Of a stretch of 64,000 nucleotides of DNA, positions 1-64,000 are shown in pieces. This DNA is from a virus. A program made the translations under genes and the position numbers. The stretch is from the IMG/VR virus record IMGVR_UViG_3300009790_002068, positions 19,165 through 83,164 of that record. The stretch is one strand, 5' to 3'. Under the pieces are notes generated by a model that was not told where the DNA came from, ran no database searches, and saw only the letters and a list, made by a program, of their open reading frames with translations. Numbering within the stretch: the first letter of the stretch is position 1; each line of letters starts with the position of its first letter.

Positions 1-1
1 G

Positions 2-718
2 AAAGATGCTTTTCATTGTCCAAAAGAGAATGGTTTAATTATTCAAGGTGGTAGAGAGATTGTTGCTATTAAAGGTTTGTATATAACTAAGAAACGTTAT
101 GCCGCTTTGATATATGATTTAGAAGGTTCTCGTTTAGATCGTAATGGTCCAGGTAAAGTAAAAGCTATGGGATTAGATCTTAAACGTAGTGATACACCTA
201 AAGTAATACAAGAGTTTTTAAGTGACATATTGTTAGGCGTATTAACAGGTGATGAAAGAGATACTGTAATTGAAAAGATTAGAAACTTCAAACAAGACTT
301 TAAACACAGACCTGCTTGGGAAAAAGGTTCACCAAAACGTTGTAACAACTTAACAAAGTTTACTGAAGCAGAAAGACGTGAGGGTAAAACAAATATGCCT
401 GGACACGTTAGAGCAAGTATGAATTGGAATACATTGTGTAAAATGAATCACGACAAGTATAGTGGTGAAATTATGGATGGACAGAAAGTTATTGTTTGTA
501 AGTTAAGACCAAATCCATTAGGAATGAAAAGTGTAGCATATCCAACAGATCAATTACACTTACCTAAATGGTTTAAAGAATTACCATTTGATGATAGTGA
601 AATGGAACAAACAGTAATAAGCAACAAAGTAGACAACTTATTAGGTGTACTTGATTGGGATTTAGTTAGTGATACTGATACCTCAACTACATTTGATGAT
701 TTGTTTAGCTTTAATTAG
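2..718 (+). CDS. Family B DNA polymerase, C-terminal part (partial, open at window edge)
   Basis: Frame is open from nt 2. Contains the KKRY motif and K-x-MGLDLKRSDTP (PolB thumb region, T4 gp43-like). Confidence 0.9.
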   Translation, partial: KDAFHCPKENGLIIQGGREIVAIKGLYITKKRYAALIYDLEGSRLDRNGPGKVKAMGLDLKRSDTPKVIQEFLSDILLGVLTGDERDTVIEKIRNFKQDFKHRPAWEKGSPKRCNNLTKFTEAERREGKTNMPGHVRASMNWNTLCKMNHDKYSGEIMDGQKVIVCKLRPNPLGMKSVAYPTDQLHLPKWFKELPFDDSEMEQTVISNKVDNLLGVLDWDLVSDTDTSTTFDDLFSFN

Positions 719-725
719 GAGATAT

Positions 726-1457
726 ATGAAAGTAAGTGTAACAGGTAGTAGAGGATTTATAGGCAGTAGGCTTGTAGAACTCTTAAAAGAATCTGGACAC
801 GAAGTAGTAGAATGGGACAAGCTAATTAGCGAAGATCATGATATAGCTAATTGGAGACCCGAAGACTGTGACGTGTTAATTCATTTGGCAGGATTAGCCA
901 ATGTAAGAAAAAGTTTAGAACAACCTGAGGAATACTGGTATACAAATGTTGAGTTAAGTAAGAGCTTATTCTTTTTAGCATTGTCAAGTAATATGAGAGT
1001 AATATATGCTAGTAGCTCTTGTGCTAAACGTTGGTGGTTATCTCCTTACGGTACAAGTAAGAAAGCAATGGAATCGATAGCACCGCCTAGAAGTTTAGGT
1101 ATGAGATTTACAACTGTATACGGACCTGGTAGTAGAAAAGATATGTTAATAGGTCGTATAAGAGATAACAAGTTAGAATATGTTACAGATCATACTAGGG
1201 ACTTTATTCACGTAGATGATGTGTGTAGTGCTATTATAAAAAACCTAAATAACACTATACTATCTGGTGTAATTGATGTAGGTACTGGTGTTGGTACTAG
1301 TGTTCAAGAACTATCACAAATAGCTGGAATGGAAGTTCCATTAAAAGAAGGCGAACCTTGTGAAGCATCAGAAAATGTAGCAGATACAAGACCTTTACTT
1401 GCTACAGGCTGGAAGCCTAAATACAATGTAAAGGATTATGTGGAATCAATAATATGA
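726..1457 (+). CDS. NAD-dependent epimerase/dehydratase (extended SDR)
   Basis: TGSRGFIG Rossmann motif, HLAG, YASS, YGTSK (YxxxK), RDFIHVDD. Start taken at MKVSV after AGGAG. Confidence 0.9.
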   Translation: MKVSVTGSRGFIGSRLVELLKESGHEVVEWDKLISEDHDIANWRPEDCDVLIHLAGLANVRKSLEQPEEYWYTNVELSKSLFFLALSSNMRVIYASSSCAKRWWLSPYGTSKKAMESIAPPRSLGMRFTTVYGPGSRKDMLIGRIRDNKLEYVTDHTRDFIHVDDVCSAIIKNLNNTILSGVIDVGTGVGTSVQELSQIAGMEVPLKEGEPCEASENVADTRPLLATGWKPKYNVKDYVESII

Positions 1458-2245
1458 AATTTATAGTAGCAGGATATGGATTTGTTGGAAGTGCTATAGG
1501 TGATTTACTAGCTAAAAATCACGAAGTAATTCCAGTTGATCCTAGACTTAATAAAAATAAAATAGAAGATCACATACACAGTTCCGATGGATTGATAATT
1601 GCTGTTAGCACACCAGAAGGAACAGATGGTAAGTGTGATGTATCAAATGTTTGGAATGTTTTACAACAAGTTCGTTGGCCAAAAGACTATGAAGCTAACT
1701 TTGAATATCAAATTCCAATATTAATTAAAAGTACAGTACCTTGGACAGAGTTGGCTAATATGGAAAGGTTTAAGGTAACATACTATCCAGAGTTTTTGAG
1801 AGAAGCAACGGCTAAAGAAGATTTTGTTAACCAGAAGTATTGTATACTTGGAGGTGAGGACACAACGTTTTGGACTGACTTACTTTACAAATCTTTACCT
1901 TTAGTCAAACATATTCACAACTGTACAATAGAAGAAGCAAGTATTGTAAAGTATATGGCTAATAGTTTTCTAGCAACAAAGCTAACGTTCTTTAATGAAC
2001 TGTTTGAACTATGTAGCAAAACAGGAGCCAATTACGATACAGTAAGCAACTTATTGGGATTGGATACAAGAATTGGAACAGGTCATACTACAGTACCTGG
2101 GCCAGACGGCAAATATGGTTGGGGAGGTCATTGTTTTCCAAAAGACACCCAAGCATTACTAACTGTAGCGAAAGATTTAGATGTCAATCTTTCGTTATTA
2201 AAATCGGCGATTGAATCGAATAAAAATCACCGAAAAAAGACTTGA
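1454..2245 (+). CDS. UDP-glucose/GDP-mannose dehydrogenase family protein (short form lacking C-terminal domain)
   Basis: GYGFVG, IKSTVP, PEFLRE, KYMANSFLA and catalytic GGHCFPKD motifs. Confidence 0.88.
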   Translation: MKFIVAGYGFVGSAIGDLLAKNHEVIPVDPRLNKNKIEDHIHSSDGLIIAVSTPEGTDGKCDVSNVWNVLQQVRWPKDYEANFEYQIPILIKSTVPWTELANMERFKVTYYPEFLREATAKEDFVNQKYCILGGEDTTFWTDLLYKSLPLVKHIHNCTIEEASIVKYMANSFLATKLTFFNELFELCSKTGANYDTVSNLLGLDTRIGTGHTTVPGPDGKYGWGGHCFPKDTQALLTVAKDLDVNLSLLKSAIESNKNHRKKT

Positions 2246-2280
2246 CATATAGGCATGGTTTAAGTTATAATATAGGCATG
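2242..2280 (+). promoter_or_regulatory. Sigma70-like promoter overlapped by an 11-bp direct repeat
   Basis: TTGACA(2242)-18 nt-TATAAT(2266). ATATAGGCATG occurs at 2247-2257 and 2270-2280. Confidence 0.7.
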
Positions 2281-2294
2281 AATGGAGAAAATCA

Positions 2295-3026
2295 ATGAAA
2301 GATTATTTACAAGATATAGTGTTACATACACACGGACTAGGTTTTATTGATCTAGTTAAGATTGAAGGCACTGACGAGGCAACAACATTAGAAGGTTTAG
2401 CAGAAGACCGTAGTGTTATTGTTAAAGCAACCTTTAAAAATACAGTAGCAGAGTTTATAGGTACGTTTGGTATGCCAAACTTAAACAAGTTAGACTTGCT
2501 ATTGAAAATACCAGTTTACAAAGATAAAGCTAAACTAGAATTGTTACGTCAAGAACGTAATGGTACAGATGTTCCAGTAGGAATTCATTTTGAAAACGAA
2601 ACAGGTGACTTTAAAAATGATTATCGTTTTATGACAAGCGAGATTATTAATGAGAAACTAAAGTCAGTTAAGTTTAAAGGTGTTGAATGGAATGTAACTG
2701 TACAGCCAACTGTAGCATCAATACAACGTTTGGCATATCAGGCTCAAGTTCATGCTGAAGAAACAACATTTATTGCTAAAACAGAAGATGGACATCTTAA
2801 GTTTTACTTTGGTGATCATTCTACTCATGCTGGTAACTTTGTATTCCAACCAGATGTAGAAGGTAAAATGACACATGGTTGGGCATGGCCTGTATTACAA
2901 TTACAACAAATTCTAAAACTGCCAGGTGATAAAACTATGATGTTTAGTGATCAGGGTGCCGCTCAAATTAATGTTGATAGTGGTATTGCTGTTTACGAAT
3001 ATATTCTTCCAGCACAGAGCAAGTAA
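2295..3026 (+). CDS. Probable DNA polymerase sliding clamp (gp45/PCNA-like)
   Basis: 243 aa alpha/beta protein close to the polymerase, C-terminal YEYILPA; size and pattern fit phage clamps. Confidence 0.65.
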   Translation: MKDYLQDIVLHTHGLGFIDLVKIEGTDEATTLEGLAEDRSVIVKATFKNTVAEFIGTFGMPNLNKLDLLLKIPVYKDKAKLELLRQERNGTDVPVGIHFENETGDFKNDYRFMTSEIINEKLKSVKFKGVEWNVTVQPTVASIQRLAYQAQVHAEETTFIAKTEDGHLKFYFGDHSTHAGNFVFQPDVEGKMTHGWAWPVLQLQQILKLPGDKTMMFSDQGAAQINVDSGIAVYEYILPAQSK

Positions 3027-3031
3027 GTACT

Positions 3032-4495
3032 ATGAGTGACTTACCCACTAATCTAACAGAATCACAAAAAGATTATGCTATCTTTTTGCCTGCTTTAAGC
3101 TCGTTTTATTCTACGTTTGTTGGTAAGCAACGTTACGAAGAATACACAGCCAACAATAGAATTCCATCTAATATGAATGGACTTGTTGAAAGTGGCAACT
3201 GGTTAGAACCAGCGGCCGGCTTATGGCAATATAAATGGAGCCTATACTCGGCAGGACACGCCAATTTAGATATTGGACAAGTACCAAAAGAAGATATGAC
3301 CAGGAACAGAGACCGTGACAACAGTTGGTTGTTAGGTGACTCAGGTGGCTTCCAAATTGGTAAAGGTAAGTGGGAAGGTGACTGGAGAGCTAATAGCGGT
3401 TGTGCTAAAGCACAAAAGAAACGTGAACAAGTGTTGGCATGGATGGACGAGTACATGGACTATGGAATGGTACTTGATATTCCAGCCTGGGTATCACGTT
3501 CTCCAGAAGGTGCTAAAGCTAGTAATATTAGTTCCTATCAAGAGGCTGTAGAAGGCACAAAATTTAATAACGAATACTTTATTAAAAATCGTAACGGTAA
3601 CTGTAAGTTCTTAAATGTATTACAAGGTGAGAACTTTGCTCAAGCAGATGACTGGTACGAACAAATGAAACACTTCAGTGATCCTAAAGTTTATCCAGAC
3701 AATCATTTTAATGGTTGGTCAATGGGTGGACAGAATATGTGTGATATACATCTAGCATTGAAACGTTTAGTAACATTACGTTTTGATGGTTTACTTGAAC
3801 AAGGTAAACAAGACTTCATGCATTTCTTAGGAACTTCTAAATTAGAATGGGGTGTTATGTTAACTGCCGTCCAACGAGCTGTACGAAAATATCACAATCC
3901 AAGTTTTACAATAACTTATGATTGTGCTTCTCCGTTCTTATGTACAGCTAATGGACAGCAATATACTAATTGGCGTTTGGATCACAAAGGTAAATGGTCT
4001 TACATTATGGAGCCTGCTCCAGATGATAAAGGCTTTGCTCAAGATACAAGACCTTGGGATGAAGAGTGTGAGAAACATCATACAAACTGGTTTCCTAGCC
4101 CACTATCAGAGGGACTGAAAGTTAATGATGTTTGTATATATGCTCCAGGTGATACAAACAAAAATAATAAAGAAGGCAAGACAAGTTGGGATAGCTTTAG
4201 CTATTTCTTAATGATGAATCATAATGTGTACACACATATTAGATCAGTACAAGAAGGCAATAAAGCAATGGACTCTGGTTCATATCCTGCTTGGCTTGTT
4301 AATGAAACGATCACACGTGAATCAGTAGCAGAAGCAATAGATCAAGTATTTGCTATTGACAATCGTGACGAGGCATTAGCCTTTATAGATCACAATACAA
4401 AACTTTGGATGAGAGTTCCTGGTACAAGAGGTGCTATAGGTAAGAAGACAATTAATGCTTCATCTCAATTCAATGCTTTATTCGAGGAGGAATAA
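3032..4495 (+). CDS. TGT-fold guanine transglycosylase, DpdA-like (7-deazaguanine insertion)
   Basis: GDSGGFQ, LDIP, VLQG, HFLG, DCAS and C-terminal HN motifs of the TGT/DpdA family; clustered with folE/queD/queE. Confidence 0.82.
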   Translation: MSDLPTNLTESQKDYAIFLPALSSFYSTFVGKQRYEEYTANNRIPSNMNGLVESGNWLEPAAGLWQYKWSLYSAGHANLDIGQVPKEDMTRNRDRDNSWLLGDSGGFQIGKGKWEGDWRANSGCAKAQKKREQVLAWMDEYMDYGMVLDIPAWVSRSPEGAKASNISSYQEAVEGTKFNNEYFIKNRNGNCKFLNVLQGENFAQADDWYEQMKHFSDPKVYPDNHFNGWSMGGQNMCDIHLALKRLVTLRFDGLLEQGKQDFMHFLGTSKLEWGVMLTAVQRAVRKYHNPSFTITYDCASPFLCTANGQQYTNWRLDHKGKWSYIMEPAPDDKGFAQDTRPWDEECEKHHTNWFPSPLSEGLKVNDVCIYAPGDTNKNNKEGKTSWDSFSYFLMMNHNVYTHIRSVQEGNKAMDSGSYPAWLVNETITRESVAEAIDQVFAIDNRDEALAFIDHNTKLWMRVPGTRGAIGKKTINASSQFNALFEEE

Positions 4496-4692
4496 TGATA
4501 ATGGCAACTGGCAGAAACACTAAAAAAGCTAAAAAGTTATCAGCAGTTTTTGATCACTTTAGTAAAAAAGAAATAGACAATATGACTACTGAAAAGAAAG
4601 ATCAGTGGAATCGCTATTTTGAGAAAGGTGGTAAAATTGAAAAACTACCTTCTCATATAACAAAAGATATGTTAGAAAAATGGAAGTTTTAA
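4495..4692 (+). CDS. Hypothetical protein
   Basis: Short ORF translationally coupled to the DpdA-like gene. Confidence 0.55.
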   Translation: MIMATGRNTKKAKKLSAVFDHFSKKEIDNMTTEKKDQWNRYFEKGGKIEKLPSHITKDMLEKWKF

Positions 4693-5214
4693 GTGAAACG
4701 TGAGTATTCAGGTACAGTTAAAAACAATGTAAACCTTTTTGTAGGCACAGAAGTTGAAAAGACTATTGCTTATGAAAAACGTACATTATTTGTAGTTGGT
4801 ATTCAAAATATTGATTATCTAGAGAAAGTATACGAACAAGAAAAGTGTGAACACATATTCTTTGGTGCTAACCATTCTTTAAGATCACGTGATGGTGACT
4901 GGGAAAGGTGGGAATCAATGATTACACATTTTCTTAAGAAAGGTATATTATGTTCTCTAGATATTCCATACGAAGGTTCAAGTTATATACTTGATACGGC
5001 AGTAGTTAAGTATGATAATTTCATTCCACAATTAAGAGTACCTATTCCACACATTCAAGAATGGCCTGCTAATACTATGGTTAAGATTGATGATATAGGT
5101 TATGACCAAACTAATCCCGGTGTATGGTGTCACAGTTTAGAAGACTTAATGGATGGCAACAAATTTACTTGTTGGGACAGATACACTAAAGACAAGGAGA
5201 TTGAAAATGAGTAA
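4693..5214 (+). CDS. Hypothetical protein in the deazaguanine cluster
   Basis: 173 aa; contains HIFFGANHS and KIDD...TNPGVWCH motifs; co-operonic with the DpdA-like gene. Confidence 0.7.
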   Translation: MKREYSGTVKNNVNLFVGTEVEKTIAYEKRTLFVVGIQNIDYLEKVYEQEKCEHIFFGANHSLRSRDGDWERWESMITHFLKKGILCSLDIPYEGSSYILDTAVVKYDNFIPQLRVPIPHIQEWPANTMVKIDDIGYDQTNPGVWCHSLEDLMDGNKFTCWDRYTKDKEIENE

Positions 5215-5404
5215 AGTAAAAACTCGAATTAGAAGTTTACAAGAAAAGCATAAAGAACTTGATCGTCTAACAACAGACGCTGAACAAGAACGTAATGCTG
5301 ATCGATCAACTAAAGGCAAATGGAATTTAGTAGAACTTAAAAAAGAAAAGTTGGCAATTAGAGACGAAATTAATCGTTTAAGATTATCGGAGAAAGACGA
5401 CTAG
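5207..5404 (+). CDS. Small coiled-coil protein (YdcH/DUF465-like)
   Basis: L-x-E-K-H-x-E-L-D ... LKKEKLAIRDEI pattern; AAGGAG RBS. Confidence 0.6.
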   Translation: MSKVKTRIRSLQEKHKELDRLTTDAEQERNADRSTKGKWNLVELKKEKLAIRDEINRLRLSEKDD

Positions 5405-5412
5405 GTACATAA

Positions 5413-5718
5413 ATGAGTATGTATATGAAAGTCCGTAAGATAGATAATCGTAACAAACTATACGGCGAGTTTGACTATCAAATAAGAGTTCCAGTAAATA
5501 TGTTTTTAGAAATTAGAGCTTGGTGTTGGGAAACTTGGGGACCTTCAATAGAATACTTTTGGTATAATGATTACCGAAGAAGTTATGAATGTAATAGTAG
5601 TTGGTGCTTTGATACAGGATATTCAAACACTAGATTAAGAACAGGTATAATATACCTAGCAACTGACGTAGAAATAAATCTATTCTATTTAAAGTTTGGA
5701 AACAGAAAGAATAGATGA
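5413..5718 (+). CDS. Hypothetical protein
   Basis: 101-aa ORF in the operon. Confidence 0.6.
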   Translation: MSMYMKVRKIDNRNKLYGEFDYQIRVPVNMFLEIRAWCWETWGPSIEYFWYNDYRRSYECNSSWCFDTGYSNTRLRTGIIYLATDVEINLFYLKFGNRKNR

Positions 5719-6053
5719 GCTGTTTATCTTTATTAGTAGCATTGTCGTTACACGTCGGCCTTGAAGGAAATTACAATAATTTTCACCCTCACGCCAGATG
5801 TCAAGTAGACAATCAATTATATGGAGTATACTATAATAGTGAAGAAACAATTTCAGCTTATGGTGGATTGGAATTTAATGCTCCATTTGAAAGTACACTT
5901 GAGGTTGGTTTGGTAACAGGTTACTCTGGAGCACCGGTTGTTCCAATGGCACGATTAACTAAAGACAATTGGTTTGTTGCTCCGTCATATGAAGTAGCAC
6001 CTGGTGATAATAATTGGGGGATAACTTTTGGATATGAATTCAAAATATGGTAA
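5715..6053 (+). CDS. Small putative outer-membrane beta-barrel protein
   Basis: Hydrophobic N-terminus, amphipathic beta-strand pattern, C-terminal GITFGYEFKIW resembling a beta-signal. Confidence 0.5.
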   Translation: MSCLSLLVALSLHVGLEGNYNNFHPHARCQVDNQLYGVYYNSEETISAYGGLEFNAPFESTLEVGLVTGYSGAPVVPMARLTKDNWFVAPSYEVAPGDNNWGITFGYEFKIW

Positions 6054-6061
6054 CATAAAGG

Positions 6062-6090
6062 TTGACATTTGTATTACAATTTAGTATACT
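6062..6090 (+). promoter_or_regulatory. Sigma70-like promoter
   Basis: TTGACA-17 nt-TATACT. Confidence 0.75.
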
Positions 6091-6097
6091 ATAGACA

Positions 6098-6271
6098 ATG
6101 AAACGTAAAGTATCAAAAAAAGAAACAACTCAAGAACAATGGCTTAAAGGCTATTGGAAATGGAAAAATAAGAATTTAATACACATAGCAGATGACGGAA
6201 CAGTAGTTGAACACAAAGATTGGGTTTGGTTACAAGAACATAAAAAGAAAAACAAAAAGCGAGGGAAATAA
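6098..6271 (+). CDS. Small basic hypothetical protein (57 aa, not in ORF track)
   Basis: MKRKVSKKETTQEQWLKGYW...; its stop overlaps the next ATG (TAATG). It starts close to the -10 box and may be nearly leaderless. Confidence 0.55.
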   Translation: MKRKVSKKETTQEQWLKGYWKWKNKNLIHIADDGTVVEHKDWVWLQEHKKKNKKRGK

Positions 6272-6747
6272 TGGAATCACAGATGAGACAAGTAGCAATG
6301 GCAGAAACCAGTAGCGACATTAAACAAAAAGCTAAAAAAATGGTCTGGGTTACGTTTAAAAAGGAAGGTATTCATAAATACCCTGCGGCATTGGACGATC
6401 CAAAGCTGGCAACAGGAGATTGGGACGATGTATCGTTTCTTGGCTATCCTCACCGTCATATTTTTCATTTCAGGGTGTGGATCGAAGTGTTCCACGACGA
6501 TAGAGATATCGAATTCATCCAGTTCAAAAGATGGCTCGAAAGACTCTACTCTACAGGAACAAGTAGTAACGGAGATAAAGGAGAGGGCTCAGCCGACTCT
6601 GAAGTGCTCCTACTAGACTACAAATCATGTGAAATGATTTCAGACGAACTTTTTGACAAAATTACTGAACGCTATCCAGGTCGTTCAGTTTGGATCGAAG
6701 TCTCCGAAGATGGAGAGAACGGTTCTTTTATTCCTTACAACATATGA
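6271..6747 (+). CDS. QueD-like T-fold protein, DpdL-like (putative CDG decarboxylase)
   Basis: LGYPHRHIF matches the LxxxHRHxF signature I recall for DpdL; also REIEF-like, SCE and C-terminal VSEDGENG motifs. Confidence 0.7.
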   Translation: MESQMRQVAMAETSSDIKQKAKKMVWVTFKKEGIHKYPAALDDPKLATGDWDDVSFLGYPHRHIFHFRVWIEVFHDDRDIEFIQFKRWLERLYSTGTSSNGDKGEGSADSEVLLLDYKSCEMISDELFDKITERYPGRSVWIEVSEDGENGSFIPYNI

Positions 6748-6766
6748 TAGACAAAGGATTTAAAAA

Positions 6767-6985
6767 ATGGAAAAGCAAGTTGAACAGGTCTTCAGTGACC
6801 TCGATGGATACAAACGATTCTGTATTCAATTTGGCTGGGTATTTAACGAAGCAGACTTGTACAATAGTAACAAAAAGTCTTACAAAAGCTATATGGACTT
6901 TAAAGAAGGTAAAAGGGTTCCTAACAACTGGGTTAAGGACCAAAAAAACATTGGTAAACGTAAATGGATTATAAAAAAGAAATAG
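6767..6985 (+). CDS. Hypothetical protein
   Basis: 72-aa ORF with AAGGA RBS. Confidence 0.6.
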   Translation: MEKQVEQVFSDLDGYKRFCIQFGWVFNEADLYNSNKKSYKSYMDFKEGKRVPNNWVKDQKNIGKRKWIIKKK

Positions 6986-7248
6986 TGCTGGATATTTCTA
7001 AATACAGTAATAGACATCCATGGAATACAGATGCCCAAGGTAATAGCATTGAGGGAGGTGCCCTTAATGCCAATTATACATTAGTTGATGCTGTTGGTAA
7101 CGTATGTAACCAACTAGGTAAACATGGTTATACATATGGCAAAGACTTTGTATGGGACGATAATGCTTGGACAGATGATATGGACGATGCTATATCAGTC
7201 AAGTATAATGATCCTAAAATAGAAACTTTATTAGGTATAAAAGGATGA
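6964..7248 (+). CDS. Hypothetical protein
   Basis: 94-aa ORF overlapping its neighbours. Confidence 0.6.
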   Translation: MDYKKEIVLDISKYSNRHPWNTDAQGNSIEGGALNANYTLVDAVGNVCNQLGKHGYTYGKDFVWDDNAWTDDMDDAISVKYNDPKIETLLGIKG

Positions 7249-8312
7249 CAGTATACATTGTAGACATTGAGGCTGTAGATACTCGTTACACTAAACAGTG
7301 GAAAGAGCATTTACCTAAACAACTAGGTGAACACTATAACGGCGGCGATGTTGTAGTAATTAGTGGAGGAGAAACTCCACAAGCAACTACACCAGGTGCT
7401 TTTTTAAACTTTGGTGGAACAAATGTTTACAAGTCTAATCAATTAGAACAAATTGGTACTATGTTTTGTGAAGGTAAAATCAAAGATGGTGATTACTTTT
7501 TATATACAGATGCTTGGAATCCTACAGTAATACAGTTAAAGTATATGGCGTCATTACTTGGTGTTGATATTAGAATTGGTGGTATGTGGCACGCCGGCAG
7601 TTATGATCCACAAGACTTCTTAGGTAGACTAATTGGAGATGCTTCGTGGGTTAGAAATGCTGAAATGAGTATGTATGAATGTTATGATGATAATTTCTTT
7701 GCTACAAAGTTTCATATTGATTTATTTACAAATACATTTTGGAATGATGACAGAGATATAGATAGACAACTGTTACACAGTATTAAACAAGTTGGTTGGC
7801 CTATGGAGTATTTAAAAGAAACTCTTGAGCCATATAAAGGTGCTCCAAAATATAATACTATTGTATTCCCACACAGAGTAGCACCAGAAAAACAACCAGA
7901 AATTTTTAAAGATTTGGCAGAGAGTATGCCACAATATAATTGGGTAATAGCACAAGACAAGCAATTATCTAAAGATGAATACCATAAACTACTAGCTACA
8001 AGTAAATTAGTCTTTAGTGCTAATTTACAAGAAACATTAGGTATAAGCTGGTACGAGGGTTCTTTGGTAGGTACACTACCATTAGTACCCGACAGGTTAA
8101 GTTACAGTGAAATGGCGACACCTGATGTATTATATCCTAGCGAATGGACAGAGTCGTGGGATAGTTACATAAAACATAAAGACAAGCTAATAGCACATAT
8201 TGATAAAATGATGACACTAAATGATTATGAATCAGTATGTGATCAATTAGCAAAGAAAGTAGATAAGTTTTTTGATGGCAAAAGACTTTATGAAGCAACA
8301 GAAACCTTTTAA
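7245..8312 (+). CDS. GT-B glycosyltransferase (GT4-like)
   Basis: FPHRVAPEKQPE and QETLGISWYEG (E-x7-E) GT-B C-domain motifs. Confidence 0.82.
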   Translation: MTVYIVDIEAVDTRYTKQWKEHLPKQLGEHYNGGDVVVISGGETPQATTPGAFLNFGGTNVYKSNQLEQIGTMFCEGKIKDGDYFLYTDAWNPTVIQLKYMASLLGVDIRIGGMWHAGSYDPQDFLGRLIGDASWVRNAEMSMYECYDDNFFATKFHIDLFTNTFWNDDRDIDRQLLHSIKQVGWPMEYLKETLEPYKGAPKYNTIVFPHRVAPEKQPEIFKDLAESMPQYNWVIAQDKQLSKDEYHKLLATSKLVFSANLQETLGISWYEGSLVGTLPLVPDRLSYSEMATPDVLYPSEWTESWDSYIKHKDKLIAHIDKMMTLNDYESVCDQLAKKVDKFFDGKRLYEATETF

Positions 8313-8313
8313 T

Positions 8314-8339
8314 GGCAATCCACTGCCTTAACATCGGAG
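8314..8339 (+). promoter_or_regulatory. Candidate mini-pseudoknot cis-regulatory RNA in the folE leader
   Basis: GGCA/UGCC stem with loop AUCCAC; loop UCC is complementary to GGA of the RBS after a UUAACAUC linker. Confidence 0.4.
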
Positions 8340-8345
8340 TAATAA

Positions 8346-9032
8346 ATGAAGAAAAGTGAAGAAATAAAACAAAGACTAAAAGACTCAAATACAAAATTTT
8401 GGGCTGGCGACAATATTAGTGAACATTTAGAAGAAGGAGATAAACAAGCTCTTATCGAAGAGGCAACTGTAGCCTTTGAAAATGTTTTAGACAGTTTAGT
8501 AATTGATCGTGAAAACGATCCAAACAGTATGGACACTGGAAGACGTATGGCTAAGATGTATATCAATGAGATTATGTCTGGTCGTTATAATCCAATGCCA
8601 AATCCGAATTCCTTTCCTAACTATGTAGAAGATGGTTATGAAGGAATGTTAGTAGTAAGAAGTGAACTAAAAAGTCTTTGTTCACATCACCACCAACCAG
8701 TACAAGGTGTAGCTTATATTGGTATTATTGCTGGACCTAAATTATTAGGGTTAAGCAAGTATACTAGAATAGCTCAATGGTGTGCTATGAGGGGGACATT
8801 ACAAGAAGAACTTAATGTAATGATCGCTAACGAAATACAAAAGCATACAGGTTCAAAAGACGTGGGTGTTTATGTACAAGCAACACATGGCTGTTGTGAA
8901 AATAGAGGAATAAGAGCTAAAAGTAGTTTAACCCAAACTACGGTTCTTAGAGGCGACTTTAAAGATGTTTCAGCTACTAAAAAAGAATTTATGGATAACA
9001 TCAAATTACAACAAGAGTTTGCCAAAGACTAA
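8346..9032 (+). CDS. folE: GTP cyclohydrolase I
   Basis: SLCSHHHQP, GLSKYTR, LQEEL, ATHGC motifs. Confidence 0.95.
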   Translation: MKKSEEIKQRLKDSNTKFWAGDNISEHLEEGDKQALIEEATVAFENVLDSLVIDRENDPNSMDTGRRMAKMYINEIMSGRYNPMPNPNSFPNYVEDGYEGMLVVRSELKSLCSHHHQPVQGVAYIGIIAGPKLLGLSKYTRIAQWCAMRGTLQEELNVMIANEIQKHTGSKDVGVYVQATHGCCENRGIRAKSSLTQTTVLRGDFKDVSATKKEFMDNIKLQQEFAKD

Positions 9033-9046
9033 ACCAAAAAGGAGGA

Positions 9047-9694
9047 ATGATGATAAAATCATTATTAGAAGGTGTTGATACTAAACTAGTTAGAAATTTA
9101 GTAATCTTACACACATTAGTAATTGCTGTTAGTAATTACTTGGTTACCATCCGGTTCAATTTATTTCCGGGTGCCGACTTACCATTGTTTGGTGAGTTTC
9201 CACTGGCGGCGGCGGCATTTACGTTTCCGATCGTTGTGGTAGCAACTGACCTAACAGTTAGGCTAGTTGGTAAAGAAGCAGGAAGAGCCGTTGTAGCAAT
9301 GGCTATTATTCCGGCTATTATTGCCTCGGTGCTTGTATTATTGGCACTAGGTGATGAACACGCCTACAGAGTAGGTTTAGCAAGTGGTACGGCTTATGCT
9401 ATTGGTACTATGCTTGACGTGTACGTTTTCCAATATATTAGAGAGAAGTATACTGATATGTGGTGGGCGGCACCGGCTATTTCAACTATCGCGGCCAACA
9501 TCATTGACACTTATGCTTTCTTCTTTACAGCATTCGCTGGTTCAACAGATGCTGAAGGAAACTTAACGTGGATAGGCGAAAACTGGCATATAGTGGCACA
9601 AAACAACACACTAACTAAAATTGTAGTTGGTTTAATTGTGTTCCTACCAGCTTATGGCGTATTACTCAATTACTTAAAAAATAGAGTAAAATAA
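9047..9694 (+). CDS. yhhQ: Queuosine-precursor (preQ0/preQ1) transporter, YhhQ/Vut_1 family
   Basis: Multi-TM protein with SNYLV, FTFP..ATDLTVR.G..A, LDVYVF and IDT..FF..AF motifs. Confidence 0.88.
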   Translation: MMIKSLLEGVDTKLVRNLVILHTLVIAVSNYLVTIRFNLFPGADLPLFGEFPLAAAAFTFPIVVVATDLTVRLVGKEAGRAVVAMAIIPAIIASVLVLLALGDEHAYRVGLASGTAYAIGTMLDVYVFQYIREKYTDMWWAAPAISTIAANIIDTYAFFFTAFAGSTDAEGNLTWIGENWHIVAQNNTLTKIVVGLIVFLPAYGVLLNYLKNRVK

Positions 9695-9707
9695 TATACA
9701 CAGATAA

Positions 9708-9733
9708 GAATAGGGGGCTTTAGCCCCTTATTC
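9708..9733 (+). terminator. Hairpin, probable terminator after yhhQ
   Basis: GAATAGGGGGCT-TT-AGCCCCTTATTC inverted repeat. Confidence 0.6.
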
Positions 9734-9777
9734 AACTAAATACAGTTATAATAAAATGACAATCCGGAGAGTTAACA

Positions 9778-10326
9778 ATGGCACATAAAGAAGGACATAA
9801 CGTTCCTTTCATTCAGTGGAAGATGAGAACAGACGGTGAGTGGGATTCAGTAGATTCAGATTTTTGGTTTAAGGATAAGACAGTAGTAGTATTCAGTTTA
9901 CCAGGAGCATTTACTCCAACTTGCTCAACTCAGCAACTTCCAGGATACGAAGATAGATATCAAGAGTTTCTTGACGAAGGAATAGACGATATCTACTGTA
10001 TATCAGTAAACGATGCTTTCGTTATGAATGCTTGGGCAAAAGACCTTGGCATTGAAAACGTTAAGATGTTACCAGATGGTAACGGTATGTTTACTAAACG
10101 TATGGAACAGTTAGTAGATAAACAAGATAAAGGTTTTGGACCAAGATCATGGCGATATGCTATGGTAGTTAAAAACCAAAAAATTATTAAACAATGGGTA
10201 GAAGAAGGTAAAACGGATAACACACCAAACGATCCGTATTCAAACACAGACCCTGGTACTTGTATCAATTGGATCAAAGGTCCATATGGTCAAGACAAGT
10301 TGAATAAAGAAGAAGATAAAGAGTAA
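9778..10326 (+). CDS. Peroxiredoxin (Prx5-like)
   Basis: PGAFTPTCS, SVNDAFVM and RSWRYAM motifs. Confidence 0.93.
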   Translation: MAHKEGHNVPFIQWKMRTDGEWDSVDSDFWFKDKTVVVFSLPGAFTPTCSTQQLPGYEDRYQEFLDEGIDDIYCISVNDAFVMNAWAKDLGIENVKMLPDGNGMFTKRMEQLVDKQDKGFGPRSWRYAMVVKNQKIIKQWVEEGKTDNTPNDPYSNTDPGTCINWIKGPYGQDKLNKEEDKE

Positions 10327-10365
10327 AACACTTTACCAAACCTACCAAATGATGAACAAATTGAT

Positions 10366-10393
10366 AAGGGCGATTAATTCGCCCTTTCTTTTT
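10366..10393 (+). terminator. Rho-independent terminator
   Basis: AAGGGCGA-TTAAT-TCGCCCTT followed by a T-rich tail. Confidence 0.75.
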
Positions 10394-10426
10394 GGAGAAA
10401 TTTCTCCAATCTTTCCGTATAAAAGG

Positions 10427-10455
10427 TTGACCTTAGGTTTAAAGTTTGCTATAAT
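10427..10455 (+). promoter_or_regulatory. Sigma70-like promoter
   Basis: TTGACC-17 nt-TATAAT with an extended -10 TG. Confidence 0.7.
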
Positions 10456-10530
10456 GTATGGACTATGTTAGAAATGTTTTCTTTACATAATATTAGTAAA
10501 CTATATAAAAACCTATGGAGGGTAATAACA

Positions 10531-10785
10531 ATGGCTAATACAAAAACAATCAATCAAAGAGTTCTAGAAGCTTTCGAAAAGGGACAAGAACTTACAAGTG
10601 CTCAAATCAAATCTAGATTTGGTGCTGGTAACCCACAATCAGTAGTACAATCACTAAGATTTGCTGGCTACCCAATTTATCTTAATTCTAAGAAAACTGG
10701 TGCTAGTAAGTACAGATTAGGTACTGCTTCACGTAGAATTATTTCTGCTGGTTACAAAGCAATGGCTTCAGGAATTGATGCCTAA
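10531..10785 (+). CDS. Small winged-HTH-like DNA-binding protein
   Basis: Basic 84-aa protein, LTSAQIKSRFG..NP..VV..LR..G pattern; GGAGG RBS. Confidence 0.6.
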   Translation: MANTKTINQRVLEAFEKGQELTSAQIKSRFGAGNPQSVVQSLRFAGYPIYLNSKKTGASKYRLGTASRRIISAGYKAMASGIDA

Positions 10786-11107
10786 GGCTGAAAAGTCAAG
10801 AACTATTAAAGGTAAAGCGGTTTCGGCCGCTTTACCTGATTTTCACCTTCCGGTAAAAGAGTTCGACTACTATGTATGCTACTGGAAGGATATTGAGTCA
10901 GATCCTAGCTGGCGTGAGTTGAAGGAAATTCAAGCGTCAAAGCCTGCGACTTGTATAAGTACAGGATGGCTAGTAAAGAAAGATAAAGACGTTCATGTTT
11001 TCATGAGTGACTTTAATTTTAACAAAGAAGGGCTAATAGGTGAAGGTGGATCAAGTACGGTAATACCTACTTCTTGTATCCTTAAACTTATTAAGGTAAA
11101 AATTTAA
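10775..11107 (+). CDS. Hypothetical protein
   Basis: 110-aa ORF; W-x-D...W...C.S.GW phage-type pattern. Confidence 0.6.
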   Translation: MMPKAEKSRTIKGKAVSAALPDFHLPVKEFDYYVCYWKDIESDPSWRELKEIQASKPATCISTGWLVKKDKDVHVFMSDFNFNKEGLIGEGGSSTVIPTSCILKLIKVKI

Positions 11108-11379
11108 TGAAAGAATTCATTACTTTTGCGACGGCTTTCAGAACAATAGTTTTAGGACTATTGATCTACATCAGTGTTGTCATGACTGATATGAGGCATA
11201 AAATACATGACTTAGAATCGTATTTAGATTCGTTATATTTAGAAGTTAACATTTTATCAAATGAACTTGAACATCAAATTGACGACGCTAACTACTCAAC
11301 AAGATTCTTGTTTGATCTATTACAACAAACGTATAGATTGGAACAAGAAGAACAACTAAACGAACAAGGAACAGAATGA
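11107..11379 (+). CDS. Hypothetical membrane-anchored coiled-coil protein
   Basis: N-terminal TM segment followed by a coiled coil. Confidence 0.55.
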   Translation: MKEFITFATAFRTIVLGLLIYISVVMTDMRHKIHDLESYLDSLYLEVNILSNELEHQIDDANYSTRFLFDLLQQTYRLEQEEQLNEQGTE

Positions 11380-11579
11380 ACACAGGAAAAATAAAATGGT
11401 TTAACCCTACTAAAGGGTTCGGTTTTATTGAAACTGGCGAAGAAGGTAAAGACTTGTTCTTACACATTTCAGCTTTACAAGAAGCTAATATTGATCAGAT
11501 CACAGAAGGTGAATCTGTATCGTATGAAATAGGTGAGAATAAAGGTAAGCCAATCGCTATCAATATCAAAAAACTATAA
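11376..11579 (+). CDS. Cold-shock domain protein
   Basis: GKIKWFN..KGFGFI and LFLHISA RNP motifs. Confidence 0.95.
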   Translation: MNTGKIKWFNPTKGFGFIETGEEGKDLFLHISALQEANIDQITEGESVSYEIGENKGKPIAINIKKL

Positions 11580-11600
11580 TATATAAAAAACTTTAATAAA

Positions 11601-11662
11601 GTGGTTGACTTTTGGCTTTAAGATGCTATACTATATGTATAGTTAATAAAAAGGAGCAAAAG
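11601..11662 (+). promoter_or_regulatory. Conserved early promoter/leader module, copy 1
   Basis: GGTTGACT-16 nt-(GATGC)TATACT...TATAGTT...AAAAGGAGCAAAA; similar copies at 12471, 23969 and 25783. Confidence 0.8.
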
Positions 11663-12034
11663 ATGGCATACATTAATAAAGAAGACGTTCAAGCAATTCG
11701 TAAAGAACTTAAAGCAACATTTCCAAAATGTAAGTTCGGAGTTCGTAAAGATCATAGCTCATCTGTGAGTGTTACACTTAAACAGAGTCCGTTTAGTTTT
11801 AATGAAGATTACATACAAGTAAATCAATACTGGATAGATCAACATCATCCAGATCACAAATCATTTTTTAATAAGGTTATTGAAATAATCAAAACAGCAC
11901 CAATCCGTGGAGATGGTTATAATAAAAACGGTTGGTATGACAATAGTGATGCTATGACTGATTATTTCGATACTGCTTATTACTTCAATTTCAATGTTGG
12001 TTCATGGAATCAACCTCATATCCAATCTAGTTAG
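11663..12034 (+). CDS. Early hypothetical protein (LPD29-like)
   Basis: IRKELKATFP..KF.VR and DNSDAMTDYFD motifs. Confidence 0.6.
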   Translation: MAYINKEDVQAIRKELKATFPKCKFGVRKDHSSSVSVTLKQSPFSFNEDYIQVNQYWIDQHHPDHKSFFNKVIEIIKTAPIRGDGYNKNGWYDNSDAMTDYFDTAYYFNFNVGSWNQPHIQSS

Positions 12035-12048
12035 AAAAGGAATACATT

Positions 12049-12144
12049 ATGGAAGTTTTACTTACTCTGTGGGTCGCCGAATGGATCTTAGCTAACATAA
12101 GTCAGGAATTATTGTACGTCTGTGTCACAGGCTGTACTTCTTAA
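12049..12144 (+). CDS. Micro-ORF, 31 aa hydrophobic peptide
   Basis: MEVLLTLWVAEWILANISQELLYVCVTGCTS with an AAAGGA RBS; ends just before the tRNA cluster. Confidence 0.4.
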   Translation: MEVLLTLWVAEWILANISQELLYVCVTGCTS

Positions 12145-12149
12145 CAATA

Positions 12150-12236
12150 GCCCTCGTGGTGAAATAGGTAAACACAACGGACTTAAAATCCGTCGCCGAA
12201 TTAGGCTTGCCAGTTCGATTCTGGCCGAGGGCACCA
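12150..12236 (+). tRNA. tRNA-Leu (TAA)
   Basis: Acceptor GCCCTCG/CGAGGGC, anticodon loop CT-TAA-AA, long variable arm, GTTCGA T-loop, encoded CCA. Confidence 0.95.
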
Positions 12237-12238
12237 AT

Positions 12239-12313
12239 ATGGGTGTGGTGCTAATGGTAACACAGCGGTCTCCAAAACCGAAGATGAGGGTTCGATTCCT
12301 TCCACCTGTGCCA
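12239..12313 (+). tRNA. tRNA-Trp (CCA)
   Basis: Anticodon loop CT-CCA-AA, GGTTCGATTCC T-arm, encoded CCA. Confidence 0.93.
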
Positions 12314-12320
12314 AAAAAGA

Positions 12321-12398
12321 CTGCCCGTAGCTCAGCAGGATTAGAGCAACAGTCTTCTAAACTGTAGGTCGTAGGTTCGAATCCTACCGGGCAGGCCA
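12321..12398 (+). tRNA. tRNA-Arg (TCT)
   Basis: Acceptor CTGCCCG/CGGGCAG, anticodon loop CT-TCT-AA, encoded CCA. Confidence 0.95.
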
Positions 12399-12402
12399 AT
12401 AT

Positions 12403-12462
12403 GTAGCAAAAATAGGCTTAAAATGTCGCTGTTTTATTGACGTTTTTTGCCTATTTTTCTAC
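12403..12462 (+). terminator. Long imperfect hairpin after the tRNA cluster
   Basis: AAAAATAGGC...GCCTATTTTT inverted repeat followed by a T-run. Confidence 0.5.
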
Positions 12463-12470
12463 TATTTTTT

Positions 12471-12535
12471 GGTTGACATATTCTGTAAAGATGTTATTAT
12501 AATAGTATAAAGTTAACAAAAAGGAGCAAAAAACT
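12471..12535 (+). promoter_or_regulatory. Conserved early promoter/leader module, copy 2
   Basis: GGTTGACA...AAAGATGTTATTATAATAGTATA...AAAAGGAGCAAAA. Confidence 0.8.
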
Positions 12536-12712
12536 ATGAAAACTACAATTTACGGAGTTTTATTTTTAATGTGTATGATATTTGCCGTTGGTTCAATTGA
12601 CGGTCCTACAGGTTATGAAAGCAATAACTGGTTAGGTTGTTTAGGATTTGCCATTGCTGGTATTTTCTTTGGACTACTTACACTAAAATCACAAGTTAAC
12701 GAAACTGAATAA
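12536..12712 (+). CDS. Small two-TM membrane protein (58 aa, not in ORF track)
   Basis: MKTTIYGVLFLMCMIFAVGSIDGP...; strong RBS and its own promoter. Confidence 0.65.
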   Translation: MKTTIYGVLFLMCMIFAVGSIDGPTGYESNNWLGCLGFAIAGIFFGLLTLKSQVNETE

Positions 12713-12731
12713 TTTATTAGGAGGTTATACT

Positions 12732-15700
12732 ATGTTTAAATTTAAATCAATTTTAATAATAGGTCTAGTATTTCTTTTAACTGCCTGTGGAGGCGGTGGT
12801 GGTGGAACACCTAGTGGTGTTTCTATTAGTCCTAATAACACAACAGTATTAAGTACAAACATTCAAAACAATATAAGTGCTATTGACCATGCCTTAGAAA
12901 CTTTAACAAGTGTAAATGGTATTAGTGCTACAAGTGTTGATAAATCAAAATTCAAATCAATGAAAGATGGCTTTGATGCTATCAAAAGTTTAAAGACAGA
13001 GTACGATAGTTTAAGTAGTGCTGATAAACTTATACTAGCAAACGTTATGGTTCAAGTAGACCTTGCTGGTTGTAAAACAGGAAGTGGTGCTCAAACATCT
13101 TGTCAGAAGTCAATGGCATTAAGTGAAGTTATAGATTTTGGTTATAATATGTATACTAGATATTACGAGCCATATCAAAACTTTTGGACTGACGGTGCTA
13201 CTACAGGTTATGTAGATGAAACATCATCAGAGTTTGCTAGTATTAAAGCAAGAGTAGAAGCTGACGAATTAAAAAGTAGAGATGATTTAGTATATAATGT
13301 TAACGAAGGAAGTGATCCTGTTAAGACAGGTGATCCTGAACACGTTATAGTAGAATATACAGAAGATAAAAAAATTGTAGTAAGTACAGGTTCAACTAGA
13401 ACTGTTACAATTAAAACTGAAACAGTAACTTATAGTGCTGGTACAGTTTCTGATTATTGGCCAACAGACTTTGACGAAACAACTGCTTCAGGATGTAACT
13501 GTTCTAAAACATATACAAACAAGTATACGGCAACTGAAACTTATAATACTCATAGAATAGATACAATCACTTATAAAAGAACTGATACAAAACATACTTG
13601 GACTGATGGAAAGGTTACAACTGAATATGGTGAGCCAACAGTAACTAAAACTGTAACAGGTGACGTTGTAGAAACAGATGTTGTTCAATCAAACTTTAAT
13701 ACAACTTCTACACTTCAAAATACAACTAGTAATGCCGTAACTGAAACAAGTCAAGAAAGTATAGTAGTTCCAAATTATGATGTTGTAGAAAAGGTAATTA
13801 TTTCTACAGATGGTACAAGAATTAAATCAACATATGATTCAACTGTAGTTGAAGTAACTGGTACTGTTACTAAAACATATACAGACACATACCAAATCAC
13901 AACAACTTATAGTTCATATAGAGAAGATACAGTAACTTATAAAAGAACTGATACAAAAATTAATTATAGCGACGGAACAAGTAAAACTATAACTGGTACT
14001 GCTGAAAAGGTTAGTACTGTAACAGGTAACGTAGTAGAACATGACGTAACTGACAGTGAGCCTGTTAGAACTGCTAGGGTATTAATATCAACAGTTGATT
14101 CGAATAGTGTTGCTTATACAGACTCAGATGAAAACTTAGGTACTAAAACAATAGGCTATTCAAATAATGCTAATGACTTTTTAGATAGTGAAACAAGAGC
14201 ATATTGTGGTAGTTCATATAGTGCTTGTTCATTAGATAGTTTAACAGTTTTCACAGATGACAATCTTGCTAACGGTACAGGTACAAGTTTTCAACATATA
14301 GCAGAAGCAGGTATTAATGATGCTTGGGCTAGAGGTTGGACTGGTAAAGGTGTTAATGTAGGTATTATTGATACAGGTGTTAATATTCATCACGATGAAT
14401 TAGATGGACAAATAGGCGGTGTATACAATAACGGTTCAACAGACTGGGACGGACACGGTTCACACGTTGCTGGTACTATTGTTGCTAAAAAAGATGGCAA
14501 AGGTACAGTAGGTGTAGCATTTGATTCTAAATTGTATGTTGTTAGAGAAACAGGTTTGAATTACAATAAAGAAGAGTATTGGAATTACTTTAAAGAAAAT
14601 AACGTTGATGTAGTTAACGTTAGTATAAATGGAAGATGGGACTATAATGTTACATTCGACGACAGTTATGTTGTTGGTAGTGATGTTAATAATCAAAACG
14701 ACACTTATAAATCATTATCACTTATTGATGGTAATAAAAACTTATACAAGTGGAACAAGACATTATTCCAAAACGGTTCATACCACAATGTTAATACAAA
14801 GATAGCAATGGATGATGACGGAAACATACTTTACGGAGGCATAGACAGTATAGAAGCATTGAGTACATTTATGTCAGGAAGTGAAATTATATTTGTTAAT
14901 AGTGCTGGTAACCAAGGTTATAGTGTGGCGGCGACTCCGGGTTGGTATGCTACTGTAACAGACGACAATGGCGATTTAATGCTAGACGGAAGAATGATTA
15001 TAGTTGGTTCATATGATCCTGCTAGTGGTACAAACAATAGCTATTCAAATGGTGCTGGACATATTTGTAGAGAAGTAGTAAATGATGTTTGTCAAGATGA
15101 TTATACAGTAAGTGACTTTTATATTAGAGCACCAGAGGCGTTTACATCATTAGATAATGTTGGTAATGGATATATTGATATGTCAGGTACTAGTATGGCG
15201 GCTCCTGTTGTAACAGGTAGTATTGCTTTAGTTAGACAGATGTGGCCACATATGACAGGTGAGAACACAGTTAAATTAATTTTACAAACTGCTGATAAAA
15301 GTTATGACGGATATGATGTAGGTGTAGACGGACAAGGTAGATTAGATATGGACAAAGCTACACAGCCAGTAGGTGCTACAGGTATTCCAACAGATGGTAG
15401 AACAACTGGTAATACTATTAGTTCAACAGGATACATAGCAGGTGGTAGTTCAATACCAAATGAAGTTAGTTCGTTGATTGTAGAAATTGATGAAGCTAGT
15501 TTTAATAGAGAATGGTTAGTGCCAATTGCTGAAGCTCACGTTAATATAGATACTGCTTTCCATAGCTTTACAAATTATGCTGGTATGACTGCTATTGGTA
15601 CAAATGACTTTGCTTTACATTTAACTGAAAATGATACAAACAAAATTGCTGTCACATTAGACGGTACTACATTTGGTTATATCAAAGAAGAAGGACAGTA

Positions 15701-16187
15701 TCTAGGAAAATACTTTAATGGTATGTTTGATATTGGTGAAACACAAACGGCTTTCTTACAAAAAGGTAATACTTGGCAGACAGGTAACAATACTTGGTTA
15801 AGTGCTAATGTAAATTTAGGATATACTCAAGTTGAAACAGTAGGACATTCGCTAATTAACAGTTCAGATGATTTATTAAGTTACGGTTGGAGTACTCAAG
15901 TTAATCATAATGTTGATGAGAATTGGTCACTTACAAGCTTCTTAGCACAGCCTGTTAGTGTTGTTTCCGGAGACATGAACATTAATGCTCCTACAAGTAG
16001 AAATGGTGATACAGTAAGCTATACAGATACAACGTATAGTCAAAAGGTTCAAACAGAAACTGATATTGGTATTACTGCTAAATTTGTAAAAGAAAACTTT
16101 AACTTTAGTATTGGTGGTGTTAGTAGATTTAATACAGTAAATGGCGACACTTATAACGTAACTACTTCCGTTGGTTGGAAGTTTTAA
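12732..16187 (+). CDS. Lipoprotein subtilisin-like (S8) serine protease with Thr-rich repeats and an autotransporter-like C-terminus
   Basis: Lipobox LLTA|C followed by Gly-run; catalytic IIDTG, HGSHVAG and GTSMAAP motifs, oxyanion SAGN; C-terminal beta-strands ending VGWKF. Confidence 0.88.
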   Translation: MFKFKSILIIGLVFLLTACGGGGGGTPSGVSISPNNTTVLSTNIQNNISAIDHALETLTSVNGISATSVDKSKFKSMKDGFDAIKSLKTEYDSLSSADKLILANVMVQVDLAGCKTGSGAQTSCQKSMALSEVIDFGYNMYTRYYEPYQNFWTDGATTGYVDETSSEFASIKARVEADELKSRDDLVYNVNEGSDPVKTGDPEHVIVEYTEDKKIVVSTGSTRTVTIKTETVTYSAGTVSDYWPTDFDETTASGCNCSKTYTNKYTATETYNTHRIDTITYKRTDTKHTWTDGKVTTEYGEPTVTKTVTGDVVETDVVQSNFNTTSTLQNTTSNAVTETSQESIVVPNYDVVEKVIISTDGTRIKSTYDSTVVEVTGTVTKTYTDTYQITTTYSSYREDTVTYKRTDTKINYSDGTSKTITGTAEKVSTVTGNVVEHDVTDSEPVRTARVLISTVDSNSVAYTDSDENLGTKTIGYSNNANDFLDSETRAYCGSSYSACSLDSLTVFTDDNLANGTGTSFQHIAEAGINDAWARGWTGKGVNVGIIDTGVNIHHDELDGQIGGVYNNGSTDWDGHGSHVAGTIVAKKDGKGTVGVAFDSKLYVVRETGLNYNKEEYWNYFKENNVDVVNVSINGRWDYNVTFDDSYVVGSDVNNQNDTYKSLSLIDGNKNLYKWNKTLFQNGSYHNVNTKIAMDDDGNILYGGIDSIEALSTFMSGSEIIFVNSAGNQGYSVAATPGWYATVTDDNGDLMLDGRMIIVGSYDPASGTNNSYSNGAGHICREVVNDVCQDDYTVSDFYIRAPEAFTSLDNVGNGYIDMSGTSMAAPVVTGSIALVRQMWPHMTGENTVKLILQTADKSYDGYDVGVDGQGRLDMDKATQPVGATGIPTDGRTTGNTISSTGYIAGGSSIPNEVSSLIVEIDEASFNREWLVPIAEAHVNIDTAFHSFTNYAGMTAIGTNDFALHLTENDTNKIAVTLDGTTFGYIKEEGQYLGKYFNGMFDIGETQTAFLQKGNTWQTGNNTWLSANVNLGYTQVETVGHSLINSSDDLLSYGWSTQVNHNVDENWSLTSFLAQPVSVVSGDMNINAPTSRNGDTVSYTDTTYSQKVQTETDIGITAKFVKENFNFSIGGVSRFNTVNGDTYNVTTSVGWKF
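13569..13958 (+). repeat. Internal duplication in the S8 protease stalk
   Basis: 24-bp exact repeat ACTTATAAAAGAACTGATACAAAA (TYKRTDTK) at 13569 and 13935, 366 nt apart, with similar flanks. Confidence 0.8.
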
Positions 16188-16200
16188 TTAAGGAGAAAAA

Positions 16201-16395
16201 ATGGATTGGTATACAACTGGATGGCTACTTGCTGTTTATACTATAGGAACATTATTTGGTTATAGAATGGCTTATAGAAAGAACTTTGTTATTATTTCAG
16301 AAACTATAGACGGCCTAAGACGTGCTGGCTTTCTAAAAGTTAAAGAAACAGGTGATGACAATTATGAAATATTAAAGGTAAAACAAAATGATTAA
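16201..16395 (+). CDS. Small membrane protein
   Basis: N-terminal TM segment; AAGGAG RBS. Confidence 0.6.
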   Translation: MDWYTTGWLLAVYTIGTLFGYRMAYRKNFVIISETIDGLRRAGFLKVKETGDDNYEILKVKQND

Positions 16396-16867
16396 GAAGA
16401 AAATTTATACTTGGCGTGACGTTGAAAAAATGTGTTCACAATTACTTGTACAACTTTACAATAGTGAATGGAGACCTGACTACATTGTAGGTATTACACG
16501 TGGCGGTAATGTACCTGCTACAATTTTAAGTAATATGACAGGTATTAGATGTGAGGCTGTTAAGGTTGCTTTACGTGATGGCGAAACAGGTAAGTCTGGG
16601 GACAGTATTGCTTGGATGGCCGAAGATGCTAAACTAGGCAAAAATATTTTAGTAGTAGATGATATAAATGACACTGGTGCTACATTTGAATGGTTATCAA
16701 AGGACTGGGGTCTTAACGGTGGCGACAATGTTCGTTTTGCTACACTAACTGAAAACTTATCAAGTAATTTCGACGGTGTTGATTATTACTGTGATGAAGT
16801 TAACAAAGCTGAAGAAGATGTTTGGCTTGTTTATCCTTGGGAAAATGTAGGAGAATACAATGGATAA
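16388..16867 (+). CDS. Type I purine phosphoribosyltransferase (Gpt-like)
   Basis: GITRGG, PRPP loop VVDDINDTGAT, C-terminal WLVYPWE. Confidence 0.9.
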   Translation: MIKKKIYTWRDVEKMCSQLLVQLYNSEWRPDYIVGITRGGNVPATILSNMTGIRCEAVKVALRDGETGKSGDSIAWMAEDAKLGKNILVVDDINDTGATFEWLSKDWGLNGGDNVRFATLTENLSSNFDGVDYYCDEVNKAEEDVWLVYPWENVGEYNG

Positions 16868-17120
16868 GACTCAATACAAAACTTACACTTGTACATATAA
16901 AGTAGAATGGCCTATAGATGAATTTGGTCGAATTGGTGGTATGTACAGTTTAGCCGACTTGCCAATCGCTGGCTATGTCGAAATGGAACGAAAGGGTACT
17001 TTGCTATCCCAAGATTCTAAACGTGAAATGTATCAAGTACAAGATTCAGAAAGAATGTTTGTTAAAAGAGTAGTTCCTTTTGACAAGGTCACAGATATTA
17101 AAGAGTTGGAAAATGGGTAG
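16860..17120 (+). CDS. Hypothetical protein
   Basis: 86-aa ORF with AGGAG RBS. Confidence 0.55.
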   Translation: MDKTQYKTYTCTYKVEWPIDEFGRIGGMYSLADLPIAGYVEMERKGTLLSQDSKREMYQVQDSERMFVKRVVPFDKVTDIKELENG

Positions 17121-17130
17121 GATAAATATA

Positions 17131-17160
17131 TTGACAACCCCCCATATTATCTGTTATAAT
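17131..17160 (+). promoter_or_regulatory. Sigma70-like promoter for queD-clpP-queE
   Basis: TTGACA-18 nt-TATAAT with an extended -10 TG. Confidence 0.75.
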
Positions 17161-17174
17161 AATGACATGAAACT

Positions 17175-17231
17175 AGACGTCTACAATGGGATCATCCGTC
17201 TTAAAAAATTCTGCTCCTTAATTAGAGAGGA
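17175..17231 (+). promoter_or_regulatory. Candidate riboswitch-like pseudoknot in the queD 5' leader
   Basis: AGACG/CGUCU stem, 17-nt loop, UAAAAAA tail, possible loop-tail pairing UGGGAU/AUUCUG, then UCCU able to pair with the AGGA RBS. Confidence 0.45.
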
Positions 17232-17237
17232 AAAATA

Positions 17238-17723
17238 ATGGCTTATCAAAGTACAAAAACATATGGTAATGACAGAGGCTTTTCATGTGCTTTTAGGCAA
17301 TGGAGTGCTGACAGTCATTGTAATTTAATTCACGGATACTCATTAGGGTTTAAATTTATATTTGAAGCTGAAGAGCTAGACGAACGTAATTGGGTTTACG
17401 ATTTTGGCAACTGTAAATGGATCAAAGAATGGATAGAAGATACATTCGATCATAAAACGGCTGTTGATATTAACGATCCTTATATTGAAACTTTTAGAGA
17501 ACTAAACAAAGCAGGACTAATTGATTTAAGAGAAATGGATGGTGCTGGTTGTGAGAAATTTGCTGAACATACTTTTTCATTTGTTGCTCCTAAAGTATTA
17601 GAAGGCACAGGCGGTCGTGTAAGACTAAAGAGTGTAGAAGTATTTGAACACGGAGCCAATAGTGCTGTCGTAGAAGATTTAATTCTACCAGAACATATTA
17701 ACGAAAGTAGAGAGGTACATTAA
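17238..17723 (+). CDS. queD: 6-carboxy-5,6,7,8-tetrahydropterin synthase
   Basis: HCNLIHGY (CxxxHG), DFG, FDH, E..A and V.VFE motifs. Confidence 0.88.
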
Positions 17724-18307
17724 TGGCATTAATTCCAATAGTTATTGAACAAACAAGTAAAGGTGAAAGAAGTTATGATATCTATTCACGTTTAATGAAA
17801 GATAGAATTATAATGTTAAGTGGTGTTGTAGAAGAAAACATGGCTAACATTATAACTGCTCAACTTTTATTTTTAGAGAGTCAAGACCCTGATAAAGATA
17901 TTACACTTTATATTAATTCACCAGGCGGTAGTGTAACTGATGGAATGAGTATGCTTGATACTATGAACTTTGTTAAATGTGATATATCAACAGTAGTAAT
18001 GGGCCAGGCTTGTTCAATGGGTTCATTGTTAGCAAGTTCAGGTACTAAAGGCAAACGTTTTATGTTACCTAATGCTAGGCACATGATACATCAACCTTTA
18101 GGTGGGTTTAGTGGTCAAGCTACTGACGTAGAAATTAGAGCAAACGAATTGTTACGTTGGAAGAAAGTATTAACTGAAGTGTATGTTACTAACACAGGTA
18201 AAGACTTTGATACGTTATCTAAGGATATGGATAGAGATAACTTTATGACAGCAGAAGAGGCCGTAGCTTACGGACTTGCTGATAAAATTGTTGAGGAGAG
18301 AACATAA
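17723..18307 (+). CDS. clpP: ATP-dependent Clp protease proteolytic subunit
   Basis: YDIYSRL.KDRII, YINSPGG, ACSMG (Ser), MIHQP (His), DRDNFM. Confidence 0.97.
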
Positions 18308-18546
18308 TGCCAATACCAGAAAAAGTAATTATGCCAGCAAGTAAAGACCCAGGTAAAGGACACTTTTACGTTAGTTTAATAAAGAGTGCTATTAGAATTG
18401 GTGCTGGTGTAGGACTAATACTAGCCGGTATGGCATTTAGTAGTCATAATGGAGACCTTTGGCCTGATATTGCTTATTGGTTAAAGTTTGCTGGTGCTGG
18501 CTTTATACTTGCTGAAGCATTAGGAATTTTAGAAGAGATTGTTTAA
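18307..18546 (+). CDS. Small membrane protein
   Basis: HFYVSLIKSAIRI...AEALGILEE with two hydrophobic segments. Confidence 0.65.
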   Translation: MPIPEKVIMPASKDPGKGHFYVSLIKSAIRIGAGVGLILAGMAFSSHNGDLWPDIAYWLKFAGAGFILAEALGILEEIV

Positions 18547-19475
18547 TGGCAAATTTTGCTCAACATGATTTTAGTAAGACAGTAGAAAAGAAGTTTTATT
18601 ACTCTGAAATATTTCACAGTATTCAAGGTGAAGGACATTATACAGGTGTGCCTACTGCTTGGATTAGATTCTTTCTATGTAACTTACAATGTAATGGCTT
18701 TGGACAAATAGATCCAACTAACCCAGACACATATGAACTACCATTTGAGGACTTTGATGTTAGTTCTGTAAAGCGAGTTGAAGACTTGCCTGTATGGGAT
18801 AAAGGCTGTGATAGTTCTTATACTTGGGCGAAGAAGTTTAAAGACCTTATGGGACAAGAAACTCCTACTGCTATGGCAAATAAAATTGTTAATATAATGA
18901 AATGTGATAGCAACCCAGATGGATTATTTTTACATCCAATAAGTAAAATGAAGCAACACTTATGTTTTACAGGTGGCGAACCTTTAATGGTAACAGGGCA
19001 GACAGCTAGTGTTGGAATATATAAAGAATTAGAAAGACAAGGTAACTTACCAAGTTCAATGACATTTGAAACTAATGGTACACAAAAACTAAGACCTGAA
19101 TTTATAGACTGGGCAAGTAGTATACCAGAAGAAGTATTCTTTTCTTGTAGTCCTAAACTGTTTACAGTATCTGGAGAGAAACCAGAGAAAGCTATTAAAC
19201 CTGAGATAGTAGGTGAATATAGAAAAGCATCTGCTAAAGGACAATTAAAATTTGTTGTTGGCGATAAAGATCGCGAATGGGACGAAATGGAATCAGCAAT
19301 AGCTAAATTTAGAGATGCTGGTGTTGATTGGCCTGTATGGGTTATGCCTACAGGAGCAAGGGAAGAAGAACAAACTGCTGGTGCTGGCAAAGTGGCGGAA
19401 CGAGCATTTAAACGAGGATATAATGTGGCGGCTAGAGTACACGTTTATCTATTTGGTAATGCTATAGGAACTTAA
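18546..19475 (+). CDS. queE: 7-carboxy-7-deazaguanine synthase (radical SAM)
   Basis: EIFHSIQGEG, WIRF..CNLQC...CDS, TGGEP, ETNGT, SPK and RVH motifs. Confidence 0.9.
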   Translation: MANFAQHDFSKTVEKKFYYSEIFHSIQGEGHYTGVPTAWIRFFLCNLQCNGFGQIDPTNPDTYELPFEDFDVSSVKRVEDLPVWDKGCDSSYTWAKKFKDLMGQETPTAMANKIVNIMKCDSNPDGLFLHPISKMKQHLCFTGGEPLMVTGQTASVGIYKELERQGNLPSSMTFETNGTQKLRPEFIDWASSIPEEVFFSCSPKLFTVSGEKPEKAIKPEIVGEYRKASAKGQLKFVVGDKDREWDEMESAIAKFRDAGVDWPVWVMPTGAREEEQTAGAGKVAERAFKRGYNVAARVHVYLFGNAIGT

Positions 19476-19478
19476 ATT

Positions 19479-19790
19479 ATGGACTTAAAAACTATTTGGT
19501 TTTCGGCAGAGGAGATCGCTTTAAAATTTACTCAACAATCCTTTTTAAAAAATACAGCCGAACTACTAATCAAAGTATTACATACAATTATTTTATTTGT
19601 TTTATGTGTATGTGTGTTTACATTTCTTATACTTAAATCTTGTTATGAGATGATAAGAGATAGGAGTAAAACAAATGTCGAAGAGGATGAGCCAATGGAA
19701 CACGAACCTTTACCTTACAAACTGAAAGGTAAACACGAAGAAGATGGCGATCCTGAATTTGTTAAACGATTAAGAGATAGAGGAATATAG
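19479..19790 (+). CDS. Hypothetical membrane protein
   Basis: One TM segment; in the operon. Confidence 0.55.
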   Translation: MDLKTIWFSAEEIALKFTQQSFLKNTAELLIKVLHTIILFVLCVCVFTFLILKSCYEMIRDRSKTNVEEDEPMEHEPLPYKLKGKHEEDGDPEFVKRLRDRGI

Positions 19791-19798
19791 GAGAAGTT

Positions 19799-20164
19799 AT
19801 GGAAAACCCATTTAAAAAACTTTTTAGTAAAGAGAGTAAAGCAAAGACTAAAAAAGAACATAAGTCTGATAAAGATCTTGCTACTGAAAAAGAGTTACCC
19901 TATGTTAACGTTATTGGATTTGATTTAGATAAAAATAATCCAAGCCAAGGTGCTTTCGAATTAGATTGGAACATTTATTTTATAAACCAATTAAGAGGCG
20001 AAGGTTATCAAGGAAAAACAGATGAAGATGTTGTAGACAACTGGTTTCAAAAAGTATGTAAGAATGTAGCTTTAGAAACTTGGGAAAACTATGACGCTGA
20101 TCCTGATAATAGAACAACTGTTAACAAGGTTAAACGTGACGATGGCAAGACTGAGGTTAGTTAA
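19799..20164 (+). CDS. Hypothetical phage protein
   Basis: GAFELDWN...GY.G..DE.VVD.WF pattern. Confidence 0.7.
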   Translation: MENPFKKLFSKESKAKTKKEHKSDKDLATEKELPYVNVIGFDLDKNNPSQGAFELDWNIYFINQLRGEGYQGKTDEDVVDNWFQKVCKNVALETWENYDADPDNRTTVNKVKRDDGKTEVS

Positions 20165-21150
20165 TGTTTTTTCTTAATTTTGGAAATGGACAACCTGGTG
20201 GTGTAGGTACTGTTACTAATTACAGAACTGCTGATGAAGATGGTGCTTGGGTTGGTATGGAACGTTATGTACACCCCACAGACGCTCAATACTCGTGGAT
20301 AAATAGATTAGCTGAGCTTTATTCAGCTAGAACTAAAAACTTCTGTAGACACGAAGCAACTACAGACAGAATCTTACAAGAAGTTAGAGAAAATTTAAAC
20401 ACATACAACTTTGATGAATGTTATGTTTTTATAGCATTATCGGGTGTAAGCCCTAGACTGTTTTCTATATATGGAGACTGGGGTAGTGCTAAAGACAGCC
20501 ACTGGAGTAAGTATTATGACGAGTGGGGCATAGAGTGTAGAATGGACGGTACTGATTTCGACTACAAAAGAGGTAGAGAACTAATCTTTAATGTACTAAA
20601 AACAAATGGCGTTAAAAAAGGCGACACTACATTTACATCTTACGTTGATCAACATTTTAGAGGCTTCTTAAACGAAGAAGGACTAAATTTAAACGATACT
20701 GACAATCCTTTAAATTCCTTTCATCCTGATAATGCTATCTATACTGACATTATTAATAAATGGTTAGAACTAAAAGAAAAAGATTACTTAAAAGAATGTA
20801 AGAGAATTGATTCTATGAAAGAAACTGCTGAAAGGCACGAATGGTATCAAGATGAACTTAAAGAAACTATGAAAGCTATTAAAGGATCAGAACATAAGTT
20901 TTTCTTTTACTGGTCAGATGATATGCCTGGACAAGGTAACATACCCGAAAATGTTGGTTTGGGCGATTTGGACGATAAGGTAAAAATTGATCAACCCAAT
21001 ACATATTGGTTTTGGGGAATTAGTATGTCAAACTTTTTTAATAACATGAATATATCTCCAAGATTTTTAAAGTACTTTCAACACGAAGCTCATTTTGAAT
21101 TTTACAAATATATGAGAAATAAGTTGACAGACTCTAAATTGATGCTATAA
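20164..21150 (+). CDS. Hypothetical protein (possibly degenerate SGNH-like fold)
   Basis: 328-aa ORF; fold guess is weak. Confidence 0.5.
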   Translation: MFFLNFGNGQPGGVGTVTNYRTADEDGAWVGMERYVHPTDAQYSWINRLAELYSARTKNFCRHEATTDRILQEVRENLNTYNFDECYVFIALSGVSPRLFSIYGDWGSAKDSHWSKYYDEWGIECRMDGTDFDYKRGRELIFNVLKTNGVKKGDTTFTSYVDQHFRGFLNEEGLNLNDTDNPLNSFHPDNAIYTDIINKWLELKEKDYLKECKRIDSMKETAERHEWYQDELKETMKAIKGSEHKFFFYWSDDMPGQGNIPENVGLGDLDDKVKIDQPNTYWFWGISMSNFFNNMNISPRFLKYFQHEAHFEFYKYMRNKLTDSKLML

Positions 21151-21151
21151 T
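21124..21151 (+). promoter_or_regulatory. Sigma70-like promoter
   Basis: TTGACA-16 nt-(GATGC)TATAAT. Confidence 0.7.
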
Positions 21152-21178
21152 GTATATAATATTTGAACGAGGAACAGA

Positions 21179-22165
21179 ATGAAGTATTTAATTGTAGACA
21201 CAGCCAATACATTTTTCCGTGCTAGGCACGTTGCCTTTCGTGGTGCTAATTTAGATGAGAAGGTAGGCCTTAGTATTCATATTACTATGAATAGTGTTAA
21301 TAAGGTGTATCGTAAGTTTCAAGCAGACCATGTAGTATTTTGTTTAGAAGGTCGTAGTTGGCGTAAAGACTTCTATGATCCTTACAAAAAGAATCGTGTA
21401 GTAGCTCGTCAGGCTTTAACAGAAGCAGAACAAGAAGAAGATAAAGTATTTTGGGAAACATTTGATGATTTGTGTACATTCTTAAGAGATAAAAGTAATT
21501 GTACAGTTATTCGTAATGAAATAGCAGAAGCAGATGATTTAATTGCTAGGTTTATACACCAACACCCAGATGATGAACATTATATTATTAGTAGTGATAC
21601 AGACTTTCATCAACTGTTAGATAACAACGTACATCAGTACAATGGTATTACAAATGAATTACATACTATTGAAGGTATATTCGACGACAAAGGTAAGGCT
21701 GTAATAGATAAGAAAACAAAAGAACCTAAAGCAATACCTGACCCTAAATGGTTACTATTTGAGAAATGTATGAGAGGCGATACTAGTGATAATGTCTTTA
21801 GTGCTTTCCCTGGTGTTCGTAAAAAAGGTACAAAAAACAAAGTAGGATTACTAGAAGCTTTTGAAGATAAAGATCGTAAAGGTTTCAATTGGAATAATAT
21901 GATGCTACAACGTTGGGTTGATCACAATGAAGTAGAACACAGAGTATTAGATGATTATCAACGTAATGTTACATTAATAGATCTTACAGCTCAACCAGAT
22001 GAGATTAAAGATTTTATCGACGAAACTATTAAATCAATTAACAGTAAAAACAATCCCATGGTAGGTGCCCAGTTCTTAAAATTTTGTGGCAAATACGACT
22101 TACAAAAGATTAGTGAACATATAGAAAGTTATGCTCACTTCTTACAGTCAGGATATAAGGAGTAA
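21179..22165 (+). CDS. rnh: T4-type RNase H / 5'-3' exonuclease (FEN family)
   Basis: LIVD, EADDLIA, IISSDTDFHQL and GDTSDNV motifs. Confidence 0.9.
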   Translation: MKYLIVDTANTFFRARHVAFRGANLDEKVGLSIHITMNSVNKVYRKFQADHVVFCLEGRSWRKDFYDPYKKNRVVARQALTEAEQEEDKVFWETFDDLCTFLRDKSNCTVIRNEIAEADDLIARFIHQHPDDEHYIISSDTDFHQLLDNNVHQYNGITNELHTIEGIFDDKGKAVIDKKTKEPKAIPDPKWLLFEKCMRGDTSDNVFSAFPGVRKKGTKNKVGLLEAFEDKDRKGFNWNNMMLQRWVDHNEVEHRVLDDYQRNVTLIDLTAQPDEIKDFIDETIKSINSKNNPMVGAQFLKFCGKYDLQKISEHIESYAHFLQSGYKE

Positions 22166-22167
22166 AT

Positions 22168-22665
22168 ATGACAGTTAAACTCAAAACAATAATTAAAAAT
22201 AACTTTTGGATTATGGAAGAAGACGGAACCAAAGTAGGTACTGTAAATAAAATGGACCAAAAGAACTATCAAATTTTTAGTAGACATTCTGAACGCCCTG
22301 TAAAATATACAATGAATGAAATTATTACCAAGTGGGGCGAAGATTGTTTTAAAGATCCAGTAGAAGTTGATGTAGCTCAAAATATTACCAAAGATGGTAA
22401 TCAATATATGTTATTTGGATATCCGTGTGCTAACGAGCCAACTAACGAAATGTATGAAGTACAAAGAAAGCTACCTTTGTATACTAAAAACAATAAATCA
22501 AATAGTGTTCATTCAGCAGGATATTATATTGTAGAATATCCAAGCAACGGTTGGACTAGAAGTTTTTGTCCTAAACTAGTAACACTAGAACGTTATCCAT
22601 ATAGAGGGCCATTTAAAACAAAGGCTGATATGGCAATGGCACTTAAACAAAGCAGAGTTAAATGA
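22168..22665 (+). CDS. Hypothetical phage protein
   Basis: 165-aa ORF; LPLYTK..KS....AGYY...FCPKL.TL.RY...GPFKT. Confidence 0.7.
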   Translation: MTVKLKTIIKNNFWIMEEDGTKVGTVNKMDQKNYQIFSRHSERPVKYTMNEIITKWGEDCFKDPVEVDVAQNITKDGNQYMLFGYPCANEPTNEMYEVQRKLPLYTKNNKSNSVHSAGYYIVEYPSNGWTRSFCPKLVTLERYPYRGPFKTKADMAMALKQSRVK

Positions 22666-22889
22666 GTATACACATAGAAAACTTTAGAGCATTAGTACAA
22701 GCAAACCAACAGAAAAATGCTTCTACGACGACCTTAGAGACCTCTGTAGCGTCGAATGTTGTTCATAGTATAACACAACTCCAGAACAAATTAATAGACG
22801 TACAAGAACAACTGATACAAGCTCAACGTAAAATTATAGAGCAACAAACTGTTGAAGTTGAAATGGATGGCGAAAACTGGTCCAGTTAA
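22662..22889 (+). CDS. Hypothetical coiled-coil protein
   Basis: 75-aa ORF coupled to the upstream gene. Confidence 0.6.
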   Translation: MSIHIENFRALVQANQQKNASTTTLETSVASNVVHSITQLQNKLIDVQEQLIQAQRKIIEQQTVEVEMDGENWSS

Positions 22890-22957
22890 AGCATCATATA
22901 AAAACCATTAACTACTCATAGAAAGAAGATAAATACTCATAGAACAGGAGTATCGAA

Positions 22958-23245
22958 GTGAGTAGACCTAAACCAGTAATACTGTTGGAAAAGACAGATA
23001 ACAAAAGTTACCAGACAGATCAAGTCTTGGCCAGTGAAGGCATATGGGCCGTGTACTATGAGGATCGTCCGATCAACTTGAAAACATTTAATATGCTAGT
23101 AAGTTATCCAGGACCTAAGTATAAGAAAGTATCATTTTCCAATCCAGGCCATGCTATCAACCTAGCAAAGAAATTAAATTCTAAATATGCTACTGATAGA
23201 TTTACTGTAGTTAAACTAGACCGTGGCGAAAACGTTCCCCTCTAA
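22958..23245 (+). CDS. Hypothetical phage protein (MSRPKP N-terminus)
   Basis: GTG start, AGGAG RBS, GATAAATA late-type box upstream. Confidence 0.7.
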   Translation: MSRPKPVILLEKTDNKSYQTDQVLASEGIWAVYYEDRPINLKTFNMLVSYPGPKYKKVSFSNPGHAINLAKKLNSKYATDRFTVVKLDRGENVPL

Positions 23246-23609
23246 TAAAATTGAGATTACAAATTCTCTCGTAAAGCATCTTGACAATACAACTGAAGAA
23301 GAAGCGATTTCCACTTGGTGGCGTAACACTAGAGCACATTCAGGTTTACGATTAACAGAAGAAGGATTTAAAGCATTTACTCAGCAACTGTTCGTTAAAC
23401 GATACACAATATCCATACAAGAATCAGTTAAGGCAATAAAACATAATCCTAGATTGTTATTACAACTAGATCATCATATAACTTGCCCATACTACTTTCC
23501 ACCTAGAAAACAATCAATAATCGTATTTGGTGAACAAGAAGCTAATATGATTTCCTTATATAATGGTGACCTCAAATTATATATGGCTAATACCGACGCT
23601 TGGTATTAA
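23223..23609 (+). CDS. Hypothetical phage protein
   Basis: WW.N.R..SGLRLT..G and LD....CPYY motifs. Confidence 0.65.
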   Translation: MAKTFPSNKIEITNSLVKHLDNTTEEEAISTWWRNTRAHSGLRLTEEGFKAFTQQLFVKRYTISIQESVKAIKHNPRLLLQLDHHITCPYYFPPRKQSIIVFGEQEANMISLYNGDLKLYMANTDAWY

Positions 23610-23614
23610 TTCGG

Positions 23615-23643
23615 TTGACAAACACCACTAGATATAGTATACT
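23615..23643 (+). promoter_or_regulatory. Sigma70-like promoter
   Basis: TTGACA-17 nt-TATACT; the leader contains hairpin GACACTA/TAGTGTC. Confidence 0.7.
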
Positions 23644-23693
23644 GTACACATAATAAGACACTACATCTAGTGTCATAACACAGGAGAAAACAC

Positions 23694-23936
23694 ATGAATA
23701 CACTTTTTATTAAGAGATTTGCTATTAATATTGGCATTGTACTAGCAAGTATGGCCGGAATAATGATATTATACACAGGAGGAGAATACTTCTTTTCCAA
23801 TGGTGCCTATGGAATTATGGCTGGTTTGGTAGCATATTTGCTATTTTGGATAGTAGATATGAGCTATTTTCAAGCGAAATCTGAGTACTATGATAAGCAA
23901 TATGACGAGATCTCTAAGAAACATGGCATAAAATAA
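23694..23936 (+). CDS. Small two-TM membrane protein
   Basis: Two hydrophobic helices; AGGAG RBS. Confidence 0.65.
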   Translation: MNTLFIKRFAINIGIVLASMAGIMILYTGGEYFFSNGAYGIMAGLVAYLLFWIVDMSYFQAKSEYYDKQYDEISKKHGIK

Positions 23937-23968
23937 AGCAAAAAAAGATGAAAAAAAGACGTCTTTTT

Positions 23969-24015
23969 GGTTGACTTTTGGCCTTATGATGCTATACTAT
24001 ATGTATAGTTAGAAA
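23969..24015 (+). promoter_or_regulatory. Conserved early promoter module, copy 3
   Basis: GGTTGACTTTTGGC...GATGCTATACTATATGTATAGTTA, nearly identical to the copy at 11601. Confidence 0.8.
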
Positions 24016-24054
24016 AAGATGAGTAATAATTTAAACAACGAAACGGAGAAAAAT

Positions 24055-25167
24055 ATGTCCTCAACAATTACAGAACACCGTACAGTAACTTCAGAAGGAG
24101 CTCGTAGGAGCATTGTTAAGGCGTTTGCTAAAAAACGTCCTATCTTCCTTTGGGGTCCTCCCGGTATTGGTAAATCAGAATTAGCACAAGGGATCACTGA
24201 TTCAGGTGATATTGGTAATGCCTTGTTAATCGATCTACGTATGGCACTTATGGAGCCTACAGATATTAAGGGTATTCCTTATTATAATAAAGAAACAGGT
24301 ACAATGGACTGGGCACCACCAGTTGATTTGCCAACTGAAGAACTTGCTAAACAATATGACACTATTGTCGTATTTTTAGATGAGCTTAACTCGGCTCCTC
24401 CAAGTACACAGGCGGCGGCCTACCAATTAGTTCTTAACCGTAAGGTAGGTAATTATACATTACCCGAAAACGTTGTTATTATCGCGGCTGGTAACCGTGA
24501 AACTGATAAGGGTGTTACTTACAGAATGCCGGCACCATTGGCTAACAGATTCCTACATTTGGAAATGAGAGTTGATTACGAAAGCTGGTTAGATTGGGCT
24601 GTTAACAATAATATCCATTCAGATGTTATTGGACACATTACAGTTCATAAACAAGATTTATATGACTTTGATCCAAAAGGTTCAAGTCGTTCATTTGCTA
24701 CTCCACGTTCGTGGACATTTGTTTCAGAGCTAATCTCAGATGATGATTTAGACGATGAAACATTTACTGATTTAGTATCAGGAGCCGTTGGTGAAGGTAT
24801 TGCCGTTAAGTTTATGGCAACTAGGAAGGCTAGAAATAAACTTCCTAATCCAACAGAGATCTTAGAAGGTAAGATTAAAACGTTAGATGCTCAAGTTGAA
24901 ATGAGTGGTAGGTACTCACTTACTATGTCAATGTGTTATGAGCTACGTGAAAAAGCTGAAAAGAATAAAGCTGGTTCACAGAAGTACGTTGAAAACTTCC
25001 TAAGGTTTATGATGGATAACTTCGATGCTGAACTTACAGTTATGGGAGCTCAGACTGCCATAGTAAGATATGGTATAGCGGTTAAGCCAAAAGAATTAAA
25101 GAGCTTTAATGAGTTCCATGAGAGATTTGGCAAGTACATTAGAAAAGCTCGTTCATTGGATTCGTAG
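24055..25167 (+). CDS. MoxR-like AAA+ ATPase
   Basis: Walker A GPPGIGKS, Walker B VFLDE, AAGN, ANRF, TPRSW. Start taken at MSST after GGAG. Confidence 0.9.
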   Translation: MSSTITEHRTVTSEGARRSIVKAFAKKRPIFLWGPPGIGKSELAQGITDSGDIGNALLIDLRMALMEPTDIKGIPYYNKETGTMDWAPPVDLPTEELAKQYDTIVVFLDELNSAPPSTQAAAYQLVLNRKVGNYTLPENVVIIAAGNRETDKGVTYRMPAPLANRFLHLEMRVDYESWLDWAVNNNIHSDVIGHITVHKQDLYDFDPKGSSRSFATPRSWTFVSELISDDDLDDETFTDLVSGAVGEGIAVKFMATRKARNKLPNPTEILEGKIKTLDAQVEMSGRYSLTMSMCYELREKAEKNKAGSQKYVENFLRFMMDNFDAELTVMGAQTAIVRYGIAVKPKELKSFNEFHERFGKYIRKARSLDS

Positions 25168-25202
25168 GACTTAGGTCCTACTAACCAGGGGTAAATATTT
25201 TT

Positions 25203-25790
25203 ATGAGCCACTTTAAGCAATTACATTTTCCGAAATTTGACCTAGCTGATGCTTGGTCGAATACCACAGACTTGACTTTTGGGAGAGAGGACACTCCCGG
25301 AGGTCAGGTTTGTATTAATACTGTAAAGGGTCATGAAGATGATCCTTTTTACGGTTATGGTGGGTTATGGAAAGATTGGGCTAATAAGAAAACTATTACC
25401 TACGACAATGGTACTAAAGAAACTATTGTACCATGGAGAGCTGAAGGTTTAAAAGAAGAAGAATTTACAGAAGTTTGTACTCAATTTAAAGGTACTGTAT
25501 TTGAAGAAGCTTATAATGTTTTAAATGATAAGTTTGTATTAGGTCGTGTTAGGGTAATGACTTTAGAGAGCAAAAAATGTCTTACTTGGCATTGTGATAC
25601 TAGTCCTAGAATACATTATCCAATGATTACTGATATAGGTAATCTTATGGTAATTGAAGATGAAGTTAAACACTTGCCAAAACATACTTGGTGGTTAACA
25701 GATACTACCAAAAACCATACCGCCCTAAACGGAGATACCAAATCTAGGGTACATTTAGTGGCAGTAATACTGGATAAAAAAAGTGGTTGA
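25203..25790 (+). CDS. 2OG-Fe(II) oxygenase (Asp/Arg hydroxylase-like cupin)
   Basis: R.RVM.L...CL.WHCD (HxD), RIH.P, H.A.N....R.HLV. Confidence 0.75.
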   Translation: MSHFKQLHFPKFDLADAWSNTTDLTFGREDTPGGQVCINTVKGHEDDPFYGYGGLWKDWANKKTITYDNGTKETIVPWRAEGLKEEEFTEVCTQFKGTVFEEAYNVLNDKFVLGRVRVMTLESKKCLTWHCDTSPRIHYPMITDIGNLMVIEDEVKHLPKHTWWLTDTTKNHTALNGDTKSRVHLVAVILDKKSG

Positions 25791-25845
25791 CTTTTTGGCT
25801 AAAGATGTTATTATAATAGTATAGTAATTAAGAAAAGGAGCAAAA
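25783..25845 (+). promoter_or_regulatory. Conserved early promoter/leader module, copy 4
   Basis: GTGGTTGACTTTTTGGCTAAAGATGTTATTATAATAGTATAG...AAAAGGAGCAAAA. Confidence 0.8.
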
Positions 25846-27153
25846 ATGGCACAGACAAATACAGCAGATAAAAAAATCCAAGCAGGTTGTGAAGTTGGAT
25901 TTAAGACTGATTCTGCTTTAGATCTACAATGTCGAGAAAGGCTAATTCAAGCTAGAATTGGACTTCTTATTTTACATCCTTTTTACGGAAATCTTGCTTT
26001 AAGGCTTCAGCTTGTTAATGCTGATGCTTGGTGTCCAACCGCGGCCACTAACGGTAAGAACTTCTTTTACAATACAAAATTTATTGAAAGACTATCAGAC
26101 GGAGAACTATTGTTCTTGTTTGGTCATGAATTACTTCACGTTGTTTATGATCACTTAGGTCGTAATGATGGTAGAAATGCTATGTTGGCTAATATTGCCG
26201 CCGACTATTGTGTTAACGGAGATTTAGTACAAAATAAAGTTGGTACTCCTATTCAGGTTGTTCCTATTTTACACGAAACAAAATATTATGGTTGGTCATT
26301 TGAAAAAGTATATGATGACCTTTATGAGCAAGTCGAAAAGAAATATGTTGATATGGACGACTTGATGGACAAAATTTTAGACGAACATTTAGATGAAGAT
26401 GGTTCAGGTCAAGGTGATGCTAACGGAGAACAGGAACTAGACGAAAATGGTAATCCTGTTAGTAAGAGCAAACCTAAAATGACTGAAAAAGAACGTAGAG
26501 CTCTTAAAGACGAAATGAAAGAAGCTGTCTTAAATGCCGCTCAGGCGGCGGGTGGTGCTCAAGCTGGAAATATGCCAGCTGGTATTAAACGTTTAATTGA
26601 GCAATGGACTCAACCTAAGATGGATTGGAGAGAGTTACTTCAACAACAAATTCAGTCAACAATTAAAAATGATTTTACTTTTATGAAACCAAATCGTAGA
26701 AGTTGGCACATGGACGCCGTTCTTCCAGGTATGGATTTTGATGAAAAAATTGATATTAGTCTTTGTGTTGATATGTCAGGTTCAATCAGCAATAAAATGA
26801 TTAAAGACTTCTTTAGTGAAGTTAAAGGTATTACTGATATGTACGAAGATTACAGGATTCAAATTTGGACTTTTGATACAGCCGTATATGGTTACAAAGT
26901 ATTTGATCCTACAAACATTGATGAGTTAATGGACTACGAACCTATGGGAGGCGGGGGAACCGACTTTGATGTTAATTGGGAGTTCATGAAAGAAAATGAA
27001 ATTGAACCTAAGAAGTTTATTATGTTTACAGATGGTTACCCTTGGGGTTCATGGGGTGATGAAAACTACTGTGATACAGTTTTTATTATTCACGGTGATA
27101 AGAGTATTAAAGCACCATTTGGTGTTACTGCTCATTACGAGGAGGCGGCATGA
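25846..27153 (+). CDS. Metallopeptidase-like + vWA domain protein (DUF2201-type), partner of the MoxR ATPase
   Basis: TAATNG, HELLH (HExxH), MIDAS DMSGS, GGGGTDF and FTDG motifs. Confidence 0.87.
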   Translation: MAQTNTADKKIQAGCEVGFKTDSALDLQCRERLIQARIGLLILHPFYGNLALRLQLVNADAWCPTAATNGKNFFYNTKFIERLSDGELLFLFGHELLHVVYDHLGRNDGRNAMLANIAADYCVNGDLVQNKVGTPIQVVPILHETKYYGWSFEKVYDDLYEQVEKKYVDMDDLMDKILDEHLDEDGSGQGDANGEQELDENGNPVSKSKPKMTEKERRALKDEMKEAVLNAAQAAGGAQAGNMPAGIKRLIEQWTQPKMDWRELLQQQIQSTIKNDFTFMKPNRRSWHMDAVLPGMDFDEKIDISLCVDMSGSISNKMIKDFFSEVKGITDMYEDYRIQIWTFDTAVYGYKVFDPTNIDELMDYEPMGGGGTDFDVNWEFMKENEIEPKKFIMFTDGYPWGSWGDENYCDTVFIIHGDKSIKAPFGVTAHYEEAA

Positions 27154-27216
27154 TCTTAACTGGAATCATTTATAGTTTTTTAATATTAATAGCTTATTTG
27201 GTATCGGAAACTGAAT

Positions 27217-27516
27217 ATGGAAATTAATCCACTCAATGCTTTAAACAAAAGAATAGTAGATATTCTTCCACCACATTTTGAAAAAATTGTTCTGCCTGTT
27301 CATTCGAGTTGGGCTATGAACGAAAATATTAGACGTATGAAATATTGGATTTTAAAGAACTTAGAAAATAGGTTTTTTATATCCGAAAGTGAAAACTCTA
27401 TATCAACCTTTACTAATCCAGATGCTAGTATAGTAGTAGGCTTCGAAGATCACTCCGAAGCCACATATTTTAGTATAGCATATCAGGATAATTCAACCGA
27501 AGAAGAACCTTTTTAA
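27217..27516 (+). CDS. Hypothetical phage protein
   Basis: 99-aa ORF; NPLN...PPHF...GFED..EA.YF. Confidence 0.65.
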   Translation: MEINPLNALNKRIVDILPPHFEKIVLPVHSSWAMNENIRRMKYWILKNLENRFFISESENSISTFTNPDASIVVGFEDHSEATYFSIAYQDNSTEEEPF

Positions 27517-28145
27517 AGGTCTGTTGAACCTGGATTAGAATCCAAAGTTTTTCTCCAACCTGATTGTTTTACAAAACAATCCGAAGTCCATTTTGCTAAT
27601 GTCATTACAAACTGTTCAGGTGGGGTTTGAGCATGACTCATCCAAAAATTATTCCATATTTTAGAATAAACCTTATAATCTTCTTGTTCTAAAATGGCAA
27701 TTATCTCTGCCCTGTCCTCTTCTGAATATTCAGCTTCTGGTACTGCTAACTCTTTAAGATCAGATAATATTACTGTTAATCCTTCAAATGAATTAGTTAG
27801 ATAAGTCCTGTAATCATTGACAGTTTTATCCAATTTTTCCGATTCAGCTGGATCAGATGATAACCCAAATAATTTGTTAGTGTAAATTACGTCTAATAAT
27901 ATACGATCTTGTACTGTATATGTCGCTTGACATCCAATTACAGGATATGCTAATTGGAAATACATATCAGGATCTATCTTATTAGGTGCTTCTAGCTTTG
28001 GTTCTTTATCTAAATTATCTTCCGTTGGAGTACTAGCGAACAAAATGTCCCTAGCAATAACGGTACCTGGAGTACTAGCAAAGACGTAGAAAGGAAATAA
28101 TGTCAGAAATATAATTAAATAAATCTTTTTATAGTAAATAAACAT
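27513..28145 (-). CDS. Hypothetical secreted/membrane protein
   Basis: Signal-peptide-like N-terminus; fills the gap between + strand genes. Confidence 0.6.
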   Translation of the reverse strand: MFIYYKKIYLIIFLTLFPFYVFASTPGTVIARDILFASTPTEDNLDKEPKLEAPNKIDPDMYFQLAYPVIGCQATYTVQDRILLDVIYTNKLFGLSSDPAESEKLDKTVNDYRTYLTNSFEGLTVILSDLKELAVPEAEYSEEDRAEIIAILEQEDYKVYSKIWNNFWMSHAQTPPEQFVMTLAKWTSDCFVKQSGWRKTLDSNPGSTDL

Positions 28146-28207
28146 AGTATATAATGACTCCTTTCTTAATGGTCATATATGTACTTATCATAAGGAGATA
28201 TCACAAA

Positions 28208-28585
28208 ATGACAACTGAAGAAACAAATAAAGACAATGTGAACACAGAAGCACCGGCAACTGATGCCACTGCTTCTACAACTACTGCCCCAAAAGAAGGA
28301 CAGCCAGGCGCTGGACAGGCGGCAGGATTAACTATTGGCGATTTACGTTTAATGGCTAGACTTGTACAAATATCTAGTGAACGTGGAGCCATTAGAGCAG
28401 ACGAAATGGCAACTGTAGGAGACTTGTATAACAGACTATCACAATTCTTAAATACAGTAGCACCTGTGGCACCTGCTCCACAACCAGCTGACAGTACAGC
28501 ACCAGAATCAACTGATGCTCCAGCTGAAACAAATGAGGAATCTGTAGAAGGTACTGAAAGTACAGAAGGCTCTCAAGGAGAATAG
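28208..28585 (+). CDS. Hypothetical protein with low-complexity termini
   Basis: AAGGAG RBS; core LTIGDL...RGAIRADEM..VG.LYNRL..FL. Confidence 0.7.
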   Translation: MTTEETNKDNVNTEAPATDATASTTTAPKEGQPGAGQAAGLTIGDLRLMARLVQISSERGAIRADEMATVGDLYNRLSQFLNTVAPVAPAPQPADSTAPESTDAPAETNEESVEGTESTEGSQGE

Positions 28586-28587
28586 TA

Positions 28588-29223
28588 ATGGCCGTAAGTG
28601 TAAAACACGTAGGTACTCACAATGGTAAAAAAATTGTAGTCCTATTTAGACAGACTCCAAACGAAGATCATATGGCGTTGGTTGTATACTCAGATAGTAT
28701 GCCATCAATAGTTCATGATGCCGTAATGGAATCTGTACAAAGTGATGTAGGTCAACAAGCTGAAAATCTTGCTGATGCTCTTCAAAGAAAAACTATGCCT
28801 GATGGTAGAGTAGCTTTAACAGTACTACACCAAGAAGGGTATATTAAAAAAGTACAGACTAATCAAGTTATAATGACACCAAATGCTAAATCTACAGTAA
28901 GATTAGATGAGCTAAATGATGTTGTTAATAAATTAAAAGCAGGCGGTGAAGCCGCTGATAAAATGAGAGAACTAGATCAAAATGCTGGTATGGTCTCGCC
29001 ACAACCTCGTGGTAGAGATGTAGGTGAACCGTCAAACGTTCCATCTGCTTCAAATAACCAAGCACTAGACGACTCTCAATTGGCTGATAGTTTACTAAAC
29101 CAGGCTAAAGGATTTGAAGATGAGGCGGTGAAGTTAAGAGAACAGGCGTATGATTTAAACCCTGACCTTAGACCACGTCGCGGTCGACCAAGTAAGAAGA
29201 CCACGTCTGATGCCACAGCCTAA
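28588..29223 (+). CDS. Hypothetical phage protein
   Basis: 211-aa ORF; C-terminal AT-hook-like RRGRPSKK. Confidence 0.7.
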   Translation: MAVSVKHVGTHNGKKIVVLFRQTPNEDHMALVVYSDSMPSIVHDAVMESVQSDVGQQAENLADALQRKTMPDGRVALTVLHQEGYIKKVQTNQVIMTPNAKSTVRLDELNDVVNKLKAGGEAADKMRELDQNAGMVSPQPRGRDVGEPSNVPSASNNQALDDSQLADSLLNQAKGFEDEAVKLREQAYDLNPDLRPRRGRPSKKTTSDATA

Positions 29224-29536
29224 CGAAGATAAGAACTACGATAAAATAGTTCAAAGCCAGTGGGACCTACTTCTAAAAGAAGTATCTATGGAAGATGTGC
29301 CATTGGAATTGCTGAACCAAGTTTTAATACATTTTAAAGATGGTACAGTTAAGTCAGTTGATATTTCCAAAATTGCTGACTCTAAAACAGACTATCGTAA
29401 ATTAGAGTCAGCACTTCAACGGCAACTTGATAAGATGTCACACAAGATTACTCACGTAGATTGGTTAATGGATAGTAAAAAGATTATTGACCAAGTTGAG
29501 TCAGCTAAAGACGAATTGTTTAAAGACAGAAAGTAG
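29210..29536 (+). CDS. Hypothetical protein
   Basis: 108-aa ORF in the operon. Confidence 0.65.
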   Translation: MPQPNEDKNYDKIVQSQWDLLLKEVSMEDVPLELLNQVLIHFKDGTVKSVDISKIADSKTDYRKLESALQRQLDKMSHKITHVDWLMDSKKIIDQVESAKDELFKDRK

Positions 29537-29570
29537 GGCTACAACTCCGGAGCGGGAGACGTACAACTAT

Positions 29571-30104
29571 ATGAAATCGAAATCACAAACTATTAGATTA
29601 AATGATCCAAATGTCTTAAAAGACTTTTTAGAGCTTTGTAGGCACATGGGCTTCTTAAACAATTCTAGTTTATCAGCAATTAAATGGCAATGGTTATTAG
29701 ACAACGGTGGTAGTTGGTGGGCTACACAGGTTGGCGATCATATAGCATCTATTAGTGGTATCCATCCTTTCAAAGATGGTTACAGAGCTTTGTTTAGAGG
29801 CGTTCAAACATACCAAAGGCCAGCAGGATTAAATAAATATCATATGTCAAGTTATCCGTTTGCTGAGCATTTACCTTTACAAATGGAATGGGCCGAAATA
29901 ATGACAGACAATTCGGAAGTTCCAATATATATTACAACTAATGTAGAAAATGATGCTAGTGGTAAAATGCTAAGAATCAATAAAGTATTCCATTTACTAG
30001 AAAAGTCAAAAATAGTTGACTTTGTAGGTGAAGAGGATGTATACTATACTAAACAATCAATATGGAAGGTAAACAAAGAAGAATATCATGGACATAGATC
30101 TTAA
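29571..30104 (+). CDS. Hypothetical protein, possibly GNAT-like fold
   Basis: IASISG.H...YRALFRG...IYITTN beta/alpha pattern; start after GGGAG. Confidence 0.5.
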   Translation: MKSKSQTIRLNDPNVLKDFLELCRHMGFLNNSSLSAIKWQWLLDNGGSWWATQVGDHIASISGIHPFKDGYRALFRGVQTYQRPAGLNKYHMSSYPFAEHLPLQMEWAEIMTDNSEVPIYITTNVENDASGKMLRINKVFHLLEKSKIVDFVGEEDVYYTKQSIWKVNKEEYHGHRS

Positions 30105-30315
30105 ACATTTAAAGAAAATTAAATCAGGATATTTTAAGCATTTTGCTTATGCTACCTATTATAATTTTTTAGCACTATTAGTTTTTATTACAGGAACTAT
30201 TCATAGTATCTTTCCGTTTATGTTTGCCCTTACACCTTATAAACTAGCAAAGATGATAACAGATGGAACTGAAAGAAACTTTATCAAACATTCTAAAGAA
30301 CGGGACGACTCTTAA
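30088..30315 (+). CDS. Small membrane protein (DUF6356-like)
   Basis: HL....GYF.H..A...IHSIFPF pattern. Confidence 0.6.
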   Translation: MDIDLKHLKKIKSGYFKHFAYATYYNFLALLVFITGTIHSIFPFMFALTPYKLAKMITDGTERNFIKHSKERDDS

Positions 30316-30973
30316 GAGTTCTGGAACTACCGGTCCCCAAAAAGAAATTTTCCAATCTCCTGAAAAGTTATACCATGCTAATGCTATAGCCGTTAACTCT
30401 CAGAACATAACAGAAAAATCTAAAATTTATACCGTGTGTAAAATGGCTCATGCCGGAGGACTACTTGCCCAAACATTACCAGCATTTTCTATTGGTGCTA
30501 GTGTGACCGTCGTAGACTTTAATGCTTACAAGTTTTTAAAAGATATAACAAACTATACCCACACACATTTAACACCAACACACGGGCGTATTTTAGCCCT
30601 TACAAAGGGTTTTAAACACCTCGACTTAACAGGTATCCATGTTACTTGTGGTAGTGATCCTGTGCCTTGGGAAATGATAGAATCATTTGTTTCTAAAGGT
30701 GCTACGTTTACTACTAATTGGGGAATGACAGAAATAGGACCATGTGCTATTAATACTACCTTTACTAGTTTGGAACAAATTGAAGATTATAAATCTAGAG
30801 AACTAGTAGGTGCTACATTTTTGGGCGATCGAACGTATTGTTATGTAGATATTAAAGACGGCGAATTATATGTCAAAGGAGACATAAGTGTATACGGTAA
30901 TGAATGGTTTGCTACAGGAGACAATGTCGCTGTAAACAGCAACGGCGAGTTTTATTACTATGGACGAATCTAA
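30263..30973 (+). CDS. Minimal AMP-binding (ANL superfamily) adenylation enzyme
   Basis: SSGTTGPQK P-loop, WGMTE, GELYVKG, FATGD and terminal GR motifs; only 236 aa. Confidence 0.8.
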   Translation: MELKETLSNILKNGTTLKSSGTTGPQKEIFQSPEKLYHANAIAVNSQNITEKSKIYTVCKMAHAGGLLAQTLPAFSIGASVTVVDFNAYKFLKDITNYTHTHLTPTHGRILALTKGFKHLDLTGIHVTCGSDPVPWEMIESFVSKGATFTTNWGMTEIGPCAINTTFTSLEQIEDYKSRELVGATFLGDRTYCYVDIKDGELYVKGDISVYGNEWFATGDNVAVNSNGEFYYYGRI

Positions 30974-31727
30974 ATTAATCTTTGTAAGTTTTGAACAATC
31001 CACTGGCGGATACGGAATAGCTAGAACTATTTGTTCCTTGCCAGATGTGTATTGGTATAGTCATCCAGATAACGGAAAACAACCCTGGAATATTCATTTG
31101 GATATGGATACATTTTACGATTCAGACACTTATGTTAAACAAAGACTAGTAACTCCAAGACACTTTGATCGCTGGATAAATGGTGTTAAATTACCCCCAA
31201 CTTGGGACTATGTAAAAGACTATTTTCCTGATCATGAAGGTTATTTAAGAGCCATCTTTTTTCCTGCCATTGAAAAAGCACAGCGACAGACGTCTAAGAA
31301 GCTGGTTTTTACCACACATTTAAGCACTTTTCAGTTAAGGCAGTACTTTGGTACTAGTGCCTGCTTAAACGTGCTGTACGACCCTTTAAAAGCGTTTAAA
31401 CGCCATATTTTAACCACTAGTAAGTTCTTAGCATATAACGTAATGCCTGGTTTAGCAGACCCTAATAACGAATATGTTAAATTTTTGGAAACCATAAGAA
31501 CCAAAAAACCAGACTTTAATAATGCTGATGTTTGGGCTATGAAAAAGCACTATGAACTATATGATGACGAGAAACATAGAGCACAATATCATGCTGAAAT
31601 TTTAGAAGAAAAAGAAACCCGATTAGCTGTAAGAAAAATATTGGGTGAAAAGGATAATACTATCTGTACTATCCATCAAGATAAAGTAGATTGGAAAAAA
31701 GTTAAGACTTATTTGAATTCGTTATAG
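30960..31727 (+). CDS. Hypothetical protein (possibly P-loop/sulfotransferase-like)
   Basis: N-terminal FVSFEQSTGG strand-loop; weak. Confidence 0.5.
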   Translation: MDESKLIFVSFEQSTGGYGIARTICSLPDVYWYSHPDNGKQPWNIHLDMDTFYDSDTYVKQRLVTPRHFDRWINGVKLPPTWDYVKDYFPDHEGYLRAIFFPAIEKAQRQTSKKLVFTTHLSTFQLRQYFGTSACLNVLYDPLKAFKRHILTTSKFLAYNVMPGLADPNNEYVKFLETIRTKKPDFNNADVWAMKKHYELYDDEKHRAQYHAEILEEKETRLAVRKILGEKDNTICTIHQDKVDWKKVKTYLNSL

Positions 31728-32719
31728 AATTTAATACTAGCAAGATTTTTCATTTTGCTTTCACACATAATATCAAAATCTTTAGTAAATGTCCAAGCCC
31801 ATTCATTAACAGGCTTGTTCCAATAGTAATCAGAATGGCCACGTAACTTGCCTTTCTTGTAACCACTTTCAAGTAGTTTATTATAATCGGGTTTTACGTC
31901 GATCGGATGATCGATAATATAGTTTTCACGACTAATGCTATAATGGCAAACAGGCCGAACGCCACGCCAAGAATCAATAACACGTCTAATCCTGTCGTCG
32001 CTTGGAGTAATATATTCTCCGGCACTATGAACCCAGTGGTGGTGTATGTCGACAACTAATGCTACCTCCTTTTCAAGTTCGAGTGAGGCGTCGAGGCCCC
32101 ACGAGTTTTCATCGTTTTCAATAGTAAGTGTGTTTCGTGCTTCTGTAGACAATCTTGGAAGGACGGCTTTGATACCGGCTGGACCTTGTCTGCCTGAGAT
32201 GTGGACGTTACACTTGAAGTCCTGCCAGTTTTTACCGTAACCCATGTACCTGATGAGATCCGCATGATATTCAAACTCCTCTATACTTCTATTTACTATA
32301 TCTGGATTGTCACTTGCTAATACTGTAAATTGTCCAGGATGAAATGACAATCGAACATTGTGTTTTCTAGCTAGGTCGCCTACCTTAATAAGATGTTTCT
32401 GACAATAAGCAATTACATCTGGCTTGGTCCAATAGTAAGACCAATCAGGATGTGTATATACAGGAAGACAATCTGAGCCTAAACGTACCATTCTAAGTTC
32501 TGGCTCTAGTGTTGTAACATACTCTACAAGATTGTAATACGATTGGATATTATGTACCATAATATCCCACAGACGGTCTTCAGCAACTTCTTTAGTTTGC
32601 CTATTAAGCCATTGTACGGTTGTAGATCTAGTATTCAACGGACGCTGAATATCTTCTAGTAGTTTTTTCTTTTGTGATTGATCTGGGTGTAAATATTTAC
32701 AAGCAAAGCCTATCTTCAT
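31709..32719 (-). CDS. uvdE: UV-damage endonuclease UvdE
   Basis: IGFAC, RLGSD, RLSFHPGQF.VLAS, IENDE, DIHHHW, HSDY and MCESK.KN motifs. Confidence 0.93.
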   Translation of the reverse strand: MKIGFACKYLHPDQSQKKKLLEDIQRPLNTRSTTVQWLNRQTKEVAEDRLWDIMVHNIQSYYNLVEYVTTLEPELRMVRLGSDCLPVYTHPDWSYYWTKPDVIAYCQKHLIKVGDLARKHNVRLSFHPGQFTVLASDNPDIVNRSIEEFEYHADLIRYMGYGKNWQDFKCNVHISGRQGPAGIKAVLPRLSTEARNTLTIENDENSWGLDASLELEKEVALVVDIHHHWVHSAGEYITPSDDRIRRVIDSWRGVRPVCHYSISRENYIIDHPIDVKPDYNKLLESGYKKGKLRGHSDYYWNKPVNEWAWTFTKDFDIMCESKMKNLASIKFYNEFK

Positions 32720-32747
32720 TAGTATACCTAACTTAAATTATAGTAAA

Positions 32748-32776
32748 ATTATACTACAATTAAATAGGATAGTCAA
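32748..32776 (-). promoter_or_regulatory. Sigma70-like promoter for uvdE
   Basis: Minus strand TTGACT-17 nt-TATAAT. Confidence 0.72.
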
Positions 32777-33386
32777 CCAAAAATGATTCTAAGCCTTCGT
32801 ATGTATCTTTACTCCAATTTGTATATTTGTCCCACTCTTCTGGTGATTTCCATTCTGGAGAATTAATAAAAACAAATTGTGTTTCTGGAAAATGCTCAAA
32901 TAGTTTAGCACTATGGTAAATCCAAAACTGTGGATCTACAGCATCATCTGATTTTTTCTTATACCCATTTGTATCTGAGTATATATTGTTTTGTTCGTTA
33001 TGGGCGTTGCCCCATAAATCAAAACCTAAGTGTATAATAATTTCGTGTCCTTTTAAACAGGCTAATAAAGCCGAATAATGTCCACTTCCCCAATGCTCTG
33101 GTTTGTCTGCTTTGTTTGGACCTAAGTAAGGTAAGTCAGGAACAACTTGAATTGAAGGATCGTTATTATTTTCCTTCCATCTAGCCCTAGTATGTAAGAA
33201 GCTAGTTTTTTCTACTCTCCGACTAACAGCTTCCCCCAACATAATCTTATCACAACAAACAAGATAGTCAACGTGCTGTTCTCTATGAATAGCATTAGAG
33301 CCATATGTAACTCCTGCTACATTTAAGCGTCTAATATCAAATCCTATTCTACTTCTTCCGTTACCTATTACGAATCCAGGTCTCAT
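32760..33386 (-). CDS. Glycosyltransferase/MAF-like Rossmann protein
   Basis: FVIGNGRSR, YGSNA, DYLV..D, SG..A and LGFD motifs, as in sialyltransferase/DUF115-like folds. Confidence 0.55.
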   Translation of the reverse strand: MRPGFVIGNGRSRIGFDIRRLNVAGVTYGSNAIHREQHVDYLVCCDKIMLGEAVSRRVEKTSFLHTRARWKENNNDPSIQVVPDLPYLGPNKADKPEHWGSGHYSALLACLKGHEIIIHLGFDLWGNAHNEQNNIYSDTNGYKKKSDDAVDPQFWIYHSAKLFEHFPETQFVFINSPEWKSPEEWDKYTNWSKDTYEGLESFLVDYPI

Positions 33387-33578
33387 TTACTCTCCAAATG
33401 TTGACATTAAAGCAGGCCCAAATGTTGTAAAAGCATACGTCAAAGCTACGATTGTTATTACACCAAATATTAACCATTTCATTTTAAAATCATCAACTAC
33501 CATTTTAAAACCTATAAGTTCGTTACCTAATACTCTTACAGACATTTCAATTTTGCCTTCATCTTCTTTATTACTCAT
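33387..33578 (-). CDS. Small membrane protein
   Basis: 63 aa with one TM segment. Confidence 0.6.
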   Translation of the reverse strand: MSNKEDEGKIEMSVRVLGNELIGFKMVVDDFKMKWLIFGVITIVALTYAFTTFGPALMSTFGE

Positions 33579-33711
33579 CTACTTCATCCTCGGTTAATAT
33601 ATTTCCATAGTTTGGCCATCCATAATCATCAGGACTTTCGCCAACGTATCTCCAACGGATTACTCCGGTGTCTGGATTACGTTCATAAATTTTTTCTCTC
33701 TCATCAATCAT
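33571..33711 (-). CDS. Small hypothetical protein (46 aa, not in ORF track)
   Basis: MIDEREKIYERNPDTGVIRWRYVGE...; overlaps both neighbours. Confidence 0.55.
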   Translation of the reverse strand: MIDEREKIYERNPDTGVIRWRYVGESPDDYGWPNYGNILTEDEVDE

Positions 33712-35155
33712 CTTCTACTACTCCAAATTTAGCCCATCTACTGTTTTCTAAACATATCCACCCAACAGGTTCGCCTATTGAAGGTTTAGAATTCCAATGA
33801 ATGTCACCAAAGACTCCACTATGTCCTGGGACCGAAGGTCCGTCTGTGTAAGTTCTACTATTTAGAACTGGATTTTTAATAATAGTTTGAGAAGGAGTAA
33901 TAGTAACTTTAGTTTCTTTATTAACTCCTATCTCTAAATTGTGATCTCTATTAGTTCCAAGCCAACCTGTACGATTCTTGTTCTTCCCAACTGTAACTTG
34001 GACCTCTTCATCCCATATATCTAATGGTGCTGTGGGTTCGTCGGTATTAACACCTATTCGACCTAATGGTGAAAAGTATATAGTATTTGCTAGTCTACTT
34101 TCTCCAGCAACTTCTAATTCTCTTAAAGTTCCTACTTTTCTTAAATTACTTGATATAACTGTACCACCTAAAGTATTTTCATCTAGAACAGTTCTTTTTC
34201 CTATTTGTATACTTCCGCCTTCTGGAATTATACTTTCTAAATTTACTCTAGTATTCATATATTCTACTAAATGGTCTTTTAATGTGTCAGGAATAACCAT
34301 ATTACCTCTAACTTCTAAACCATCTAATACAGTTAGCTTACCATGAACATCTACGTTCTTTCCTGCTAACACGTTATTGTGTAATTCTGTTTGTCCTTTT
34401 AGTATAGTTTCGTTTTCAACTTGTAAACTATCTGAACTTGATTTGCCATGAACTGAAATACTAGTACCTTCAATTTTTCTTGCTGAAAAATTATCAGATG
34501 TTATAGATGTCTGTTCATTGTTAACAGTAATTCTTGTTTCACTAGCATTATCTGTTATACCTTGGCTTTTAAATTCTTTTAATGGACCAGGTTGAATTTG
34601 ATCTTGTGGGATTTGGAATCCTGACCAGTCAATAGCACCATGTGGTATTTGACTAGGATTAAATTCTACTTCAATTCCTCTAGAAAACTTTGCTGGACCT
34701 TTAAATTCTGTTGGACCTATAAATTCGTTATCGCCTTTAGTAGTTAACTTACCAAGCATAAGTGTATCACCACTTAATAAAGACGAGCCAACAATGTCTA
34801 ATATTTTTGCTCGTAATTGTTTGCCTGCTTCTATGCTATCTGCTACTTTAATGTTTTTAGATGTAAGATTGTTTTCAACTACTACGTTATCTTTTGAAAC
34901 TCTAAGCTGTAAGTTTTCACTAGTATCTTCTATGCCCGTTGACATAAAATCTCTAAAACTATATGCTGAAAAGTTTACCTTATTTGCCGGAATATAACCA
35001 TTATTATAAATGTCATCAAGTTCTCTTTTAGGAATCTGCTCTTTGATAATGTTTTGAACAGTTTCTTGAAAATTAATACTTCTAAGGGCTACTAATACCG
35101 CACTTTTAACCGACTTGGATACCGTTTCCTCTACTAGTTCTTCTGTTGTTTTCAT
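33704..35155 (-). CDS. Probable virion structural/fibre-like protein
   Basis: Repeated STGIED.S...L.V units, SNLRKVGTLREL.V.G, RIGVNTDEP, and C-terminal GDI.WN..P......GWIC....W..FG fibre-tip motif. Confidence 0.6.
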   Translation of the reverse strand: MKTTEELVEETVSKSVKSAVLVALRSINFQETVQNIIKEQIPKRELDDIYNNGYIPANKVNFSAYSFRDFMSTGIEDTSENLQLRVSKDNVVVENNLTSKNIKVADSIEAGKQLRAKILDIVGSSLLSGDTLMLGKLTTKGDNEFIGPTEFKGPAKFSRGIEVEFNPSQIPHGAIDWSGFQIPQDQIQPGPLKEFKSQGITDNASETRITVNNEQTSITSDNFSARKIEGTSISVHGKSSSDSLQVENETILKGQTELHNNVLAGKNVDVHGKLTVLDGLEVRGNMVIPDTLKDHLVEYMNTRVNLESIIPEGGSIQIGKRTVLDENTLGGTVISSNLRKVGTLRELEVAGESRLANTIYFSPLGRIGVNTDEPTAPLDIWDEEVQVTVGKNKNRTGWLGTNRDHNLEIGVNKETKVTITPSQTIIKNPVLNSRTYTDGPSVPGHSGVFGDIHWNSKPSIGEPVGWICLENSRWAKFGVVEDD

Positions 35156-35163
35156 TGATTTTC

Positions 35164-35934
35164 CTATTCATAATTAATTGAAATAACGTGTTCAAATGTT
35201 TTATTAATTAGCGGTTTATAAAACACACTCTTATGGATCGTGAATCCCGTTGATCCAGCATCTGTGCTAAATTTCGCTAATTGTTTAAAGAACATCGTTC
35301 TCCTTGCTGTTGTACAACTATTAACCAAATTAGATTCTTCTAAATGAACCCAGTGATTTATGTACGTTTGTCTGTCCATCATTCCCCAGCTTCTGTGATT
35401 GATAAACAAATTCTGTTTTCCATTAATATTAATTGTTAAAGGTAAGTCTGACATTCTGCTTTGGCTTGATTGATTTTTATAATCAACTAAACTAGTAACA
35501 AATCTGCCTTTAGTTACTTTAGCAATCATTCCTATAAACTGTCTTTGCTCTTCTTCGGTATTAAAGTATGTTAGTATTTGATCTAAACCTAATACAACGT
35601 CATATGTATTGCCATTTGCTACTTCTTTTTCTAAACCATCTTCGTCCATGTTTATTGAAAGATTGAGGTCTTTAAAAGTAGTAGAATATACTTCGTCACA
35701 AACATCAGTACATAATATAGCTTTAACGTTATGGCCTCTTTGAGCTAAACCCATTGTAACTAAATTACAGCCTAAACTTAAAACATTATAAATTTTAGGA
35801 TGTGTTCCTTTAGCATAACCCAATACAGAGTCTATTATCTGGGTTTTGACTTCAGCTATTTCTAGTGTTTTCTTAGGGTTCGCTTCTATAACTCTTTTTA
35901 ATGCTTTGTTATAGACTTTATCAGGTATGTTCAT
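35164..35934 (-). CDS. Degenerate class I SAM-methyltransferase-like protein
   Basis: VLSLGC and YDVVL.LD...TY motifs. Confidence 0.5.
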   Translation of the reverse strand: MNIPDKVYNKALKRVIEANPKKTLEIAEVKTQIIDSVLGYAKGTHPKIYNVLSLGCNLVTMGLAQRGHNVKAILCTDVCDEVYSTTFKDLNLSINMDEDGLEKEVANGNTYDVVLGLDQILTYFNTEEEQRQFIGMIAKVTKGRFVTSLVDYKNQSSQSRMSDLPLTININGKQNLFINHRSWGMMDRQTYINHWVHLEESNLVNSCTTARRTMFFKQLAKFSTDAGSTGFTIHKSVFYKPLINKTFEHVISINYE

Positions 35935-35970
35935 ATTTTTATCTTTTTCTTGAGTTAACTTTATATAATA

Positions 35971-36573
35971 TTATTTATCTGATTTTGGCTTTCTAAATAC
36001 AATCATATTGTGGTATTGTTTCTCGCCCTCAGGCGTTGTTAAACTGTGAACAGGCTGGATTGTAACAACTTCTAAGTCTTTTTGTGAACTCCAACCACCA
36101 TCAAAGAACCAATCACCATCGTGTTTAGTCATGCTACAATAAAGCAACCCATCATCAGTTAAACTATCAGCTATATTCTTTGAAGCACTAGCATCAACGT
36201 GGCCTTTTGTTAATACACCAATAGCTGTTATACATTTGTACTTTTTAGGAAGTGGTGCTTTAGTTATATCGTGTATTTGTGTTGATCTATAATTTTGTGC
36301 TATAAATCTATCAAGCATTGGTTGATTAATATCGTACCCGTCTAATAGGTAAAGTCCTTGATTTATAGCAAATCCTACTTGTCCGTTACCACAGCCAATG
36401 TCAGCTACTTCTGTACCGTGTGGAAAGTTATTAATAATCCATTCAGATGCTAATGTATGGCACTTCCAACCTAGTTCTTCAATCACTTGTTCGTTATAGT
36501 TTACCCAGTTATCGTATAACTCGCTGTTGGTTTTACCATATACTTCATCTAACCATTTTTCATTATCACTCAT
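35971..36573 (-). CDS. Class I SAM-dependent methyltransferase
   Basis: VADIGCGNG, GYDIN..ML, GV...GHV motifs. Confidence 0.85.
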   Translation of the reverse strand: MSDNEKWLDEVYGKTNSELYDNWVNYNEQVIEELGWKCHTLASEWIINNFPHGTEVADIGCGNGQVGFAINQGLYLLDGYDINQPMLDRFIAQNYRSTQIHDITKAPLPKKYKCITAIGVLTKGHVDASASKNIADSLTDDGLLYCSMTKHDGDWFFDGGWSSQKDLEVVTIQPVHSLTTPEGEKQYHNMIVFRKPKSDK

Positions 36574-37255
36574 AATATCTAACCATTTTGTTAAGGGCTT
36601 GTCTTTGTGTTCTATACTTATTGATTATATTCTTAGTATCTTCATACCCAATACTCATACCACATAATACTATTTTATCTTTGTACTCAGGTAGTTCTTG
36701 TCTTACAATATCAGCATATTCTCCTAACGAACCCTGTGGGCAGGTTGCTAATCCTTTTTCTGTTGCTAATAGCATAATAGATTGTAAAAACATTCCATAA
36801 TCTACATACGAACCTTTTCCTAGTTCTTTGTCAATAAAAAATAACAGCATAGCTGGAGCATCAAAGGCTCTATAATTTTTAGCATATAACAAACTTTTAC
36901 GCTCTGTCATTTCTCTAGTAATACCTAGTTGGTTATATAAAGCTAACCCACAAGCCTTTCTATTTTCTTTATATGAGCCAAACCATTCTGTTTCTTTTTC
37001 ACTGTTTTTATATTGAGGATAATATTCATAGTCCATAGCAGGTTCTATACCAGAACGAAATGCTTCTTCTAACTTGCTACACAAATTCTTTTTTGCTTCA
37101 CCTGTTAATACTGCTATTTGCCAAGGTTGATGATTATCTCCACTAGGTGCCTTTTTGGCTTGTTCTAAAATAGAGTTTATAATATCAATTGAAACTGGAT
37201 TCTTTAAAAAAGCTCTAGTTGACTTACGTTTTTCTAAAGCGTCACTAACGATCAT
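36566..37255 (-). CDS. Nitroreductase family protein
   Basis: RKSTRAF, APSGDNHQPW, D.GMFLQSIML.A...GL.TC and IGY motifs. Confidence 0.92.
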   Translation of the reverse strand: MIVSDALEKRKSTRAFLKNPVSIDIINSILEQAKKAPSGDNHQPWQIAVLTGEAKKNLCSKLEEAFRSGIEPAMDYEYYPQYKNSEKETEWFGSYKENRKACGLALYNQLGITREMTERKSLLYAKNYRAFDAPAMLLFFIDKELGKGSYVDYGMFLQSIMLLATEKGLATCPQGSLGEYADIVRQELPEYKDKIVLCGMSIGYEDTKNIINKYRTQRQALNKMVRYYE

Positions 37256-38670
37256 ACCCTTGAATGATCCTTTATAGTAACTTTACCTATAATATGAGGA
37301 GGGCTACTAGCTTGGACAATGTCTGGTAGTTTACTTTTTTGTAATTTGTTTGGTCCTGAAAAATATAACTGCTCTGTAACGTGATATATGTCATGGGGTC
37401 TTTTAGATTCTTGAGCTTCTTCTATGTAATGTTTAGCAACTTCATTTATGTTTGCTGTTCCTGTATAAATCAAGTGATGTATTTCACCTTTTTCACAACT
37501 AGCAACATTTTCAACTCCCTCAACTTCAAGTGCCAATGCTTCAACTAGTCTTGTAAAAATTTTAACACCACCTTTCATAAAAATAACGTCATCAAATGCT
37601 CTACCCTGGAAATACCACATACCATTTTTGTTTTCAAATTTGTCACCATCTGTGTGCCAGTCTAGTGTTCCGTATTTGTACCAAAGAATACCTCTTTCGT
37701 CTAGTTTAAGCTCACCGTTATATATTCTGTGTTTAAATCCATAAAAGTTTTCTGTCGGATCACCTCGTCTATACTCTGCCCTTGAATGACAATCTGCTTC
37801 TGTACTTGCCATCATATTGTATATTACTTTAAACTTAAATTTCTGCTCAATAGACTTAAGAACTACTTCAGGTGTATGACCTCCCGAACATTCCCAATAG
37901 TCAATTGTCCAATTAAAATCATCTGGGCAAGAGTCTACTATCTTTTTAATAGCATTTGGATAAGAAATACAACAATTAGGTTTTGCTTTTTGTATTTCTC
38001 CTGGTATATCATCACCGTAGTTTAAGAAATGTAAACTACCACCTATATAATACATTCTAAGTAAATTATAAGGATTGTAAGTTGATGTAAATCCGTGTGT
38101 ACAAAGTACTTTAGGTCTTTCTGTTCCTTTATTAAACTCTGGTGCAACAGCAAACAAATGATTTGTGGAGGCGTGTGCTGTACAGCCTAATAATGTTTCA
38201 CCGTTTACAATAGCATTTTCATGATCTTCGTAATCCCAAAAGAAAGGATACATTTCAAAAATTTCTTTAACAGTAGTTCCGCTTGTTTGGCCTCTGAATA
38301 TTTCTAATGGGTGTAAAATTGTTGGTCCTGTTTCAGCAGGATCAGTTAACATTTCTATTTTGTTTGAACGTATAATACAAGTTGGTTTACAAGTAGCAAT
38401 TAAACTATCTAATTCTAATTTAGATTGTCTAGCTTCTGCGTTTGTTGCCGAGCCACCATTTTTAATACTAGCTAATACCCACAGATAGTCGTCTATTGTA
38501 ACTTGGTCTTCTGTTAAGATAAAAACAACGTGCTGGCCAATGCCATGTTCTTTTAACTTTTCTACTTTAGCGTCTAAATTGGCGTGAAGTTCGCCCCACG
38601 TAATTTGTTCTGTTGATGAACTTAAAAATACTTGATTGCTATCTAATGGTTCTTGATATTGCTTTAACAT
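37252..38670 (-). CDS. Divergent AMP-binding (ANL) adenylation enzyme/ligase
   Basis: TSGTT P-loop, ASTE, H.DGD, FQGR..D.....GG.KI and C-terminal NKLQK motifs. Confidence 0.72.
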   Translation of the reverse strand: MLKQYQEPLDSNQVFLSSSTEQITWGELHANLDAKVEKLKEHGIGQHVVFILTEDQVTIDDYLWVLASIKNGGSATNAEARQSKLELDSLIATCKPTCIIRSNKIEMLTDPAETGPTILHPLEIFRGQTSGTTVKEIFEMYPFFWDYEDHENAIVNGETLLGCTAHASTNHLFAVAPEFNKGTERPKVLCTHGFTSTYNPYNLLRMYYIGGSLHFLNYGDDIPGEIQKAKPNCCISYPNAIKKIVDSCPDDFNWTIDYWECSGGHTPEVVLKSIEQKFKFKVIYNMMASTEADCHSRAEYRRGDPTENFYGFKHRIYNGELKLDERGILWYKYGTLDWHTDGDKFENKNGMWYFQGRAFDDVIFMKGGVKIFTRLVEALALEVEGVENVASCEKGEIHHLIYTGTANINEVAKHYIEEAQESKRPHDIYHVTEQLYFSGPNKLQKSKLPDIVQASSPPHIIGKVTIKDHSRV

Positions 38671-38682
38671 AATATTACTTAT

Positions 38683-39498
38683 TTAACTGTAATCAAAGAC
38701 CTTAGTATAATCGAATGCTACACGCCAAAGCAACCGTGATTTATTCACTACTGGCGAACGTCTGTGTAACGTAGATAACTGATCCATGATTAAGATATCT
38801 CCTTTTTTAAATACAAAATGTTTTTGATAAATTGATCTATCTAATGTAGCTTTGAGTTTTTCTTTAATTTCTTCTACATCAGTAGGCTCGCCATCTTTCC
38901 ATGCTTTTTCTATTAATGGTGGTTGCCAGTATAAGAATTTTTTGCCATCTACTGGGTGGCTATTTACTACAGGCATTCTGTCATCACCTTCATGACGATC
39001 CATTTGTACATATTCATCTAAGCTACCTTCTGCTTGTGGCTGTGCTTCACCATATATACCTGTACCTAAATTGTTTAGCTGTATATCAATAGTACTCCAA
39101 TAATCTTTTTCACGAGAATCAAGGTCATCATATGCTTGTTTACAATTTAATATACTGAATACTGTATCAACACATTCGTTTTCACAATATAAAGCTATTA
39201 GTATTTCTTTAAACTCACCAATATGAAATACTGTACCATTACTATGCCAATGTAAATCACTGTGTCCAAAAAGTCCTGTAGGTCCCGGTGTTACTCTAGT
39301 TACATCTGGATTTTCTTTAGGATTAAAAGCCATATACCCTAGCTTATCGTCATCTGTATTACCTATACGTCTACAATAATCTACAACCTCAAACTGATCC
39401 ATATCTTGTTCATGATGTAATGTATAACCATCATCTAGAATCTTTTGTGCTTCTTGTTTTATTTGGGTATCTGTGAAATTTTTTACTTGAATAGTCAT
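38683..39498 (-). CDS. TauD/TfdA-family dioxygenase-like protein
   Basis: LHWHSNG, P.V..HP..G.K.LY, F..GDILIMDQ..TLHRR and RLLWR motifs. Confidence 0.82.
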   Translation of the reverse strand: MTIQVKNFTDTQIKQEAQKILDDGYTLHHEQDMDQFEVVDYCRRIGNTDDDKLGYMAFNPKENPDVTRVTPGPTGLFGHSDLHWHSNGTVFHIGEFKEILIALYCENECVDTVFSILNCKQAYDDLDSREKDYWSTIDIQLNNLGTGIYGEAQPQAEGSLDEYVQMDRHEGDDRMPVVNSHPVDGKKFLYWQPPLIEKAWKDGEPTDVEEIKEKLKATLDRSIYQKHFVFKKGDILIMDQLSTLHRRSPVVNKSRLLWRVAFDYTKVFDYS

Positions 39499-39516
39499 CT
39501 ATATTACTTTTCTTTT

Positions 39517-39592
39517 TGGTGGAGGATAGCAGGATCGAACTGCTGACCTCCTGAATGCAAATCAGGCGCTCTCCCGGCTGAGCTAATCCCCC
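39517..39592 (-). tRNA. tRNA-Ala (TGC)
   Basis: Cloverleaf with G3:U70, anticodon TGC, encoded CCA. Confidence 0.95.
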
Positions 39593-39676
39593 ATAGGATT
39601 ATAATGATATTTATTTTTTGATCAGAAGCTAACCGTGGCTTCTGGCGTGTGTATTAGGTCACAACCCCATTGAGTA

Positions 39677-40054
39677 CTAATTGTCTAGTTTTATTTCTGT
39701 AAGATCGTTCTCACGGTCAATAAACTTGTACTCTAATTTCGTAGGTTCAAACTGTTTTAGTTCTTCAAATATGACTTCAGGATTTAGCTCTGAACAAGTG
39801 TATACGTCTAACTGTAACAATCCTGGGTCCATTTCGTCCCAACAATGTAGAGCTATATGACTTGTTTCAATGATAACTAAACCAGTGAGTCCTTTATTGC
39901 CTGGCATATCCACATACGTTGTGATGGGGCCTTGGCATATTTTCATCTCTATTTTTTGAACTAGTTCAGTTAACCATCTATGACACCAACTTTGAGATTT
40001 AGGAGTCTTTTTAGTCTCCGCTCTAATAATTAAGTGTTTGTGCCTACTAGTCAT
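39677..40054 (-). CDS. speD: Pyruvoyl-dependent S-adenosylmethionine decarboxylase family
   Basis: HKHLII, G.TG...IETSHIALHCWDE and LDVYTC motifs. Confidence 0.85.
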   Translation of the reverse strand: MTSRHKHLIIRAETKKTPKSQSWCHRWLTELVQKIEMKICQGPITTYVDMPGNKGLTGLVIIETSHIALHCWDEMDPGLLQLDVYTCSELNPEVIFEELKQFEPTKLEYKFIDRENDLTEIKLDN

Positions 40055-40079
40055 ATTACCCTTTGGCTTTACTTATACT

Positions 40080-40295
40080 TTACTGGAAGAATCTCTTTAG
40101 AACGTCAATTCTGTCCATGTGTGTTGCTATAATATCTAATTCTTTTTGTACTGTTTCTAAAATATCTGAATGCTCTCCAATGCCTACTGTCTTTGATAGA
40201 TATACTTCTACGTTAGTTTTATGTAGAGCAATTTCACCTTCAGCATGAGCGATCAATCCAGCTACAATTTTCTCTCTCATTTCTATTTCTGACAT
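40080..40295 (-). CDS. Small hypothetical phage protein
   Basis: H..NVEVYL...VGIGEHSDILE..QKEL pattern; start after the tRNA 3' end with AGAGGG RBS. Confidence 0.7.
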   Translation of the reverse strand: MSEIEMREKIVAGLIAHAEGEIALHKTNVEVYLSKTVGIGEHSDILETVQKELDIIATHMDRIDVLKRFFQ

Positions 40296-40311
40296 ATTCC
40301 CTCTCCTATAA

Positions 40312-40387
40312 TGGTGCCGCTTCACGGATTCGAACCGCGCACCTACTGATTACAAATCAGTTGCTCTACCAAATGAGCTAAAGCGGC
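40312..40387 (-). tRNA. tRNA-Thr (TGT)
   Basis: Acceptor GCCGCTT/AAGCGGC, anticodon TGT, encoded CCA. Confidence 0.95.
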
Positions 40388-40408
40388 CTTCATTACTTAC
40401 TTATTAAG

Positions 40409-40975
40409 CTAAATTAATTCCTTTAAAATGTCTGGTAGACTTTTATCTATTTTAGCAATCCAAGTATCAATACTATAGCATTCATTTTCTCTTTTGTCAA
40501 GAGTTCTTTTGTCAGCATATTTAAAATCAAAGGCTTTTATTTTGCCATTCTCATTGCCACATATATTAGCCATAGCATTATTAAATTTGTATACATTTTT
40601 TTCCTTAAAAAACAAAAAGAGGTCGGTTATTTGCTCTTTTATATTGGGGAAGTGGGTATGTAATGTACCATTCGAATAGTATTCAAGCAACGTAGGGCCA
40701 CCATATTCTTGTATACAGTAGAATCCTTCTTCGTCTTTTAGCTTACCATGTTCATATAACCTTACTACTTTGTCAGACTGTAAACGATATAACCATTTAC
40801 ACTCATTAGTATACATAGTTTCTATTTCTTTTATGTCTTGGAATAATGGAGGTTTGTTTTTAATTGTTATTCCTGTTGGCTTGTATATTTTTTTAACTAG
40901 TTTAGCTTCTTCGTCTATCCAAACTTCTGCTAGAGATCCTCTAGAACTATTGTCGTTAAGATATAGCTGGTACAC
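40409..40975 (-). CDS. Protein-kinase-like fold protein
   Basis: GSLAEVW, LVKK, helix-C E, QEYGG hinge, ANI...AFDF; the canonical HxD is not evident. Confidence 0.55.
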   Translation of the reverse strand: MYQLYLNDNSSRGSLAEVWIDEEAKLVKKIYKPTGITIKNKPPLFQDIKEIETMYTNECKWLYRLQSDKVVRLYEHGKLKDEEGFYCIQEYGGPTLLEYYSNGTLHTHFPNIKEQITDLFLFFKEKNVYKFNNAMANICGNENGKIKAFDFKYADKRTLDKRENECYSIDTWIAKIDKSLPDILKELI

Positions 40976-41654
40976 TTTTTACCTCTCTATAATACTCTAA
41001 CAATAGTAATTCAGCTTTAATAGTTTTGCTTTCGTCGAAGTCTTTACCAAGATGTTTTCTAAACCAATCTATAATTTCGTTTGTCTTTTTATTAACTAGC
41101 ATATTACAAAAATCTACACTTATTTCACACTCTGCTGTATTCCAACTATCAAGATGTTTATCCCAATCATTATTTGGATAAAATTTCTCTGCTCTATTAC
41201 GTTGATACTCACAACTCTCCCACGTTTTAGATTGTAATACTATTCTTTTAATATTTTTATGTACTGTCTGCCAAGGTATTTCGTTCCAGCTATGTAAATG
41301 ATAAACTATCCTGTTGTTCTCTACAGGTGAATTCCAAGTAGGATAAAATTCTGTATTGTTACCACACCAAAACAATTCCATTTGCCTACAAGCTAATAAT
41401 GTTGTTCCTAAGAATTCAAAGAAAGTATTGTAGTCTTGATCTTTAGGTTTATTTTGTTCTAGAAAAAAGTTTACAATACGTTTAGGCAACATTGTATCAT
41501 AATAAACTTCTCCGTTTTCTCTCATAGTTCTTTCATCATCATAGTTTTGGTGCTTATCTAACTCACACCAAAGTCGAGAAAAAAACTGGCCACTAGAGCC
41601 AGGTATGTAATCTATTATTACTAGTTCATTGTTATCTAAAAATTTATATTCCAT
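40956..41654 (-). CDS. Hypothetical protein (P-loop/sulfotransferase-like)
   Basis: IIDYIPGSSGQFF N-terminal loop. Confidence 0.5.
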   Translation of the reverse strand: MEYKFLDNNELVIIDYIPGSSGQFFSRLWCELDKHQNYDDERTMRENGEVYYDTMLPKRIVNFFLEQNKPKDQDYNTFFEFLGTTLLACRQMELFWCGNNTEFYPTWNSPVENNRIVYHLHSWNEIPWQTVHKNIKRIVLQSKTWESCEYQRNRAEKFYPNNDWDKHLDSWNTAECEISVDFCNMLVNKKTNEIIDWFRKHLGKDFDESKTIKAELLLLEYYREVKSVPAIS

Positions 41655-42804
41655 GCTCTAAATATTCCATATACAATTCTACATCTTCATCTAAGTCTTG
41701 TATATTAACTCCTCTTATTGTATTACATTGTTTGATCCAGCCTAAGGTTTTTCTGAGTTTTCTTTCTTCATCTTCTTGTGTATAATTTGTAAGTGAACTA
41801 ACAAACGATAACTTATCTTCATGGGTACAAAACTCTGAAATGTCTAACTCTTTAATTTCGCTTATAGTATCTCTTAATAACTCGTGTGGTATATTTTTAA
41901 TAGAACAGTAGTCAGGTCCGTGTACAAAATTATTAAGTTTAATCTTTGTTTTACTACCCCATTCCTTTGATAATAACCATCTTAACAAGTTTGGTATTTG
42001 CCAAACATTAAACACACTAAACACAGGCATTATTATAAGCTGAATACCGGCGTCTTTTAGCTTCATTAAGTTATCTTCTACAGTATTAAAGTTATAGTTC
42101 CTAATGTAACTATACATAGGTCCTACAGCGTCAATACTAGGGCAAATATGAACGTTTAGCTTCTTAACTACGTCTACAATCGAGTCTGTTATAATCGTAC
42201 AATTACTAGTCATAGCTACTTCGTTCGGCATATTATTTTCAGCCATTTGCTCAAGTAAGTAGACTCCTTCTCTGTTAAAAAATGGCTCTCCGCCAATTAG
42301 CTCTATCTTTAACGAGGGATTAATTTTCATCTTACTTAATAGATCGTCTATAAATGGCCTATCAATTTTAAAGTTTATCTTTAGTAACTCTTTTCTATCA
42401 GCAAACATTTCAGGCATTTGCTTATCATACTGTCGCCAGCCAGTAGAAAAATCACTACCACAAGTAACACAGGCAACATTACATTGATTGCCTAATGCTA
42501 ACTCTACAAATTTTGGTGATATATTTTTTTTGGTAAAAAGTTGACTAGCATTGTTTAAGTTATACTTTTCTCTTTTAGATCTATTGCCTAAATCTTCTTG
42601 TTCCCAACAAGAACGGCATCCTGGATGTTGTAAATCTTTATCAAAAGAATCAATAACTTCTTTTCTAAAATCTGATTCCCAATATTCTGAAATAGTTTTG
42701 TGATTGCCTGCTTTAGTATTATCAAAAGCACAACAGGGTATAAGATTACCCATTGAGGATACAGCTACAGCTTCATATGGCATCCTACAAAACTTGGAAG
42801 GCAC
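41644..42804 (-). CDS. Radical SAM enzyme with N-terminal SPASM/twitch-like domain
   Basis: CRMPY...PCC...C..C at the N-terminus; CNVACVTC (CxxxCxxC), GGEP, SIDA and YIR motifs. Confidence 0.9.
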   Translation of the reverse strand: MPSKFCRMPYEAVAVSSMGNLIPCCAFDNTKAGNHKTISEYWESDFRKEVIDSFDKDLQHPGCRSCWEQEDLGNRSKREKYNLNNASQLFTKKNISPKFVELALGNQCNVACVTCGSDFSTGWRQYDKQMPEMFADRKELLKINFKIDRPFIDDLLSKMKINPSLKIELIGGEPFFNREGVYLLEQMAENNMPNEVAMTSNCTIITDSIVDVVKKLNVHICPSIDAVGPMYSYIRNYNFNTVEDNLMKLKDAGIQLIIMPVFSVFNVWQIPNLLRWLLSKEWGSKTKIKLNNFVHGPDYCSIKNIPHELLRDTISEIKELDISEFCTHEDKLSFVSSLTNYTQEDEERKLRKTLGWIKQCNTIRGVNIQDLDEDVELYMEYLEHGI

Positions 42805-42807
42805 AAT

Positions 42808-43992
42808 TTAAACTCCGTAATCTTCTTGTCCACCTTCACGTTCAATATCTAATGTAATACAATGCCATCCAGCGTCCCAGAAATGTCTGTGTCTGTTTGG
42901 TACATGGATCATCTCAATTCCTTGAGCATTAAACTTTTTCTCAAGTTCGGCATTCTCGGCGTTTACTATTGCTGTCTTTTCATCAAGCATTAATAAGTTT
43001 ACATCAAATACTGTTTCTTCTACAAATCCTACCCAATCTTCTAACCAAGTTTCAACAAAGTCAGTAAACTCGTTGTTATCTTCTTCACCTGGCATCCACC
43101 ATTTTCCTTCATTATGTCTTTTAATTTCTAAGAAAGGTCTTACTTGGTTTAAATTACTATCAGGGAGATAAATTTTCTCCCATCCTGGGAACGATTCAGC
43201 ATAGTGGCCAATATCTTCTGTTGTTAATAATACTCCTGGCTTTAATACATTGAATACAGCATCATTATGACCTCCGATGAATACTCCTTTGTAATTAAAT
43301 TGAGGATATGCTAGTTCCATATAATCAGCAATATCTACAGCTTGTTGAGTATCACAAAAACAAGTCTTACCTACTCTTGTTAACTCTGGGGCACAAAATC
43401 CTGTCATCCTATCTTGTGTATGCTGTTCAGCTTCAAGCTCTAATAATGTATCAATGTCACTATCTTTAACACCTAGTCTACCTAATCTGTTTCTATGATT
43501 AGCTGTAGTTCTAGTAAATTTCTTTTTATCTCTGACAATACTCCAATCAAATTTGTCACCAAACCATTTTTCAAAAAGAGGAACCCAAGGTTTAGATTCA
43601 AAAGCACTTCCTGTCATTACTACTTGGTTACCCATAGTAACAAAATCATCACGCGGATTAAGAGGAGGTACAGGAAGCTGATTACGACCTTTTTCGTGTT
43701 GACCATGCTTATCGCTACCCATTCCCATTTTGCCTTCGTCATCTAGGTAGTCCATAATGCTAGTTTTATACCCTAGCTCTTCTGTAGTTGAAGTATAAGT
43801 TTTTACGCCTTTATCTTCACATACTTTTTTAAGGTTGTCAAGGTCTTCAAGTGTTTCACTTGCTATACGTTGGAGGCAGTCTCTGGCTTTAGGGTTCTTT
43901 ACATCTTCAAAGAACTCTGGAGGGTAAGTAGTGCCAATTACTAACTGCTTTAATGGTTGGAATTCACTCCAGGAATTTACATTATTTGTCAT
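42808..43992 (-). CDS. Amidinotransferase (glycine/inosamine amidinotransferase-like)
   Basis: VNSWSEFQPLK, PRD, H.D, FDVN.L and GWHCITLD..R (catalytic Cys) motifs. Confidence 0.88.
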   Translation of the reverse strand: MTNNVNSWSEFQPLKQLVIGTTYPPEFFEDVKNPKARDCLQRIASETLEDLDNLKKVCEDKGVKTYTSTTEELGYKTSIMDYLDDEGKMGMGSDKHGQHEKGRNQLPVPPLNPRDDFVTMGNQVVMTGSAFESKPWVPLFEKWFGDKFDWSIVRDKKKFTRTTANHRNRLGRLGVKDSDIDTLLELEAEQHTQDRMTGFCAPELTRVGKTCFCDTQQAVDIADYMELAYPQFNYKGVFIGGHNDAVFNVLKPGVLLTTEDIGHYAESFPGWEKIYLPDSNLNQVRPFLEIKRHNEGKWWMPGEEDNNEFTDFVETWLEDWVGFVEETVFDVNLLMLDEKTAIVNAENAELEKKFNAQGIEMIHVPNRHRHFWDAGWHCITLDIEREGGQEDYGV

Positions 43993-44344
43993 TTATATTC
44001 TCTTTATGTTCATTAATATTATCAGGGAAATCTCTATAAAGGAAATGCTGAATTGTTTCAACATCAACTAGTTGGTTAAAGCCAACATGGTCTTTTTCTA
44101 TGTTCTTTTCATTTGTTACTACACTTGACATAGCATTATCTAACTGTGTCATGTTTTTAAACTCCATATCAATACGGAATTCTGGTAAATCCATACTTCT
44201 AAAACCTAGCTTCATTCTTGTAATTCTATAAGTTTCCATTCTACCTAGTTCAACCATATGATCTAGGAACTTACTCATATTTTTTACGAAGGCAAAAGCA
44301 TTAGTGTCTTCAGTATGATCAGCGTAAATTGTATAAATGTCCAT
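43982..44344 (-). CDS. Hypothetical protein (DUF6614-like dimeric alpha/beta barrel)
   Basis: RITR.KLGF...LPEF.I.MEF....QLD.A and LYRDFPD motifs. Confidence 0.6.
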   Translation of the reverse strand: MDIYTIYADHTEDTNAFAFVKNMSKFLDHMVELGRMETYRITRMKLGFRSMDLPEFRIDMEFKNMTQLDNAMSSVVTNEKNIEKDHVGFNQLVDVETIQHFLYRDFPDNINEHKENINDK

Positions 44345-44360
44345 CCAGGACCTCCTTTTA

Positions 44361-44368
44361 TATAAATA
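44361..44368 (+). promoter_or_regulatory. T4-type late promoter box
   Basis: TATAAATA 32 nt upstream of the 44401 start. Confidence 0.6.
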
Positions 44369-44400
44369 ATTATCATAGCATATAACTCGAAAGTTAATTC

Positions 44401-45087
44401 ATGAAAATATACTACGATCACGTTTATGGTACAATGGAAAAACTTGATATCCGTTGTTCCGAAATTCTAGCAAAACACGTTAAACCAGAAGAGGAATTAA
44501 AAGCCCTCGACATGGGTTTCCTATGGCATAGCGTAGAAGGTGATTACGACATATGGTATAATTCACGTTCTGTTAGGGTTGATTTAAGCACTTGGAAAAC
44601 CAAAAGGAAAAAACCTGTATGGCATAACGTGAAAGAACTTAAACGTAACGACCCTCGTTGGCTTCCTATGTACAGCAAGTACATAAAAAGCAAAAACTTA
44701 TACCCGTATCCAGGAGATGATGAAGTACACAAAGAAAACAAACTGCTAGGATACTTTGACGATAGCGACAAACTAATAGGCATCTCTAAAATTCGCGAAT
44801 ACGTTGGTGCTTGGGAAACTTGTATATTTGCCCACGATCATTCTATTCCTCATTTTGGCAGAATGACACTTGACCACGAAATTCATCTTGCTTCACAACT
44901 AGGACACAAACATCTTTACATAGGTTCTGGTTATGAAAAAACTTGTATATACAAAGGCAAGTTAAAAGGTTTTGAATTTTGGACTGGCGAAAAATGGAAT
45001 AGCAACAAAGAGGATTATATTAAACTTTGTCAACGTGATAGTTTAATTAAATCTCTTCAAGATCTTCATGATGTTGTCTCCAATTAA
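44401..45087 (+). CDS. Aminoacyl-tRNA-protein transferase (ATE1/Bpt)-like GNAT protein
   Basis: L..GF, RSVRVDL, Y.KY, G...L..EI..A...G..HLYIG.GY.....YK resemble the ATE_N/ATE_C domains. Confidence 0.6.
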   Translation: MKIYYDHVYGTMEKLDIRCSEILAKHVKPEEELKALDMGFLWHSVEGDYDIWYNSRSVRVDLSTWKTKRKKPVWHNVKELKRNDPRWLPMYSKYIKSKNLYPYPGDDEVHKENKLLGYFDDSDKLIGISKIREYVGAWETCIFAHDHSIPHFGRMTLDHEIHLASQLGHKHLYIGSGYEKTCIYKGKLKGFEFWTGEKWNSNKEDYIKLCQRDSLIKSLQDLHDVVSN

Positions 45088-45562
45088 CTACATCATCTAA
45101 ATTCTCTTTACTCCAAACATCATAGTAACCTTTCTTTTTAAGAAACCCACTAAACATTTGTATTTTACTTAAACGTTGCATCAGTACTATAGGATATTTT
45201 CCGTTGTTCATTATTACACCGTTAATATTTTCTTCATCGTCTGGATGGTCTTCTAATGCTACAAAATTATTACCCATTAAGTAACGTTTATTAATACTAT
45301 CTACTAATCTGCTTAATTCTTTTGATGATACGCCTGGAACAAATATAACACATACATCAATATCTTCATTCCATAATTCTGCTTTTTTAATCAAGAATAA
45401 ATCAATATCTACATTTGCTACATCATAAGCTACCTTGTTATCAATTATGGCCTGTTTAGCATAAGGGCAAGGTGGAAAGTTATTCAAGTTTGGGTTTGGT
45501 TGTGTAACAAAATCATTAATCCATGATTTTATATAACCTGTTGCTTCTTCTAAATCAAACAT
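45047..45562 (-). CDS. Hypothetical protein (DUF1415-like)
   Basis: WI..FV...PCPYA, DHP and LMQRL motifs. Confidence 0.6.
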   Translation of the reverse strand: MFDLEEATGYIKSWINDFVTQPNPNLNNFPPCPYAKQAIIDNKVAYDVANVDIDLFLIKKAELWNEDIDVCVIFVPGVSSKELSRLVDSINKRYLMGNNFVALEDHPDDEENINGVIMNNGKYPIVLMQRLSKIQMFSGFLKKKGYYDVWSKENLDDVVNWRQHHEDLEEI

Positions 45563-46502
45563 GAATATTTACATCTCCAAATGTACTTTTTATTATGTCG
45601 TTATTTTCAAAAGTGTATCCGTATAAAATAGAGTTTGGTGTTGCCATCATACTTTTAGCAACTTTCTCTAACCTATAATGTCCATAACGCCACCATGCCT
45701 CAGGAAGTGTTAATTTTAAACCAAATAGCCACGTAACATTATCTCTTTCTTCTTGTATAATTTTTTCTAATTCTTCTATAGTATCAAATTCTAATGAAAC
45801 ATCATAATGACTCTTAAATTCGCTTGGTATATTCATTCCTTTATAATATACTAAAGTTTTTGTTCTAAAAGATAAAATTTCTTCACGCTCAGAAGCTGTC
45901 ATATTTTTAATTTGCTCTGTATATTGTCCAGCAAATTCATTATCCTTCCATACCTCTGCTTTATCTACCCATTCTAAAAAGTCTTTTCTATTTTCTTCGT
46001 ACTTGTCTTTCTCTAAGAATAACGATTCCTTTTGCTCTACTACTTCTACTTTTAAGTTATTTGCTTTACACTTTTCTTCCCATTCTTCTATAGTACTACC
46101 TTGAAAGCAATCATTGTGTACGGGGTTTAAGATAGCAAAATGTCCTAAACTAGATTTCATCATGCCCCAGTCATATTCAGTATTAGAATCATTCTCAAAT
46201 TTTTCCTGCATTTGGTTTGATATATTATCTAGTGTTTCAAAATACATAAGTGACCCAGGTTTAACCCAAACAACTTTAGGAGCGCCTGGCATCGTAGAAA
46301 CGTGCCATAGTATTCTGTTTAATGGTTCTTTACCGTCATTAATAATAACACTATTCTTATGTTCAGCTGAAAACTTCACTTGTAAAAAAGATTCAGTAAA
46401 AGAACATTTTGATCTAGTATTAGAATCTTGCTCTGGAGACCAACAACAAAAAATTAGTCCGTTAGTGTGTGCTGATGACCCTAAAATATACTTTAGTAAC
46501 AT
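45555..46502 (-). CDS. Hypothetical protein
   Basis: 315-aa ORF in the operon. Confidence 0.6.
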   Translation of the reverse strand: MLLKYILGSSAHTNGLIFCCWSPEQDSNTRSKCSFTESFLQVKFSAEHKNSVIINDGKEPLNRILWHVSTMPGAPKVVWVKPGSLMYFETLDNISNQMQEKFENDSNTEYDWGMMKSSLGHFAILNPVHNDCFQGSTIEEWEEKCKANNLKVEVVEQKESLFLEKDKYEENRKDFLEWVDKAEVWKDNEFAGQYTEQIKNMTASEREEILSFRTKTLVYYKGMNIPSEFKSHYDVSLEFDTIEELEKIIQEERDNVTWLFGLKLTLPEAWWRYGHYRLEKVAKSMMATPNSILYGYTFENNDIIKSTFGDVNIHV

Positions 46503-46885
46503 ACTAATAGTGTTCCTTCAGCAAGTGTTGTATCTTCATCAATGTATTCTTCTTTATCATATGTGATTAAATATTCTCTCTGTCGATACTTTTTGTTATT
46601 TTTTAAAACTACTTTGTTACTAACATAAAAGCATTTTTTAAAATCTGTTATTTCTATCTCTCTAGGTGATGCTGTATTATACAACATTATTCGTTCAATG
46701 TCAAACTTTTTTATGTGTGAATCTAAAACATCTTTTCCATTTTTTAAATCTGTTTTCCATTTTTTGTCATAGATAACTGTTCCTTCTCTGGGTGTAATTT
46801 TTGAGAGTTCTTGTAGCTCTTTTTTACAACCAGCACTGATGGTGGGAACATAAAAGTGGTTATCGAGAGATGATTTATTATCCAT
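46493..46885 (-). CDS. Hypothetical protein (possible remnant of a DNA-methylase-like domain)
   Basis: 130-aa ORF; function unclear. Confidence 0.5.
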   Translation of the reverse strand: MDNKSSLDNHFYVPTISAGCKKELQELSKITPREGTVIYDKKWKTDLKNGKDVLDSHIKKFDIERIMLYNTASPREIEITDFKKCFYVSNKVVLKNNKKYRQREYLITYDKEEYIDEDTTLAEGTLLVCY

Positions 46886-46901
46886 TAATTGTCTTTATAA
46901 G

Positions 46902-47831
46902 TTAAGCGGCGATTGGTGCGGCTTGGAATCGTTTACCAAATATGTTATCTGTAAATAACTTCCAATCAGCATCTTTAGGATGCCATTCTTTCTTTTCAAT
47001 TTGGTGTGTAGCCAATTGCCAGATCCAACTACCAACACAACAAGCTTCAGCATAGTGCCAAGCACTTGCTCCTTGTGTTGCTGGTACTCTTGTGTAATAT
47101 ATATCACATTGGGATTGTCCAAACTTTTTCCCATTAATATTACAAAATATATCCAAATAACTATCCTGGTGGTTATATAACTTCTTAGCCGATCTAACAA
47201 TATCTCTATAACCTTTACTTAGGTATAACCAATTTAAACTATAATCATGTGGATGATATGGAAGGTATAAAGCATGACTAATAGCTTCTGATACATAATT
47301 CCTACTTCTTAAACTAACTTCACTAAAATGATCTTTACCGCTGTTAACAATGTCTTGATATAGCTTTGGATCTATATTTGGAGCAATAGCTGTTTTACCG
47401 TCCCACATATTTGGATTCATTCCAACATAATAATCTAAGCGATCAACTGTTGAAAACTCTGACATCATCACTGCTGACATCATATCCATTAATCCTGAAA
47501 ATACACCAACTCCGTCTACTATATTTTTACCTGTACCATGAAACATATCAGTTCTATTAACAGTAATTAAACAATTTTGATCTGGTAAAGCGTTGGCTAT
47601 AGCGTGAGTAGTTGGAAATTCACTGTTTGTTACTATGTAATCGTGATTTTCAGCTATTTCCTGTGGCGTGTAATTAGCAAATGGTAAAGCACCCTGTGAT
47701 AGTGTTTGACCTACTTGAGAGTCGTCAAACCACGTTATATCAAGTCCTATATGAAATCTATTCTTCTGTCTTAGGAGTACACTCCTTATTGCAGACCCTA
47801 ATTGACCGTTACATACTATAGCTATCTTCAT
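46902..47831 (-). CDS. Divergent Rossmann-fold protein (saccharopine dehydrogenase/homospermidine synthase-like)
   Basis: MKIAIVCNGQLG N-terminal Rossmann-like motif and GVGVFSG (cf. G.G..PG). Confidence 0.45.
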   Translation of the reverse strand: MKIAIVCNGQLGSAIRSVLLRQKNRFHIGLDITWFDDSQVGQTLSQGALPFANYTPQEIAENHDYIVTNSEFPTTHAIANALPDQNCLITVNRTDMFHGTGKNIVDGVGVFSGLMDMMSAVMMSEFSTVDRLDYYVGMNPNMWDGKTAIAPNIDPKLYQDIVNSGKDHFSEVSLRSRNYVSEAISHALYLPYHPHDYSLNWLYLSKGYRDIVRSAKKLYNHQDSYLDIFCNINGKKFGQSQCDIYYTRVPATQGASAWHYAEACCVGSWIWQLATHQIEKKEWHPKDADWKLFTDNIFGKRFQAAPIAA

Positions 47832-47848
47832 TTGAACACCTTCTATTT

Positions 47849-47863
47849 GTATAAATATTTATC
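47849..47863. promoter_or_regulatory. Divergent late-type promoter boxes
   Basis: GTATAAATATTTATC gives TATAAATA on + and GATAAATA on -, between divergent genes. Confidence 0.6.
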
Positions 47864-47877
47864 GTAAAGGAAGGTCA

Positions 47878-48159
47878 ATGAGTAATTTTTTCTATCTAAT
47901 AGGGGAAGTAGGTTTCCCAATAGCAGGCGCCATAATAGCTGGTATTTTCATATACATTGTTATTAAATTCATTTTGGCGAGTGTTACCCAAACAGTAACT
48001 ACTATGCAAAGTATGATTAAAGCTCTAGACAACAGAGTTCAAACAATGAACAACGATTTAGTCAAAATTGACACTTTACTATCTCACGTTGCTGGTGTAA
48101 GACCGGACGTGTCCAGAATAGCCGCGAATGAAGGCAAAGAAGATGCAAGGAGAGATTAA
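47878..48159 (+). CDS. Small membrane protein with GFPI motif and coiled coil (YvrJ/holin-like), paralog 1
   Basis: VGFPIAGAIIAGIFIY TM segment followed by LDNRVQTMNNDLVKID. Confidence 0.65.
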   Translation: MSNFFYLIGEVGFPIAGAIIAGIFIYIVIKFILASVTQTVTTMQSMIKALDNRVQTMNNDLVKIDTLLSHVAGVRPDVSRIAANEGKEDARRD

Positions 48160-48296
48160 TGGCAGAAGGTGATGTACAAGCAGGAATAGAATTTATATAT
48201 CATATGAGAGAACATCTAATTGATATTGGTATTGCTACAGTATATGGCTTGGCCGTTTATGCCTTGGTACTTTGGATCAAGAAAAAGTTAGGATAA
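48159..48296 (+). CDS. Small membrane protein (45 aa, not in ORF track)
   Basis: MAEGDVQAGIEFIYHMREHLIDIGIATVYGLAVYALVLWIKKKLG; TAATG-coupled. Confidence 0.6.
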   Translation: MAEGDVQAGIEFIYHMREHLIDIGIATVYGLAVYALVLWIKKKLG

Positions 48297-48302
48297 ACTA
48301 GG

Positions 48303-48506
48303 ATGTTATGGGTAGATTATACAATCAGCCAAGCTGGAGAGAATTTTAAAGTTGAAGGTGATTGGCCTGGTGAAGTAATGGGCGTAAGTAATAAAGAGGG
48401 CGATAAACAAAAAGAAAGTTATTTGTATCAGCCCGGAGATATTTTTATAGTAAACGAAGATGGTTGGCTTGTGAAACAGCAAAGAAAGGCCAATAAAATC
48501 TTATAA
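48303..48506 (+). CDS. Hypothetical protein
   Basis: 67-aa ORF. Confidence 0.6.
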   Translation: MLWVDYTISQAGENFKVEGDWPGEVMGVSNKEGDKQKESYLYQPGDIFIVNEDGWLVKQQRKANKIL

Positions 48507-48514
48507 GAGATGTT

Positions 48515-48823
48515 ATGGGTATAGAAGATTTAGTCGAAGTCATTAACAAATACGGCTTTCCCATAGTGGCGGCCGTAGGCATGGGCTACTTTATATGGTT
48601 CATATACCAATGGGTAACTAAAACTATTAAACCTGTACTTTCATCTACAACTGTAACGTTAATTGCTCTTATCGATAGAATAAGAATGTTAGACAATGAT
48701 ATGATTCGTTTAACAGTAAAACTCAATATGATATTAGAAGGTCTTGAGGAGAAAGAAAAACGTGATAATGATAAACAAAAAAATGGACGAAGCGGAAGCA
48801 AGGGCGTGGAAAAGTCTAGATAG
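48515..48823 (+). CDS. Small membrane protein with GFPI motif and coiled coil, paralog 2
   Basis: YGFPIVAAVGMGYFIW followed by LIDRIRMLDNDMIRL. Confidence 0.65.
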   Translation: MGIEDLVEVINKYGFPIVAAVGMGYFIWFIYQWVTKTIKPVLSSTTVTLIALIDRIRMLDNDMIRLTVKLNMILEGLEEKEKRDNDKQKNGRSGSKGVEKSR

Positions 48824-48918
48824 ATCATTAGGTGGCGTTATATGGAGCCACTGTGATATGTGTAAATCTTTTGTTATTGGAACAATTTTAGGATTTGCTA
48901 CTTGTCTAATTTTAATAG

Positions 48919-51021
48919 CTATTTTGTAGTAGCTACATATACACCATCCCAATCTTTAGGCGGTGGATTAATTTTATAATCTTTAATTCGATCAGTTATA
49001 ATAGTATAATAACTATCTAACTCTCCGGAAAACTTACCCATTAGGTTATCGATAGCATCTTCACAGAACTTCCAGTTCTGCTTAACATAATTTTCTCTTA
49101 ATTTACAATGTAAATCAACAAGGTGATGTAGTTGAGCAATTTCTTCTAGTTTAACAATGTCAGGATCAACAACAGTATAAATCGCTACTGGTTCTTTTTT
49201 ACCTTTAACAGCAATAGAATCTAATTCTAAAATTGTGTGCTTACCTGTTAAAGCCTTTGCTGTTTCTTGTCCAAATAATATTTTCACACCGTATCCTTTC
49301 GTTTGTCCTTCTAGTCTGGCCGCTAAATTAACAGCGTCACCTAAACAACTATAATCAAATCTTTGATCTGAACCCATGTTACCTACAACAGCATCGCCTG
49401 TATTAAGACCAATTCCTATGTTAATTGGTAACATCTTTTCTTTAGTTAACTGAGTATTTAACTCTTTTAAGCCCTTTAACATACTAATACTGGTATCAAC
49501 AGCTTTATCGGCCTGTTGTTCTACATCTAAAGGAGCATTCCAAAACGCCATAATACAGTCACCCATATACTTGTCAACAGTACCTTCATTTACCATAATA
49601 ATATCCGTCATTGGTGTTAAGAACCTATTAACTAATTCCGTTAGTCCTTGTGGGTTAGTTTTAAATTGCTCTGATATAGGAGTAAACCCTCTAATATCAC
49701 AGAACAATAAAGTTAACTGTCTAGTATCACCACCCAATTTCAATAAGTCTGGATTCTTCTGGAGCTTTTTAACCATTGCCGGAGCTAGATAATGTTCAAA
49801 CTGTTTCTTGATTTGTTGTTTAAGCATAAACTCTTTTACAAATCTATTAAAGACAGCATGAAATCCAACAACAAAAATCATTACTGCTGGCATAGTAGGA
49901 TCTATTAGCCAAAGTTTAGTGTTAAACAAATATGTTACTCCATATCCAATACCACCCAAACTAGAAATAATTAGTATACCACTAAACCAATAAGGAGCAA
50001 AAGCAATAACAACAACAAGTAAAAGTCCAATAGCAAGTATTCCACCAAGTTCGTATAAGTCAGCCCACATAGGACGCTCTACAGTTTCGCCTAATATAAT
50101 TGTGCTTAATGTACTACCTATAATTTCGTGTGGATACTTTTCACCTAAAGGTGTAGCAACCGGATTGCCTAATCCTTCTGCTGTTAATCCTATAATAACA
50201 GTTTTACCTTCAATGCCTTCTAAACCATCTACTGTATAATTAAGTGTTGGTATGTCAGCATTCCAACGTAAAAATAATCTACCTCTATCGTCAGTTTTAA
50301 TAATTCCTCTGTTAATAGGAAAGCCTTTTACTCTAACACTATGAATTCCGTATGGTGTAGTTTTCATTTGATAACTGTCTACACCCATCATTACTCTTAA
50401 TGTTTCTATTGCTATATTAGGATACAAATCTCCTTGTACGTTAATAAGCAAAGGAACACGTCTTACAACGCCATCTACTTCTGGTGCTGTACTAATAACA
50501 CCTACACCATCTACTACGTCAGCTAACGAAGTTAGAGGCCCTAGCATACCTGGATATGTAAATAAATTGTTGGCCGCATCTTTATTACCACCAACCATAC
50601 TAACGCCACGAGGTATACCCGTTGTGCTTTTTTGTATGCTACCTGTCTGTGCTATAACTACACCATTTTGGTAAAGCATTTCCATAAACTCTTGATCTTT
50701 ATTAAACCTATCTGCTTCACTAAACAATACAGGTAAAACAATTACTCCAGCACCGGCCATTCTTAATTCTAATATTAATTGTGCTATCTTATCTCTAGGC
50801 CAAGGCCATTGTCCGTTTGACTCTATACTTGCTTCGCCTAAAGTTACATAAACTAAATTATTATCTTGGTAAACTGTTTCATTTTGTAGTTGGTAATCAA
50901 AACTCTTTAACTTTGCTGTTTGAACAACCCAAGGATTAACAAACACCATATAAGCTATAGCAAAAACTGTAAGGAATGGAATAGTCCAATGTGTTAAAAT
51001 CTTACTTAACTTTGTTTTCAT
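48919..51021 (-). CDS. CHASE2-domain class III adenylate/guanylate cyclase
   Basis: GQWPWPR and DGVVRRVPL (CHASE2), three TMs, then LFCDIRGFT, DKYMGDCIMAFWNAP, GIGLNTG and GDAVNLAARLE. Confidence 0.95.
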   Translation of the reverse strand: MKTKLSKILTHWTIPFLTVFAIAYMVFVNPWVVQTAKLKSFDYQLQNETVYQDNNLVYVTLGEASIESNGQWPWPRDKIAQLILELRMAGAGVIVLPVLFSEADRFNKDQEFMEMLYQNGVVIAQTGSIQKSTTGIPRGVSMVGGNKDAANNLFTYPGMLGPLTSLADVVDGVGVISTAPEVDGVVRRVPLLINVQGDLYPNIAIETLRVMMGVDSYQMKTTPYGIHSVRVKGFPINRGIIKTDDRGRLFLRWNADIPTLNYTVDGLEGIEGKTVIIGLTAEGLGNPVATPLGEKYPHEIIGSTLSTIILGETVERPMWADLYELGGILAIGLLLVVVIAFAPYWFSGILIISSLGGIGYGVTYLFNTKLWLIDPTMPAVMIFVVGFHAVFNRFVKEFMLKQQIKKQFEHYLAPAMVKKLQKNPDLLKLGGDTRQLTLLFCDIRGFTPISEQFKTNPQGLTELVNRFLTPMTDIIMVNEGTVDKYMGDCIMAFWNAPLDVEQQADKAVDTSISMLKGLKELNTQLTKEKMLPINIGIGLNTGDAVVGNMGSDQRFDYSCLGDAVNLAARLEGQTKGYGVKILFGQETAKALTGKHTILELDSIAVKGKKEPVAIYTVVDPDIVKLEEIAQLHHLVDLHCKLRENYVKQNWKFCEDAIDNLMGKFSGELDSYYTIITDRIKDYKINPPPKDWDGVYVATTK

Positions 51022-51220
51022 CTTCTTTTTTCCATCTTAATTTTTCTCTTGTTTCTAATTGATTTTTGAACCAACCGGTTACCTCTTCACTATCACAACA
51101 TTGAACCATAAACTTAATACCCACATAACCATCTCCCTGAAACATAAGCTGGCCGTCTTTATAAAATCTACTTTTCCCGTCGTCTAGTACTAGACGATAA
51201 TTTTCATGTTCGTATAACAT
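51002..51220 (-). CDS. Hypothetical protein
   Basis: 72-aa ORF. Confidence 0.55.
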   Translation of the reverse strand: MLYEHENYRLVLDDGKSRFYKDGQLMFQGDGYVGIKFMVQCCDSEEVTGWFKNQLETREKLRWKKEDENKVK

Positions 51221-51232
51221 AAAAGTATTTAA

Positions 51233-52723
51233 CTAATTTTGTGTCACAGAAGTAGTACACCCAGAACTATTAGTACAGTCTTGTGTAAGTGTATAATTTT
51301 GGTCTGTACTGCTGTTTTGGTCTAATGTTACAGTACTTGATCCACCTGAATTTGTTAAATCTATTCTAGCACCGTGGTCACCTGACCCTCGCTGTGTTGC
51401 TGTAACTGTATGTCCGTTTCCGTTAATATCCAAATCTAAATAATGATTTCCAGTTTCTTTTTGGTCTGTTGATATAGTATTACTACTTCCATCTAAGTCT
51501 ATAAACAAGTCTTTTGAATTATTATTTCTTTGATATGATGTTACTGTATTTTGTCCGCCTGTAATATCAATGTGTGAGAAATGGCTAGAAGTATTACCAC
51601 CATCATTATATTGATAAAGTGTTAAACTATTAGTATCGCCTGTTACATTTACTTTTGCTTTATGTCCGCCAGTATCACTATTACCCATTGTTCCTTGTCT
51701 AATCATTACAGTATTAGCATCTCCGTCTACGTCTAGTCCAATACCATTATTATTAGATGCTCCTAAACTCGAACCTTGCTCTAGTGTTATGTCTAAATTA
51801 TCACCAGTAAGTGTAGCAACAGAACTAAAATCACTTCCTTCAATAAAGTTATTGTCACCTTTTTGAATAATATCTAAATCTAAATTTCCGCCACTTTGTG
51901 TAATTCTTATTGTGTTGGTACTATATGTTCTACTTGTTGCTGTAGACTTTATTGTCGATTGACTAGATGTTATAGCAACAGAAGACGCTGACCTTGTTGT
52001 TGCTGTAGAAACAGCAACATCTGATTGTAGTGAATCAATCCATGCTTGGTCACCACTATTATAATAACTTGAATGAGAAGCATAGTTAATATCTAATACT
52101 ACAATAACTTTACCATTAGCATAACTGCTCATAGCGTCACCGTCCCATAAAGCACCAACTACTTTACTTGTATTACTTGGGTCTCTTATTAACCATTTAC
52201 CATTTGTTCCTATGTTATCAAAATAACCAGAAGCAACAACTGTCATGTCATCACTACTAGAATAACTTGTCATAATATCTCTGTTTTCGTCCATTGAATA
52301 CCCAGAACCACTACCACAACAAGATTGACCAGAATGTGATATGTTGTTATCACCTGTAACTTCTTGTAAGAAAGCAACAATTCCATCATTCCTAGCGTCG
52401 AAGTTACCGTTCTCACCTACTAGGTATACAGTACCTCCATTTGATAATACTGTTTTAAATCTGTCTTTATCTGCTGTTGAGTAACTAGAGTAAGAATATC
52501 TTATATCATAAACTTGGTCATAGTTAGATGCTGTATAAGAATATGATGAACTTGTATTCTGCATGGTCACAGTATGACCAGCATTTTCTAATCTGTTTTT
52601 ATGTTTGCTATGTGTATTACCGTAGTTTTGGTGGATAATTAAAACATCATCTGCTAATACTGATGTTGTAAAGAAAATCAAAAATAGAAAACAAAATATA
52701 CTACTGAGCTTGGTAAATGACAA
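51233..52723 (-). CDS. Secreted protein with C-terminal curlin-like repeats
   Basis: Signal peptide, globular N-domain, then repeats of I.Q.G..N / ..G..N...I.Q; ends SVTQN. Confidence 0.72.
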   Translation of the reverse strand: MSFTKLSSIFCFLFLIFFTTSVLADDVLIIHQNYGNTHSKHKNRLENAGHTVTMQNTSSSYSYTASNYDQVYDIRYSYSSYSTADKDRFKTVLSNGGTVYLVGENGNFDARNDGIVAFLQEVTGDNNISHSGQSCCGSGSGYSMDENRDIMTSYSSSDDMTVVASGYFDNIGTNGKWLIRDPSNTSKVVGALWDGDAMSSYANGKVIVVLDINYASHSSYYNSGDQAWIDSLQSDVAVSTATTRSASSVAITSSQSTIKSTATSRTYSTNTIRITQSGGNLDLDIIQKGDNNFIEGSDFSSVATLTGDNLDITLEQGSSLGASNNNGIGLDVDGDANTVMIRQGTMGNSDTGGHKAKVNVTGDTNSLTLYQYNDGGNTSSHFSHIDITGGQNTVTSYQRNNNSKDLFIDLDGSSNTISTDQKETGNHYLDLDINGNGHTVTATQRGSGDHGARIDLTNSGGSSTVTLDQNSSTDQNYTLTQDCTNSSGCTTSVTQN

Positions 52724-53801
52724 TTTCGTTTCCTCCAGTTCCTCCTAATTCATAATCGAAAACTTCGAAGTCTTGTTGCTTTACATTAATAGTATAGTTA
52801 TTATCGTTAGTTAATTCTAAGTCGATTGTATTATTGCCGTCAACTCTTCTGCTCCAGTTCCAGCTATCATCTCTCACAATTAATATAATACCACGTTCAT
52901 CTATAGATGATTTTTCTTTTTTCTTTATACCTGCTAAAGCGTCTTTGCTTAATAATTTAATAAGTTCTGCGTTAACTTGTTCTAAGATATCTGGTAATAG
53001 GTCAAAGTCTAACCAGTTAATAGCCAATTCGTCAAATTCTTCTTCTACTTCTAAAGCATCAACATCTAATTCTTTAAACTCTAAAAAATCAATATCAAGT
53101 AAGTCAACAACTTTTTGTCTTGCTAAGGCGTCTTCGTCCTCAACAATAGGTTTACTTCTTATTAATAATAAGTTATTAATTAAACTTTCATCTATTTCTA
53201 ACTGTACAACTGGTGACGGTGAACGTTCTCGAGAACTAGTAGATGTTGCCTGAAATGCCTGGGTAAGAAGAACAAAACCTGCATCGGTTTCTACACTTAT
53301 CTCACCTACATAACAAGCACCGGAAATATCACAAGAGGGGAGCAATATGATTGTACTGCCGCCGAGCTCGTCCACTGTCATAGTAAAGTCAGTACCCCTT
53401 ACTCCAATAGTTGAAGTAGGAGTTTCTATTTTAACATTTTGCCTAAAGTTTTTTGCCAGTTTGCCTGAAGCATATCTAATTGTGCCTAATTTAGCCTGTA
53501 AGTTCAAGGAGCCTTCATTATTACTTGGATCATATACATAATCGTCAATAGTTAATAAAGACTGAGGAGTCATATCTACGATAGTTTCATCTATGAACGT
53601 AAGTCTATGAGCTCCTTGAAATGTTTCAATTCTATCCATCATTTCTAATGGAGTATTTTCTTCAGTTTCAAGAGAAGTCCCACCTTCTCTTTCTAATAAT
53701 CCAGAGCTTTCAGCCGCACTAACTATACCGATAGATTTATCATCAGCTATAGCTACTGAGCTAAAGAGGAGCGAAAACACGATTATTAGCTTGTATAACA
53801 T
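52701..53801 (-). CDS. FecR-domain secreted protein
   Basis: Signal peptide; D.I.T...F.DET, G..RYASG and TPTSTIGVRGTDF motifs. Confidence 0.85.
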   Translation of the reverse strand: MLYKLIIVFSLLFSSVAIADDKSIGIVSAAESSGLLEREGGTSLETEENTPLEMMDRIETFQGAHRLTFIDETIVDMTPQSLLTIDDYVYDPSNNEGSLNLQAKLGTIRYASGKLAKNFRQNVKIETPTSTIGVRGTDFTMTVDELGGSTIILLPSCDISGACYVGEISVETDAGFVLLTQAFQATSTSSRERSPSPVVQLEIDESLINNLLLIRSKPIVEDEDALARQKVVDLLDIDFLEFKELDVDALEVEEEFDELAINWLDFDLLPDILEQVNAELIKLLSKDALAGIKKKEKSSIDERGIILIVRDDSWNWSRRVDGNNTIDLELTNDNNYTINVKQQDFEVFDYELGGTGGNEIVIYQAQ

Positions 53802-53808
53802 AAACGCC

Positions 53809-54498
53809 TTAGTCTGTTTGACTTATGTCAACGTCGTGACTAGCACCTGATGTAATCAAGTTTGTATTAGCATCATTAGTTCCACTTACAACAACATCAA
53901 AGTTTCCTGAAGATCCTGTGTGATGCATAGTTACACTATGACCAGCACTATCACCGTCGCCGTCAACATCAATGTTAAATGTATTTGTTGAACCTACTAT
54001 TGTTAATGAAGTTGGAGCACTAGCACCATCAACATCAATATTAGCTGTGTTAGTATCGCCTGTAATCTGTAATGTAACGTCTGAGTCAGCAGAGTTTCTA
54101 ATTGTACCTACATCAATGTCAATGTCGTTACTATCACCTGTTGAACCAGAATCAGTTACGTCAATATCAACGTTCCAGTTATCACAGTTATAGTTTCCAG
54201 TAGCATCACAATTTAAAACAATGTTGTTACTGTTACCAGTTACATCTATATCAACACTAGCTGAAGCACCTTCAACGTCTGCCGCCAAAATGTTACTGTT
54301 ACCAGTTTGAGTTACACTAAATGCCATAGTAGCACCTATCAACGATGCTCTAGCACTTGATGTACCAAATACGTTATTTGTACCATCTTGGACTACGTCT
54401 AAGTTTAGACTTGCTCCGCTTTGTGTAATATAAATGTCGTTGGCCCACACAGAAGTTGAAAACAGGAAAGTTAGTAAAGTTATAATTATTTTTTTCAT
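53809..54498 (-). CDS. Curlin-like (CsgA/CsgB-like) repeat protein
   Basis: Signal peptide MKKIII..VWA|NDIYITQSG; repeats Q.G..N...; ends ISQTD. Confidence 0.75.
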   Translation of the reverse strand: MKKIIITLLTFLFSTSVWANDIYITQSGASLNLDVVQDGTNNVFGTSSARASLIGATMAFSVTQTGNSNILAADVEGASASVDIDVTGNSNNIVLNCDATGNYNCDNWNVDIDVTDSGSTGDSNDIDIDVGTIRNSADSDVTLQITGDTNTANIDVDGASAPTSLTIVGSTNTFNIDVDGDGDSAGHSVTMHHTGSSGNFDVVVSGTNDANTNLITSGASHDVDISQTD

Positions 54499-54511
54499 AA
54501 TATCCTTTTCC

Positions 54512-55390
54512 TTATCTATTAAAAGTGTCTGGAACCCAACTATCAACAATGACTTTTTCTTCTTTTAGTTCTGTCTTTATTTCTTGTTTAGATTCTTTCA
54601 CTTCGTTTACTTTCTTATAAGCCCAAAGATTTTTTTGTTTACCTTTTTCAATCAAGTTACAGACTGCTAATTCAATAGCAAGTCTTGTAGCTACATTTAC
54701 TGGTTCGTTAAGTGCCGTTCCTATTTCTGCTTCAAGTGGTTCTGTTCCAGCATCCATCCAACGGAAAACATCACCTTGTGTTTTTACACTTATGATTGTT
54801 TTTGTTGTAGTAGATGTTAATAAAACTTCTCCGCTTGATACAGATACTAATCTAATACTGACCGTTACTGTATCTCTTGTGTATTGAGTATTTGCTCCAA
54901 TGCCTAGCACTCGAGCTCCGTACCCGCCTGATTCAAGGTTGCTGTCGTATCCAACTATGGCTCCTTCTATTAAAACTCCAGCAAACAATAGAGGTTGTAG
55001 GACATCTTGGTCTTTATTAAGCTCTCTTGTTTGTCTTATAATTTGTCTTTCTTTTATAAGGTGATCAATACCAGTTCGTTCAACAACTTGGAACCAACTA
55101 CTATCTCCTACTTCTTTAAGAGTTTCTATTAGATAAGCACCAGCACCTTGGGTAACTGCTGAGCTTAAATGTGCTATTTGTCCAGGCTTTCTTTGGCCAG
55201 TTAAGTCACTAAACTGATATACTGCTACAGTAATCAGTGGACCATCTAGCTTTGGAAAGTTCTTGACATCTTGTGAGGCATTTTGTACACCAGCGTCAGA
55301 ATAATGCTTTTTGTAAGTATTATTACTAACTGTCGCTGTACAGCCTACCAAGAACATAGCAACTAGGATTATTGAAAATATCTTGTTCAT
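54512..55390 (-). CDS. csgG: Curli secretion channel CsgG-like lipoprotein
   Basis: Lipobox LVG|C, VAVYQFSDLTGQRKP, SSAVTQG, WFQVVER, ERQIIR and EGAIVGYD motifs. Confidence 0.92.
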   Translation of the reverse strand: MNKIFSIILVAMFLVGCTATVSNNTYKKHYSDAGVQNASQDVKNFPKLDGPLITVAVYQFSDLTGQRKPGQIAHLSSAVTQGAGAYLIETLKEVGDSSWFQVVERTGIDHLIKERQIIRQTRELNKDQDVLQPLLFAGVLIEGAIVGYDSNLESGGYGARVLGIGANTQYTRDTVTVSIRLVSVSSGEVLLTSTTTKTIISVKTQGDVFRWMDAGTEPLEAEIGTALNEPVNVATRLAIELAVCNLIEKGKQKNLWAYKKVNEVKESKQEIKTELKEEKVIVDSWVPDTFNR

Positions 55391-55848
55391 TAGAATGCAA
55401 AATCTCCTACAGGTACTGACATTGTTGTAACAGTTCCATCGGACTCTGTAATCCTAATGTTAATGTTATCTCCAACTTTTTCCCAGTAAATGATGTTGTC
55501 TTCTATTTCGGCAGTACCACTTGTAGCACTACCTTCTCCAAACATATTATCAACTAACTGTTTGGATAATTGAGCATAGATACGACTTTCTACGTTGACT
55601 AAAAATTTCTTAACAGTATTTTGAGTGGCTTGTCTTTCAGCTTCTTTGGCTTCTGCTTCTGCTTTGTCTTTTACTTCTTTTTGACGTGTGAAGCGAAGCT
55701 GTTCTACTGATAAAACGTGAGATGAATAACCGTTTCCAGAATGAAAGGAAGGGTTTTTAAACCCAAACTCCAACTGTTGAGCTCTTAGGCTCGTGTTGAA
55801 ACCCACGGTGATCACTAAGACCGCGGCGATTATTATGTATCTCGTCAT
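55390..55848 (-). CDS. csgF: Curli assembly protein CsgF-like
   Basis: Signal peptide then L.F.FKNPSF..G; adjacent to csgG. Confidence 0.82.
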   Translation of the reverse strand: MTRYIIIAAVLVITVGFNTSLRAQQLEFGFKNPSFHSGNGYSSHVLSVEQLRFTRQKEVKDKAEAEAKEAERQATQNTVKKFLVNVESRIYAQLSKQLVDNMFGEGSATSGTAEIEDNIIYWEKVGDNINIRITESDGTVTTMSVPVGDFAF

Positions 55849-55868
55849 AAAACAACTCCCCGTACTAT

Positions 55869-56114
55869 TTAATTCTCAGTCGAGGTGTCTAATAAGACCT
55901 TATATTCTTCGTTAGATACACAAGCAAAGTCATACAATACGCCTTCGGTTTTGTAGAAATTGTTTACGTGGATGTTTATAGGTGTGTAATTTTGCTGAGC
56001 GAACTGGATACATTGTATTTCGTTCTCAAAACTTATATTTTTAAACTCATAGACCTCGTATGTGGTATTATCCACATTAGATACTATTGCCATTAAAATC
56101 CAGAATATTTTCAT
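55869..56114 (-). CDS. Small hypothetical protein with two Cys
   Basis: 81 aa, hydrophobic N-terminus, GAGGAG RBS. Confidence 0.6.
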   Translation of the reverse strand: MKIFWILMAIVSNVDNTTYEVYEFKNISFENEIQCIQFAQQNYTPINIHVNNFYKTEGVLYDFACVSNEEYKVLLDTSTEN

Positions 56115-56164
56115 ATTGACTCCTCAGCAAATATTTATGCCATTTCCGTAAAAATCTTTACGGA

Positions 56165-56452
56165 TCAGAGAGTATTTAAGTCGATGTCAAGCGATTTTAT
56201 TCTATGGTGTAATCGTTCCCTTGATATTCCTAAATCCCTGGCCGCCTTCGCTATTACATTATGGTTGTTTTGAAGGGCTCTTTGTATATTCTTCTTTTCT
56301 AAGTTCTTAAGATAGTCTGGTAACGGTTCACTCGGATCTGGTGTGAAGAAATCATCATCTGGAATTGAAAACTGAAGGTCGTCTAATGACTTCCATATAA
56401 ATTCCTGCTCTGTGATGTGATCAGCCGTCATAAAACTTTTTCGGTCTGTCAT
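56165..56452 (-). CDS. Stand-alone Fis-type HTH protein
   Basis: L..LEK..I..AL......AKAARDLGISR..L..RIK HTH_8 motif. Confidence 0.85.
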   Translation of the reverse strand: MTDRKSFMTADHITEQEFIWKSLDDLQFSIPDDDFFTPDPSEPLPDYLKNLEKKNIQRALQNNHNVIAKAARDLGISRERLHHRIKSLDIDLNTL

Positions 56453-56480
56453 TTTTGGTGTTAATCCTTCTTATGCTACT

Positions 56481-56494
56481 GTATTTATAAATAC
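56481..56494. promoter_or_regulatory. Palindromic bidirectional late promoter
   Basis: Perfect palindrome GTATTTATAAATAC with TATAAATA on both strands, between divergent genes. Confidence 0.7.
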
Positions 56495-56521
56495 TACTGA
56501 CAAGACGAGAGGGGAAATGTT

Positions 56522-57001
56522 TTGGATCCAATTACGGCAGTAGCGACAGCAACCGCGGCCTTCAATACGATTAAACAAGGTTTTCAAGCAGGTAGAGATA
56601 TTGAAGGTATGGCAGGCGACTTAGGTCGCTGGATGGGTGCTGTTTCAGACATTAAAAAAGCAGAAGAATATTCTAAAAATCCTCCACTATTTAAAAAGTT
56701 ATTTAAAGCAGGTTCAGTAGAAGAAGAAGCATTAGCGGCCTTTATGGCTAAAAAGAAAGCTGAAGATATGAGAGCTCAACTTCGAGATATTATTTCATTT
56801 TCTCGAGGACCTAGTGCCTGGAATGATCTTTTAAAAACAGAAGCAGATATAAGAAAGAAAAGGCAAGATGCAATATACAATCAAAAAGAACGCCAAAGAA
56901 AGTTCTTTGAGGTTATTGCTGTTGTACTTGCCTGTCTTTTATGTGTGGCAGTAGTAGGTGGTATAGTTTATCTAATAATGTTAGATAGGGGAATGGTGTA
57001 A
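56522..57001 (+). CDS. Hypothetical protein with C-terminal TM anchor
   Basis: MDPITAVATATAAF...GSVEEEAL pattern; TTG start after GAGGGG. Confidence 0.72.
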   Translation: MDPITAVATATAAFNTIKQGFQAGRDIEGMAGDLGRWMGAVSDIKKAEEYSKNPPLFKKLFKAGSVEEEALAAFMAKKKAEDMRAQLRDIISFSRGPSAWNDLLKTEADIRKKRQDAIYNQKERQRKFFEVIAVVLACLLCVAVVGGIVYLIMLDRGMV

Positions 57002-57008
57002 GAGGCAG

Positions 57009-57056
57009 TTATCTGCCACTTACAAAATCATTCTCTTCATCTGTATAAGGCCACAT
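57009..57056 (-). CDS. Micro-ORF, 15 aa (MWPYTDEENDFVSGR)
   Basis: TAATG-coupled to the upstream ORF. Confidence 0.35.
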   Translation of the reverse strand: MWPYTDEENDFVSGR

Positions 57057-57220
57057 TATTTTTGTACCATTAATGCTTTAGCTTGTTTATGGTAACCCAT
57101 TCTTGCCAATTCAGCAGATGCTCTAGCTCTACCAATAGTTTCTGATGTTTCTATTACTGATTTGCCAAATTTTCTTAGTGATTCACATAAAGAACAATAC
57201 GCCATTGTTATTGTAGTCAT
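57056..57220 (-). CDS. Small protein, 54 aa (not in ORF track)
   Basis: MTTITMAYCSLCESLRKFG...IGRARASAELARMGYHKQAKALM; TAATG-coupled. Confidence 0.7.
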   Translation of the reverse strand: MTTITMAYCSLCESLRKFGKSVIETSETIGRARASAELARMGYHKQAKALMVQK

Positions 57221-57399
57221 TATCTAATATACCTCTTATCTTTAGGACCTTTGCCTTCATTATCTAACATATATTGATAAGCATATTGCCAATCATTTCT
57301 GTATTCAGTTTTAGCATAGTCAAGGTATTCTTTGTTGATTTCTTTGATATTAGGGCGTATCAAAAACGCCGCAAGGTTAGTGAATAGTCGTTGAACCAT
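57220..57399 (-). CDS. Small protein, 59 aa (not in ORF track)
   Basis: MVQRLFTNLAAF...YAKTEYRNDWQYAY; GGAG RBS. Confidence 0.7.
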   Translation of the reverse strand: MVQRLFTNLAAFLIRPNIKEINKEYLDYAKTEYRNDWQYAYQYMLDNEGKGPKDKRYIR

Positions 57400-57424
57400 T
57401 TTGTTTTCTCCGTATATATAAATT

Positions 57425-57550
57425 TTACTCGATGCTTAAGGAAAGCAATACCGCGGTCTTTTCCGCTGTCAGTCTGTTGTAAGGCGTAGCCACCGCCCTA
57501 GTCTTTCCTAGAGTCACTCTTTTTTTCTGAGCCGAGGACGCTCTTTGGAC
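57425..57550 (-). ncRNA. Putative structured leader/ncRNA
   Basis: GC-rich non-coding island with five consecutive hairpins, between a TATAAATA box and the small-ORF operon. Confidence 0.55.
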
Positions 57551-57589
57551 AAAAACAAAATGAATATTTGTTGTATCTTTATCCACCTT

Positions 57590-57597
57590 TATTTATA
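57590..57597 (-). promoter_or_regulatory. T4-type late promoter box
   Basis: TATAAATA on the minus strand, ~40 nt upstream of the structured RNA. Confidence 0.6.
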
Positions 57598-57651
57598 ATT
57601 GTAGAATAGAAATAGCTCTGTTATAGAAACAAAGCTGTTATGCTTTTTTGC

Positions 57652-58899
57652 TTAATCTAAAAGTGATGTCATTGAGAACTGGTGAGTGAATGTTCCGCCT
57701 TCTTTAAACGGAACTGTAAATTTGACAAACTCTTTTCCTGAGCTATCTTTAATAACCAATAAACAAGAAACAGTTTCTTCTTTATTAGGAAACTTCCATT
57801 CAAATTCCCAGTCTGATTTTAATGTGTCGTATAGTTCTTTAAATTTAGGACTTGTTCTACTGCTAACTGTTTTCTTTGCTTTGCCAACTTTACCTACAGC
57901 AAGATAAACATCATCTGCTCCATCAAGTCCTAGTAAGTTTAGCATTCTTTCATTGATTCTTTTCTTATTCTTTTCTGTATAAAAATAACTCCACATATCA
58001 TCAAATAGTAAAGTTCTCATACTTTGGTAGCCTTTATTAGCTGTAATATAAGCATTGGCATTTTCTCTACCAGAGCCACCTTCTTTGTACCATGGCTGGT
58101 CACTAAACTCATCTGGATTCTTTTTAATCTTTCTCCAGTTATCAGTAATGCTTAAAACATTTTCAATCTTTTCTTTATACTCGTCTGCTTTACTTTGTTC
58201 TAAAGCATCTAAGAAACTTGCTATAGCATTTTTACCTACAGGTGGATTATCATTACCTATTAGTACTCTATTAATCCATGAAGCAAACGTGGCATTATAA
58301 ACATTAACACCACTAGCAGAATTGTATAGTTTCAAACTAGCTTTAATTGTATCAACAACTTCTTCTGTGCTTTTCTTTTTAATTGTAACTGTAATATCTT
58401 CTTTACCAGAGCCCATAGCTTCTACACCATCATGCTTAATAGATACATCAATAAATGCTAGGTCGTTTGCTTCTGATAATTCTTTATATAATAATTTTGC
58501 TGTAGCTTCTGAGCCTTCTTCAGCTCTTTGAATTTCGCTTTTTACTTGAGCTTCACCTTCTTTGAAATTTTCTGTATGGTCTAAGATATATTGTCTATAT
58601 CCTTCATATGTAGCTTTTAATCCAGGACCTGGACTAGTAACATCAACGCCAGCTTCTTGTAAAGCTACGCCTAATTTATAGGCTACAGCGTGTTCGTTAA
58701 AATAGCCTATCATTCCTGTTAAGCCTTTTGGATTAATTTCTTCTTTTATCACTCTTGGTATCTTAAAACTAGTTTCCTCACCAAATCCTAGACTATTAAT
58801 AGCATTAGATACAGCACTAACAATTCTTCCATAAATCTTACGAAAGAAATCGCCAACCTTTGATAATATACCTTCAGATAAAAATTCTTTTGCTCTCAT
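57652..58899 (-). CDS. Hypothetical late protein with capsid-targeting-like N-terminus; possible PD-(D/E)xK nuclease
   Basis: MRAKEFLSE N-terminus; E...KEDITV...KASLK; GATAAATA box upstream. Confidence 0.5.
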   Translation of the reverse strand: MRAKEFLSEGILSKVGDFFRKIYGRIVSAVSNAINSLGFGEETSFKIPRVIKEEINPKGLTGMIGYFNEHAVAYKLGVALQEAGVDVTSPGPGLKATYEGYRQYILDHTENFKEGEAQVKSEIQRAEEGSEATAKLLYKELSEANDLAFIDVSIKHDGVEAMGSGKEDITVTIKKKSTEEVVDTIKASLKLYNSASGVNVYNATFASWINRVLIGNDNPPVGKNAIASFLDALEQSKADEYKEKIENVLSITDNWRKIKKNPDEFSDQPWYKEGGSGRENANAYITANKGYQSMRTLLFDDMWSYFYTEKNKKRINERMLNLLGLDGADDVYLAVGKVGKAKKTVSSRTSPKFKELYDTLKSDWEFEWKFPNKEETVSCLLVIKDSSGKEFVKFTVPFKEGGTFTHQFSMTSLLD

Positions 58900-58941
58900 T
58901 GTTTAAACGCCTTATGTATATAGAATATTTATCTAAATGTA

Positions 58942-59592
58942 TTAGCACTCGCCAGGGTCTGTTAGCCCTAGCTGGTTGAATCCCCACTCACGTTCTTTAC
59001 ACCACATACATTTATTACACCTTCCTACGGTATTTGCTGTACAACTGTGAGTTGGTTTTATTAGTTCCTCTGCTTGTAGCTTATAAAATAAGTCTATTAT
59101 ATGGTATTTGTAAAGAGGTAGAAATGGTGTTCTCACAACATCACTAATAACTCTCCACGGCCTTTCTCCTCTGCTATGCTGATCATTAAATCCAGCAAAC
59201 TCAGGGAAATCAAATCCTAATGGTATTTGATGATTAACTCCATCATATATTAATTTAAATCTGTTTGATTCTACTAATTCTTGTGTGGGTTTTAAACTGT
59301 TTTTCTCATCTGCTGTTCCAATAAGCTCTGGAGCAGAACCTGGGCGTTTTAACATTCTATAAACTGTGTCGTGTACATTATGAGAATGAGTTTTGGCATC
59401 ATCTGCCGATCTAGGAACACAAAATGTCTTAATGCTTATAGCTGGATTCATTACAGATAAAGCATAAAATAAAATAGCACTATCCATTCCACCGGATACA
59501 AATACTGCTATTTCATCTATATGTTTAGGTACAACTAAATCTATTACTCTTCGGTCCCACTTCGGACCTACAATAATTAAGTTCTCTTCCAT
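58942..59592 (-). CDS. QueC-like PP-loop ATPase, paralog 2
   Basis: SGGMDS, PFL.L.K and THSC......CNKCMWCKER.W Zn-site motifs. Confidence 0.78.
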   Translation of the reverse strand: MEENLIIVGPKWDRRVIDLVVPKHIDEIAVFVSGGMDSAILFYALSVMNPAISIKTFCVPRSADDAKTHSHNVHDTVYRMLKRPGSAPELIGTADEKNSLKPTQELVESNRFKLIYDGVNHQIPLGFDFPEFAGFNDQHSRGERPWRVISDVVRTPFLPLYKYHIIDLFYKLQAEELIKPTHSCTANTVGRCNKCMWCKEREWGFNQLGLTDPGEC

Positions 59593-60288
59593 TTAATCAG
59601 TCCTGCCAAAGCCCCACTCACGTTCTTTACAAAACCAACATTCTCCACAATGGTGACTAAAGTCGGTTGTATATGCTTCACAGCTTCTTGTCTGATCAAA
59701 CAAACTGCCAGGTTCCATTAGACTAAATTGATTATAGATTTCTGCTACACCTTTTTTATCTGTATTAATAAAAGGTCTATAACCCGGATGGCACCCGTCG
59801 TTATTAAATTGATCAAATACACCATGCCTCTCATACAACAATGGATCTGTTCCATCTTCGTCAAATTGTTCGTGTACCTCTTTAGGTGGGTTTTGTGTTA
59901 AACCCATATAATGTCGTTGTACACCTGTGTGGCCTGGTTCATCATTACAAGTATTATTATATGCTTGATCTAAAATAAGATCTTGTGTATCTGAATAATC
60001 CATATCACCTGATCTCATATTTGTTATATGGTCTATTACTTTTACACTAGGAAATTCTTTTTGTAACCATTTAATAACTTTTGTAGCAAACTCTACCTGA
60101 TATGCTTTAGTATCATAATCTGTTGTTACAATAACAACTTCTACATCTAGGTTTTGTTCGTGTATAGTTTTAAATATCATATAAGATACTCCAGCACTAT
60201 CAAGGCCACCGGATACTTTAATAGCAATTTTGCTTACATCTTTTAGGCTGGTAAAATCGTATGTGTCTTGGGAAGATTTGAATATCAT
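59593..60288 (-). CDS. QueC-like PP-loop ATPase, paralog 1
   Basis: SGGLDS, PFIN.DK and TRSC.......HCGECWFCKER.W motifs. Confidence 0.78.
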   Translation of the reverse strand: MIFKSSQDTYDFTSLKDVSKIAIKVSGGLDSAGVSYMIFKTIHEQNLDVEVVIVTTDYDTKAYQVEFATKVIKWLQKEFPSVKVIDHITNMRSGDMDYSDTQDLILDQAYNNTCNDEPGHTGVQRHYMGLTQNPPKEVHEQFDEDGTDPLLYERHGVFDQFNNDGCHPGYRPFINTDKKGVAEIYNQFSLMEPGSLFDQTRSCEAYTTDFSHHCGECWFCKEREWGFGRTD

Positions 60289-61196
60289 TATGCTCCTTCC
60301 TCGAACAGTTCGTTAAAGTTATTCATTGGTTCTACAACATCTTCTGGATTGTAATTCATTATTAATAGTTCAGTACGTTCAGGTCTTATACCTGTACCCA
60401 TTTTACCATCTTTACGAACTGCTCCTTCTTGTTTCTTAAGTCCGTTATTAGTATATGTAACTTCTTCATGCCAATAGTATTTGTTTCTAGGTAACATAGT
60501 TTCTAATTCAGGAAAATGATAATAGCTTAATGCCCATTTGCCTTTAGTATGTTTTAACATTTCTAATAATTCTATATGATCAAGTTTACCAAATTCATCT
60601 TCTGTATAATAACTTTCAAGTTTAAAATAAGGCGGATCAATATAGAAAAATGTGTCAGCATGATCATACTTTCTAATTAAATCTCTACAATCCATATTCT
60701 CAACTGTTAAGTGACTTAACTTGTCCAAGTATTTAACTTGTTGAAACTTTTCTGTAAAAGTCTTGAACTTCGGTTTATAGTTTTCGTTGTGATACATCTT
60801 TGTTGTTTTTGTTAAACCATTACCGCCACTGAATATCTGCATCTGTAATAACATATACTTCGCGGCTAAATCGTAATCTGGTATAGGAAATTTTTGATTA
60901 TAGATAGCAAATACTTCATCTCTGTATTCTATAAACTTATCTCCATCGCCTATGTCTTTATAATAGCTTAAACAAGTTTGTTCCATTTTAGCAGGATCTG
61001 TACTGCTACATAAGAACACGTTTGCTAAATGTCTATTAAAGTCATTATAAACATTAACAGTAGCAGGTAGCTTTCCGCTCATCCAGTACATCCACATAGC
61101 ACCACCAAACACTTCTATATACTTTGTAGTGTTTTCAGGAAAGAATGGATCTATCCATTTGCTGTGTTGTTTTTTACCACCTATATATGGAAACAT
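60288..61196 (-). CDS. DNA adenine methyltransferase (Dam/D12 class)
   Basis: YIGGK, EVFGGA, YND, FFYIDPPY and ELLIMNY motifs. Confidence 0.9.
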   Translation of the reverse strand: MFPYIGGKKQHSKWIDPFFPENTTKYIEVFGGAMWMYWMSGKLPATVNVYNDFNRHLANVFLCSSTDPAKMEQTCLSYYKDIGDGDKFIEYRDEVFAIYNQKFPIPDYDLAAKYMLLQMQIFSGGNGLTKTTKMYHNENYKPKFKTFTEKFQQVKYLDKLSHLTVENMDCRDLIRKYDHADTFFYIDPPYFKLESYYTEDEFGKLDHIELLEMLKHTKGKWALSYYHFPELETMLPRNKYYWHEEVTYTNNGLKKQEGAVRKDGKMGTGIRPERTELLIMNYNPEDVVEPMNNFNELFEEGA

Positions 61197-62335
61197 TATT
61201 CACCTGTTGTTGAGCTTTCGTAAATTGTGTTTAACTGATTTGACACTTGAATAAATGTAGCACACTTTGATAACCTTTTTAATTTATTAGCACCTACGTA
61301 GGTACAAGCACTTCTTACACCACCTAAAATATCTTGGATAGTATTATTAACTTCTCCTCTGTATGGAACTAATGCTGTACGACCTTCACTTGAACGATAG
61401 TCTTTTAATCCGTCAAAATGCTTTTCATTTGCTGTTTTTGAACTCATACCATAAAACTGTACAAACTGTTTTTCTTCTATTCGTCTGTTAGTACCGTTTG
61501 ACATTTCGTTAGTAACATATTTTTTAACAATAACTTCGCCACCACCTTCATTGTGTCCTGCTAACATTCCACCAAGCATTACAAAATCAGCACCTCCGGC
61601 AAATGCTTTTGCTACGTCTCCAGGGCAAGTACACCCACCGTCAGCAATAATATGACCACCCAAGCCGTGGGCGGCATCTGCACATTCAATAACTGCTGAT
61701 AACTGTGGATATCCAACTCCAGTTTTAAGTCTTGTTGTACAAACCGAGCCAGGTCCAATCCCAACCTTAACGATATCTGCTCCATTTAAAATTAACTCCT
61801 GTGTCTGATCTGATGTTACTACATTACCAGCAATAATAACAATCTCTGGATAGTTTGATCTAAACGTATTAATAAATTGTAAAAATCTTTCACTATATCC
61901 ATTTGCTACATCGATACAAACATATTTTAACTTGTTTCCTGTTTGCTCGTATACATCACGAAACTTTTGATGATCGTGATCTAAAATTCCAATACTCATT
62001 GCTACGTTATTTTTACGATCGTTTGTATCAACATCAAAATAACTTACAAGTTCATTAACACTATAAGTTTTAACCAAGCAAGTAAAAATACGTTGCTTTG
62101 CTAAAGTGTCAGCCATTTCAAATGTACCAACACCATCCATATTACTTGCCATTAATGGAATACCTAAAAAGTCTCCGTGTTCTTCACGTCTGCTTTTTCC
62201 TGGTTCACCCGGCTTGTAATTATGGTATGTAAATCTACGTTGTAAATCTACTGCTTTTCTAGAACCCAATGTACTACGTTTAGGTCTCATTAATACATCT
62301 GAATAATCTAGTTTAATATCTGGTTCAATTCTCAT
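61196..62335 (-). CDS. guaC: GMP reductase
   Basis: [41 protein letters not shown] and YRSSEG motifs. Confidence 0.95.
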
Positions 62336-62735
62336 TACACACCCTTCTTCTTAGATCACTGGAACTAAACCTGTGATCTCTTTTATTAAAGTATAATTCA
62401 ATTCCTCTTTTTTGACAAACACTTTCTCCTGTAAAGTCTTTGTCTTTATATTCAACACCTAAAATTCTAATATCAATATGGTACATTGATAAAATATCTT
62501 CTAAGTCTTGCTCTGTTTGATAAGGTATAATTTCATTAACATAACTTACTGCTTTTAATTGTGTATACCTTTCTACTAACGATTGTATTGGACTATTTTT
62601 TTCTGGTCTGTCTAATTGTGGATTTGTTTGTAAACCACAAATCAAATAATCACATTGTTCTTTTGCTTCTCTCAACATTTGTATATGACCAGCATGAAGT
62701 AAGTCAAATGTTGAACAAGTAAATCCTACTTTCAT
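62325..62735 (-). CDS. Cytidylyltransferase (TagD-like)
   Basis: TFDLLHAGH (HxGH) and R.H.FSSS.LR motifs. Confidence 0.9.
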
Positions 62736-62923
62736 ACTGAATAACTATCCTTTGGTTTACAAATATATTCTACACTATCCCAATCTCCATCAGGTGGTAT
62801 ATCTTGAAACCTTACTAACATTGTTTCACAAGCTGTTCTATCTTCAAAGTGTTGTATGTCTTGTGATAGGCAAGTACTGCCGGCACAAACTGTTAGTAAT
62901 AAATGCCATATGATTCCTTCCAT
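62732..62923 (-). CDS. Small Cys-containing hypothetical protein
   Basis: 63-aa ORF coupled to both neighbours. Confidence 0.6.
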   Translation of the reverse strand: MEGIIWHLLLTVCAGSTCLSQDIQHFEDRTACETMLVRFQDIPPDGDWDSVEYICKPKDSYSV

Positions 62924-63459
62924 TACTTTTTAACTCCTAAATGTTTCATACTCTGTTGGACACATTTTGCCTGATAATAACAATCAGCCAAAGCATTATG
63001 TAAATCTTGTTGTATTGCTTTACGTGGATCAACTGGCATTAAACTAAACAAAGTTCTTGAATCTCTGATTTGCCAAAAGTTCCATGGTAAAGGTGTTTCC
63101 TTTTGTCTGTATAAATGTTCAAGCATAACAATATCAAAGCAAGGACCTTGAGCCCATATATAATCTACACCTACTAAACTTTTATTAATAATTTGTAATG
63201 CTTCTGTTAATGATGTTCTACCATCATCTGTTAATGCTTCATCTCTTACTTTAGGATCTTGCTTTGACCACCAAGCCAAAGTATCTTCATCTACTTTTCT
63301 ACCTAAAGTATTTTGTTCGTCAATGTCTAATTTTAAATATTGTCCGTCATAAGGTTCGTTGTCAGAAAAAGGATCGAACTTAATAACACCTAATGATATG
63401 ATAACACTATCAGGCTGTGTGCCTAATGTTTCTAAATCTATCATGCTGTGTATAGCCAC
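62923..63459 (-). CDS. DEDDh 3'-5' exonuclease (DnaQ/DexA-like)
   Basis: MIDLETLG, W.QG..FD, RDSRT and HNALADC motifs. Confidence 0.9.
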   Translation of the reverse strand: MAIHSMIDLETLGTQPDSVIISLGVIKFDPFSDNEPYDGQYLKLDIDEQNTLGRKVDEDTLAWWSKQDPKVRDEALTDDGRTSLTEALQIINKSLVGVDYIWAQGPCFDIVMLEHLYRQKETPLPWNFWQIRDSRTLFSLMPVDPRKAIQQDLHNALADCYYQAKCVQQSMKHLGVKK

Positions 63460-63462
63460 TTA

Positions 63463-63771
63463 CTACTCCCTTTCTACTTTTACTTGTAAAGGAAATCCTC
63501 TTCCCCTAGCAAGTACAGTTACTTCAATACCTTTCTGTTCTGCTAACTCAAAAGGCAATAGAGCTACAACGGCTGAACCGTCATCATGAATTTTTACTGT
63601 AATTTCTTCTGCCGAGGTTGGATTATAGTCAAAAATATCTAGTAAAGTTTCAATAACAAACTCCATAGTAGTAAGCTCGTCATTGATGTAAATTACTTTA
63701 TACAAACCAGGCTCTTTTACTTCCTGATGTGATTTGGTTGTTGGTTTTTCTTTGATTTGTGTATCAGTCAT
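63463..63771 (-). CDS. clpS: ClpS N-degron adaptor
   Basis: P.LYKVIYINDE.TTMEFV...L..IF, IH..G.A.V, AEQK and FPL motifs. Confidence 0.93.
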   Translation of the reverse strand: MTDTQIKEKPTTKSHQEVKEPGLYKVIYINDELTTMEFVIETLLDIFDYNPTSAEEITVKIHDDGSAVVALLPFELAEQKGIEVTVLARGRGFPLQVKVERE

Positions 63772-63794
63772 ATTTGCCTCTTAAATGTATTACT

Positions 63795-63823
63795 ATTATA
63801 GCTGATACTAGACTGAATGTCAA
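63795..63823 (-). promoter_or_regulatory. Consensus sigma70 promoter for the clpS operon
   Basis: Minus strand TTGACA-17 nt-TATAAT. Confidence 0.85.
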
Positions 63824-63825
63824 GT

Positions 63826-63865
63826 AAAAAGATAGGGCTTAATCCAAAAAAGACTAGCCCTATCT
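63826..63865 (-). terminator. Rho-independent terminator after hsp20
   Basis: AGATAGGGCT...AGCCCTATCT stem followed by a T-run on the minus strand. Confidence 0.75.
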
Positions 63866-63880
63866 ACCAAATTAAGTGAG

Positions 63881-64000
63881 TTACTTAATTTCGACTGTTC
63901 TTGGCTTTTTGGCCTCTGGAACAATCTTTTCCAATGATACCTTCAATAGGCCATCTTTCAACTCGGCTCCATTTACTACCACATCATCAGCAATCGTAAA
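63881..64000 (-). CDS. Small heat-shock protein Hsp20/IbpA, C-terminus (partial)
   Basis: FTIADDVVVNGAELKDGLLKVSLEKIVPEAKKPRTVEIK*. Confidence 0.9.
   Translation of the reverse strand, partial: FTIADDVVVNGAELKDGLLKVSLEKIVPEAKKPRTVEIK

Follow-up and report, generated by a model that had tools for sequence, protein, structure and literature searches.

The leader of the T4 gene 32 mRNA carries a 5′ pseudoknot, with further elements up to the Shine-Dalgarno sequence, and is read as a site of autogenous translational control. In the preQ1-I class of aptamers, the ligand-pairing base lies between the 5′ strand of stem 2 and the 3′ strand of stem 1, while sponge RNAs that bind CsrA carry GGA in most of their hairpin loops. 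Closest to the locus described here, CcaF1, a DUF1127 protein, binds Cuckoo/CcsR hairpin RNAs whose genes lie next to its own; matured by RNase E, these RNAs comprise two hairpins with CCUCCUCCC in each loop and, in S. meliloti, seem to originate in the 5′ UTR of a DUF1127 ORF (PMC8034643). In viruses, Fremin, Bhatt and Kyrpides (2023) called 8,495 covariation-based candidate structured RNAs of 29–151 nt, designated ‘DNAVirus_X’, from IMG/VR 3.0 intergenic regions, and their survey also reports candidate leaders before GP32 and GP20 (PMC10690425).

Here we describe a structured RNA, new and conserved in many relatives, that forms the 5′ leader of a microprotein operon in a phage. It lies in the viral record IMGVR_UViG_3300009790_002068, of which a stretch of 64,000 nucleotides (the window) was analysed. 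The operon is a self-contained minus-strand unit (57009–57597) in which a TATAAATA box is followed by a GC-rich leader of ~160 nt (GC 0.53 at 57450–57549 vs 0.24–0.37 in the flanks) and by ORFs of 59, 54 and 15 aa. ORF59 (57220–57399, minus strand) carries the conserved pattern AKTEY..DW..AY..M and is preceded by a GGAG Shine-Dalgarno (SD) sequence at 57408–57411. ORF54 (57056–57220, minus strand) has an N-terminal CxxC followed by G(R)ARA.(A)EL.R.GY, and the last frame encodes the 15-aa peptide MWPYTDEENDFVSGR (57009–57056, minus strand). At both junctions the start of the downstream ORF overlaps the preceding stop as TAATG. The box, the five hairpins and the three TAATG-linked ORFs of this strand had all been read correctly from the sequence in a preliminary description.

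The TATAAATA box (57590–57597, minus strand, then AAGGTG) is identical to the T4 late-promoter consensus, which in T4-type late units lies a short way upstream of the transcription start, and [T/G/A]ATAAATA is kept in 47 of 48 aligned leaders. This word is depleted in the window (5 found vs 12.2 expected); all five boxes are intergenic and on the same strand as a downstream ORF. The distance from box to AUG is 191 nt for the box of the leader vs 21–33 nt for the other four. On its 5′ side the unit is bordered by a minus-strand terminator-like hairpin (57614–57636), located 3′ to an upstream 415-aa gene; it is a pattern match only, found by a consensus scan, with a 9-bp stem containing three G-C pairs, then ATTTCTATTC as T-rich tail. 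At the other end, a hairpin GGCAG[AUAA]CUGCC (57004–57017) spans the stop of the 15-aa ORF between convergent genes and is tentatively a candidate two-way terminator, as read from the sequence; the terminator scan did not call it.

RNA libraries of three studies yielded contigs (assembled contigs only, which may include DNA) that run from hairpin D (see below), in the 3′ part of the leader, over ORF59 and ORF54. They are consistent with transcription of the leader together with ORF59 and ORF54, short of proof; parts of the stretch outside this cover, such as the upstream 415-aa gene, are uninformative. RNA-library contigs of relatives diverge exactly at 57465, and one fold-back contig ends at 57581, a weak hint that an RNA 5′ end may lie there.

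The microproteins are real: the MWPYT.EE peptide recurs in 47 of 75 non-redundant operons, where it takes 43 distinct forms. ORF59 has relatives in 221 viral contigs, and ORF54 in 42 viral loci and in the Methylophilales phage Melnitz. Neither matched a Pfam or PHROG family, and in Atlas both had only anonymous viral clusters as counterparts. AF2 predicted a helical hairpin for ORF59 (pLDDT 72.6) and a helical fold for ORF54 (pLDDT 73.3). Among cultured phages, tblastn with ORF59 gave no match and ORF54 was found in Melnitz phages only. The homologous operon of Melnitz carries the same TATAAATA box; its leader is not similar to the family and gave no nhmmer match. Across the 75 operons, 73 encode ORF59, 55 carry ORF54 behind the leader RNA and 55 encode DUF1127 proteins (PF06568; examples confirmed with Pfam at 36.7–41.4 bits vs a cut-off of 23.3). 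ORF59 and ORF54 of the window did not match DUF1127, and no DUF1127 gene was found in the operon of the window or on its 83-kb contig, which is incomplete, so that the RNA binder with the best precedent is missing here. ORF59 itself displays no known RNA-binding features, given a search without any family, a plain helical hairpin and anonymous look-alikes only.

Nucleotide conservation was seen upstream of ORF59 relatives in 14 loci (L002–L014 and L018), and 104 unique leader variants were collected from uncultured marine viral contigs. The covariance model found exactly one match in each of 100 sources, in the window at 57430–57526 (43.8 bits, E 3e-10). In an alignment that was itself fitted to this model, 92.7% of the modelled pairs are standard and 22 of 28 change on both sides; 0 of 500 shuffles matched these figures, and slid controls of the main alignment were 30–44% paired. 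Covariation among homologs, which the preliminary description had proposed to look for, is thus present. Hairpins B and C already show compensatory changes in the MAFFT seed, which was not fitted. RNAalifold on the raw MAFFT alignment of 48 sequences, in which hairpins are out of register, gave 0 pairs, and the clean seed and covariance model were used instead. The pair table of alignment A5 sums to 48 G.U cells; these would be A.C on the other strand, and the structure therefore belongs to the ORF-sense strand. Folding energy carried no such signal: the leader folds at −35.0 kcal/mol (z −0.31, 76 of 200 shuffles folding as well) and the opposite strand gave z −0.27.

Stop codons occur in all three frames in 65 of 82 leaders, and a coding leader was rejected on this ground. 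The earlier picture of a multi-hairpin leader ahead of three overlapping microprotein genes is borne out, and this leader is non-coding. The first ORF after the 110 evaluable copies is a canonical ORF59-type gene in 98, a diverged one in 7 and a DUF1127 gene in 5, a linkage that fits the RNA-microprotein module suggested before. The same description had assigned the RNA to no known family. Indeed, Rfam 15 at gathering threshold detected only five tRNAs in the whole window; at E up to 10, the segment 56950–57700 gave six chance-level matches (at most 17.3 bits vs gathering scores of 40–92), and at E up to 1 no leader of seven diverse relatives was matched. Blastn against cultured phages with the leader of the window and with the commonest architecture gave no match. 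A literature search retrieved no paper describing the motif; an anonymous listing in the supplements of PMC10690425 is possible. It is nearly certain that the leader RNA is a conserved, covarying, non-coding and strand-specific structure tied to the ORF59 operon.

The leader of the window starts with an H-type pseudoknot (57517–57543, minus strand), defined in a gapless alignment of 23 unique copies (A6). The first hairpin of the preliminary description, GAGC[GUCCUCG]GCUC (57543–57529), is present as stem 1 of this pseudoknot and not as a simple hairpin. Stem 1 pairs GAGC (57543–57540) with GCUC (57532–57529) around loop 1 (GUC). Stem 2 pairs CUC (57536–57534) with GAG (57519–57517), plus a G.A at 57533/57520, and loop 3 is the A-rich AGAAAAAA (57528–57521); no nucleotides separate the 5′ strand of stem 2 from the 3′ strand of stem 1. 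Over these 23 copies pairing is 96.7%, vs 21–38% in slid controls. The outer pair of stem 1 is A-U in 12 and G-C in 11, and one pair of stem 2 is C-G in 20, A-U in 2 and U-A in 1; these two covarying pairs support the predicted pseudoknot.

The elements downstream lie on the same minus strand. Hairpin A, CUCUAG[GAAAGA]CUAGGG (57496–57513), has an AGA hexaloop with G-C closing and GAGUGA 5′ to its stem; in its homologue (helix 1) all five pairs change on both sides in the model-fitted alignment. Hairpin B, GGCG[GUGGCUA]CGCC (57483–57497), has two G in common with hairpin A and is followed by the conserved CCUUA(C/A)AA. Its helix 2 showed compensatory change in 4 of 5 pairs (98% paired) in the unfitted MAFFT seed and in 5 of 5 in A5. 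A single-stranded linker, UUACAACAGACUGACA (57467–57482), as aligned by eye, leads to hairpin D, GCGG[AAAAGA]CCGC (57453–57466), the second AGA-loop hairpin, directly 5′ to the terminal hairpin; all four pairs of its helix 4 change on both sides (99.7% paired, model-fitted alignment). By eye, many copies have UGAC(A/G) 5′ to their AGA-loop hairpins. The terminal hairpin, E, is GGuAUuGCUU[UCCUU]AAGCAUC (57431–57452; stem-loop UGCUU[UCCUU]AAGCA at 57447–57433); it has invariant columns in alignment A3, its loop is a pyrimidine one (CCU) and its tail reads ...CAUC(C). No other element of the family is as conserved: helices 5 and 6 hardly vary, with one covarying pair (C-G 85, U-A 6, A-U 1), and the word of this hairpin alone retrieved more than 118 viral contigs. 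About 20 nt separate the hairpin from the SD of ORF59.

The family is built of modules. At the 5′ end there may be an H-type pseudoknot with an A-rich loop, which the window has and which was present in 25 of 75 operons tested. One to four hairpins with ...AGA loops and G-C closing come next, then the almost invariant CCU-loop hairpin and the SD. Among 93 unique cores, 48 have one AGA-hairpin unit, 28 have two, 15 have three and 2 have four. In the class of hairpin A the commonest loops are GAAAGA and GAUAGA. The purine loops AAAAGA (27) and CAAAGA (15) lack GGA, so that a CsrA-type sponge is disfavoured; what these loops conserve is ...AGA, together with the C that closes them. Terminal loops are UCCUC in 54 copies, UCCUU in 17 and CCCUC in 12, and no other hairpin has a conserved pyrimidine loop. 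Of the two anti-SD-like loops proposed earlier, that of the terminal hairpin alone is thus conserved as pyrimidine-rich. Conservation lies in the loops (...AGA, CCU) and the linkers (CCUUACAAG, UGACR); the stems vary. No association of module content with gene content was found in the 75 operons. By eye, the loops of hairpins A and B are complementary in some copies, inconsistently.

The AGGAAAG and CUUUCCU segments, for which a kissing loop or switch had been put forward, are indeed complementary in the copy of the window. As a kissing loop or switch the idea found no support: a 7-nt match is present in 26 of 93 unique copies, the commonest listed loop combination matches over 3 nt and shuffled loops do as well. 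We also considered occlusion of the SD. Its predicted unpaired probability is 0.12 in the window vs 0.49 with shuffled leaders; family-wide, it is 0.39 vs 0.49, at or below the shuffled value in 70 of 97 copies. In 55 of 97 the minimum-energy fold pairs the SD with the region of the terminal hairpin, by a predicted helix of only about 4 bp with an 11-nt loop. The occlusion signal predicted by these folds, which come from related sequences, is modest.

We infer a regulatory role, the leader most likely controlling the microprotein operon. A possible scheme, to which we give, mechanism included, somewhat less than an even chance, is that of a protein-recognised cis-regulatory leader. The RNA would begin just downstream of the TATAAATA box and serve as a cis operator, with the AGA-loop hairpins, each usually after UGAC(R), as candidate sites for a small RNA-binding protein. 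The likeliest binder would be a product of the same operon, either ORF59 or the DUF1127 proteins found in most relatives. How far the sites are occupied would determine initiation of translation at the SD of ORF59, possibly with an effect on mRNA stability or processing too, and translational coupling would carry this on to ORF54 and the 15-aa peptide. Protein binding, the identity of the binder and the effect on translation are what we infer here; a protein-binding array is favoured because near-identical hairpins vary in number, with conserved loops and free stems, whereas ligand pockets do not vary in this manner. AGA hairpins are confined to the leader within the 83-kb contig. A search of this contig for other targets of the putative hairpin-binding factor gave none convincing (5 matches vs 1.9 expected), the three matches of the AGA-hairpin scan outside the leader being weak AU-rich 4-bp stems.

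The leader could instead be, or be the precursor of, a trans-acting RNA. As a 5′-UTR-derived sRNA, its terminal pyrimidine loop would pair with SD regions of host or phage mRNAs; as a sponge, it would tie up a host RNA-binding protein late in infection, like Cuckoo/CcsR with CcaF1. The terminal loop is anti-SD-like (UCCUC, UCCUU, CCCUC), as are CcsR loops, it sits on the most conserved element, DUF1127 genes are frequent in the operons and a hairpin array of variable unit number resembles sponge RNAs. However, no terminator or U-tract is found 3′ to the terminal hairpin and the RNA-library contigs run unbroken from hairpin D into ORF59; moreover, the CCUCCUCCC motif is absent, the pyrimidine loop is on one hairpin only and no Rfam sRNA family was matched. 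We thus consider a trans-acting RNA unlikely. A further reading, which is a long shot, is that leader and microproteins make up a novel type of ribonucleoprotein module borne by the phage: the hairpin array would be cut from the mRNA and become a stable scaffold for ORF59, ORF54, DUF1127 and the MWPY peptide, its anti-SD-like terminal loop redirecting host ribosomes or RNA-binding proteins late in infection. Were it true, it would be a viral counterpart of the alphaproteobacterial DUF1127/Cuckoo system and possibly an evolutionary link to it.

Another explanation dispenses with any regulator: the leader would passively stabilise a strongly expressed mRNA or enhance translation, stable 5′ structures blocking 5′-end-dependent decay and presenting an open, A-rich ribosome landing site. 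Whatever the architecture, a 5′-proximal structure comes first, be it the pseudoknot or a 5′ hairpin in its stead; the SD is strong, follows an A-rich spacer and is free in 23 of 97 minimum-energy folds. But such a function needs stems and not conserved loops, while here loops and linkers are conserved and stems vary, and the other four TATAAATA-driven genes of the window have no such leader. We find a passive stabiliser improbable.

A riboswitch that senses a small molecule or an ion, its aptamer being the pseudoknot or the conserved junctions, would suit the topology, which is that of small pseudoknot aptamers (a stem, loop nucleotides paired with a 3′ segment, and a connecting loop rich in A), and the conserved linkers; there are also QueC-like genes 1.3 kb upstream, and the window contains a cyclase-like gene. 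The variable number of hairpins and the pseudoknot being optional speak against it, as do the lack of a closing junction stem and of a terminator-type platform, an anti-SD helix that is only weak, the absence of any riboswitch among the Rfam matches at E up to 10 and downstream microprotein genes without metabolic link. The riboswitch or thermosensor suggested in the preliminary description is accordingly disfavoured, and we regard a riboswitch as very unlikely. Finally, there is barely any chance that the leader acts at the level of DNA, as an array of promoters or operators, or that it encodes a small protein in the 53-aa GTG frame 57425–57586; covariation and leader stop codons largely refute this. 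UGACR and UAUUGC are spaced loosely like −35/−10 hexamers, two relatives have better −10-like words (TATAAT in L085, TATCAT in L100) and one frame is open through the leader in the window, but compensatory changes keep pairing, G.U pairs are strand-specific, most leaders have stops in every frame and a sigma-70 scan detected no site in the leader.

Little has been explored of the structured regulatory RNAs that uncultured marine phages carry, or of what phage microproteins do; the leader operon pairs both, a covarying modular leader being tied to an operon of 15–90-aa proteins in more than 100 marine viral contigs of up to 237 kb. It offers a concrete, testable system in which to study the contacts of tiny proteins, DUF1127-type and others, with RNA, and its compact pseudoknot and repeated hexaloop hairpin are open to biochemical probing. 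The covariance model is in addition a marker for a phage lineage without cultured member in the collection searched.

As to this lineage, the cyclase, the curli genes (Pfam) and ORF54 are shared with HTVC008M or Melnitz. A pelagimyophage identity, suggested by the cyclase and by the curli genes (PMC7029224), became doubtful when T4-type Gp23 and portal were looked for on RNA-bearing contigs: Gp23 was absent from eight of these contigs and the T4 portal from four (83–237 kb, all incomplete), with a positive Melnitz control. No annotated gp55 was found in Melnitz 1–50 kb.

Compared with known systems, the leader shares with T4-family translational operators a phage mRNA context, a 5′ pseudoknot and further elements up to the SD. 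It differs in sequence, in its downstream microproteins instead of an ssDNA-binding protein, in an array of hairpins where those have an unstructured A/U tract, and in that no T4-type capsid or portal gene was found on the RNA-bearing contigs examined, all incomplete. With preQ1-I-type aptamers it shares topology only, a compact H-type pseudoknot whose loop pairs with a segment after an A-rich tract; the phage pseudoknot has no nucleotides at the ligand-pairing position, is optional, does not precede queuosine genes and has no Rfam match at E up to 10. Repeated short hairpins of variable number with purine-rich loops recall CsrB/RsmZ-type sponges, but many loops lack GGA and the leader is fused to an mRNA and not a free sRNA. 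The DNAVirus_X collection rests on data of this kind from an earlier release, and parts of the leader may be anonymously among its 8,495 RNAs, although the portions of the survey text considered name no such motif, operon or DUF1127 link (PMC10690425).

The best reading, by analogy, relates the leader to the alphaproteobacterial DUF1127/Cuckoo-RNA loci. In the ccaF1-ccsR loci an array of short hairpins likewise lies on a transcript of very small protein genes including DUF1127, and a hairpin loop is pyrimidine-rich and anti-SD-like (PMC8034643). The phage leader differs in that the CCUCCUCCC loop motif is missing, most hairpins have purine ...AGA loops, the constant partner is ORF59 (73/75) and not DUF1127 (55/75), and the element is viral and not cellular, with no Rfam match and no DUF1127 in the window. 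If the RNA is a protein-binding operator or a processed sRNA, the DUF1127/Cuckoo principle would extend from alphaproteobacteria to viruses.

A compact transcription unit lies on the minus strand of the window, in which a box, a leader and three small ORFs follow one another. A terminator-like hairpin (57636-57614) ends the upstream 415-aa gene and is followed by the TATAAATA box (57597-57590), which is identical to the T4 late-promoter consensus. The SD GGAG (57411-57408) is found ~190 nt past the box, ahead of the ORF59 AUG (57399; 59 aa), ORF54 (57056-57220; 54 aa) and a 15-aa ORF (57056-57009), third gene of the operon. A small hairpin spans the stop of the latter, facing the convergent 159-aa gene. 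Within the leader is a GC island (0.53 vs about 0.3), and the segment is single-copy in its 83,164-base IMG/VR viral contig, rated 23% complete. The five leader hairpins of the preliminary description are all present in the window sequence, and its three ORFs of 59, 54 and 15 aa, linked by TAATG stop/start overlaps, read as stated.

The TATAAATA box is depleted in the window (5 copies vs 12.2 expected) and all five copies are intergenic, on the same strand as a downstream ORF. The box-to-AUG distance is 191 nt for this unit vs 21-33 nt for the other four boxes, and the box is retained in 47 of 48 aligned leaders. At 56482-56493, a pair of boxes in head-to-head overlap (TATTTATAAATA) separates the divergent genes for a Fis-type HTH protein (56165-56452, minus) and the 159-aa membrane-type protein (56522-57001, plus; phrog_32327), each ~30 nt from its own start codon; this arrangement looks like a compact two-way promoter.

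Folding energy of the leader carried no signal (z of -0.31 for the sense strand and -0.27 for the other). Judged from sequence, the evidence that the leader is more than chance is comparative, not energetic. Relatives of ORF59 were found in 13 viral contigs by single-protein search and in 221 with an alignment search, 80 of which were kept; matches among cellular genome records were limited to two, one a Flavobacteriales MAG and the other a single-cell assembly of Bacteroidetes. The non-coding segment upstream of these relatives was conserved at the nucleotide level in 14 loci (L002-L014, L018) and in nearly all later ones. Searching with the terminal-hairpin word alone, the protein being ignored, matched at least 118 contigs: among the matches listed, the following gene was a canonical ORF59 in 98, a diverged ORF59-like gene in 7 and DUF1127 in 5 of 110 evaluable copies, 8 further copies being left out for too little downstream sequence. 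Altogether 104 unique leader variants of 150 nt were gathered. None of the cultured phages in the collection searched carries the leader RNA or ORF59. Stops interrupt all three frames in 65 of 82 unique leaders, hence the 53-aa GTG frame of the window is incidental and the leader is non-coding.

The preliminary description had proposed a test for covariation among homologs. RNAalifold on the raw MAFFT alignment returned 0 pairs; its register was too poor, and therefore 30 unique copies of the commonest, 120-nt architecture were aligned separately, with five hairpins (A to E) written onto the alignment. In this unfitted alignment, both-side changes occurred in 4 of 5 pairs of hairpin B (98% pairing) and 4 of 6 pairs of hairpin C (95.6%). 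The whole-structure covariation score was 0.250 vs 0.068 in shuffles (reached by 0 of 500), and slid controls were 28-44% paired vs 92% for the structure. Within this group hairpins D and E do not vary; half of the rows have hairpin A out of register. A covariance model (R1) built from this alignment gave exactly one match per source in 100 sources, that in the window covering 57430-57526 on the minus strand (43.8 bits, E 3.3e-10). Among 93 distinct rows fitted to R1, standard pairs filled 92.7% of cells vs 73.6% in shuffles, both-side changes affected 22 of 28 pairs (403 cells), and the covariation score was 0.345 vs 0.094; slid controls gave 30-44% and 0 of 500 shuffles reached any of five measures. 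Fitting biases this larger alignment toward the structure, and the unfitted result for hairpins B and C provides independent support. The pair table of the fitted alignment counts 48 G.U cells, which would read A.C on the opposite strand; the structure thus belongs to the ORF strand. Covariation among homologs is found in both alignments.

The leader RNA is modular. Its most conserved element is hairpin E, GGuAUuGCUU[UCCUC]AAGCAUCC, located nearest the SD, whose loop never lacks CCU. One to four hairpins closed by G-C stand upstream of it; their loops end in AGA (most commonly GAAAGA, 38; GAUAGA, 37; AAAAGA, 27; CAAAGA, 15), and UGAC(A/G) often precedes these hairpins. Among 93 unique cores, 48 carry one such AGA hairpin, 28 two, 15 three and 2 four. 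The shortest versions consist of one AGA hairpin and hairpin E, the longest of three in tandem, and the common form also has hairpin B, a linker CCUUA(C/A)AAG and an optional CC-AAA-GG hairpin. The window copy carries AGA hairpins at 57513-57496 and 57466-57453 (minus) alongside hairpins B and E; in its 83-kb contig, 5 AGA-type hairpins were counted vs 1.9 expected, well formed only in the leader (two).

The first hairpin of the preliminary description exists as a stem, but is actually half of an H-type pseudoknot. In a gapless alignment of 23 unique copies, stem 1 is GAGC/GCUC or AAGC/GCUU (outer pair A-U in 12, G-C in 11), and stem 2 is formed by four loop nucleotides and a segment past an eight-base A-rich tract, one pair varying (C-G 20, A-U 2, U-A 1). 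Pairing reached 96.7% of cells vs 21-38% with partners slid. Support for the pseudoknot is real but thin, because only two pairs covary; the window copy has a stem 2 of no more than CUC/GAG and one G.A. The pseudoknot was found in 25 of 75 operons tested, and in the commonest architecture a different 5′ hairpin replaces it.

ORF59 and ORF54 matched no Pfam or PHROG family and fall only into anonymous viral clusters in the Atlas; AlphaFold, given alignments of 46 and 45 sequences, models both as helical hairpins (pLDDT about 73). The microproteins are clearly genuine genes. Among 75 non-redundant operons followed by at least 1.3 kb of sequence, ORF59 was found in 73, ORF54 in 55, a DUF1127-like gene in 55 and the 15-aa MWPY peptide in 47, the latter with 43 different sequences all keeping MWPY(T/N)..E. 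Pfam detected DUF1127 in four and DUF3563 in one of the relatives' partner proteins; DUF1127 was not found in the window's own 83-kb contig. Overlapping stop/start junctions are the rule in relatives' operons too, and we infer that they would fit translational coupling. Most members of the ORF54 family have a single N-terminal CxxC, as do some DUF1127 partners (locus L018, phage Melnitz); a dimer or hetero-dimer could bring two such half-sites together around one metal ion. Just past the microprotein operon of a related viral contig, L002, two tandem glutamine riboswitch aptamers (RF01739; 4130-4244, plus; 57.6 and 60.6 bits vs a gathering score of 35) lie directly 5′ of a 63-aa ORF (4268-4459).

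Methylophilales phage Melnitz (Kyanoviridae) has a homologous operon with the same box and an unrelated leader. In this OM43 phage (L139:2100-2900; MZ577097.1, about 30.8-31.6 kb) the plan is TATAAATA, a ~110-nt leader, a small ORF, the ORF54 homolog and DUF1127; similarity of its leader to the window type was undetectable, and it may hold a different leader RNA. Accessory genes that the window shares with Pelagibacter phage HTVC008M or Melnitz are ORF54 and a cyclase-like 700-aa protein (48919-51021, minus), 43-46% identical to the HTVC008M and Melnitz proteins; its only close cultured relatives are annotated adenylate/guanylate cyclases of HTVC008M and the Melnitz phages. The window also encodes CsgG (167 bits) and CsgF (68 bits) curli-secretion genes by Pfam (53809-55848, minus), a cluster described as typical of pelagimyophages (PMC7029224). 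Downstream, a 246-aa secreted-looking protein (53809-54549) with repeated ..Q.G..N.. units and no Pfam match could be a curlin-like subunit, which the same paper reports as missing. At 58942-61196 (minus), a neighbouring pair of diverged QueC-like paralogues of the PP-loop ATPase type (216 and 231 aa), with a D12-class adenine methyltransferase upstream, may form a DNA or RNA base-modification cluster. Five tRNA genes occur at 12150-12398 and 39517-40387 (Leu-taa, Trp-cca and Arg-tct; on the other strand, Ala-tgc and Thr-tgt). T4-type Gp23 was absent from eight RNA-bearing contigs (83-237 kb) and the T4 portal from four, all contigs being partial; Melnitz, as positive control, scored 498 and 633 bits. 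CheckV completeness of 23-67% corresponds to a reference genome of about 360 kb, and by arithmetic from these values the chance of all eight partial contigs missing the capsid gene is about 1%. These contigs may represent an uncultured jumbo-phage lineage.

DNA of the stretch occurs in marine and seawater metagenomes, and the sequences that contain it stem from a total of 16 studies, counting RNA runs. RNA-library contigs from three studies, which possibly include DNA and carry neither ends nor level, cover 57232-57465, 57276-57465 and 57314-57465, each running from within ORF59 across the SD and hairpin E up to where hairpin D starts, the point at which relatives diverge; ORF54 is covered too. 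The end of one fold-back contig at 57581, nine bases below the box, weakly hints at a 5′ end.

As the preliminary description had anticipated, no Rfam 15 family matched the window leader (E up to 10), nor did any match seven diverse relatives (E up to 1). Literature searches on the motif found no description, within the text accessible. A 2023 survey of IMG/VR intergenic regions (PMC10690425) contains 8,495 anonymous candidates, 29-151 nt long, among which fragments of the leader may be present; the architecture, pseudoknot and operon link were not found in the portion of its main text available. We rate the leader as a new RNA class within structured phage mRNA leaders or RNA-small-protein modules.

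Constant loops, freely varying stems and a variable repeat number make the leader resemble arrays of protein-binding sites, not a fixed ligand pocket. The unpaired probability of the SD was 0.39 vs 0.49 with shuffled leaders (0.12 in the window); 70 of 97 copies did not exceed their shuffled value, and the minimum-energy folds of 55 of 97 joined the SD to the region of hairpin E. Predicted SD occlusion by this region is suggestive only, given the short helix and the relatedness of the sequences. Together with the ccaF1-ccsR precedent, the array-like organization and SD accessibility lead us to favour a cis-acting operator that would be recognised by a protein and would set translation or stability of the microprotein operon. 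Its main rival is processing of the leader into a trans-acting RNA, the fate described for Cuckoo RNAs, which CcaF1 and RNase E mature (PMC8034643). A role as passive stabiliser comes next. A riboswitch is unlikely, as a fixed ligand pocket would not vary in hairpin number like the leader.

For the protein-recognised operator, the closest precedent is the ccaF1-ccsR locus. Its DUF1127 protein, CcaF1, binds Cuckoo hairpin RNAs that come from the transcript encoding it, and S. meliloti Cuckoo RNAs apparently derive from the 5′ UTR of a DUF1127 ORF (PMC8034643). Another, different leader-based control of a DUF1127 gene has been described as well (PMC12218461).
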